41,831 nt of DNA from a virus (IMGVR_UViG_3300029378_000011); one strand, 5' to 3'. Shown: positions 1-41,831, counted from the first letter of the stretch. Program-made: numbers and translations. The notes: generated from the sequence alone by a model not told the origin.

Positions 1-123
1 TCAGCGAAAACAGCACCCTGTTCCGCACGATCAAAAAACATGAAATTGTGCTTGAACAGGCAATCACAGAGTTGTGCCGGAGCTTGCTCCGCATGGGAAA
101 TCGGTACATGGGCGCATCCCTCA
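1..123. repeat. Terminal direct repeat. Bases 1-123 are identical to 41709-41831, which is the assembly overlap of a circular or circularly permuted genome.
   Basis: Read directly: tcagcgaaaacagcaccctg...ggcgcatccctca is present at both ends. The portal reading frame is continuous across the junction. Confidence 0.95.
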
Positions 124-335
124 ATGAGGACGTCCAGATCTCCATTGACTTTGACGATTCCATCATTGAGGACAAGGGTCAGGACTTTAACCGTGACGTG
201 CAGCTTCTTAACGCTGGAATCATGAACGATTGGGAGTTCCGCATGCGGTGGATGAACGAGGACGAGGCGACCGCAAAGGCGGCGCTGCCGAAGATGCAGG
301 ATATAACCACAGAGGAAGAAACGGAGGTAGAGTGA
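3..335 (+). CDS. Portal protein, C-terminal part (continuation of 40640..41831 across the circular junction)
   Basis: The open frame starts at the window edge and is in frame with the ORF that runs off the 3' end. The combined length is about 467 aa. It lies immediately downstream of terL. Stop TGA at 333-335. Confidence 0.85.
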   Translation, partial: SENSTLFRTIKKHEIVLEQAITELCRSLLRMGNRYMGASLNEDVQISIDFDDSIIEDKGQDFNRDVQLLNAGIMNDWEFRMRWMNEDEATAKAALPKMQDITTEEETEVE

Positions 336-874
336 TGGGCGGTAGAGGCGGAGCAGGCGGCGGGCTTGGCGCTGGTGAAGCTGGGCGCGGGCGCGGAATG
401 AGCCTTGCAAAATTTTTATCTCAGGAGGACATCAACAGAGCAAATGCGGCATCTGTTACAGACATGGGCGACATCATCAGGCGCACATTCGAGCGGAACG
501 CCGCAGAGATCAACGGCTTAGAGCTTTCGGACAGTGAAAAGAAAGACGCTGTCCGCAAGATGGCAGAGTTGGCAACAACTGCCCTAAAAACGGCTGCTGG
601 TGCAGTAAATCCGTATTCAAGCGGACCTGCAAGACTTACCACGGCACAGAAAACCGGCAGCGCAGCGGATAGGGCCGCAAGAGCGCGTGGCGAAATGGAT
701 GGGTATATGCGTAAACTACGCGACCAGTCCAGTGCAAACCGCAAGGCGGCAGAGAAAAAGGCGTTTTCAAATGCTTTTGTATCTGCGGCAAGGTCTGGCG
801 CATTGGAGGTTACGGTAGACGGAAAGAAATATCGTCGCGCAAATAAGCGTAGCAATACGTGGCGGCCTGCATGA
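335..874 (+). CDS. Hypothetical protein with a Gly-rich N-terminus (MGGRGGAGGGLGAGEAGRGRG) and a basic Ala/Lys/Arg-rich body
   Basis: ATG at 335 overlaps the portal stop (ATGA). GGAGG at 324-328. No family recognised. Confidence 0.6.
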   Translation: MGGRGGAGGGLGAGEAGRGRGMSLAKFLSQEDINRANAASVTDMGDIIRRTFERNAAEINGLELSDSEKKDAVRKMAELATTALKTAAGAVNPYSSGPARLTTAQKTGSAADRAARARGEMDGYMRKLRDQSSANRKAAEKKAFSNAFVSAARSGALEVTVDGKKYRRANKRSNTWRPA

Positions 875-1518
875 TTAACTTTGAAAATCTTGACAAGTTC
901 ACATTCCTCGGCGTGGGCAAGTACGATATTCCGCAGATCGAGCCGGTCAAGGCATACCCACAAGGTGAGTTTGTCCCCGTGAATTACCATTACACAGCGA
1001 AAGACACGAAAAGCAAGATTGTGCATTTCTTTGTGGACGATTACCAATTTATTCGATATTGGAACACACCGGACAAGTATATTCCGAAACTGTCGCAGTT
1101 TTCGGCGGTGTGCGCGCCGGACTTCTCCACCTACACGGATATGCCGCTTGCGATGCAGATATACAACCACTATCGCAAGCATTGGTTGGCGGCGTACTGG
1201 CAAATGCACGGCATGACGGTTTATCCCTCTGTATCATGGAGCGATGAACGCAGTTACGATTGGTGCTTTGATGGTGATCCTGTTGGCGGGATAGTTGCGG
1301 TTAGTTCGGTAGGCACACAGCAGAACAAGGAAAGCAAGCGGCTGTTTCTGCGCGGCTACGAGGAAATGATGAAGCGGCTATCGCCGGAATGGGTGATATT
1401 CTATGGCAAAGTGCCGGAGGAATGCGACTGGAATGTGATCCGCGTGAAGCCGCATTACGATGAAATTGTGAAGCGGAGGAAAGCAAATGAAATATCCGTT
1501 TCAGCCGGAAATCCTTGA
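871..1518 (+). CDS. DUF4417-like protein
   Basis: ATG at 871 overlaps the upstream stop (ATGA). Motifs HFFVDDYQF, PDFSTYTDMP, YNHYRKHW and SVSW resemble the DUF4417 family as I remember it. Confidence 0.55.
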   Translation: MINFENLDKFTFLGVGKYDIPQIEPVKAYPQGEFVPVNYHYTAKDTKSKIVHFFVDDYQFIRYWNTPDKYIPKLSQFSAVCAPDFSTYTDMPLAMQIYNHYRKHWLAAYWQMHGMTVYPSVSWSDERSYDWCFDGDPVGGIVAVSSVGTQQNKESKRLFLRGYEEMMKRLSPEWVIFYGKVPEECDWNVIRVKPHYDEIVKRRKANEISVSAGNP

Positions 1519-2665
1519 TGCGCTGCCGGAAGAACTGGCAGAACTGTACCGTGGACTTGAGGACACGCTGCTGACGGAGATATGCTCTCGTCTAAAGCTG
1601 CGGGACGAGTTGAACGAGGTTACGGTGCAGGACATCAAGGCGCTGCGGGCGCACGGCATTGACCTCGAGGAAATCGAGAGAGCGATACGCAAGACTACGG
1701 GCATCAGTGAGCAGAAGCTCAAGAAGATACTGGACGATGTGGTAAAGCGCAACCAGCAGTATTATACCAGCGTCATCGACTTGGAACACATCACGCAGCC
1801 GGAAACGCTGGTAAGCATCGAGGACACCTGGGCCATATACCAGCAGACAAAGCGGGACTTGCGCAATATAACCCAATCAATGGGCTTTTTGGTGGACGCA
1901 GGGCGGACGATGCTCCCCCCTGCCAAAGCTTACCAATGGGCGCTTGATAACGCGGTGATGCAGGTGCAGAGCGGCGCTATCAACTACAAACAGGCCATCA
2001 AGACGGCAGTAAAGCAGCTTGCAGACAGCGGATTGAAAATAGTTGACTATGAAAGTGGCCATCGAGACCAAATCGATGTGGCGGCTCGGCGGGCGGTAAT
2101 GACAGGCGTTTCCCAAATCTGCGCAAAATACACGGAGCAATCGGCAGAATATCTTGAGACACCATATTTCGAGGTTTCCGCCCATTCTGGCGCGCGTGAT
2201 AAGCCGGGGCCGTCCCCGTGGTCAAGCCATAAGGACTGGCAAGGCAGGGTTTACAGTATTCGCGCAAATGACATTTACCCGAGCATCTACGAGGTGTGCG
2301 GACTGGGGGCCGTGGATGGTCTGGAAGGAGCCAACTGCCGCCACCGGCGCTTCCCCTGGGTCGAAGGTGTGTCTGAGCGCACCTATACCGATGAACAGCT
2401 TGCACATATTGATGATGGGCTTGGCTGCACATTTGATGGCAAGACCTACACCGCATATGAGGCCACACAGATGCAGCGACGCATAGAGCGTACCATACGA
2501 AAGCAAAAGCGTCTGAAAAACGCGTACAGCGTCGCGGGTCTGGAGGAAGATGCGACTGCGGCCAACATCAAACTGCGGCGATTAAACGCCAAATACAAGG
2601 CGTTCAGCGCGGCGGCGGGGCTGCCGGAGCAGCGGGAAAGGATGAAGGTGCTGTATGAGAATTAA
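1487..2665 (+). CDS. Minor capsid / head morphogenesis protein (SPP1 gp7 / Mu F / phage minor capsid protein 2-like)
   Basis: 392 aa, located after the portal. The N-terminus LPEELAELYRGLEDTLLTEI and the central/C-terminal region with ANCRHR are typical of this family. Confidence 0.7.
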   Translation: MKYPFQPEILDALPEELAELYRGLEDTLLTEICSRLKLRDELNEVTVQDIKALRAHGIDLEEIERAIRKTTGISEQKLKKILDDVVKRNQQYYTSVIDLEHITQPETLVSIEDTWAIYQQTKRDLRNITQSMGFLVDAGRTMLPPAKAYQWALDNAVMQVQSGAINYKQAIKTAVKQLADSGLKIVDYESGHRDQIDVAARRAVMTGVSQICAKYTEQSAEYLETPYFEVSAHSGARDKPGPSPWSSHKDWQGRVYSIRANDIYPSIYEVCGLGAVDGLEGANCRHRRFPWVEGVSERTYTDEQLAHIDDGLGCTFDGKTYTAYEATQMQRRIERTIRKQKRLKNAYSVAGLEEDATAANIKLRRLNAKYKAFSAAAGLPEQRERMKVLYEN

Positions 2666-2846
2666 AGCAAGAAGTTACGAAGGAATTGTGCTTGAACTTG
2701 ACGGAGAAGTGCGAGTGATGCGTGATTACACCCGCGAGATTGCACGCGTGATCAAGTATCGGGTTGTAATTCTGTGCGATGATGGCGCAAAAGTTGAGCT
2801 TACGGATGTAAAACCAAAAGAAATTGAGGTAGTCAATGAACCGTGA
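2655..2846 (+). CDS. Hypothetical small protein (63 aa)
   Basis: ORF overlapping the end of the upstream gene, preceded by GAAGGTG. Confidence 0.45.
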   Translation: MRIKARSYEGIVLELDGEVRVMRDYTREIARVIKYRVVILCDDGAKVELTDVKPKEIEVVNEP

Positions 2847-2967
2847 TGAAATGATACAGGCTATCGAAGCCATCTTGAAGCGTGGCAACAACGCAGAGGT
2901 GCGACGAAAAGGCGATGGGTATATCGTCTTGGAGGTCAAAAAAACAATCCAATACACTTCCGCGTAA
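2836..2967 (+). CDS. Hypothetical small protein (43 aa, MNRDEMIQAIEAILKRGNNAEVRRKGDGYIVLEVKKT...)
   Basis: Hand-translated. The ATG overlaps the end of the upstream ORF. Stop TAA at 2965-2967. It is below the ORF-track length cut-off. Confidence 0.35.
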   Translation: MNRDEMIQAIEAILKRGNNAEVRRKGDGYIVLEVKKTIQYTSA

Positions 2968-2990
2968 TTGGGCGCGGGAAAGGGCAATAG

Positions 2991-3034
2991 GAGCCAAATG
3001 CTGAGGAATTCTCGGTGGTTGGCTCTTTTGTTTT
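2991..3034 (+). terminator. Putative rho-independent terminator or attenuator
   Basis: GAGCCAA (2991-2997) pairs with TTGGCTC (3019-3025), with an inner GAG/CTC helix. It is followed by TTTTGTTTT. Confidence 0.45.
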
Positions 3035-3116
3035 AAGTAAAACCCGCGAAGCACAGCGGTTTTTATAAAAACTATCGTCCGCGAAGAAACGCGGCCAAAG
3101 AAAAGGAGATAGTGTC

Positions 3117-3710
3117 ATGGCACTTACACGCAAACTTTTGAAGGGTATGGGTCTCACCGATGAGCAGGTAGATACCATCATCGAAGCGCATACCGACACT
3201 GTGGACGGCCTAAAGGCGGATGTGACCCGCTACAAGGCCGATGCGGAGAAGCTGCCCGGCATCCAGAAGCAGTTGGATGATCTCAAGGCGGCAGGTGACG
3301 GCGGTTATAAGGAGAAGTACGAGAAGGAACACTCGGCTTTTGAAGCCTTTAAGACCGACATCACAGAAAAGGAAAGCAAGGCGGCAAAGGAAAAGGCTGT
3401 CCGGGCTTACTTTGAGAGCAAAAACATCACCGGCGCAAATCTCGACCTTGCCATGCGCGGATGCGGCGAGGAAATGTCTACCTTGGAGCTGGACGGCGAG
3501 AAGATCAAGGACACCAAGAGCCTTGACGCTCTCGTAGACGGCACTTATAAGAGCCTTGTTTCTAAGCCTGCTGTCCGGCTGGACATGGGCGCACGGCTCA
3601 ACGAGGGCGGCAAGCCTATGACAAAGGACGAGATTATGAAAATCACCGACAGAACAGAGCGGCGCGCTGCAATCGCCGCAAATATGGATTTGTTTAGAAA
3701 GGAAGAATAA
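3117..3710 (+). CDS. Capsid scaffolding protein (phage GP20-like)
   Basis: 197 aa, acidic/Lys-rich and coiled-coil, immediately upstream of the major capsid gene. AAGGAG RBS. Confidence 0.7.
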   Translation: MALTRKLLKGMGLTDEQVDTIIEAHTDTVDGLKADVTRYKADAEKLPGIQKQLDDLKAAGDGGYKEKYEKEHSAFEAFKTDITEKESKAAKEKAVRAYFESKNITGANLDLAMRGCGEEMSTLELDGEKIKDTKSLDALVDGTYKSLVSKPAVRLDMGARLNEGGKPMTKDEIMKITDRTERRAAIAANMDLFRKEE

Positions 3711-3712
3711 AA

Positions 3713-4585
3713 ATGGCTGTTGATCCTAAGCTGATTAAGAAGGAAGATCTTGCCCGTGTTCGCGAGATCGAGTTTACCGAAATGTTCGGCTATTCCATCA
3801 AGAAGTTGATGGAGGCTCTGGGCGTTACCCGCAAGATTGCCAAGCAGGCCGGTACTGTGCTCAAGAGCTACAAGGCTACCGGAACTCTGGAAGACGGCGC
3901 TGTGGCCGAGGGCGAGACCATCCCTCTGAGCAAGTACAAGACCGAGGCTGTGAACTACAAGGAGATCACCTTGAAGAAGTGGCGTAAGGCCACTTCTGCC
4001 GAGGCAATCACTGATCGCGGCTACGATCAGGCCGTCGAAATGACCACCGATGAAATGCTGAAGGATGTGCAAAAAGGTATCCGCAAGGATTTCTTCGGCT
4101 TCCTCGCAACCGGTACTGGCACGGCCAGCGGTGCTACCTTCCAGGCGACCTTGGCTCAGGCATGGGGCCAGCTGCAGGTGCTGTTCGAGGATGACGAGAT
4201 CGGCGCAGTGTATTTCATGAACCCGCTGGATGTTGCGGACTATCTCGCAACTGCCAACATCACCCTGCAGACCGCTTTCGGCATGACCTATGTCGAGAAC
4301 TTTCTCGGTCTGGGCACTGTGATTCTGAACTCCAGCGTCCCCAAGGGCAAGATTTACGCCACCGCCAAGGACAACATCGTCCTGTACTACATCCCTGTGA
4401 ACGGCGCAGATCTGGGCGAGGTGTTCAACTTCACCACCGACGCCACCGGTTATATCGGTATCCATGAGGAACCCGATTACACCAACATGACCGCATCCGA
4501 TACCGTTATCAACGGCATGGTGCTGTTCGCCGAGCGCATTGACGGCGTGGTTGTCGGCTCCATCACTCCGGCAGTGGGGGGCTAA
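3713..4585 (+). CDS. Major capsid protein
   Basis: 290 aa, positioned after the scaffold, with composition typical of siphovirus capsid proteins. It ends in the G-run GTG GGG GGC TAA. Confidence 0.75.
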   Translation: MAVDPKLIKKEDLARVREIEFTEMFGYSIKKLMEALGVTRKIAKQAGTVLKSYKATGTLEDGAVAEGETIPLSKYKTEAVNYKEITLKKWRKATSAEAITDRGYDQAVEMTTDEMLKDVQKGIRKDFFGFLATGTGTASGATFQATLAQAWGQLQVLFEDDEIGAVYFMNPLDVADYLATANITLQTAFGMTYVENFLGLGTVILNSSVPKGKIYATAKDNIVLYYIPVNGADLGEVFNFTTDATGYIGIHEEPDYTNMTASDTVINGMVLFAERIDGVVVGSITPAVGG

Positions 4586-4632
4586 GCGAACTGCTGAGTG
4601 AGCCTGACCCTGAAACTTCTTCTTTCTCCAAC

Positions 4633-4737
4633 ATGACAAAAGCCCAACTGCTTGATTATGCCAGGGGAAACGGGGTGGACGGGGTCAGCAGTTCAATGCG
4701 CAAGGCTGACATAATTGCAGTATTGGAAGGGAGCTGA
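4633..4737 (+). CDS. Small HeH / Rho-N-terminal-domain-like peptide (34 aa). It is either independent or the C-terminal extension of the capsid protein made by a -1 frameshift.
   Basis: MTKAQLLDYARGNGVDGVSSSMRKADIIAVLEGS matches the Rho_N/HeH pattern. There is no Shine-Dalgarno sequence before the ATG. The frame is open back to the capsid stop. Confidence 0.45.
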   Translation: MTKAQLLDYARGNGVDGVSSSMRKADIIAVLEGS

Positions 4738-4742
4738 CCCGT

Positions 4743-5177
4743 ATGACATACGCTGATTATACATACTACGCCGGAATCTATATGGGTTCTGTGAGCGAGG
4801 AAGATTTTCCGCGTCTGGCTGTTCGGGCCAGCTCCTTCCTCGATTACTACACCCAAAACCGGGCGAAAGACAACGCTGATATGGACGCTGTAAAGATGTG
4901 TTGCTGCGCATTGGTGGACAAGTATCAGTTGATCGAGACCGCGCAGCAACTTGCCGCAACCAGGCTGACGGCGGCGCTTACCGGCGGTGACGTGAAAAGT
5001 GAAACGGTAGGCGGGTATTCTCGCACACTGGCCAGCGGCGGGGAAAGCGCCGCTGCTGCATTGAGTGCCACGGACGGCGCAAGAAAATTGCTGGCGGAAA
5101 CATGCATGGAATACCTTGCCCATACAGGGCTGCTGTATCGCGGAGGTGGTTGCAGATGTACGCTCCCCACACTGTAA
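4743..5177 (+). CDS. Head-tail connector / adaptor protein (gp6-like)
   Basis: 144 aa. The start MTYADYTYYAGIYMGS..EEDFPRLA is typical of the phage gp6-like head-tail connector family. It occupies the first neck-gene position. Confidence 0.6.
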   Translation: MTYADYTYYAGIYMGSVSEEDFPRLAVRASSFLDYYTQNRAKDNADMDAVKMCCCALVDKYQLIETAQQLAATRLTAALTGGDVKSETVGGYSRTLASGGESAAAALSATDGARKLLAETCMEYLAHTGLLYRGGGCRCTLPTL

Positions 5178-5605
5178 CGGTTTACAACGTCGTGCGTGAA
5201 CCGGACCCTGCCACGCTAAAAGATGTCACAAACCTATATGTAACCGTGCTTGATGGCGTGTTCTGCGAGGCGTCAAAGGGAGTTAACGTGCGCAAAAGCG
5301 GGCTTGAAGGCGCCGACGCAGTAAACCTGTATATCCCATTTACGGTAAAAGCTGTGGATGGATTTAGCGGAAAGCCCAAGACATATACAGAGCCGCAAGC
5401 ATTTTTTGCCTCAAGCGACAGGACGGGCCTATGGACGCTATCCACCACCGGCAACGGTGGCGATACATTTTTCGTCAAAGGCGAATTTGTAACGGACAAC
5501 GAGGGCGTGGCATTGGCGCACGATAATTGCTGGAATGTGACTAAGGTTGACGCAAAAGACTTTGGCAGCGCAGATATGCAGCATTGGGAAGTGGGTGGTA
5601 AATAA
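5156..5605 (+). CDS. Head closure / neck protein candidate
   Basis: ATG at 5156 is preceded by GGAGG (5142-5146). 149 aa, in the second neck-gene position. Confidence 0.45.
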   Translation: MYAPHTVTVYNVVREPDPATLKDVTNLYVTVLDGVFCEASKGVNVRKSGLEGADAVNLYIPFTVKAVDGFSGKPKTYTEPQAFFASSDRTGLWTLSTTGNGGDTFFVKGEFVTDNEGVALAHDNCWNVTKVDAKDFGSADMQHWEVGGK

Positions 5606-6025
5606 GTGGCCGTTACCTTTGCGATGCATTTTGGCGGCATGGAGGCCATCAAGGACAAACTGGCTGAGAGCTGCACCCGCGCTGAAAGCATTGTTGGGCA
5701 GCAGGTCATAAAAGACACCGAGCCGTTTGTTCCTGCGCTTACAGGATCATTAACAATACGCACGAGGTTAGACGGCAACAAAATTATTTACCCCGGGCCT
5801 TATGCGCGGTTTTTGTACTACGGCAAAGTCATGGTTGATCCGCAAACCGGTAGCACCTTTGCGCCAAAGGGCGGGACGAAGGTCTTGACAAACCGAGACC
5901 TTGTATTTTCCAAGGCGATGCACCCACAAGCACAGAGCCATTGGTTTGAGGCTTCCAAAGCGCAGAACCTGGATAAATGGATACGCATTGCAGAAAAGGC
6001 GGTGGAAAAATTTGGACAAAGTTAA
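5606..6025 (+). CDS. Neck / tail-completion protein (minor capsid, HK97 gp10-like class)
   Basis: GTG start abutting the upstream stop. The YARFLYYG motif and the third neck-gene position support the call. Confidence 0.45.
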   Translation: MAVTFAMHFGGMEAIKDKLAESCTRAESIVGQQVIKDTEPFVPALTGSLTIRTRLDGNKIIYPGPYARFLYYGKVMVDPQTGSTFAPKGGTKVLTNRDLVFSKAMHPQAQSHWFEASKAQNLDKWIRIAEKAVEKFGQS

Positions 6026-6458
6026 AAAAACCGTATCGGCAGCGGAAGAGGACAAGGTATCTCGCAAGCTGCTGGTTTGGCTGAACACATATCCGGATTT
6101 GCCGGTGGATTTGATTCGATTTGAGTCCCTGCCCGCCGACACCTCTGCAATGGCCATTTCGACCATCCAGGCGTCCTATATCGTTAAACGATATGTTTTA
6201 GGGGGCTACCAAGCGGAATACCAATTCAAAATCATTTACCGGGTTAAGCCGGGCAACAGCATGGACAAACGGCTCAAGGCTGACGAACTGTTAAACGCTA
6301 TCGGAGATTGGGCGACCGGAAAGCGCCCTGACATTGGTACGGGGAAACGCGTTGTAAGCCTGGAGCCTACTACGCGATCTTCTTTGTTCGCTGTGTATGA
6401 AAACGGCGACGAAGATCATCAAATCTTAATGAAAATGAATTACGAGGTGAATACATAA
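6012..6458 (+). CDS. Tail terminator / neck protein candidate
   Basis: There is no in-frame ATG near the upstream stop. TTG at 6012 follows AAGGCGGTGG. This is the fourth neck gene, directly before the major tail gene. Confidence 0.4.
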   Translation: MDKVKKTVSAAEEDKVSRKLLVWLNTYPDLPVDLIRFESLPADTSAMAISTIQASYIVKRYVLGGYQAEYQFKIIYRVKPGNSMDKRLKADELLNAIGDWATGKRPDIGTGKRVVSLEPTTRSSLFAVYENGDEDHQILMKMNYEVNT

Positions 6459-6979
6459 TGGCAGATTTGACTTTTACCACACCGGAAGGCCAGACCATTG
6501 ACCGGGAACTGCTGATCGCATACCTCAACACGGGGACCAAGGAAAGCCCTGTTTGGAGCGCTATCGGCAAGCGGGTGGAGGACACCAGCGAGGAAATGGA
6601 CTGGGGCCAGGAGAGCAAGCAGGATGTGCTGGGGAACACATTCACAACCATGAAAAAGCCCGTTATTACACAAACCTTTGACCCCATCCCCTTGGATGCT
6701 GGTGATGCAGCAGCCGTGAAGATGTGGAATTTGGCCGTAAAAGACCACGATGCGCAGGCGCTGGCCAACCAGGACATGATGATCGGGCATTTTTACGCCA
6801 CCAGCGGCGATGCGAAGTTTGCCGAGCGCTATGATTCCTGCGCCATTGCCGTGACCTCCATCGGCGGTGAGGGCGGCGGTACCCTGAACATCGCAAGCGA
6901 GATCACATACGGCGGCAATCGCACCCTGGGCACTGTGAATAAGGGCAGCAGCGGCGCTATTGAATTTACCGCAGCCTAA
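6458..6979 (+). CDS. Major tail protein
   Basis: 173 aa, placed between the neck genes and the tail chaperones. GAGGTG RBS. Followed by a strong hairpin. Confidence 0.65.
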   Translation: MADLTFTTPEGQTIDRELLIAYLNTGTKESPVWSAIGKRVEDTSEEMDWGQESKQDVLGNTFTTMKKPVITQTFDPIPLDAGDAAAVKMWNLAVKDHDAQALANQDMMIGHFYATSGDAKFAERYDSCAIAVTSIGGEGGGTLNIASEITYGGNRTLGTVNKGSSGAIEFTAA

Positions 6980-6986
6980 GCAGATC

Positions 6987-7010
6987 GGGGCGGGTGCTTC
7001 TGCCCGCCCC
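6987..7010 (+). terminator. GC hairpin after the major tail gene (attenuator or partial terminator)
   Basis: GGGGCGGG (6987-6994), loop tgcttctg, CCCGCCCC (7003-7010). There is no T-tract. Confidence 0.4.
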
Positions 7011-7032
7011 ACTATCGAAAACGGAGGACGCT

Positions 7033-7473
7033 ATGAGCGAAAATATTATCAAAATTGATACCGGCGTAGTCACTAAAACTTTTTTGACTACCGACGGGAA
7101 AGAATGCGAATTTGCGTTTAACCCGCTGGATATGGGCCTGTCTCGCCGGCTTTTTTCCGCGTTTGAAAAACTCGACAAAATGAACGAGGGTTATAAGGAC
7201 GAAGTGCAAAAAAACGCCGATAAAAAGGAAATTTTTGACATTGGCCAAAAGATGGACCTGGAAATGCGGGAGATCATCAACGGAGAAGTATTCGGATTTG
7301 ATATCTGCACCCCGCTTTTTGGTGAGCTGAATCTTTACGCGCTGGCCAACGGATTCCCCATTTGGGCAAATTTGCTTTTTGCGCTGGTGGACGAAATGGA
7401 TACTGCGTATGCCCGGGAGCAGAAGCTTACCAACCCGCGCATTAGCAAGTACACCAAGAAGTACCACAAATGA
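7033..7473 (+). CDS. Tail assembly chaperone
   Basis: ATG at 7033 follows ACGGAGGA. 146 aa, acidic, between the major tail gene and the tape measure. Confidence 0.6.
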   Translation: MSENIIKIDTGVVTKTFLTTDGKECEFAFNPLDMGLSRRLFSAFEKLDKMNEGYKDEVQKNADKKEIFDIGQKMDLEMREIINGEVFGFDICTPLFGELNLYALANGFPIWANLLFALVDEMDTAYAREQKLTNPRISKYTKKYHK

Positions 7474-8018
7474 GATACAGCCTGCCAAAATCCGTGGAGC
7501 TGGGCGGGAAGCAATACGCTATTCGGTCTGATTACCGGGACATTTTGGACATTTTGGAAATGCTTTCTGATTCGGAGCTGGACAGCGCCGATAAGGCAGA
7601 GGCAGTGATGGAAATGTTTTACCCGGATTACGAGGATATCCCATACACGGAATACGAGAACGCGGTGCGGCAATGCATATCCTTTATAAATTGCGGCGAG
7701 GAAGAATGCCGGGATGAAAAGCGCCCCAAGCTCATGGATTGGCAGCAGGATTTCCCGATGATTGCAAGCCCCATAAATCGCGTGCTTGGCACGGAAATCC
7801 GCTCCATTGAATATCTGCACTGGTGGACATTTATAGCCGCATACCAAGAAATAGGTGATTGCACCTTTGCCCAAGTGGTAAGCATCCGAAAAAAGAAAAC
7901 CAAAAATCAAAAGCTGGATAAATCCGATCAGGAATTTTACAAGCAGAATAAGCATCTTGTGGATTTCAAGCGCAGATATTCCGAGCAGGACGAAAATATT
8001 ATCAAACAATGGGTATAA
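7470..8018 (+). CDS. Phage Gp15-like tail assembly protein (second chaperone)
   Basis: ATGA overlap with the upstream gene. The YLHWWTF motif and the position before the tape measure support the call. Confidence 0.55.
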   Translation: MRYSLPKSVELGGKQYAIRSDYRDILDILEMLSDSELDSADKAEAVMEMFYPDYEDIPYTEYENAVRQCISFINCGEEECRDEKRPKLMDWQQDFPMIASPINRVLGTEIRSIEYLHWWTFIAAYQEIGDCTFAQVVSIRKKKTKNQKLDKSDQEFYKQNKHLVDFKRRYSEQDENIIKQWV

Positions 8019-8021
8019 AAA

Positions 8022-8043
8022 TCCGCCCTCTTGCGAGGGCGGA
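8022..8043. terminator. Bidirectional rho-independent terminator between convergent genes
   Basis: TCCGCCCTC, loop ttgc, GAGGGCGGA. An A-run lies upstream and a T-rich stretch downstream. Confidence 0.75.
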
Positions 8044-8054
8044 TGGACGCATTT

Positions 8055-8714
8055 TTACTTTTTCAGGTCAGCATCAATGCTGAACATTTTTGCTGTGAAA
8101 CTAATTTTGTACTGACTGCCTTTGGTAACAAGGAATGTGAGTTCATTGCTCCTAACAACTCCTCGCTCAAACCTAACGGTATGTTCTCCTGGCACCAGGT
8201 GGAACTGGACAATATTATCCAAATCAAACGCTTTTCGTTCCCCATCAACAATCAATATTGTTTTTGACTCTCCACACTTCCTCGCACCCATTCGTACCAC
8301 GGTAACATTTTGAGCGAAGCTCGCCTGGTTTTCCGGGTCAGACAGTTTCCTCAAAATCTCAGAACGCTTTTTCTCAAAGACATCATCTGGTAAGGCTCCG
8401 GATTCATGAAGATCGTGGATTTTTTGCAAGGTATCCAGCATCGCGGTATCCGTTTCCGGTGCGGCGGAAGTACTATCCTTGGACTGGTTTGCAATATCCA
8501 TCAGTTTATCGAACAACAACTTCTGTTCGCGTTGTTTTCGCTTACTTTCGCCTGGCGAGATGGGGGCGCACTCAATTACATCGGATGAACCGTCTTCGTA
8601 CTCAACCCAAAAACTGTATAGCGTATAGTTTACTGTAGTAAAAATGAGCGTATCCCGTGCCTCTCGCACTCCAAGTAGCTTTGCGCGTTTTATCAATTTC
8701 TCTTTTTTTGACAA
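8055..8714 (-). CDS. SHOCT-domain protein with a C-terminal beta-rich domain (moron inside the tail module)
   Basis: This is the only minus-strand gene in the structural block. TTG start at 8714 lies 7 nt after GGGAGGGG. LQKIHDLHESGALPDDVFEKKRSEILRKL fits the SHOCT consensus. The gene is visibly AT-richer than its neighbours. Confidence 0.65.
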   Translation of the reverse strand: MSKKEKLIKRAKLLGVREARDTLIFTTVNYTLYSFWVEYEDGSSDVIECAPISPGESKRKQREQKLLFDKLMDIANQSKDSTSAAPETDTAMLDTLQKIHDLHESGALPDDVFEKKRSEILRKLSDPENQASFAQNVTVVRMGARKCGESKTILIVDGERKAFDLDNIVQFHLVPGEHTVRFERGVVRSNELTFLVTKGSQYKISFTAKMFSIDADLKK

Positions 8715-8749
8715 ATGTAATGCCCCTCCCAACAACAAAATTTTAGCGT

Positions 8750-8778
8750 ATTATATCATACGCACAGCACCTTTGCAA
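8750..8778 (-). promoter_or_regulatory. Near-consensus sigma-70-type promoter for the SHOCT gene
   Basis: On the minus strand: TTGCAA (8778-8773), a 17-nt spacer ending in TGA, then TATAAT (8755-8750). Confidence 0.6.
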
Positions 8779-8803
8779 GTAAAAGAAAAATGGTGGTGAT
8801 TTA

Positions 8804-11092
8804 ATGGCAGATGGATCTATTATCATCAATACGGAAATTGATTCCAAGCAGGCGCAAAAAGAGCTCAATACACTTACGAGGAAAATTTCTGCTTTATCTG
8901 AAAAACTAAATGATCTGGAAAGAGAAAAGCTCCCGCTGGTAGAGCAGTCGGCACAGCTCGGCGCAAATCTCGATGCGGCAAAAGCAACTCTTGAACATAT
9001 GAAAAGCGGAGCGGAATTTTTTACATCCGACTCTATTGCAAACCAGCAAGCACAAGTGAACGCCATGCAGAAAGAGTTTGATTCGGCGGCGTTAAAGGTG
9101 GAAACGATCAATGCAAAAATCAACAAAACCGCTGCGTCTCTTGACAATGCAAAGAGAAAGGCGGGAGAACTCAGTGGGCAGCTTGCTGGAGCAAAAAATG
9201 GCACAAGAGAGTTGTCCCCCGCTGCAGAGGAAGCCGGGAAGCGATTCACAAAGCTTGGAAACCGAATCAAGGGGCTTGCAAGGCGCGTGTTTGTTTTTAC
9301 GCTCATTACAGCTGCACTGCGCAAAATCAGGGAGTATATGTGGTCGGCGATCCAGACAAACACCGATGCAATGGCGGCGGTTGCCAAGCTTAAAGGTGCG
9401 CTGCGTACACTGGCCCAGCCGATTGTAAACATCGTTATCCCGGCGTTTACGCTACTCGCAAATGTGCTTACAACGGTGGTAAATACAGCTGCTCGGCTGC
9501 TATCTGCACTGTTTGGAAACACTCTTGCATCTTCTCAGAAAGCGGCTGAAAGCCTTTATGACCAGCAGAAAGCGATTGATGGTGTTGGTTCTGCCGCAAA
9601 GAAAGCCAGTAAATATTTGGCACCTTTCGATGAGCTGAACACAATGAACGGAGATTCCGATAGCTCGGGAGGGGCAAGTGCAAGCGGTGGAATCGCACCG
9701 GATTTCACAAGCACAGTCAGCAGCGGATTGGCTGCCGTTGCAACCTTGTTTACCGGAATTGCCCTTCTTGCATTGGGCGCAGTGTTGACTTTTTCTGGCG
9801 CAAATATACCGATTGGCATTGCTCTGATGGTTGCTGGTGCGTTGGCGGTATATGGTGCCGCCTCCGAAAATTGGGGTCTTATTGCAGAAACTTTGCAAGG
9901 ATCACTTGCGGTTATAGTGACTATTGTAGCCGGAGCTTTGCTTGCTCTTGGCATAATCCTTGTTATGACAAGCGCAAACATCCCGCTTGGAATTGGCATG
10001 ATTATAGCTGGCGCTGCATCTTTGGCCGCCGTTGTTGCCGTCAACTGGGATACCATAACAAGGTTTATAAGTGACAACATAGATGTAATTGCCGGTATTG
10101 TTGGAGCCGCCTTCCTTGTACTTGGCGCCATACTTGCTCTTTCAAGCGCAAATATTCCGCTCGGAGTAGGATTGCTTTTGGTTGGTGCTGCATCTTTGGC
10201 GGCATCTGCAACCATTAATTGGGAAGCAATCCAAAACGCAATGAAAGGGCCTATTGGCGCAGTAACTGCAATTTTGAGCGGCGCGTTGCTTGTGCTTGGC
10301 GGCGCATTGCTGTTTACTTTTGCAAATGTCCCTCTTGGGCTTGGGCTTATGGCTGCTGGAGCGGTTGGGCTTGCGACGGCGATTGTTCCAAATTGGGACA
10401 GTATTACGAAGGCGCTGCAAGGGCCGCTCGGCAAAACTCTTGCTATGATCGGCGGTTTTCTTGTTGTACTCGGGATTATTCTTATTTTTACGGGCGTAGG
10501 AATACCCTTGGGCATCGGGATGTTGCTTGCCGGTGGCGTTAGTTTGGCGGCGGCAATCGCGCCCAATTGGAATTTCATCATAGACAAAATCAAGTACGTT
10601 TGGCAAAAAATCAAAGAATTCTGGAACTCTTATATCGCCCCTGTATTCACTGCGGCCTGGTGGCAGAACCTCGGGAAAAACATCATGAACGGTTTGATCT
10701 CGGGTATTGAACGGGGCATAAACTGGGTGCTGGGCGGCGTAAGCGATATGGTAAATGGCATCACGGGTATCTTGAACAAGATTCCCGGTGTGAACATTGG
10801 ACGGGTTAATTGGGGAAATGTCCACATTCCTCGCCTGGCCCAGGGCGCGGTGATCCCAGCAAACCGGGAATTTTTGGCCGTTTTGGGCGACCAGAAGCGC
10901 GGCACAAACATCGAGGCACCCGCCGATTTGATCCGCCAGATTGTCCGGGAGGAAGTCAAAAACAGCGGCGGCGTAGGAAATCATATCACAATCGTGCTGG
11001 ACAGCGTTAACGGGAAGAAAATATTTGACACTGTTGTGAAGGAAAACAATGCCGTGGTGCGTGCCACCGGCGCAAGCCCGCTGGTGGTGTAA
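8804..11092 (+). CDS. Tail tape measure protein
   Basis: 762 aa with an N-terminal coiled coil, five 58-aa Gly/Ala/Leu-rich hydrophobic repeats and a conserved C-terminal part. It sits after the chaperones. Confidence 0.85.
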   Translation: MADGSIIINTEIDSKQAQKELNTLTRKISALSEKLNDLEREKLPLVEQSAQLGANLDAAKATLEHMKSGAEFFTSDSIANQQAQVNAMQKEFDSAALKVETINAKINKTAASLDNAKRKAGELSGQLAGAKNGTRELSPAAEEAGKRFTKLGNRIKGLARRVFVFTLITAALRKIREYMWSAIQTNTDAMAAVAKLKGALRTLAQPIVNIVIPAFTLLANVLTTVVNTAARLLSALFGNTLASSQKAAESLYDQQKAIDGVGSAAKKASKYLAPFDELNTMNGDSDSSGGASASGGIAPDFTSTVSSGLAAVATLFTGIALLALGAVLTFSGANIPIGIALMVAGALAVYGAASENWGLIAETLQGSLAVIVTIVAGALLALGIILVMTSANIPLGIGMIIAGAASLAAVVAVNWDTITRFISDNIDVIAGIVGAAFLVLGAILALSSANIPLGVGLLLVGAASLAASATINWEAIQNAMKGPIGAVTAILSGALLVLGGALLFTFANVPLGLGLMAAGAVGLATAIVPNWDSITKALQGPLGKTLAMIGGFLVVLGIILIFTGVGIPLGIGMLLAGGVSLAAAIAPNWNFIIDKIKYVWQKIKEFWNSYIAPVFTAAWWQNLGKNIMNGLISGIERGINWVLGGVSDMVNGITGILNKIPGVNIGRVNWGNVHIPRLAQGAVIPANREFLAVLGDQKRGTNIEAPADLIRQIVREEVKNSGGVGNHITIVLDSVNGKKIFDTVVKENNAVVRATGASPLVV
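9797..10590 (+). repeat. Five tandem 174-bp (58-aa) repeats inside the tape measure gene
   Basis: The motif ANIP(L/I)G(I/V)G..AG..LA....NW recurs at about 9801, 9974, 10148, 10322 and 10496. Confidence 0.8.
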
Positions 11093-11101
11093 GGAGCAGT
11101 A

Positions 11102-11476
11102 ATGGATGTATTGAAAGTTACCAAAAATGCCGGGACGGTCGTTGTTCTGCCTGCTCCCGCCGAGATAAAATGGAGCATTTCTGACCTGGACGGCGACGGC
11201 AGCGGGAGGAACCAAAACGGGGACCTGTTCCGGGACCGCGTGGCGGTAAAGCGAAAGATCGAGTGCTCCTGGCTCCCAATGAGTGCCGCAAAAATGGCAA
11301 CGCTTTTGTCAGCCGTCAGCGATCCGTTTTTCAAGCTTACATACCCAGATGCGCTTACGGGGACAAATAGAACGATCACCTGCTATGTTGGTGATCGTTC
11401 TGCGCCCATTTTGCGCCCGGAGGCGGATGGAACATGGTTATGGGGCGAAATGTCCATGAATTTCATCGAGAGGTGA
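11102..11476 (+). CDS. Small tail component in the distal-tail-protein position
   Basis: 124 aa directly after the tape measure. AAGGAG RBS. No family is firmly recognised. Confidence 0.35.
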   Translation: MDVLKVTKNAGTVVVLPAPAEIKWSISDLDGDGSGRNQNGDLFRDRVAVKRKIECSWLPMSAAKMATLLSAVSDPFFKLTYPDALTGTNRTITCYVGDRSAPILRPEADGTWLWGEMSMNFIER

Positions 11477-11479
11477 GCC

Positions 11480-13054
11480 ATGCATACTGTAACAGACGCA
11501 TTTAACGCCGCGTGTTCTGCGCCGGGGCGGGAGATCACAAGCAAAATACTGTTTAACGGCACGACAGAGCTGGCCGCCTCCGAGGTGCAGGAAATCAGCA
11601 TAACAGAGCAGTTCGGCTCCTCGGACGGCGTGACCATCGGTGCGGCGTTTTCTTCCAGTTGCAAGGTGACGATGTACAAGCAGGACAATCTCCCGCTGAA
11701 CGGTGCATTTTTTATTCCATCTGTTGGAATCATGGTGGGCGGCAAAGCCCAGTATGTCCAAAAGGGCAAATATTACATCCCCACGGACGGCGTAGAAGAA
11801 AGCGGGAAGTTGTGGGTAACTATCACCGGATATGACCGCATGGCCAGTCTGACGGATGATTATGTGCCTACCATTGATTTCCCCGCCACTCCTGTGCAGA
11901 TTCTCACAGATGTATGTACGCAAGGAAATGTCACTGCGCCCTCGGTAGCTTTGCCGGATATTCAAATTTCTGCACCCTACACAGGGTCACTGCGTCAGCA
12001 GCTCGGATGGTTGGCGGGGCTGATCGGATGCAATGCGAAATTTGATTCCGACGGCGAACTAAAATTCTGCTGGTACTCTGATAGTATTTCTGTTGGGCCG
12101 GAGGTGCAGTATCAGGGAGGACTTAGCAAATCCGCAGATTCCCCGTTTACCATACAAAGCCTTGTCACGGGAACGGAAGAAAACCCCATCACGGTCGGGA
12201 CGGGTGTTGGAATTTCGGCTACAAACCCGTATATTACCGAAGCTGTGGCGGCTACTGTTTTTGAGAAAATTGGAAACAAGGCAATGATGCCGTGTAAGGT
12301 GCAATGGCGGGGAGACCCCTCTACGGAAGCAGGGGACATATTGCACGTTACAGATGTGACCGGACCAGCCAGCACATTCCCCGTTTACATTATGGAACAG
12401 GAACTGCGTATAAAGGGCGGAATGGTGGCGAATACGACCTGCTATGCGCCGCAGGACAAGCAGTATGTCGTGGAAAGCCCCATTATACAGCAAGTGAAGC
12501 GGGAATATTCCGGCCTTGCCAAAGCCATGCAGGATGCCACAGAAAGAATTATAGGCGCGAAAGGCGGATACTGGGAAATCACGCTGGATGATGATGGATT
12601 CCCCACCGGGTGGATGGTTCGAGACACGCCCACTATGGAAGATAATACAAGGCTGTGGATTATGAACATCAACGGCCTGGGGTATTCCAAAGACGGCGGG
12701 AAAACCATTTCTGGCGTTGCGCTTACGATGGACGGCGAAGTAAACGCAGACACAATTACGGCTGGGCAAATGTCCGCAGAGCGTGTAACGATCAATGGGC
12801 AAACGCTTTCTGATTTCATTGATGCAAGCATTGATGAAGATGGACACCCTGTACTTCGCATTGGATCCTCTGCATCGGAGATTGTTTTGAAGGAATACAA
12901 CGACAAGATTGGGTTTTATGACGCAAGCGGCACACTGTTAGCGTACTGGAATAACAACAGCTTTGAACTGGTAGAGCTATCGAAGTTCCGCCTCGGTCCG
13001 ATGTCTATCGTTGTGCAGCCGAATCAATCCATAAGTTTCGTGGGGGTGACGTGA
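11480..13054 (+). CDS. Tail-associated / baseplate hub protein (Tal-like)
   Basis: 524 aa, in the second position after the tape measure. GAGAGGTG RBS. Confidence 0.5.
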   Translation: MHTVTDAFNAACSAPGREITSKILFNGTTELAASEVQEISITEQFGSSDGVTIGAAFSSSCKVTMYKQDNLPLNGAFFIPSVGIMVGGKAQYVQKGKYYIPTDGVEESGKLWVTITGYDRMASLTDDYVPTIDFPATPVQILTDVCTQGNVTAPSVALPDIQISAPYTGSLRQQLGWLAGLIGCNAKFDSDGELKFCWYSDSISVGPEVQYQGGLSKSADSPFTIQSLVTGTEENPITVGTGVGISATNPYITEAVAATVFEKIGNKAMMPCKVQWRGDPSTEAGDILHVTDVTGPASTFPVYIMEQELRIKGGMVANTTCYAPQDKQYVVESPIIQQVKREYSGLAKAMQDATERIIGAKGGYWEITLDDDGFPTGWMVRDTPTMEDNTRLWIMNINGLGYSKDGGKTISGVALTMDGEVNADTITAGQMSAERVTINGQTLSDFIDASIDEDGHPVLRIGSSASEIVLKEYNDKIGFYDASGTLLAYWNNNSFELVELSKFRLGPMSIVVQPNQSISFVGVT

Positions 13055-14814
13055 TGCCGAGTATCTACGGAAGCAAATCTAAGGGATGGCAGCTACGCCT
13101 TGACTATACAGTCAAGAGCCAGAGCATCGAAAATAACACCAGTGCGCTTGATTTAACCTTGTATGTGTATGACGGTACCGGGTACTCACAAAATGAGTCT
13201 GCGAACGAAGCGTATTACATTCTGCAAGGTACAAAAACTTGGAATCCGTACAATTATCCATCTACCGGTTGGTATAAACTGGGCGTAAAGTCTATCACTG
13301 TCACACATAGTGGCGACGGAACCGGGAAAGTCACGCTTTCCGGCGAATGGGACTGCGGCTTTGATTCGGCCTACACACCAAGGCATTTGACCGTCTCCGG
13401 TAGCGTTACACTACCAACAATTCCAAGAGCATCTTCCGTGTCTGCCACAAATGGCACAATGGGCGGTAATGTAGCAATTACCATCACACGGAAAAATTCC
13501 GCCTTTACACATAAGTTGTCCTATAACGCCGGAAGCGGGTATGTCTCTATTGCAACTGGTGTAGCCACATCTTACACGTGGGCAAGCCCTGACAGCATGA
13601 TAGATGCTACCACGAATGCTTCTTCCCGCACGGTGACGATAAAATGCGAGACCTACAACGGAAGCAGCAAGATAGGTGAAAGCACGACAACCTGTGTCCT
13701 CACTGTGCCGGAATCCCTCGTTCCATCTTTAAGCGTGGTGCTTTCCGATGCCGCTGGGTATCAGCCGACATATGGATGGGTACAAAACAAGAGCCAGCTA
13801 AAAGCCGTTGCCACAACTGGCGGAGTAAGGGGAAGTACCATTGTAGGTACTGTCATGAAAATTGGCAATGAAAATGCCAATCTGAATACAGGGAATCTGC
13901 TTACAAAAAGCGGCTCTGTTGTGGTGACGGTAACTACGACAGATTCTCGTGGCAGAAACAAGACGGTTACAAACACTATTACTGTACAGCAGTATGCTGG
14001 ACCGTCTATTGCAAATCTCACATACGCAAGAGGTTCCTATACAGGCGGCGTGTGGACAGAAAACAATACCGGCGCAGACATTAAGGTGATGTTTGATCTC
14101 ACCATTTCTCTGAGTAATAACACCGCCAGCATCTCTTTGAAGATCGATGATGAGAATAGGCAAACCCTTTCTGCGCAAAGCTCCGGCTCAAAGGTTGTTT
14201 ACATCGCCGGTGTCGGAACAGATACGACCAGAAAACTGACGGTAGTCGCCACGGACGCTTTTTCAAGCAGTTTTACCAAAGAAATGGATGTGGCGACAGT
14301 TGAAGTCCCGTTAAATATCAACTTCAACTTGCCGGGAGCGTGTTTTGGCGGGGTAGCAGAAAAAGGGAAAACGGTGCAATTCAAGTGGCCTATCTACGCC
14401 GAAAATACCGTGGAGCTGAACGGGGAATTGATTTTATCTGATTCCGCAGCGGGAAAACTTCGGCAAGCGATGGGCATCCAAGACTACATCATTGAGCAAG
14501 GCGTAAGTGGCAACTGGACGTACTACAAGTACGCCTCCGGTTATGCAGACTTGTGGTGGCGTGGTACAGTGACGCCCACCAGCTACACTACATTTGGCAG
14601 CGCCGCATACACAAATACGATTTCCCTGTCAATGCCCTTCGGGGTGACGGGGAACGTGGTAATCACCGGCAGTGCGTCTGATCTGCACACAATCTGCAAT
14701 ACGGATTGGAGCTATGCTTCAAAAACCTTGTCCTTCCGCATGGCCCGTGGTGCATCAATGACACCAACAAATGAAACCGTATCGCTGCGGGTGACTGGCA
14801 AGTGGAAAGCATAA
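13054..14814 (+). CDS. Receptor-binding / tail fibre protein (siphovirus DUF859-like N-terminus)
   Basis: The pattern W.LRLDYTV.SQSI..NTS.L.L.LYVY....YS and the Ser/Thr/Gly-rich beta-type repeats support the call. The start overlaps the upstream stop (TGATG). Confidence 0.55.
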   Translation: MPSIYGSKSKGWQLRLDYTVKSQSIENNTSALDLTLYVYDGTGYSQNESANEAYYILQGTKTWNPYNYPSTGWYKLGVKSITVTHSGDGTGKVTLSGEWDCGFDSAYTPRHLTVSGSVTLPTIPRASSVSATNGTMGGNVAITITRKNSAFTHKLSYNAGSGYVSIATGVATSYTWASPDSMIDATTNASSRTVTIKCETYNGSSKIGESTTTCVLTVPESLVPSLSVVLSDAAGYQPTYGWVQNKSQLKAVATTGGVRGSTIVGTVMKIGNENANLNTGNLLTKSGSVVVTVTTTDSRGRNKTVTNTITVQQYAGPSIANLTYARGSYTGGVWTENNTGADIKVMFDLTISLSNNTASISLKIDDENRQTLSAQSSGSKVVYIAGVGTDTTRKLTVVATDAFSSSFTKEMDVATVEVPLNINFNLPGACFGGVAEKGKTVQFKWPIYAENTVELNGELILSDSAAGKLRQAMGIQDYIIEQGVSGNWTYYKYASGYADLWWRGTVTPTSYTTFGSAAYTNTISLSMPFGVTGNVVITGSASDLHTICNTDWSYASKTLSFRMARGASMTPTNETVSLRVTGKWKA

Positions 14815-14834
14815 AACATATAAGGAGATACCGC

Positions 14835-15092
14835 ATGACAGAAACTATCATTGTTGCACTTATCACCGGCGGCCTGTCGCTGCTGGGGGTAATCATCACC
14901 AGCAACAAGACCACCCGTGATGTGCAGGCCAAGCTGGACACGCAGCAGGCCGTCACCGACACCAAACTGGATGAGCTGACCCGTGAGGTACGGGAGCACA
15001 ATAACTTCGCCCGCCGGGTCCCGGTGATGGAGGAGCAGATCAAGGTAATCAACCACCGGCTGGCCGATCTGGAGCAGACGGCCAACCACTGA
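14835..15092 (+). CDS. Small membrane protein with an N-terminal TM helix and a coiled coil (BhlA/XhlA-like holin-associated class)
   Basis: ATG follows AAGGAGA. TM segment IIVALITGGLSLLGVIITS, followed by heptad-like KLD..Q..TDTKLDELTREV. Confidence 0.45.
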   Translation: MTETIIVALITGGLSLLGVIITSNKTTRDVQAKLDTQQAVTDTKLDELTREVREHNNFARRVPVMEEQIKVINHRLADLEQTANH

Positions 15093-15126
15093 GCATCGCA
15101 AATCTAAAGTATGAGGAGGGATACCC

Positions 15127-15429
15127 ATGTATCGAGGTACAACGCCCACGCTGACATTCCGCCTGCCCATCGACACGGGGAGCATCACGGTGCTGTCCGT
15201 TGCCGTGGCCCAGGCCGGACAGGTTAAAATCGAAAAAGCATTGTCGGATGTACAGCTGGACGGGAATGTTGTCTCATGCACACTGACGGAGGCCGAGACC
15301 CTGTCGCTTACTGCCGGGAGAGGCATTGACGCAAAGATACAGCTCCGGGTGGGCGTAGGCGGTCAGCGCATGGCATCCCAGGTATTCACGGTGCCGGTGG
15401 AGCGTATCTTGCGGGATGGTGCGCTATGA
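15127..15429 (+). CDS. Hypothetical beta-rich protein (100 aa)
   Basis: GAGGAGGG RBS. MYRGTTPTLTFRLP start. Confidence 0.5.
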   Translation: MYRGTTPTLTFRLPIDTGSITVLSVAVAQAGQVKIEKALSDVQLDGNVVSCTLTEAETLSLTAGRGIDAKIQLRVGVGGQRMASQVFTVPVERILRDGAL

Positions 15430-16574
15430 TCGAGTTTGACGTAACTTTTTCTCCCGGCGCTGACCTGGAGGTCAACATGGGGCAGGTGATGGAGGTGCTT
15501 GCTACCGAGGAGCGGACGGTGGAGCTGTCTATGCCCTCCGGCAATCAGGTCATCCTGCCCACCAGCAGCAAAGGAATGCGTAAGGTGACGATTCAAAAAC
15601 CGGACACTATGCTGCCTGAGAACATCAAGAAGGACGTGGTGATCGGCGGCGTGACCGGTGGCCTTGAGGCACCACCGACAGGCCCTTATATAGCGTATAC
15701 GTCCCTCGACAGTTCTGGTAGAGTGTTTACTGCTAAATTTCGAGGAACCATTGTTCCAGAGTATGCATTCGCTTATTTGGCGGAATTGATATCAGTAGAT
15801 ATGCCAGACAATGTAATTGCAATTGGTGATAATGGTTTTTATCGCTGCCCAAAGCTCCAATTAACAAGTCTCCCACCCGGAATTACCTCACTCGGAGATT
15901 ATGCATTCTCTGATTGTTCAAAGCTAGCGTTAACAAGCCTCCCTTCTGGAATCACCTCAATTGGAGACCAGGCATTTAGGGATTGCTTTAGTCTTGCATT
16001 GACAGGTCTTCCTTCTAGAATTACCTCAATCGGAGATTACACATTTAGGAATTGTTCAAAGATGGCACTAACAAGTCTCCCTTCTGGGATTACATCAATC
16101 GGAGATTTTGCGTTTCTCAATTGTTATCAATTATCATTGACGACCCTGCTTTCTGGAATTACCTCAATCGGACAGTATGCATTCAACAATTGCCCAAGGC
16201 TCGCATTGACGGCCCTACCCTCTGGAATTACCTCATTACCAACAGCCGCATTTCAGTACTGCCCAAAATTAGCATTGACAGCCTTACCCTCTGGACTTAC
16301 CTCAATTGGAGCTTATGCATTTAAGCAGGGTACAGGTCTCGCATCAATAACCCTTCCCCCCGCACTCACTACAATCGGAGATTTTGCGTTTGCCAATTGT
16401 ACTGGATTAGAAACGGTTAGATTTACGAGCACGGTATCCTCAATCCCAAATGGAGTATTTTCCGGGTGCCCAAAACTGTCTACCATTTATGTTCCGTGGT
16501 CGCAGGGGCAAGTAGCAAATGCTCCTTGGGGTGCGAGCAATGCCACCATCATTTACGATTATACTGGGGAGTAA
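15426..16574 (+). CDS. BspA-type leucine-rich-repeat protein
   Basis: About nine 23-aa repeats of the form LTSLPSGITSIGDYAFxxCxxLA. Confidence 0.75.
   Translation: MIEFDVTFSPGADLEVNMGQVMEVLATEERTVELSMPSGNQVILPTSSKGMRKVTIQKPDTMLPENIKKDVVIGGVTGGLEAPPTGPYIAYTSLDSSGRVFTAKFRGTIVPEYAFAYLAELISVDMPDNVIAIGDNGFYRCPKLQLTSLPPGITSLGDYAFSDCSKLALTSLPSGITSIGDQAFRDCFSLALTGLPSRITSIGDYTFRNCSKMALTSLPSGITSIGDFAFLNCYQLSLTTLLSGITSIGQYAFNNCPRLALTALPSGITSLPTAAFQYCPKLALTALPSGLTSIGAYAFKQGTGLASITLPPALTTIGDFAFANCTGLETVRFTSTVSSIPNGVFSGCPKLSTIYVPWSQGQVANAPWGASNATIIYDYTGE
15850..16330 (+). repeat. 69-bp tandem repeats encoding the LRR units
   Basis: attacctca / atcacctca recur with a 69-bp period (for example 15882 and 15951). 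Confidence 0.7.
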
Positions 16575-16630
16575 ACAAAGACTTATCAACATTTTTTGTG
16601 TGCCCGATTCGGGCACGGAAAGGAGAAATT

Positions 16631-16903
16631 ATGGAAACTTTTGGCATCGCAAGCGTGGCAGTCATCACCGTCATCACCTACCTCGTGGGGCTGGTGGGCA
16701 AGGCCAGCAGCATGAACGACAAGTGGATCCCCATCCTGTGCGGGGTCTGCGGCGGTCTGCTGGGGGCTGTCAGCTACTATCTGGCACCCATCCCGGACTT
16801 CCCAGCGGGCGACCCCATCACCGCCATTGCCGTGGGTATCGTCAGCGGTCTGGCGGCCACCGGCATCAATCAGGCTGTCAAGCAGCTGAGCAAGGGGGAG
16901 TGA
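16631..16903 (+). CDS. Holin
   Basis: 90 aa with three hydrophobic segments and the KWIPILCGVCGGLLG motif. It lies directly upstream of the endolysin. AAAGGAG RBS. Confidence 0.7.
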   Translation: METFGIASVAVITVITYLVGLVGKASSMNDKWIPILCGVCGGLLGAVSYYLAPIPDFPAGDPITAIAVGIVSGLAATGINQAVKQLSKGE

Positions 16904-16906
16904 GAT

Positions 16907-17722
16907 ATGGGTAAGCGCATCACTGCCGCATATCCAATCGCCAAGGTGGGCGGTATCCCCATCAACACCAGCATCCCGGCCAGCAAGGAGACCTATGACC
17001 GGCTGGGCGGGCGGGACGTGGCCTTTGTGGTGCTGCACTACACGGGCAACGTTAGTGACACCGCCGAGGCCAACTGCAAGTATTTCGCAGGCGGCGACCG
17101 GGAGGCCAGCGCACACTACTTCGTGGATGAGGACAGCATTTACCAGTCCGTACCGGCCTGTGACCGGGCGTGGGCGGTAGGCTCTGCCCATCCGGTACAT
17201 CCCCTCTGCCGCAACACCAACAGTATCTCGATCGAGATGTGCTGTTCCGGGAACTACCATGTTTCCGAGCGCACCAAGGCCAACGCTGCGGCACTGACGG
17301 CGGAGCTGTGCAAGCTGCTGGGCATCTCCGGCGTGGACACCTACGTCCTGCGGCACTGGGATGTGACCGGGAAGTCCTGTCCCCGGCAAATGGCAGGGAA
17401 GAACAATGCGGAGTGGGAGGCGTTCAAGGCCAGCGTCAAGGCGCTGCTGAACGAGCAGCCAAAGCCCGCACCCGCACCGACGACGAAGGAGGAGACGATC
17501 AACATGGAACTGCGTATGCTGCGCCGTGGCATGGAGGGCAACGATGTCCGGGCCGCCATGCTGCTGATGAAGGACAAGGGCTATTACCCGTATGAAATTT
17601 GGAGCGGTGACAAGCTCTTTGGCCCCAAGATGGAGGCCGGTCTGCGGGAGATGCAGGCAGACCACAACCTCGGCGTGGACGGCATCATCGGCAATGCCAG
17701 CTGGAATTTCCTGCTGAAATAA
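16907..17722 (+). CDS. Endolysin: N-acetylmuramoyl-L-alanine amidase (Amidase_2/PGRP) with a C-terminal PG_binding_1 domain
   Basis: HYTGN, AHYFVD and SIEMC motifs. C-terminal LFGPKMEAGLREMQADHNLGVDGIIG. Confidence 0.85.
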   Translation: MGKRITAAYPIAKVGGIPINTSIPASKETYDRLGGRDVAFVVLHYTGNVSDTAEANCKYFAGGDREASAHYFVDEDSIYQSVPACDRAWAVGSAHPVHPLCRNTNSISIEMCCSGNYHVSERTKANAAALTAELCKLLGISGVDTYVLRHWDVTGKSCPRQMAGKNNAEWEAFKASVKALLNEQPKPAPAPTTKEETINMELRMLRRGMEGNDVRAAMLLMKDKGYYPYEIWSGDKLFGPKMEAGLREMQADHNLGVDGIIGNASWNFLLK

Positions 17723-17818
17723 AGGATAAAATAAATCCACTGGAGGGCGCAGAGGACACCGCTACGCCGGCCTCACGCCCGTGCTAAACATCCGCACCTC
17801 CACGGCACACCGTGGGAA

Positions 17819-18055
17819 ATGATAGATCAGCACAAAAGGATCCGCAAAAAACTATCCACTATGGCACCATTCCGCGCCACAGAAACAATCCGTGCGGTAG
17901 GGCTACCGGAAGACGAGGAAACCTGTGTAATTGACGTGGACGTTTTTGGCCGCACCTGCGTACAGACGGCGGCAAAACTACATATCAGCGTAGATGGATT
18001 TTACAAATTGCGCCGCCGCGCATACCAAAAACTGGCGGATGCATTCGATTCCTAA
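17819..18055 (+). CDS. Small sigma-70 region-4-like HTH protein
   Basis: TCVQTAAKLHISVDGFYKLRRRAYQKLA resembles a region-4 HTH. The RBS is weak and partly sequestered by the hairpin at 17800-17815. Confidence 0.4.
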   Translation: MIDQHKRIRKKLSTMAPFRATETIRAVGLPEDEETCVIDVDVFGRTCVQTAAKLHISVDGFYKLRRRAYQKLADAFDS

Positions 18056-18059
18056 AAGT

Positions 18060-18090
18060 AGCCGCGCCCTTTTTGGGTGCGGCTATTTTT
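18060..18090 (+). terminator. Strong rho-independent terminator
   Basis: 10-bp stem AGCCGCGCCC / GGGTGCGGCT with a TTTTT loop, followed by ATTTTTCGTTTTT. Confidence 0.8.
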
Positions 18091-18146
18091 CGTTTTTGCA
18101 CACAATTGGTGTACACTGTAACTACATTATTGCAGAATCAAGGCAG

Positions 18147-18179
18147 AATCCGGGCAGTTTATTTGCCCGGATTTCTTTT
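18147..18179 (+). terminator. Second rho-independent terminator (or leader attenuator) 60 nt downstream of the first
   Basis: AATCCGGGC / GCCCGGATT 9-bp stem, followed by TCTTTTA. Confidence 0.7.
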
Positions 18180-18204
18180 ATTATAGAGGCAAGGAGGCGG
18201 GAAT

Positions 18205-18345
18205 ATGTACGAGCGCTTAATCAAATGCGGGTTTACCGCGCAAATGGCGCAGGATATTTGCATTCTGTACGCAGACGATCCCCAGGGGCTTTTAGCGTAT
18301 GTGGAAATTGCTGAAAGCCTATATAGGGGTTGCAATCATGTATAA
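18205..18345 (+). CDS. Hypothetical small protein (46 aa)
   Basis: AAGGAGG lies 8 nt upstream. Hand-translated as MYERLIKCGFTAQMAQDICILYADDPQGLLAYVEIAESLYRGCNHV. It overlaps the next start. Confidence 0.45.
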   Translation: MYERLIKCGFTAQMAQDICILYADDPQGLLAYVEIAESLYRGCNHV

Positions 18346-18721
18346 ATATTTTAACCCAAATCCCTGCGGGAAAAACGTGTCCGATTGCACTGTCCGTGCG
18401 ATCTGTAAGGCCACGGGAAAGGATTGGGGCGAGGTTTATCTCCGGCTGTGCATGCGTGGCTACTTGGACGGCGATTTACCCAATGCAAACGCCTGTTGGG
18501 GCGCATATCTGCGGTCCTTAGGCTACCGGAGATACATCATACCGGACACTTGCCCGGACTGTTACACGGTCGGCAGGTTTGCCGATGAGCACCCGCGCGG
18601 GACATATATTCTCGCCCTCTCTGGGCATGTAGTGTGCGTTCAGGACGGGATCATCTATGACAGCTGGAACAGCGAGAACGAAATCCCGCTTTATTTCTGG
18701 GACAAAGAAACGGAGGAATGA
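18338..18721 (+). CDS. Hypothetical protein with a conserved Cys...His pattern (possible papain-like fold)
   Basis: MYKYFNPNPCGKNVSDCTVRA ... GTYILALSGHVVCVQDG ... DSW. The Cys-then-His-then-Asp order suggests a thiol hydrolase. This is inference only. Confidence 0.5.
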   Translation: MYKYFNPNPCGKNVSDCTVRAICKATGKDWGEVYLRLCMRGYLDGDLPNANACWGAYLRSLGYRRYIIPDTCPDCYTVGRFADEHPRGTYILALSGHVVCVQDGIIYDSWNSENEIPLYFWDKETEE

Positions 18722-18723
18722 AC

Positions 18724-19161
18724 ATGGCATATCCCTATTTCAACCCCTATTATCCGCAGCCGATGCCGGACAACCTCATGCAGATGCGGCAGATGCAGCA
18801 GCCACAGATGCAGCCCATGCAGCAGCCTATGTCGCAGCCAGGGCAACAGAACCCCATCGCGCAAGGCGGCGTACAGTGGGTAAGCGGAGAGCAGGAGGCA
18901 AGAGGTTATCTCATCGCGCCCAACTCTGCCGTAGCGCTGTGGGATTCCACCGCCCCCACCGTTTACCTCAAGCAGGCAGACGCAAGCGGGAAACCGACGC
19001 TCAAGATTTATGACCTCGTAGAACGCACAGAAACGGCCCCTAACGCGCCGCAAAAGCCGGGCGTGGAATTTGTCACCCGCAAGGAGTTTGACGCGCTGGC
19101 GGCGCTTGTGGGCGAATTGAAGGGCAAGAAGAAGCGCAAGGAGGACGATGACGATGAATAA
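18724..19161 (+). CDS. Hypothetical protein with a Pro/Gln/Met-rich N-terminus and a KKKRKEDDDDE tail
   Basis: GGAGG lies 7 nt upstream of the ATG at 18724. Confidence 0.55.
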   Translation: MAYPYFNPYYPQPMPDNLMQMRQMQQPQMQPMQQPMSQPGQQNPIAQGGVQWVSGEQEARGYLIAPNSAVALWDSTAPTVYLKQADASGKPTLKIYDLVERTETAPNAPQKPGVEFVTRKEFDALAALVGELKGKKKRKEDDDDE

Positions 19162-19354
19162 TCCCTTTTTCGGAGCGCTCGGCGGCGGCAACGGCTTTAT
19201 GCAGATGTTGCAGCAGTTCCAACAGTTTAGGGCGAATTTTCAGGGTAACCCAAAAGCGGAGGTCGACAAGCTTTTGCAATCTGGGGCTATGAGCCAGCAA
19301 GAGTTAAACCAACTTCAATCTATGGCAAAACAGTTCGAGCATTTATTCCATTGA
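19148..19354 (+). CDS. Hypothetical small Gln-rich protein (68 aa)
   Basis: ORF overlapping the upstream gene end. Confidence 0.45.
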   Translation: MTMNNPFFGALGGGNGFMQMLQQFQQFRANFQGNPKAEVDKLLQSGAMSQQELNQLQSMAKQFEHLFH

Positions 19355-19405
19355 TCTTATCGTGGCCACGATTTGATAAATAAAATTTATGAAAGGGGAG
19401 ATAAT

Positions 19406-20113
19406 ATGTCTCTTTCCGACGGTGCTCCCATGATGACTATGCCGGTCGCGCCCGCGAACAGCTACGGCGGTGGCATGGGTATGTGGGGCGAAAACTGGAT
19501 CTGGATTATCGTTCTTTTCCTCTTCGGCTGGGGCCGCAACGGCTGGGGCAACAACGCTGGCAATTCCGGCGGTGTCGTAGACGGCTACGTGCTGACCTCT
19601 GATTTTGCCAATGTCGAGCGCAAGATCGACAGCGTAAATCAGGGCCTTTGCGACGGATTTTACCAGCAGGCGCAGCTTGTCAACGGCACCAACATGGCGA
19701 TGGCAAACGGCTTTGCACAGGCCGAGCTGTCCCGTAGCAACCAGCAAGCGGCGCTGATGCAGCAGCTCAACGCCATGCAGATGCAGGCCGCAAATTGCTG
19801 CTGCGAGAATCGCGCGGCTATCGCGCAGGTGCGCTATGACATGGCGGCGCAGGCGTGCGACACGCGCAACACCGTGCAGAACGCGACCCGCGACATCATC
19901 GACAACGCTAACAGCAACAGCCGCGCAATCCTCGACTTCCTGACGCAGAGCAAGCTCTCTGACCTCCAGGCCGAGAACCAGGGCTTGAAGCTGGCGGCAA
20001 GCCAGGCGGCGCAGAACAGTTATCTGGTGTCTCAGCTCCGGCCTTCTCCCATTCCGGCCTACACGGTGCAGAACCCCTATTGCTGCAACCAGTTTGCCTG
20101 TTGTGGCTGCTGA
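19406..20113 (+). CDS. Membrane-anchored Gln/Asn/Ala-rich coiled-coil protein with Cys clusters
   Basis: GGGGAG RBS. Gly/Trp-rich N-terminus with TM segment WIWIIVLFLFGW, an internal CCC, and a C-terminal YCCNQFACCGC. Confidence 0.6.
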   Translation: MSLSDGAPMMTMPVAPANSYGGGMGMWGENWIWIIVLFLFGWGRNGWGNNAGNSGGVVDGYVLTSDFANVERKIDSVNQGLCDGFYQQAQLVNGTNMAMANGFAQAELSRSNQQAALMQQLNAMQMQAANCCCENRAAIAQVRYDMAAQACDTRNTVQNATRDIIDNANSNSRAILDFLTQSKLSDLQAENQGLKLAASQAAQNSYLVSQLRPSPIPAYTVQNPYCCNQFACCGC

Positions 20114-20179
20114 CAACTGCATAGCGTAGCTTTTCCCTATGTTGGGAAATGGTCGGCCCCGTGCCGATACTAAACAAAA

Positions 20180-20212
20180 GCGGCGGGGCAATAGCCCTGC
20201 CGCTGTATTTTA
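20180..20212 (+). terminator. Rho-independent terminator
   Basis: GCGGCGGGG / CCCTGCCGC stem (one G-T pair), followed by TGTATTTTA. Confidence 0.6.
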
Positions 20213-20228
20213 TGAAAGGACTGAAATT

Positions 20229-20651
20229 ATGGCTGAATATGTAAATCCCGGAATCGTGACCGTCCCTGCTGGCCAGAATGTTCCGATGGTCTCCACGGCG
20301 GCTTGCGGCAAGCCCTGCATCGTCCACCGCGAGGGCAGTGGACTTGTCACCCTGCGCGGATTGACGCAGCAGTGTAAGGCGCGCTTTAAGGTGAGCTTTG
20401 GCGCGAACATCGCCGTCCCCACTGGCGGCACGGTAGGCGCGATCACCACGGCGCTTGCCGTCAACGGCGAAGCACTCAACGGAGCAACGGCGACCGTCAC
20501 CCCGGCTGCGGTGGAAAACTATTTTAACGTCTACGTCAGCACCATTGTGGAAGTGCCGCGTGGTTGCTGCGTGACCGTTGCAGCAAAGAACACCAGCGCG
20601 GAGGCGGTCAGCTTTGCCAATAGCAACCTGACCATCGACCGTGTGAGCTGA
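20229..20651 (+). CDS. Beta-rich protein resembling BclA-C / C1q-TNF-like jelly-roll proteins of Firmicutes
   Basis: The pattern GSGLVTLRG...FKVSFGANIAV...LAVNGEALNG...NTS...NSNLTIDRV is recognised from memory only. Confidence 0.45.
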   Translation: MAEYVNPGIVTVPAGQNVPMVSTAACGKPCIVHREGSGLVTLRGLTQQCKARFKVSFGANIAVPTGGTVGAITTALAVNGEALNGATATVTPAAVENYFNVYVSTIVEVPRGCCVTVAAKNTSAEAVSFANSNLTIDRVS

Positions 20652-20665
20652 GAAAGGAGAACACA

Positions 20666-21073
20666 ATGGGTATGAAATCTATGTATGAACTGCGGGATAT
20701 GCTCTGCAAGGAGCTGGACGAACTGGCCCGAAAAGGCGAATTGGGTGCGGGTGACCTGGAAATTGCCCACAAACTGACAGCAACCATCAAGAACATCGAT
20801 AAGATCGAGATGATGGAAGACGGCGGCTATTCCCGCGATGAAGACTATTCTCGCCGCTATTCCCGCGACGGAGACTGGCAGTCGGGCATGCGCGGCGCTT
20901 ATGACCGTGATATGTCCAATGCGAGACGCGGCACGCATTATGTGCGCGGCCACTATTCCCGTGATGGTGGCATCGACAACATGAAACGCCAGTTGCAGGA
21001 AATGCTGGACAACGCCGACGACGAAAGCATCCGCAGAGCCATCCAGCGCTGCATGGACACGATCGAGGACTAA
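20666..21073 (+). CDS. Hypothetical protein with YSRD repeats
   Basis: AAAGGAG RBS. GYSRDEDYSRRYSRDGD...HYSRDGG lies between two helical ends. Confidence 0.5.
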   Translation: MGMKSMYELRDMLCKELDELARKGELGAGDLEIAHKLTATIKNIDKIEMMEDGGYSRDEDYSRRYSRDGDWQSGMRGAYDRDMSNARRGTHYVRGHYSRDGGIDNMKRQLQEMLDNADDESIRRAIQRCMDTIED

Positions 21074-21088
21074 AGGGGGGGCACCCCT

Positions 21089-21412
21089 ATGGTCGATGAG
21101 AATGAGGTCAAGCGCTGGATAGCTCGCCTTGAAACAGAAGAATCGAGCTGGACAAACTATGAGAAACTGGCGGCGCTCTACATTATCCGTAACGAGCACG
21201 GCGGGGAGCAACTGCAGGCGAAAGCGCCCCCAATGCTGTATTCTGCAGAGCCTGCGCCGGCCAAGAGAATAAAACCCTCCGGCAGTGAATTTTTGAAAGC
21301 GGTCGGGAATGTAGCGCAGGATAGGGCGTGGGAAGTTATGGACGAGCTTATGGACACACTAAAAATCGTCAATGAGAAAGCTTATAACAGCGTCCTAAAA
21401 AAACTAACCTAA
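21089..21412 (+). CDS. Hypothetical protein (107 aa)
   Basis: ORF with a GGGGGG purine run upstream. It is the last gene before attP. Confidence 0.45.
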   Translation: MVDENEVKRWIARLETEESSWTNYEKLAALYIIRNEHGGEQLQAKAPPMLYSAEPAPAKRIKPSGSEFLKAVGNVAQDRAWEVMDELMDTLKIVNEKAYNSVLKKLT

Positions 21413-21439
21413 ATCGCTACTACTAACACGTTACTAACA
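21402..21439 (+). repeat. Three direct copies of ACTAAC(A) (21403, 21422, 21433): candidate integrase arm-type sites (left arm)
   Basis: Read directly. The last two copies are 11 bp apart. Confidence 0.45.
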
Positions 21440-21464
21440 AAGTTAATCTTGGCAAAAATAAAAA

Positions 21465-21493
21465 AGTCCGGGAACCCTTGAGATTCCTGGACT
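21465..21493. terminator. Bidirectional terminator. It acts as the terminator of the tRNA fragment on the minus strand.
   Basis: AGTCCGGGAA / TTCCTGGACT stem flanked by AAAAAA and TTTTTT. Confidence 0.7.
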
Positions 21494-21497
21494 TTTT

Positions 21498-21538
21498 TGG
21501 TGGAGACTGCTGGACTCGAACCAGTGACCTCCTGCGTG
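21498..21538 (-). other. attP core: 3' portion of a tRNA gene (T-arm, acceptor 3' strand and CCA)
   Basis: The reverse complement reads ...GGTCACTGGTTCGAGTCCAGCAGTCTCCACCA. No matching 5' half or anticodon arm is present. Confidence 0.7.
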
Positions 21539-21657
21539 TGAATTATAATCGTTTTGAATATATAGGCACAAAAGTTAATAAGAATAACAATATTTGTTGC
21601 GATTTTGCAACTTTTCGCAGAGCAATTTTGCAAGGGCTTGCCTTGGCTCCCGTCGGT

Positions 21658-21677
21658 AACTAACAAACTACTAACAA
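21658..21677 (+). repeat. Two more direct ACTAACAA copies (21659, 21670): candidate arm-type sites (right arm)
   Basis: Same orientation and the same 11-bp spacing as the left-arm copies. Confidence 0.4.
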
Positions 21678-22672
21678 ATTTTCGCCTTTTTAACGGCCTG
21701 CACCAATTCCTCCGCTGATGTATGGACGTATATATTTGCGGTAGTGGAGTAGTTGGCGTGGCCGAGGATCCTCTGTAGCGTTTCCGGAGCAATCCCCGCT
21801 TTTCTCGCCCAGCTCGCATAGGTGTGCCGGGTGGAGTGCGGCGTTTTGCGCTGGATTTTTAATTTTTCCAAAAGCGGGTAATAATCCCGGCGGCGGAAGT
21901 TTGCTGGGATTTTTTCCCCAGCATAGCCGGATATGAGCAGTGGGCCAGTAGCCTTATTTGCAAAATAGGCAAAGTATGGGATCCCTTCGGGGCGGATTGG
22001 GATGATCCTGTTTCGCCCAGCCTCCGTCTTTTCACCGCCGACCACATAATCTTTGTGATAATCTTTAGCCGGTAGGGAAAACAATTCCCCTATGCGCATT
22101 CCTGTGTAAATCAGCATGAGGATAATTTTTGCGGTGTCGCTGCCGTCCGCTTCCAGCTTGCTTATTTCAGCATCGGTAAATGTTTCTTTTTCTTTTTTTG
22201 TGTTTTCGGGGAGCTGGACGAATTTTGCAAAATTTGTTGTGATGATCTCCTCGCGCATGGCCCATGTGGACATCTGCGTTATGAGTTGCTTATACTTGGA
22301 CACAGTGCTATGGGATTTATGCATATGGGCATCCAGTACGCCCTGGAAATCCGCCGTTTTTAAGTCCCGGAACTTCCGGTCGTGCAGCGGCGCAAAAATC
22401 TTAAATGCGCCGTCATAGCCTTCTATACCGTTTGGCCCTATTTTTTTGTAATGCTCCTCTTTCCAAGCGTCAAACACCTGGGCAAAGGTCATGTTGTACC
22501 GCTCCGTTAAATCCTTGCCTGCAAGACGTTCCAGCGCCGCTATAGCATCTTTTTTGGTGGGGTAATATCCTATAATGATTTTTTGCTTTGCAGCCACCCA
22601 GGGCCTGCGTCGGCGCCCGGCGAGCTTATACACTGTCCCGGTTCCGTTGGCCCTCCTCATTGCTTTTCCCAT
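21671..22672 (-). CDS. int: Tyrosine integrase (phage integrase family)
   Basis: ATG at 22672 follows TAGGAGGATAAAA. C-terminal HSTRHTYASWARKAGI...LGHANYSTTANIYVH (R-H-R-Y catalytic pattern). Confidence 0.9.
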   Translation of the reverse strand: MGKAMRRANGTGTVYKLAGRRRRPWVAAKQKIIIGYYPTKKDAIAALERLAGKDLTERYNMTFAQVFDAWKEEHYKKIGPNGIEGYDGAFKIFAPLHDRKFRDLKTADFQGVLDAHMHKSHSTVSKYKQLITQMSTWAMREEIITTNFAKFVQLPENTKKEKETFTDAEISKLEADGSDTAKIILMLIYTGMRIGELFSLPAKDYHKDYVVGGEKTEAGRNRIIPIRPEGIPYFAYFANKATGPLLISGYAGEKIPANFRRRDYYPLLEKLKIQRKTPHSTRHTYASWARKAGIAPETLQRILGHANYSTTANIYVHTSAEELVQAVKKAKIC

Positions 22673-22682
22673 TTTTATCCTC

Positions 22683-23282
22683 CTACCCTGTATTTTTATC
22701 AGTTTGATGGTGCCTGTAATATCGCAGCGCATTAATCAGCGAAGCAATGATTACACCGACGCCCACCGCAAGCAGAGCAAATAGCATCCAGCCGAGTGAT
22801 GTAATCTTCCCGTTGCGGATAAGCCCTGTTTGCGGGACGCTTGAGTCAAACGCCAAATATCCAAATATTATGGATACGGAAATCGACAGCGAAAGTGCCA
22901 GGATATACACCCAAATTTGCAATACTCGCTCCTTTTTTTCATGCTTTGCCACTGATCCGGTCAGTTGCTCCATGCCGCCCTCTAAGTGCGCAATGCGTAG
23001 GGCTGCGCTATGCTTTGCATCTGCATCGGCCATTGCTCTGTGTGCCTCTGCCAGCTGCTCCTCCGTGGTTGGTCTCTTTACGATACCAAAATACTCATCT
23101 ATAGACACACCGAGGGCGGCGCATATAATCCCCATTTTGTATAGGCTTGGATCCTTTGACGACGCAGAAAAGTAATTGCTGATCGTGGACGATGACAGAT
23201 CTGTTAAATCGGCTAAGTCTTGCGTGGTAAGATGCTGGTACTCCTTTGCCTCTCTGCAAATATCCTGCAAAGTTTTTTCCAT
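22683..23282 (-). CDS. Membrane-anchored XRE-family HTH protein
   Basis: N-terminal HTH (LTTQDLADLTDLSSSTISNYFS), a central helical linker and two C-terminal TM helices (IWVYILALSLSISVSIIFGYLAF; WMLFALLAVGVGVIIASLINAL). Confidence 0.7.
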   Translation of the reverse strand: MEKTLQDICREAKEYQHLTTQDLADLTDLSSSTISNYFSASSKDPSLYKMGIICAALGVSIDEYFGIVKRPTTEEQLAEAHRAMADADAKHSAALRIAHLEGGMEQLTGSVAKHEKKERVLQIWVYILALSLSISVSIIFGYLAFDSSVPQTGLIRNGKITSLGWMLFALLAVGVGVIIASLINALRYYRHHQTDKNTG

Positions 23283-23429
23283 TTCTTCCCCTCCTGCCTT
23301 ATTTCGGGCAAACCTCTCCGTTTGTTTTTATCTGCTAATCGTATATTATCCGGTTTTTGGATTGACTTGCCAAACAACAAACTGATACTGTGGGTATGCG
23401 GCCAAGAGCCAGTGACGGCGATAGGCGGC

Positions 23430-23466
23430 AAAAAATCCCCACCGTCCGGTGCGGGGGCGGTGGGGA
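23430..23466 (-). terminator. Rho-independent terminator of the small basic-protein gene
   Basis: On the minus strand: TCCCCACCG...CGGTGGGGA followed by TTTTTT. Confidence 0.7.
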
Positions 23467-23492
23467 CTATATGAAATAATCTTCTGTGGATT

Positions 23493-23654
23493 TCACTTAA
23501 TCCCCAATAGCTTGCCGGCTTTTCTTTGCCGCCCCGCCTTTGTTGTAGGAATTCCCGTTGCTTTTGCAATCTTGCGTTTTGCGCTGGTAATTCCAAGCGC
23601 ACGTTTCCAGCTAAAGGAAAGCCCTGGTATTTTAAAGGAAGATTTTTTAGCCAT
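23493..23654 (-). CDS. Small, very basic protein (53 aa: MAKKSSFKIPGLSFSWKRALGITSAKRKIAKATGIPTTKAGRQRKAGKLLGIK)
   Basis: Hand-translated. AAGGAG lies 9 nt upstream and the gene has its own terminator. Confidence 0.55.
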   Translation of the reverse strand: MAKKSSFKIPGLSFSWKRALGITSAKRKIAKATGIPTTKAGRQRKAGKLLGIK

Positions 23655-23786
23655 TTCTAATTATGCTCCTTCTTAAAAAATTTTTTGTATTGTTGCCCTA
23701 AACTGTGCAACAAATGCCATATTTTGACTATAGGTAGATAAACCGAAAGGAGAAATAATGTGGATTGTAAGCAGAAAAGTATAAAG

Positions 23787-23930
23787 ATGGAAATTGTAAG
23801 CTGTGAAACGGGAAATAAATGTGATATAATAAAGAATGCAGAGCATATTGCGTTACTTTCTGAGGCGATTTCTTTGGCGAGTAAAATGACCCGCAATCAG
23901 TTTGATAAAATTATGGAGGCGATAAAATGA
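23787..23930 (+). CDS. Possible small ORF (47 aa) in the AT-rich spacer
   Basis: Hand-translated as MEIVSCETGNKCDIIKNAEHIALLSEAISLASKMTRNQFDKIMEAIK. The RBS is weak. Confidence 0.2.
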   Translation: MEIVSCETGNKCDIIKNAEHIALLSEAISLASKMTRNQFDKIMEAIK

Positions 23931-23981
23931 AAATTTGGGCTATCAGTAAAGAAAACGGCTACGAGCGCGAAATACTCATAA

Positions 23982-24344
23982 TTAATTCTCCAAAGCCCCG
24001 CGGGCGGCTTTAATAAAAATCCGCAGGGTTTCCTTATCCATTTTTTTCAAAAGCTCGACAGCTTCTTTCAAATCTTCATCTTCCATTACGCCCTCGATCT
24101 CCGGATCGGGGGCTTTTTTTGCGCCCTCCGAAGCTGCGTTGGCGGCTACATCGTCTGGCATAATGTCCTCTACGGAAACGCCGAGATATTCGGCAATAGC
24201 GGGAAGGCGAGCATTTGACGGCTTAGTTTTCCGCGTGTTCCATTGGCTATAAATGCTATTTGATAGCCCTAATGCGCGGCTTAAATCGGCTCCATTTTTG
24301 CCATTTTTGCTCAAGTAAAAGTTGATTTTGTCTATAGCGTCCAT
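23982..24344 (-). CDS. CI-like repressor (XRE HTH, no peptidase domain)
   Basis: HTH GADLSRALGLSNSIYSQWNTRKTKP. It is divergent from the Cro-like gene. The start is ATG 24344, or alternatively GTG 24350. Confidence 0.75.
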   Translation of the reverse strand: MDAIDKINFYLSKNGKNGADLSRALGLSNSIYSQWNTRKTKPSNARLPAIAEYLGVSVEDIMPDDVAANAASEGAKKAPDPEIEGVMEDEDLKEAVELLKKMDKETLRIFIKAARGALEN

Positions 24345-24374
24345 TTGCACCTCGTGTATATTGTGCAGTTCGCC

Positions 24375-24426
24375 AAAACTAATAAAAACTAATAGAAAGC
24401 GGTTGACTTATAATTTCTAATTAGTT
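24375..24426. promoter_or_regulatory. Candidate operators: AAAACTAATA in tandem (24375-24394) and an inverted AACTAAT copy inside the promoter spacer, which contains the CTAATTAG palindrome
   Basis: Read directly. Confidence 0.45.
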
Positions 24427-24431
24427 ATAAT
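24403..24431 (+). promoter_or_regulatory. Consensus sigma-70-type early rightward promoter
   Basis: TTGACT (24403-24408), a 17-nt spacer, then TATAAT (24426-24431). Confidence 0.7.
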
Positions 24432-24578
24432 AAGAATCGGCGGGAGGCAATACAAAACCAAGCCCCCCTGCACTTAGCGGACTGCGGAAAATATTAAGGG
24501 TTGTTGGCACTTCCATAATACCACAGTTTGCTAAGTTGTCAAGTAAAACTTAGTTTTTGTTGATTGCGGAGAGGGAAA

Positions 24579-24649
24579 GCCGCCCTGATGCCGTAACATC
24601 GTGGCGGCGGCCGAGCACTTAGACCGGCGGTTGGACGATGCGGAGCCGG
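24579..24649 (+). promoter_or_regulatory. Two GC-rich hairpins in the ~290-nt leader of the early operon
   Basis: GCCGCC-ct-GATG-ccgtaa-CATC-gt-GGCGGC (24579-24608) and CCGGC...GCCGG (24624-24649). Confidence 0.35.
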
Positions 24650-24719
24650 CTAAAGCTTTTGCACTTTTCCTCGCCGTATTCAACGGAAACTAAGCAAGAA
24701 TCAAACTGGAGGTGACGGA

Positions 24720-24914
24720 ATGAGTTTTCGCAGCGCTCGGGTGGCCGCTGGGCTAAGTGTCCGGCAGGTCATCGAGAAACTAAAGGTGACGGATGCGGCG
24801 GTTTACATGTGGGAGACCGGCACGCAGGCACCGAGAGCCAGCCGCTTGCCGGAGATCGCCGAGCTGTACGGCTGCACGGTGGACGAGCTGTTGAAGAAGG
24901 AGGATGACAAATGA
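24720..24914 (+). CDS. Cro-like XRE HTH regulator
   Basis: 64 aa. GGAGGTG RBS. HTH LSVRQVIEKLKVTDAAVYMWETG. Confidence 0.75.
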   Translation: MSFRSARVAAGLSVRQVIEKLKVTDAAVYMWETGTQAPRASRLPEIAELYGCTVDELLKKEDDK

Positions 24915-25108
24915 TCGAAACCATGACGCTGCACCAGGCATCGAAGTATCTTAGAGATAAAGGCTTGAGCCTTTGTTCTGACACTCTGGCCGACGGCCTG
25001 GAGCAGGGCGTGTACCCCTTCGGCGTGTGCATCCGCACCGACCGCAGCCGGGTATTTCAGATTTTCAAAAAGAAGCTGGATGCGTGGATCGCAGAGCGGG
25101 AGGAGTAA
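24911..25108 (+). CDS. Excisionase-like / small DNA-binding protein
   Basis: 65 aa. MTLHQASKYL....GL..G.YPFG....DRSRVFQIF resembles small phage HTH/Xis proteins. Confidence 0.4.
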   Translation: MIETMTLHQASKYLRDKGLSLCSDTLADGLEQGVYPFGVCIRTDRSRVFQIFKKKLDAWIAEREE

Positions 25109-25110
25109 AC

Positions 25111-25203
25111 ATGGACGGGTACACATTGACTTTGGTCATCATCGGAGCCGCAACGGTGAGTTATTGGCTCATGCGGCTGGTGGACAAGCTGGACGGGAAG
25201 TAA
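25111..25203 (+). CDS. Possible 30-aa membrane peptide
   Basis: GGGAGGAG RBS. MDGYTLTLVIIGAATVSYWLMRLVDKLDGK. Confidence 0.3.
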   Translation: MDGYTLTLVIIGAATVSYWLMRLVDKLDGK

Positions 25204-25223
25204 CACAAACGGAGGGAAAGACG

Positions 25224-26234
25224 ATGAAAGCATACAAGGGATTTGATAAAGACCTGAAATGCAGAGAATTTCAGTACGAAGTAGGTAAGGAGTATGAGGA
25301 GGAAAACTCCGCTCTGTGCAAAAAGGGATTCCACGCCTGTGAAAACCCGCTGGACACGTTCCGGTACTATAGACCGACAGATAGCCGGTACTGCGAGGTT
25401 GATGTGGACGACAACGGCGAACGCAACAGCACTGACAGTAAGGTTTGCGGCAAACATATTAAGATTAGCGCAGAGATCGGTCTGAAAGGCGTTATCAACG
25501 CCGGTGTGCGGTTTGTGTTTGACAAGTGCGAGAGCGCAACCGAGGAAAACGCATCGGGTGAGAGGGGCAACGCCGCCGCATCCGGTGAGAGTGGCAACGC
25601 CGCCGCATCGGGTAATCTGGGCAACGCCGCCGCATCCGGTTGGAGTGGCAACGCCGCCGCATCCGGTTGGAGTGGCAACGCCGCCGCATCGGGTAATCTG
25701 GGCAACGCCGCCGCATCCGGTTGGAGGGGCAACGCCGCCGCATCCGGTTGGAGGGGCAACGCCGCCGCATCGGGTAATCTGGGCAACGCCGCCGCATCCG
25801 GTGAGAGGGGCAACGCCGCCGCATCCGGTTGGAGGGGCAACGCCGCCGCATCCGGTTGGAGTGGCAACGCCGCCGCATCGGGTGAGAGTGGCAACGCCGC
25901 CGCATCGGGTGAGAGGGGCAACGCCGCCGCATCCGGTGAGAGTGGCAACGCCGCCGCATCCGGTTGGAGGGGCAACGCCGCCGCATCCGGTTGGAGGGGC
26001 ACGGCTGTCGTAACCGGCTTCGCTGGGAGAGCGACCGCATTGGGCGAACAGTGCCTTGCTGTGGCATGGGGCGAAGATAGCCTTGCAAGAGGCACTGTGG
26101 GCAACTGGATTGTCGTTTCTGAGCGTGACGATGATGGCAACATCATTGATGTCAAAATTGCAAAGGTGGACGGCGATACCGTCAAGGCGGACACATGGTA
26201 CAAACTGGTGAACGGCGAGATCATGGAGGCTTAG
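25224..26234 (+). CDS. Phage repeat protein: a KAYKGF...CRxFQYE...GFHAC.NPLD N-terminal domain (DUF7666-like) followed by 17 nonapeptide repeats
   Basis: ACGGAGGGAAAG RBS. The repeat is ASG-xx-GNAA, where xx is ER, ES, NL, WS or WR. Confidence 0.7.
   Translation: MKAYKGFDKDLKCREFQYEVGKEYEEENSALCKKGFHACENPLDTFRYYRPTDSRYCEVDVDDNGERNSTDSKVCGKHIKISAEIGLKGVINAGVRFVFDKCESATEENASGERGNAAASGESGNAAASGNLGNAAASGWSGNAAASGWSGNAAASGNLGNAAASGWRGNAAASGWRGNAAASGNLGNAAASGERGNAAASGWRGNAAASGWSGNAAASGESGNAAASGERGNAAASGESGNAAASGWRGNAAASGWRGTAVVTGFAGRATALGEQCLAVAWGEDSLARGTVGNWIVVSERDDDGNIIDVKIAKVDGDTVKADTWYKLVNGEIMEA
25557..26015 (+). repeat. 27-bp tandem repeat: 16 near-perfect copies and 1 degenerate copy
   Basis: ggt-NNNNNN-ggcaacgccgccgcatc(c/g). 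Only the two variable codons and the last base differ between copies. Confidence 0.9.
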
Positions 26235-26236
26235 TA

Positions 26237-26557
26237 ATGTATTTGTGTGATTATTGTGGGGCGGCGTTCCAGTCGTTGGATTACATCGAGGAAAAATCCG
26301 ATGAGTGCGGAAACAGCATAATTTATGTCTGCCCAGAGTGCGGAGAGGAGATTATCCCCGGAGAAGCGGATGAATGTCCTGTTTGCCACGGCTGGAAGCC
26401 GATGAAGTCTGCTATGTGCCACAAGTGCGAGCTGGAAACAATCGGAAATTTCAAGCTGGCTATACGGAAGTTCTCCGATGTGCAGCTTGATTATATTTCC
26501 GAGCTGACGGAGGGTGAGTATCTCTCGGAGTTTTTGCATAAGGGGGGCTTGGGATGA
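26237..26557 (+). CDS. Zinc-ribbon protein (106 aa)
   Basis: CDYC...CPEC...CPVC...CHKC, four CxxC pairs. Confidence 0.55.
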   Translation: MYLCDYCGAAFQSLDYIEEKSDECGNSIIYVCPECGEEIIPGEADECPVCHGWKPMKSAMCHKCELETIGNFKLAIRKFSDVQLDYISELTEGEYLSEFLHKGGLG

Positions 26558-26754
26558 TAAACGGCGTCCTCCGGTACATAAAAGCTACAGTGGAAATCCC
26601 ATTCCCAGAGGGAAAAATGTGCTGTACCCTCTGCCCACTTTTGGAGACGTATTCGCGAAATCAATGCCGCCGCACGGGGGAGTATTTGCTGGACACACGA
26701 ATCGTCGGGGCATATTGCCCGCTACAAGTTGTTGATGAGGAGAAAACCGAATGA
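26554..26754 (+). CDS. Small Cys-rich protein (66 aa)
   Basis: AAGGGGGG RBS. CCTLCP...C...CP. Confidence 0.5.
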   Translation: MINGVLRYIKATVEIPFPEGKMCCTLCPLLETYSRNQCRRTGEYLLDTRIVGAYCPLQVVDEEKTE

Positions 26755-27344
26755 TGAATATCTACGAGAAAATCGCTGCAATCATGCAGGATGTCCAGTA
26801 TTTGGCAAAGGACGATCATGTAGAGTTTGGCAGCACCAAATACAAGGCACTGAGCGAGGAGAAAGTAACCTCCATCATGCGTGCGGAACTGCTGAAACAC
26901 AAACTGGTTGTATACCCCATCGCACAGACAGCTGTGAGAACTGGGAACATTACCCATGTAGATGTGATTTACCGCATGGTCAACGTGGAAAACCCGGAGG
27001 AATACATCGAGATTGCATCCTGCGGAGATGGCGCAGACACACAAGACAAGGGCAGCGGCAAGGCCATGACCTATGCGTTTAAGTATATGTGGCTGCGGAC
27101 CTTTGCGCTTCCCACCGGCGAGGACCCGGACAAAATTTCCTCCGCCGAGCTGGACGAGAAGGAGCGGAACGCCGCTCCGGTGTGTGAGCGATGTGGAGCT
27201 GACATTGTGTCCGTCAAGAAGCGCAACGGCGAAATGTGGACGGTAAAGGACATGGTTAAGTACTCCAAGGGCCGCTACGGAGCGCAGATGTGCGCCGACT
27301 GCATGAAGGCCGCGAAGAAGGAGCAGGGCAATGTTGCAGGCTGA
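26751..27344 (+). CDS. erf: ERF-family single-strand annealing protein
   Basis: DKGSGKAMTYAFKYMWLRTFALPTGEDPD motif, with a C-terminal CxxC...CxxC. Confidence 0.75.
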   Translation: MMNIYEKIAAIMQDVQYLAKDDHVEFGSTKYKALSEEKVTSIMRAELLKHKLVVYPIAQTAVRTGNITHVDVIYRMVNVENPEEYIEIASCGDGADTQDKGSGKAMTYAFKYMWLRTFALPTGEDPDKISSAELDEKERNAAPVCERCGADIVSVKKRNGEMWTVKDMVKYSKGRYGAQMCADCMKAAKKEQGNVAG

Positions 27345-27891
27345 TGTGACCGCCGCACGGTGGCAGCAGGACAGCGATGGGGCGTGGCTGTGCCTCCGGG
27401 TGCAGTCCCCCACCTCTGCAATGACCATCTGTGACGAGATGAAGCCGGACAAGCAGTATGTGGCGCAGATCAAGCGCAAGGGCAGGAGCCTTGACGCAAA
27501 TGCTTATGCGTGGGTTTTGCTGGATAAACTGGCGGCACACTATGGGATTCCGAGGAATGATGTGTACCGGAAAGAAATCAGGATCATCGGTGGTGTGAGC
27601 GATGTCGTGTGCATGGTATCAAAGGCGGCGGACGAGTTCTGCCGCAGATGGGAGGCGAAAGGAACCGGCTGGATGGCGGAACAAGGGCCAAGCAAAATTC
27701 CTGGCTGCGTGAACGTGGCGGTTTGGTACGGCTCAAGCACCTACGACACAGAGCAGATGTCACGGCTGATTGACCAGATCGTTTCCGATTGCCGAGAAGC
27801 TGGAATCGAGACTATGACACCGCAGAAGTTGGATGCGCTAAAATCCCGCTGGGGCGAAGCTCAGCCGCTGGGAGGTGATAAAGGTGACTGA
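27331..27891 (+). CDS. NinB/Orf-like recombination mediator
   Basis: RSLDANAYAWVLLDKLA and YGSSTYDTEQMSRLIDQIV parallel RSLDQNRKLWACLGDVS and GQSTSRMRVGEFAELLELI of lambda Orf (from memory). Confidence 0.5.
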   Translation: MLQADVTAARWQQDSDGAWLCLRVQSPTSAMTICDEMKPDKQYVAQIKRKGRSLDANAYAWVLLDKLAAHYGIPRNDVYRKEIRIIGGVSDVVCMVSKAADEFCRRWEAKGTGWMAEQGPSKIPGCVNVAVWYGSSTYDTEQMSRLIDQIVSDCREAGIETMTPQKLDALKSRWGEAQPLGGDKGD

Positions 27892-28165
27892 TGAAAGACG
27901 GTGTTTTCTGTGCGGCAGAAATGGCGCAAGTGAACCGCTGGAGCGGCACCACATCTTCGGCGGTGCGTACCGAAACAAGAGCGAGAAATACGGCCTTGTG
28001 GTGTATCTCTGCGGCGAACGATGCCACAGGAACGGTGGAAACGCTGTACACCGAAACGGGAATCAAATGCGTCTGCTTCGCCGATACGGTCAGTTAAAGG
28101 CCATGCAGGAACAGAGATGGACAGAAGATGACTTCCGCCGTGAATTTGGAAAAAGCTATTTGTAA
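27884..28165 (+). CDS. Zinc-binding HNH-like small protein
   Basis: GTG at 27884 follows GGGAGGTG. CFLCG....HHIFGG......C...CH. Confidence 0.4.
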   Translation: MTDERRCFLCGRNGASEPLERHHIFGGAYRNKSEKYGLVVYLCGERCHRNGGNAVHRNGNQMRLLRRYGQLKAMQEQRWTEDDFRREFGKSYL

Positions 28166-28176
28166 GGAGGAAAACG

Positions 28177-28557
28177 ATGGTAAACAGAATGATTTTGCAG
28201 GGGCGGCTTTGCTCTGACCCCGAATTGCGCCGCACCAACAGCGGAACAGCGGTGTGCAGTTTCCGGGTGGCGTGGAGTGAGAAGGTAAAGGACAGAGAAA
28301 CGAAGCTGTTTCTCCCATGCGTGGCATGGCAGAGCACGGCAGAGATGATTTGCAAGCACTTTTCTAAGGGCAAGGAGATCATCGTGGAGGGCAAACTTTC
28401 CAGCCGGGAATACGAGGATAACAGCGGCAACAAGCGCACGGTGGTGGAGCTGACGGCGGACCGGGTACATTTCTGCGGCAGCAAGGACAGCGCACCACAG
28501 AAGCCCGCACAGACATTCGAGGAGATTTCCGAGGACGACGGCGATTTTCCGTTCTAA
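28177..28557 (+). CDS. ssb: Single-stranded DNA-binding protein
   Basis: OB-fold N-terminus NRMILQGRL..DPELR.T..G and an acidic tip DDGDFPF. Confidence 0.9.
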   Translation: MVNRMILQGRLCSDPELRRTNSGTAVCSFRVAWSEKVKDRETKLFLPCVAWQSTAEMICKHFSKGKEIIVEGKLSSREYEDNSGNKRTVVELTADRVHFCGSKDSAPQKPAQTFEEISEDDGDFPF

Positions 28558-28573
28558 TTGGAGGTGACGAGGG

Positions 28574-28747
28574 ATGACATTTGACGCGATTATCTACGAT
28601 GCCGATAGCATCCGAGACGCACTTTCCGATTCTCTTACTAACAATGTCTTACGAATTGATGATCTTTCGGAGGAGGATGCAGGGCAGTTAGCCAGCATTT
28701 TTACGGATCACGGAATCGGTATTTGCCTACTTCCGCGCAAGGAGTAA
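28574..28747 (+). CDS. Hypothetical small acidic protein (57 aa)
   Basis: Hand-translated. GGAGGTG RBS. Confidence 0.4.
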   Translation: MTFDAIIYDADSIRDALSDSLTNNVLRIDDLSEEDAGQLASIFTDHGIGICLLPRKE

Positions 28748-28751
28748 GTGC

Positions 28752-29384
28752 ATGGCTGATATGACATACATCAAGCTGTTCATCGATTACTTAGATGCGA
28801 TAGAGCCGCTCGGTGACGCAGAGAGGGGGCGGCTTTTCACTTCCTTGTTGATTTATGCAAGGACGGGCGAAGCCCCGCAGCTCGGCGGGAACGAACGGTT
28901 TTTATTCCCGATGATGCGGGCGCAGATAGATCGAGACAACTCCGCAATGGATAGTTTATCCGACGCACGAAGCGAAGCCGGAAGAAAGGGGGCAGAAGCA
29001 AAGCAAGCAAATGCCAGATTTGCCAAGCAAAACAAGCAAATGCAAGATTTGCCAAGCAAAACAAGCAAAGACAAAGACAAAGACAAAGACAAAGACAAAG
29101 ACAAAGACAACAGCGCGTCGCCGTTTGAATTGTTTTGGGCGGCATATCCCCGAAAAGTCGGAAAGCAGGCCGCAAAGAAAGCATTTTCCAAGGTTTCTGT
29201 GCCGGTTAAAACGCTTATCGATGCCGTCAACAGTCAGAAAAACAGCGAACAGTGGCGCAGGGATAACGGTCAATACATCCCAAACCCAGCCACATGGCTG
29301 AATCAAGGCCGATGGGATGATGTGCTGACGGAGGCCGGAGCGCAACCAACGAAGGAGGAATACCATGTCGGAATATGGCTGTGA
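28752..29384 (+). CDS. Replisome organiser / replication initiator (DnaD-related C-terminal module)
   Basis: FELFWAAYPRKVGKQAAKKAF ... IPNPATWLNQGRWDD. It lies upstream of the DnaC-like loader and contains internal repeats. Confidence 0.65.
   Translation: MADMTYIKLFIDYLDAIEPLGDAERGRLFTSLLIYARTGEAPQLGGNERFLFPMMRAQIDRDNSAMDSLSDARSEAGRKGAEAKQANARFAKQNKQMQDLPSKTSKDKDKDKDKDKDKDNSASPFELFWAAYPRKVGKQAAKKAFSKVSVPVKTLIDAVNSQKNSEQWRRDNGQYIPNPATWLNQGRWDDVLTEAGAQPTKEEYHVGIWL
29004..29108 (+). repeat. Iteron-like repeats inside the initiator gene: a 29-bp unit in 2.3 copies (each with the GCAAAT-n5-ATTTGC inverted repeat), then (AAAGAC)x7
   Basis: Read directly. The units start at 29004, 29033 and 29062. 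The hexamer run spans 29067-29108. Confidence 0.8.
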
Positions 29385-30033
29385 CATCTGCGGCGGGCTG
29401 GGCTACACCGTCCGGCGCACGGAAAGCGGAGAGCTGGTGAGCAGAACCTGCAAATGCGAGATCATCCGCCGAAGCAGGATGCGCATGGAGCGTTCTGGGC
29501 TGGCCGGTCTGCTGGACAGTTGCACATTCGGGACATTCCAAACGCGGGAGTATTGGCAACAGGCCGCAAAACAGGCGGCGGAGAAGTATTTGACCGACTG
29601 GAAGGGCAAGTGGTTTTTCATCGGCGGCTCTCCCGGCACTGGGAAAACCCACCTGTGTACGGCGATTTGCGCCAAGCTGATGGACGGCGGAATCCCTGTC
29701 CGGTATGTGCAATGGCGGGGAGATATTCCGGCAATCAAGGCAAAGGTAAACGATGCGGAAGCATACGCCGAAGCCATGCAGCCGCTGAAAACCGTCCGTG
29801 CGCTGTATATCGACGATTTTCTCAAGGGGAGCGTAACGGATGCCGACAAAAACATCGCCTTTGACCTGCTGAATGCCAGGTATATCAAACCGGACGCAAT
29901 CACGATCATCTCCACGGAGCTGACCATTGACCGCATTTTGAGCTGGGATGAAGCCATCGGCAGCAGAATCAACCAGAGGGCGAGGGATTATATGCTGAAC
30001 ATCGGTAAAAAGCAGAATTGGAGGCTGAAATGA
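29365..30033 (+). CDS. DnaC/IstB-like AAA+ helicase loader
   Basis: Walker A GSPGTGKTH, Walker B LYIDDF, and an N-terminal Cys4 finger. Confidence 0.8.
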   Translation: MSEYGCDICGGLGYTVRRTESGELVSRTCKCEIIRRSRMRMERSGLAGLLDSCTFGTFQTREYWQQAAKQAAEKYLTDWKGKWFFIGGSPGTGKTHLCTAICAKLMDGGIPVRYVQWRGDIPAIKAKVNDAEAYAEAMQPLKTVRALYIDDFLKGSVTDADKNIAFDLLNARYIKPDAITIISTELTIDRILSWDEAIGSRINQRARDYMLNIGKKQNWRLK

Positions 30034-30692
30034 AAGTTTTGGTTGCCTGCGAAGAATCGCAGGAGGTATGCAAAGCGTTCCGCGCATTGGGGCATGAGGC
30101 ATATTCTTGCGACATTCAGGAGCCGTCCGGCGGACACCCAGAGTGGCATATTCTGGACGATGCCGTGGACGTTGTCAATAGACCTGGGTTTATTACCACA
30201 ATGGACGGCGCAACGCATATTGTTACTTGGGATTTGCTGATCGCACACCCGCCGTGCACATACCTCAGCAATGCAGGCGCGCGGCACTTGTGGAAAGGGC
30301 ATCAACTGCAAGCGGACAGGGTAATGCTCGGAATAAAGGCACGTGACTTTTTCATGGAGTTTTATCGTGCCGATATACCGCTTGTGGCGGTTGAGAATCC
30401 TGTACCGAGCAAGCTTTTTGTAATGCCGGAATACTCGCAAATTATCCAGCCATATCAATTTGGACATCCGTACACTAAAAGAACGTGCTTATGGTTGAGA
30501 AATTTACCACCGTTGGAGCCGACCAATATTGTTGAGCCGACAGCAACATGGTGTCCGAGCGGTAGCTACAGCCATAAGCACGGGAAACAGCATAAAGGTA
30601 TGTTTACCACGGATAGGGCCAAAAACCGCGCAAAGACCTTCCCCGGCATCGCCAGAGCAATGGCGGAGCAGTGGGGCGGATTGGAGGAATGA
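30030..30692 (+). CDS. DNA cytosine-C5 methyltransferase-like protein
   Basis: AHPPCTYLSNAG (PC motif IV) and VAVENP (motif VI). I could not identify a canonical FxGxG motif I. Confidence 0.5.
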   Translation: MKVLVACEESQEVCKAFRALGHEAYSCDIQEPSGGHPEWHILDDAVDVVNRPGFITTMDGATHIVTWDLLIAHPPCTYLSNAGARHLWKGHQLQADRVMLGIKARDFFMEFYRADIPLVAVENPVPSKLFVMPEYSQIIQPYQFGHPYTKRTCLWLRNLPPLEPTNIVEPTATWCPSGSYSHKHGKQHKGMFTTDRAKNRAKTFPGIARAMAEQWGGLEE

Positions 30693-31141
30693 CATTGCGG
30701 AACGAAGCTTTGTTTTCCAGCGATAAGAATTTCTGGGAAACGCCGCAAAAGTTGTTTGACGAACTGGACGCGGAGTTTCATTTCACGCTGGACGCTGCCG
30801 CCAGTGACGAAAACCACAAGTGCGCGCGGTATTTCACGCAAAATGATGATGGTTTGCGGCAAAATTGGGAGGGCGAAACGGTGTTTTGTAACCCGCCCTA
30901 CGGGAACAAGGAAACCGGACTGTGGACGGAAAAATGCTACCGCGAGGGACAGAAGCCGGGGACAACGGTTGTTCTACTGATTCCTGCGCGGACAGACAGA
31001 GCCAGCTTTCACGACTATGTTTTGGGCAATGCGGAAATTCGATTCCTGCGAGGTAGGCTGAAATTTGAGCTGGACGGAAAGCCGATGGGAACGGCGCCGT
31101 TTCCCAGCATGATTGCCATTTGGCGAGGAGGAATGACATGA
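30689..31141 (+). CDS. Phage N6-adenine DNA methyltransferase (Dam family, PF05869-like)
   Basis: FWETPQKLF, FTLDAAAS and CNPPYG motifs. ATGA overlap with the upstream gene. Confidence 0.75.
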   Translation: MTLRNEALFSSDKNFWETPQKLFDELDAEFHFTLDAAASDENHKCARYFTQNDDGLRQNWEGETVFCNPPYGNKETGLWTEKCYREGQKPGTTVVLLIPARTDRASFHDYVLGNAEIRFLRGRLKFELDGKPMGTAPFPSMIAIWRGGMT

Positions 31142-31437
31142 CCACATTACGCATGATTTCCGGCATTACATACACCCGGAAAAATCTTGAAGCATTGACC
31201 GGCATGCCGGACAGAGAGAACCGCCGGATGATACGGGAGCAGAGGCGGCAGGGTGTGCCTATCGTTGCCATGAAAGACGGCGGCTACAAGCTGGCGGAAA
31301 CGGAGGAAGAAAAGCAAGCCTTACTTTCCATGTACCGCAAGCGGGCATTGGACGAGCTGGGGACATACCGCCGCCTTGCCAGAGCTATGCAGGTGGACGG
31401 GCAGATGGAGATGGGAGGTGGAAATGGAACGGTTTAA
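31138..31437 (+). CDS. Hypothetical protein (99 aa)
   Basis: ATGA-type overlap. GAGGAGG RBS. Confidence 0.5.
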   Translation: MTTLRMISGITYTRKNLEALTGMPDRENRRMIREQRRQGVPIVAMKDGGYKLAETEEEKQALLSMYRKRALDELGTYRRLARAMQVDGQMEMGGGNGTV

Positions 31438-32509
31438 CACTCCGCTGACGAAAGAGGCGGCGAAATCACTGCTGGCTTTGGATTTAGAGGACAAGGTGAT
31501 TACCAGCTACGAGAAGCTGGACGAGTGGTACACCGCGTGGGGCGGCCAGTGTTATGTGTCATTTTCCGGAGGAAAGGACAGTACGGTGCTTTCATATCTG
31601 GCTGCAAGGTATCTATCGTCGTTCCGCACACCTCCGTGGCCGCTGAATCTTGTGTTTGTCAACACAGGCCTTGAGTACCCGGAGATACAGAAGTTTGTCA
31701 ATGAGTACGCAGATTGGCTGCGGAAGGAGTTCCCTCGCGTGACCGTCAACCTCCACCGCCTGCGTCCGAAGCTCAACATCCGGCAGGTGTTGACAAGGTA
31801 CGGCTATCCCGTCATCGGCAAAAAGCAGGCGCGTTTTATCCGCGATCTGCAAAACGCGCACGGGCAAAACGATGCAACGGTCAATCTGTATCTGACCGGC
31901 TACAACCGGCAGGGCGTGTACTGCTCGACGATGAAACTGGCGGACAAGTGGCATTATCTCAAGGATGCGCCGTTCCATATTAGCGAGCAGTGCTGCGACG
32001 TGATGAAAAAAGCACCCGCCAAGCGATACGAAGCTACGAGCGGATGTGTGCCGTTTACCGCGATGATGGCGAGCGAGAGCCAGCAGCGCGAAAAAGAGTG
32101 GAAGCGCACGGGCTGCAACGCCTTCGATGGAAAGCGCCCCATGAGCAAGCCTATGAGCTTCTGGACAGATCAGGACGTGCTTGCGTTCCTGAAAGACGAA
32201 AACATCCCGTATTGCAGCGTATACGGCGACATCGTGACGAGCGACGGCGAGAATGATTATCCGTCGACGCTCATCGAAAAGCCGCTGCACTGCACTGGCT
32301 GCCAGAGAACGGGGTGTGTTTTCTGCGGATTTGGAGCGCACCTCGAAAAGGGCGAAAACCGCTTTGAGCGCATGAAACACACACACCCGAAGCACTACGA
32401 ATTCTGCATCGGCGGTGGGGCGTATGACCCTGTGGACGGCTTGTGGAAGCCCACTGAAAAGGGGCTTGGATACGCCAGAGTATTGGACTACATCGGAGTG
32501 AGGTATTGA
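31424..32509 (+). CDS. PAPS-reductase / PP-loop ATPase family protein with a C-terminal Cys cluster (DndC/IbrA-like)
   Basis: SFSGGKDS PP-loop motif. C-terminal CTGCQRTGCVFCG. GGGAGGTGG RBS. Confidence 0.7.
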   Translation: MERFNTPLTKEAAKSLLALDLEDKVITSYEKLDEWYTAWGGQCYVSFSGGKDSTVLSYLAARYLSSFRTPPWPLNLVFVNTGLEYPEIQKFVNEYADWLRKEFPRVTVNLHRLRPKLNIRQVLTRYGYPVIGKKQARFIRDLQNAHGQNDATVNLYLTGYNRQGVYCSTMKLADKWHYLKDAPFHISEQCCDVMKKAPAKRYEATSGCVPFTAMMASESQQREKEWKRTGCNAFDGKRPMSKPMSFWTDQDVLAFLKDENIPYCSVYGDIVTSDGENDYPSTLIEKPLHCTGCQRTGCVFCGFGAHLEKGENRFERMKHTHPKHYEFCIGGGAYDPVDGLWKPTEKGLGYARVLDYIGVRY

Positions 32510-32510
32510 A

Positions 32511-32894
32511 ATGAGCATAAAAATTACCATACCCCTGCCGCCGGTTACAAAGAAAAACAGCCAGCGCATTATGCACAGCAGCAAGACAGGGAAATCGTTT
32601 ATCATGCCGTCGCAGAAGTACATCGATTACGAGGCAAAGGCCGTGTGGTACTGCAAAAAGGCTGGTGTGCATGAGCCGATAGATTACCCCGTGGAGGTTA
32701 AATGCCTGTTTTATATGCCAACCAGGCGGCGGGTGGATTTAACCAATCTGCTGGAGGCTGTGGACGATGTGCTGGTCAAGGCGCGGGTGCTGCTGGACGA
32801 CCACTGCGGCATTATTGTCAGCCATGACGGGAGCCGGGTGCTGTACGACAAGGAAAATCCACGCACGGAGGTGAGCATAACCGCCTATGAATGA
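32511..32894 (+). CDS. rusA: RusA-family Holliday junction resolvase
   Basis: PPVTKKNS..., RRRVDLTNLLEAVDDVLVKARVLLDD. Confidence 0.8.
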   Translation: MSIKITIPLPPVTKKNSQRIMHSSKTGKSFIMPSQKYIDYEAKAVWYCKKAGVHEPIDYPVEVKCLFYMPTRRRVDLTNLLEAVDDVLVKARVLLDDHCGIIVSHDGSRVLYDKENPRTEVSITAYE

Positions 32895-33462
32895 TTTTGA
32901 CTATGACATCGTGCAGAAAAAGCGTGTTGCAAGAGGGGCGTTTGCCCATGTGAACCGCAAGCGTGGGAAATGCAGATTGCCCAGTGATTACCTCACTGCG
33001 GCACAAAAGAGGGAGATGAACGGGAAAATGAAAACATACAACGCCACACGGCCTATGCCTTGGGAAGATTTCAAGGCGATGCCGGACGACATTAAGCGGG
33101 AATATCTACGGAATATGCAGTCTTGCGGCGGTGCAGCTACATACCTTGCGGAAGAAATGGGCTGTTGCAGTGCCACCATCATAGAGTGTGGGAAAAAACT
33201 GGGGGTGCCGTTTGTGCGAGGTGGTCGGAACTTTAACTTGTGGCAAAAGAAACTATCAGAGTGGCACACATCCGAAGTGGTGGAAGAAACGCCAGAAAAA
33301 CAGTCCGATGGACCAACGCCGGTGCGAAGTGCAGGACCGTTGCACGTGCGAAGTGCAGAACTGCTTCACGCACGGCTGACCATACGGGGAGGCCGGGAAA
33401 GTGTTTTGCAAAATCTACGCATGCTTATGCCGGATGAATGTGAAGTCACGGTTGAGTGGTGA
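32887..33462 (+). CDS. Hypothetical protein (191 aa), possibly DNA-binding
   Basis: ORF only. It contains an internal 24-bp duplication (GTGCGAAGTGCAG at 33322 and 33346). Confidence 0.5.
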   Translation: MNDFDYDIVQKKRVARGAFAHVNRKRGKCRLPSDYLTAAQKREMNGKMKTYNATRPMPWEDFKAMPDDIKREYLRNMQSCGGAATYLAEEMGCCSATIIECGKKLGVPFVRGGRNFNLWQKKLSEWHTSEVVEETPEKQSDGPTPVRSAGPLHVRSAELLHARLTIRGGRESVLQNLRMLMPDECEVTVEW

Positions 33463-33478
33463 GAGGAGGAAAAAACTT

Positions 33479-40639: not shown

Positions 40640-41831
40640 GTGAATATTCGGAGAGCATTAAAGGATCTCGGGTTTGACACGGTCGGCAATAAATTCTATT
40701 CCCTGATCGACCTGTGGAACGCGTGGTATAAGGGAAACGTTGAAGATTTCCACAGCTATACGGTGTGGAATGGGATTGAAGAGCTGGAGTGCCACCGGTA
40801 TTCGGTGGGAATGGGAAAGAAAGTCTGCGAGGACTGGGCCAACCTCCTAATGAACGAGCGAGTCAACATCACGCTCGAAGGCAAACAGGAACAGGAATTT
40901 ATCGATACTGTTTTTGCCGATAACAACTGGGAGGTCAAGGCTAACGAATCGCAGGAGCGCAAAGCGGCAGTAGGAACCGTTGCGTATGTGCCGGTGATGG
41001 AAGGCATGGGAATTAACCCAGATACGGCAGAAATCATTGACTCTGGCCGCATTCGCATCAACTACGTCAGCGCCTGGAACATCTACCCGCTTACGTGGGA
41101 TAACGGCGTTATCCGCGAGTGTGCGTTCGCATCCACTCGGAAGGTCGATGACACAGAATATACTTACATCCAGGTGCACCGGCTGCGCAACGGCGAGTAT
41201 GACATTGAGAACCATCTGTATGATGCGGAGGAAGTCCCGCTGGCCAGCGTGAAAGGGTTTGAGACAATTCCTCCGGTGATTCATACCGGCAGCGACAAGC
41301 CGCAGTTTGTAATTGACCGGCTGAACATTGCAAACTCTGACGAAAACAACCCGCTTGGCGTGGCTGCATTTGCCCACGCCATCGACCAGCTCAAGAGCGT
41401 TGACATCACCTATGATAGCTATGTGAACGAATTTGTGTTGGGCAAGAAGCGCATTGTGGTGCAGCCGGAGGCAACCCAGAGCATTGACGGTCGGCCAGTG
41501 TTTGATAAGCGTGAGACCGTTTATTATGTACTTCCGGAGGACAGAGGCGGCAACGGCAACATCTTGCAGCAGGTCGATATGTCGCTACGGACGGCGGAGT
41601 TTAACACCGGCATGCAAGATATGTTGAACATCCTGTCCAGCAAGTGCGGTTTTGGTGAGAACCATTACAAATTCAACCAGGGCAGCATCGCAACTGCCAC
41701 GCAGGTCATCAGCGAAAACAGCACCCTGTTCCGCACGATCAAAAAACATGAAATTGTGCTTGAACAGGCAATCACAGAGTTGTGCCGGAGCTTGCTCCGC
41801 ATGGGAAATCGGTACATGGGCGCATCCCTCA
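40640..41831 (+). CDS. Portal protein (SPP1 gp6-like), N-terminal part. It runs off the window end and continues at 3..335.
   Basis: GTG at 40640 lies 4 nt after the terL stop. The frame stays open to the end of the window and is continuous through the 123-bp overlap. Confidence 0.8.
   Translation, partial: MNIRRALKDLGFDTVGNKFYSLIDLWNAWYKGNVEDFHSYTVWNGIEELECHRYSVGMGKKVCEDWANLLMNERVNITLEGKQEQEFIDTVFADNNWEVKANESQERKAAVGTVAYVPVMEGMGINPDTAEIIDSGRIRINYVSAWNIYPLTWDNGVIRECAFASTRKVDDTEYTYIQVHRLRNGEYDIENHLYDAEEVPLASVKGFETIPPVIHTGSDKPQFVIDRLNIANSDENNPLGVAAFAHAIDQLKSVDITYDSYVNEFVLGKKRIVVQPEATQSIDGRPVFDKRETVYYVLPEDRGGNGNILQQVDMSLRTAEFNTGMQDMLNILSSKCGFGENHYKFNQGSIATATQVISENSTLFRTIKKHEIVLEQAITELCRSLLRMGNRYMGASL
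41709..41831. repeat. Second copy of the 123-bp terminal overlap
   Basis: Identical to bases 1-123. Confidence 0.95.

What the first reader, a model, noticed from the sequence alone, without database searches (positions are those of the whole stretch)
8022..8778. Autonomous reverse-strand SHOCT-domain gene inserted between the tail chaperones and the tape measure
This is the only minus-strand gene in the ~17-kb structural block. It is visibly AT-richer than its neighbours. It has its own near-consensus promoter (TTGCAA, 17 nt, TGA-TATAAT, at 8778-8750) and a bidirectional terminator (8022-8043). This is the classic moron layout, which allows expression from the prophage. The 219-aa product has no signal peptide or TM helix. 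It consists of a small N-terminal beta domain, a Ser/Thr/Asp-rich linker, a SHOCT motif (LQKIHDLHESGALPDDVFEKKRSEILRKL) and a C-terminal beta-sandwich-like domain (ILIVDGERKAFDLDNIVQFHLVPGEHTVRF). I know of no assigned function for this architecture. Superinfection exclusion, abortive infection or another lysogen-benefit role is plausible but is pure inference.
Basis: partly seen in the sequence, partly recalled or inferred. Interest (0 to 1): 0.65.

Follow-up and report, generated by a model that had tools for sequence, protein, structure and literature searches.

The report
Reverse-strand accessory gene in phage tail operon
A gut-bacterium virus carries a self-contained extra gene, pointing backwards between two tail genes at the spot where the first "moron" gene was described, and it encodes an uncharacterised soluble protein that probably benefits the infected bacterium, most likely by fending off other viruses.

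Summary
Bases 8055-8714 (-) encode a real 219-aa protein under purifying selection (dN/dS 0.09-0.28). It has a near-consensus extended -10 promoter (8778-8750), a ribosome-binding site and a 10-bp GC-rich terminator hairpin (8044-8021). It is the only reverse gene in the structural block of a temperate siphovirus that binning assigns to gut Oscillospiraceae.

Comparison with related phages makes the moron reading strong. The flanking genes, Gp15 and the tape measure protein (TMP), are 12-55 nt apart in many relatives. In others the same slot holds at least six unrelated reverse-strand cassettes, mostly membrane proteins, between near-identical flanks. HK97 gp15, the original moron, occupies the same position.

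Three corrections. The gene is not a recent insertion: 44-47 % identical homologues sit in the same slot in phages whose Gp15 and TMP have diverged about as far. The terminator has a U-tract on the cassette strand only. The AT-richness is modest.

The protein belongs to an unnamed family: a small N-terminal β module, a SHOCT hairpin (profile-level match only) and a DUF2846/transthyretin-like β-sandwich. Relatives include fusions to an Mrr nuclease and a TIR domain, and one sits inside a type III restriction-modification (R-M) operon. Function is untested; an anti-phage role is the best guess.

The parts
8019..8803 (-). Whole accessory cassette, filling the space between the Gp15 stop codon and the TMP start codon
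   Evidence: The alignment of filled and empty sites shows homology breaking right after the Gp15 stop and resuming at the TMP ribosome-binding site GGTGATTTAATG. Empty sites have 23-55 nt here.
8750..8778 (-). Sigma-70/sigma-A-type promoter: TTGCAA, 17 nt, TG-n-TATAAT (extended -10)
   Evidence: 10/12 matches, TG present. About 0.015 such sites are expected per 90 nt. A 10/12 promoter sits at the equivalent position in the diverged clades L101 and L106.
8723..8730 (-). Ribosome-binding site GGGAGGGG, 8 nt before the TTG start
   Evidence: Read directly from the sequence. Relatives have AAGGAGG or AAGGAG at the same place.
8055..8714 (-). Coding sequence of the 219-aa cytoplasmic protein (unnamed family)
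   Evidence: dN/dS 0.09-0.28. 44 relatives at E <= 1e-3 in an exhaustive HMMER search, about 20 of them full length.
8550..8714 (-). N-terminal beta module (residues 1-55; motif KLLGVR...NY.LYSFWVEY.DGS)
   Evidence: Model strands at 8-22, 27-39 and 44-49, pLDDT 84-93. Invariant G15, N29, Y33, Y39. The module also occurs alone or behind transmembrane anchors in other proteins.
8349..8435 (-). SHOCT-like helical hairpin (residues 94-122)
   Evidence: hhalign of the family profile against bona fide SHOCT repeats: probability 94.7 %, E 5.9e-8. 10 of 18 family members hit PF09851 at E <= 1, best 4.6e-4. The window protein gives no Pfam hit.
8058..8321 (-). C-terminal beta-sandwich (residues 132-219), DUF2846/transthyretin-like
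   Evidence: Model strands at 137-218, pLDDT 91-95. 4 of 18 members hit PF11008 at E <= 1, best 1.1e-4. The best PDB fold matches are transthyretin and carboxypeptidase regulatory domains, E 0.015-0.1. The domain is fused to Mrr_cat or TIR_2 in other proteins.
8016..8044 (-). Intrinsic terminator: 10-bp stem, GCAA loop, then UUUUUAU whose template overlaps the Gp15 stop codon
   Evidence: The same hairpin ends cassettes A, B and C and the diverged A-type cassettes, and is absent from empty sites.
7470..8018 (+). Left flank: Phage_Gp15 protein (second gene of the tail-chaperone pair)
   Evidence: PF06854 E 5.6e-27; phrog_706.
8804..11092 (+). Right flank: tail length tape measure protein
   Evidence: phrog_1535 E 5e-43.

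Best explanation
This is a moron: a self-contained accessory transcription unit in a recombination hot spot between the tail-chaperone gene Gp15 and the tape-measure gene of a temperate siphovirus. Binning assigns the phage to gut Oscillospiraceae. A housekeeping-type promoter with an extended -10 box drives the gene against the direction of the late operon. A hairpin terminator with a U-tract on the cassette strand only stops this transcript at the Gp15 stop codon, and probably lets late transcription read through to the tape-measure gene.

The product is a soluble cytoplasmic protein with no recognisable enzyme domain. It has a small N-terminal beta module, a SHOCT helical hairpin and a transthyretin/DUF2846-like beta-sandwich.

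My inference is that it is made in the lysogen and protects it from other phages from inside the cell. It would act as a binding protein, with the C-terminal sandwich as the recognition module. It would work after DNA entry, for example by blocking tail assembly or another late step (as Tab and Tai do), or by triggering abortive infection. It would not block entry at the envelope.

Shown: the gene is real, its signals are conserved, it is dispensable and swappable, and the family exists outside phages. Inferred: expression in lysogeny, the anti-phage role and the binding mechanism.
For: Real gene:
- An independent gene caller gives the same product on 23 contigs.
- dN/dS is 0.09-0.28 within three clades.

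Autonomous unit:
- The promoter is rare by chance.
- Promoter and terminator are kept at the same positions in clades that are only 44-47 % identical in protein, and the promoter sequences themselves differ.

Moron test:
- Gp15 and TMP are 12-55 nt apart in many relatives.
- L029 (this gene) and L034 (a different cassette) are 96.2 % and 94.5 % identical in their flanks but unrelated in between.
- L014 (filled) and L039 (empty) are 91.3 % and 92.8 % identical in their flanks.
- At least six other reverse-strand cassettes use the slot.

Temperate phage: integrase plus HTH repressor-type genes.

Not a virion part:
- It is absent from close relatives.
- Homologues lie in bacterial chromosome contexts.

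Defence-leaning associations:
- Family member P0017 lies 13 nt after a DNA methylase gene and before a ResIII gene, on the same strand.
- The C-terminal domain is fused to FtsK_gamma + Mrr_cat in P0026 and to TIR_2 + SHOCT in P0038. Those effector parts match PADLOC defence models.
- P0012 lies beside a CoiA-like nuclease and an integrase.

Precedents from the literature:
- HK97 gp15 sits in the same slot and excludes superinfecting phages (PMC3594210; annotation).
- Tab is a small moron product with no similarity to known proteins, constitutively expressed from the prophage, whose activity is linked to the invader's TMP (PMC10884400).
Against: - There are no expression data and no phenotype.
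- Neither the protein nor its full-length relatives match any PADLOC, Pfam, PHROG or NCBIfam family of known function.
- No catalytic motif is visible and fold searches give only generic beta-sandwiches.
- The defence associations are few: one R-M operon and two fusion proteins.
- Two chromosomal homologues sit among housekeeping-type genes.
- The other cassettes in the slot are envelope proteins, so this soluble one may do something different from them.
- The role of SHOCT itself is unknown. The one oligomerisation test in the founding paper was negative (PMC3581485).
Confidence: 0.45

Rival explanations
1. Lysogenic-conversion gene unrelated to phage defence. The protein changes host physiology (stress tolerance, regulation, nucleic-acid or small-molecule binding) and is carried because it helps the lysogen in the gut.
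For: It has the same moron anatomy. Homologues stand alone in bacterial chromosomes among metabolic genes (GlgB, a cytidylate-kinase-like gene, LysR, an amino-acid symporter), which suits a general cellular role. There is no match to known defence families.
Against: The C-terminal domain is fused to a nuclease and to a TIR effector, and one member is embedded in an R-M operon. Per the moron literature read here, many characterised morons confer phage resistance (PMC10884400).
Confidence: 0.25
2. The gene serves the phage's own cycle: for example a regulator, an anti-defence protein, or a factor that modulates tail or TMP assembly. It may also dampen read-through into the tail genes during lysogeny by convergent transcription.
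For: It sits beside the TMP and chaperone genes. It has diverged about as far as they have (45-50 % for this protein, 46-48 % for TMP, 54-65 % for Gp15), while the capsid protein stays 98-99 % identical. This suggests long linkage with the tail module.
Against: It is dispensable and replaceable. Phages with 91-96 % identical Gp15 genes, some also with 93-95 % identical TMP starts, lack it or carry unrelated cassettes. It is transcribed against the late operon from a housekeeping-type promoter. Homologues occur in non-phage contexts.
Confidence: 0.12
3. Envelope-level superinfection exclusion of the HK97 gp15, Sie2009 or Ltp type, blocking DNA injection at the membrane.
For: It occupies the same slot as HK97 gp15. 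The alternative cassettes in the slot are membrane proteins or a lipoprotein. The N-terminal module is joined to transmembrane anchors in other proteins.
Against: This protein has no transmembrane helix or signal peptide and no similarity to gp15. It could reach the injection machinery only from the cytoplasmic face.
Confidence: 0.08
4. A non-functional or decaying open reading frame carried passively in a variable intergenic region.
For: There is no annotation anywhere. One alternative cassette (B) is visibly disrupted in L025 and L028.
Against: Purifying selection, dN/dS 0.09-0.28. Full-length conservation down to 27 % identity across about 20 clusters. A confident fold, pLDDT 85.9. Conserved expression signals.
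Confidence: 0.02

Closest known systems
HK97 gp15 moron (superinfection exclusion protein)
   Same: [quoted passage not shown] It has its own terminator, and the moron literature describes such elements as carrying their own promoter too. It is an extra gene absent from related phages and is carried by a temperate siphovirus.
   Different: HK97 gp15 is a 62-aa inner-membrane protein transcribed in the same direction as the tail genes. The gene here is 219 aa, soluble, has three modules and points the other way. There is no sequence similarity. The gp15 mechanism (membrane insertion blocking TMP-dependent DNA entry) is unlikely for a protein with no membrane segment.
Tab (Pseudomonas phage JBD26) and Tai systems: moron-encoded blockers of tail assembly
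   Same: They are prophage moron products inside or next to the late genes and act from the cytoplasm. Tab resembles no known protein and its activity is linked to the invader's TMP (PMC10884400; PMC11364771). A soluble non-enzymatic binder beside the TMP gene fits this way of working.
   Different: Tab is 83 aa and lies between the terminase genes. Tai genes lie mostly upstream of the packaging module. I did not test sequence similarity because I held no Tab or Tai sequences. No counter-defence partner is evident here, and no target has been identified.
SHOCT-domain proteins (Pfam PF09851)
   Same: The central helical hairpin matches bona fide SHOCT repeats at profile level. Like many SHOCT proteins, it combines SHOCT with unrelated globular modules (PMC3581485).
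   Different: The window protein is below Pfam's threshold. SHOCT is internal here, not C-terminal. The SHOCT domain has no established function.
Accessory-gene and defence hot spots of prophages and satellites
   Same: A fixed position between conserved genes where unrelated cassettes replace each other. A conserved boundary element, the shared terminator hairpin, could guide exchange.
   Different: None of the cassettes found here matches a known defence system. Each cassette is a single gene, and the hot spot lies inside the tail operon.

Membership tests
Phage moron (definition as summarised in PMC3594210) | Extra DNA between two genes that are adjacent in related phages | tested here: met
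   Gp15 and TMP are 12-55 nt apart in L039, L040, L045 and most distant relatives. The cassette is 785 nt here.
Phage moron (definition as summarised in PMC3594210) | Own promoter | tested here: met
   Sequence-level only. A 10/12 match plus TG at 8778-8750, rare by chance, and conserved in position in clades L101 and L106. Transcription was not measured.
Phage moron (definition as summarised in PMC3594210) | Own terminator | tested here: met
   A 10-bp hairpin plus U-tract on the cassette strand, conserved in all A-type clades and in cassette C.
Phage moron (definition as summarised in PMC3594210) | Base composition differs from surrounding genes | tested here: inconclusive
   GC is 44.1 %, against 45-46 % for the left neighbours, 49.8 % for TMP and 52 % for the window. 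This is the 5.8th percentile of 660-nt windows. GC3 is 45.9 % against 49-73 %.
Phage moron (definition as summarised in PMC3594210) | Expressed from the repressed prophage | not testable with these tools
   This needs RNA-seq of a lysogen. Only the promoter type and the orientation speak for it.
SHOCT domain (PF09851) | Score above Pfam's gathering threshold | tested here: not met
   No hit for the whole protein or for the excised 42-aa segment, even at E = 10. Relatives reach at best 4.6e-4.
SHOCT domain (PF09851) | Profile-level homology to bona fide SHOCT repeats, and a two-helix hairpin | tested here: met
   hhalign probability 94.7 %, E 5.9e-8, over residues 94-122. The reference repeats come from P0044 and P0045, which score 1e-21 and 1e-23 on PF09851. 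phmmer links residues 79-123 to them at E about 5e-4. The model has helices at 89-104 and 110-125.
DUF2846 (PF11008) / transthyretin-like beta-sandwich | Sequence or fold match to the family | tested here: inconclusive
   4 of 18 relatives hit at E <= 1, best 1.1e-4, and the window protein does not hit. Foldseek against the PDB gives nothing at E <= 1e-3; the best matches are carboxypeptidase regulatory domains and transthyretin at E 0.015-0.1. Against BFVD, DUF4352 scores 5e-4.
HK97 gp15 superinfection-exclusion family | Sequence similarity and a membrane-spanning helix | tested here: not met
   BLASTP E 3.6. Maximum hydropathy 0.49, so no transmembrane helix. Only the genomic position is shared.
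Known anti-phage defence systems (PADLOC-DB 2.0) | Match to any component model | tested here: not met
   No hit for the window protein at E = 10, nor for P0005, P0006, P0008 or cassettes B and C at E = 0.01.
Tab / Tai tail-assembly blockers | Sequence similarity; blocks tail assembly of invading phages through TMP or a tail-tip protein | not tested
The functional feature needs an experiment.

The most novel reading that the evidence does not exclude
The family is a new single-protein anti-phage system of gut Clostridia. The DUF2846-like sandwich would be a phage-sensing module, the same one that is wired to Mrr nuclease or TIR effectors in other proteins. The 55-residue N-terminal beta module would be a new small effector or assembly-blocking module, and it also exists alone and on membrane anchors. 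Tight linkage to the TMP gene would then keep each defence allele together with a TMP allele it does not attack, giving built-in self-immunity.
Probability: 0.2. Interest if true: 0.7.

Novelty: new member of a known kind. Interest (0 to 1): 0.42.

Why it matters
Temperate phages of Oscillospiraceae are abundant in the human gut, and their accessory genes are almost entirely uncharacterised. This locus gives a cleanly bounded hot spot inside the tail operon, at the same position as the archetypal HK97 moron. At least seven unrelated single-gene cassettes and empty sites are available there for comparison.

It also yields an unnamed three-module protein family with circumstantial links to defence. 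If the anti-phage role holds, it adds a new recognition domain and possibly a new small effector to the defence repertoire. It would also show that the chaperone/TMP junction is a general landing pad for exclusion genes across very distant phage groups. If it does not hold, this remains a well-documented but ordinary moron of unknown function.

Tried and rejected
- The single-sequence AlphaFold2 model was useless (pLDDT 38). It was replaced by the model built from an alignment.
- Pfam, PHROGs, PADLOC and NCBIfam gave nothing for the window protein.
- PDB sequence searches with the protein and with the family profile gave only chance-level hits.
- Foldseek gave generic sandwiches only.
- The word-indexed homologue search found only relatives at 86 % identity or more. 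Run again with the family profile it returned 10 proteins. With the C-terminal-domain profile it returned one short protein. The exhaustive HMMER search was what revealed the family.
- The one metagenome scan returned five mostly short loci.
- P0026 has no relative in the viral contigs.
- The family is absent from the plasmid collection. Among deposited phage records it occurs only in one unannotated human-faecal contig, MT837048.
- Rfam finds no known RNA in 7800-9000.
- I considered a structural or assembly role and rejected it, because the gene is dispensable in close relatives and occurs outside phages.
- I considered the 227-aa reading and rejected it, because its start would lie at or before the predicted transcription start.
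- I considered a bidirectional terminator and rejected it, because the plus strand lacks a U-tract directly after the stem.

Full report
**1. What is in the sequence**

The window is a temperate siphovirus genome or prophage.
- Head, tail and lysis genes run on the plus strand from about 200 to 17 700.
- They are followed by a tyrosine integrase (21671-22732, minus strand) and two HTH repressor-type genes.
- Within the tail genes, 7470-8018 encodes a Phage_Gp15 protein (PF06854, E 5.6e-27), the second gene of the chaperone pair.
- 8804-11092 encodes the tape measure protein, TMP (phrog_1535, E 5e-43).

Between these two genes lies an open reading frame on the minus strand, 8055-8714.
- It starts with TTG, and GGGAGGGG lies 8 nt upstream.
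- An independent gene caller predicted exactly this 219-aa product on 23 metagenomic contigs. On those contigs every other gene from terminase to lysin is on the opposite strand.
- GC skew and AT skew change sign over 8000-8800, as expected for a gene on the other strand.

**2. Expression signals**

The promoter scan finds TTGCAA-17-TATAAT with a TG extension at 8778-8750. This is the best hit in the region. Over both strands of the whole 41.8-kb window only 14 sites score 10 of 12 or better, which gives an expectation of about 0.015 for one 90-nt upstream stretch. Several of the others cluster at the integrase/repressor switch, so this promoter type is evidently in use in this phage.

A 10-bp stem with 7 GC pairs lies at 8044-8021 (-20.5 kcal/mol, z = -4.8) and is followed at once by UUUUUAU on the minus strand. 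On the plus strand the same stem forms, but the T-run starts 7-8 nt later, and the scan does not report it as a terminator there. I therefore read it as a terminator for the cassette that late transcription can probably pass, not as a bidirectional terminator. No Rfam family matches the region.

**3. The gene is real**

Within each of three clades of the family, dN/dS is 0.09-0.28. The exhaustive HMMER search finds 44 proteins at E <= 1e-3, about 20 of them full length (213-248 aa, 27-47 % identity). They align end to end with invariant residues in all three modules.

**4. The moron test**

I fetched 78 viral loci encoding a Gp15 relative and looked at what follows Gp15.
- In most distant relatives (about 40 % identical Gp15) TMP starts 12-18 nt after Gp15.
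- Among close relatives (77-91 % identical Gp15) L039, L040 and L045 are also empty, with 23-55 nt in the gap.
- In other close relatives the slot is filled, always by one minus-strand gene.

The cassettes found in the slot are:

| Cassette | Product | Example loci |
|---|---|---|
| A | this 219-aa protein | L012, L029, L086 |
| B | about 180-aa membrane protein with a glycine-zipper segment | L014 and about 18 others |
| C | about 236-aa membrane-anchored tRNA_anti-like OB-fold protein (PF12869, 2e-15) | L030, L034 and about 8 others |
| E | 57-aa zinc-ribbon plus transmembrane protein | L048 |
| F | 131-aa zinc-ribbon plus TM2-domain protein | L072, L073 |
| G | 174-aa predicted lipoprotein | L085 |

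The flanks prove exchange. L029 (A) and L034 (C) are 96.2 % identical in Gp15 DNA and 94.5 % in the first 600 nt of TMP, but unrelated in between. L014 (B) and L039 (empty) are 91.3 % and 92.8 % identical in their flanks.

The alignment places the left boundary directly after the Gp15 stop codon and the right boundary at the TMP ribosome-binding site. Cassettes A, B and C all end with a version of the same terminator hairpin, with a stem change in C that keeps the pairing. Empty sites lack it. This shared end may be where recombination swaps cassettes. That is my inference.

**5. Not a recent insertion**

A second scan with the protein family found 27 viral contigs with 44-47 % identical homologues. 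All sit in the same slot and in the same reverse orientation.

Between the three clades:
- this protein is 45-50 % identical;
- TMP is 46-48 % identical;
- Gp15 is 54-65 % identical;
- the major capsid protein is 98-99 % identical.

So the gene has travelled with the chaperone/TMP block for a long time, while head modules were exchanged recently. Both diverged clades keep a 10/12 promoter at the same distance from the start (TTGACA-17-TATCTT, and TTGAAA-17-TATATT with TG). Both also keep the 10-bp hairpin right after the stop. That conservation is the strongest sequence-level evidence that the unit is transcribed on its own.

**6. The protein**

There is no transmembrane helix or signal peptide: the maximum hydropathy is 0.49. 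The window protein matches nothing in Pfam, PHROGs, PADLOC or NCBIfam.

With the 18-sequence alignment, AlphaFold2 gives mean pLDDT 85.9:
- three long beta strands (8-49);
- a helix (58-80);
- a disordered Ser/Thr/Asp-rich linker (81-86);
- a helical hairpin (89-104 and 110-125), followed by a short helix at 127-133;
- a beta-sandwich (137-218).

*SHOCT.* The hairpin is SHOCT-like.
- 10 of 18 relatives hit PF09851 at E <= 1, best 4.6e-4.
- phmmer links residues 79-123 to the multi-SHOCT proteins P0044 and P0045, which are bona fide SHOCT proteins (E 1e-21 and 1e-23).
- The family profile aligns to their repeats with 94.7 % probability, E 5.9e-8.

*Beta-sandwich.*
- It gives sub-threshold DUF2846 hits in 4 of 18 relatives.
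- Fold matches are weak, to transthyretin and carboxypeptidase regulatory domains.
- In BFVD the only strong match is an uncharacterised family member, A0A8S5VFH3, E 7.7e-26.
- No solved structure is related by sequence.

**7. Clues to function**

*Domain shuffling*:
- The C-terminal sandwich is fused to FtsK_gamma + Mrr_cat (P0026), to zinc-ribbon/TPR + TIR_2 + SHOCT (P0038), and to zinc-ribbon + TPR (P0029, P0031, P0043).
- The nuclease and TIR parts match PADLOC defence models (ZorD, LmuA, PDC-S02; PDC-S66).
- The N-terminal module occurs alone (about 70 aa) or behind transmembrane anchors (P0035, P0036, P0040).
- In P0042 it follows a sandwich-like domain in swapped order.
- One stand-alone copy lies next to a terminase in a viral contig.

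*Genomic contexts of full-length relatives:*
- P0017 lies 13 nt after a DNA methylase gene and 71 nt before a ResIII gene, on the same strand.
- P0012 lies beside a CoiA-like nuclease and an integrase.
- P0008 lies in a chromosome at the point where at least three different serine-recombinase elements have integrated.
- A P0006-like copy lies among housekeeping genes in an Oscillospiraceae MAG.

Together these make a virion role very unlikely and lean towards conflict systems. The sample is small, however.

**8. How it most likely works**

Shown: an autonomous, dispensable, swappable and selected gene in a temperate phage, encoding a soluble protein with no recognisable enzyme domain.

Inferred: it is expressed in the lysogen and acts as a binding protein from inside the cell.

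Two precedents guide the guess:
- HK97 gp15, the first element ever called a moron, lies in the same position and excludes superinfecting phages (PMC3594210). However, it is a 62-aa membrane protein with no similarity to this one.
- Tab of phage JBD26 is a small moron product, resembling no known protein, whose activity is linked to the invader's TMP and which blocks tail assembly (PMC10884400). Tai systems work similarly (PMC11364771).

A Tab-like or abortive mechanism suits a cytoplasmic protein better than envelope-level exclusion does.

My probabilities: moron status about 0.9; an anti-phage role of any kind about 0.5; a specific TMP or tail target about 0.2.

**9. Novelty and verdict**

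As a kind of element this is known: a moron, at the archetypal position. The new points are:
- the reverse orientation;
- the unnamed three-module family;
- the richness of the hot spot (at least seven cassette types plus empty sites);
- the shared terminator boundary.

The family is absent from plasmids and from deposited phage genomes, apart from one unannotated faecal contig. I found no functional study of SHOCT proteins in prophages.

The host assignment to Oscillospiraceae rests on MAG binning. L095 is a 4.7-kb contig. L096 is an 82-kb contig carrying a 40 % identical homologue.

Interest is moderate: a well-supported, testable but still functionally open accessory gene.

Noticed in passing
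window 15426-16574 (+): A 382-aa BspA-type leucine-rich-repeat protein (LRR_5, E 1e-98) lies between the tail genes and the holin. It has low GC (0.42-0.46) and reversed GC skew. Its length varies, or it is truncated, among otherwise near-identical copies of the phage (382, 365 or a 99-aa remnant). This may be a second accessory or host-interaction spot.
   Followed up: partly
L014, L034, L048, L072, L085 (the slot after Gp15, about 5550-6370 in the locus coordinates of L014 and L034): At least five other unrelated reverse-strand cassettes occupy the same Gp15/TMP slot. They are a membrane protein with a glycine zipper, a membrane-anchored tRNA_anti-like OB-fold protein, a 57-aa zinc-ribbon plus transmembrane protein, a zinc-ribbon plus TM2-domain protein, and a lipoprotein. 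None matches a known defence model.
   Followed up: partly
L131 1677-2348: Family member P0017 (30 % identical) lies between a DNA methylase (N6_N4_Mtase) gene and a ResIII gene. It starts 13 nt after the methylase stop, on the same strand, as if it were a third gene of a type III restriction-modification operon.
   Followed up: partly
L089-L093 (P0008 at about 8001-8684 in L089): A 40 % identical chromosomal homologue sits at the junction where at least three different serine-recombinase elements (a conjugative element, a prophage and another element) have integrated, next to a conserved LysR gene. In L092 the incoming element also carries a separate 153-aa SHOCT protein beside its recombinase.
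   Followed up: no
L025 and L028 (5550-6197); L045 (5550-5604): Cassette B is disrupted in L025 and L028. The 'empty' site of L045 keeps a CTCCCTCC motif like the reverse-strand ribosome-binding sites of the cassettes, which may be a deletion scar.
   Followed up: no
P0042 (165 aa); L130 4926-5177: The N-terminal and C-terminal modules also occur in swapped order without SHOCT (P0042). The N-terminal module also exists as a stand-alone protein of about 72-83 aa, next to a small serine recombinase and the large terminase in a 67-kb viral contig.
   Followed up: partly
window 3713-4585 versus 7470-11092, compared with L101-L127: The mosaicism is sharp. The major capsid protein is 98-99 % identical between phage clades whose chaperone, moron and TMP genes are only 45-65 % identical. 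So the head and tail modules have very different histories.
   Followed up: partly
window 859-1518 (+): A DUF4417 protein (215 aa in the gene calls for other copies of this phage) sits inside the head-morphogenesis block, just before the Phage_min_cap2 gene (the portal gene lies further upstream). Its role is unknown.
   Followed up: no
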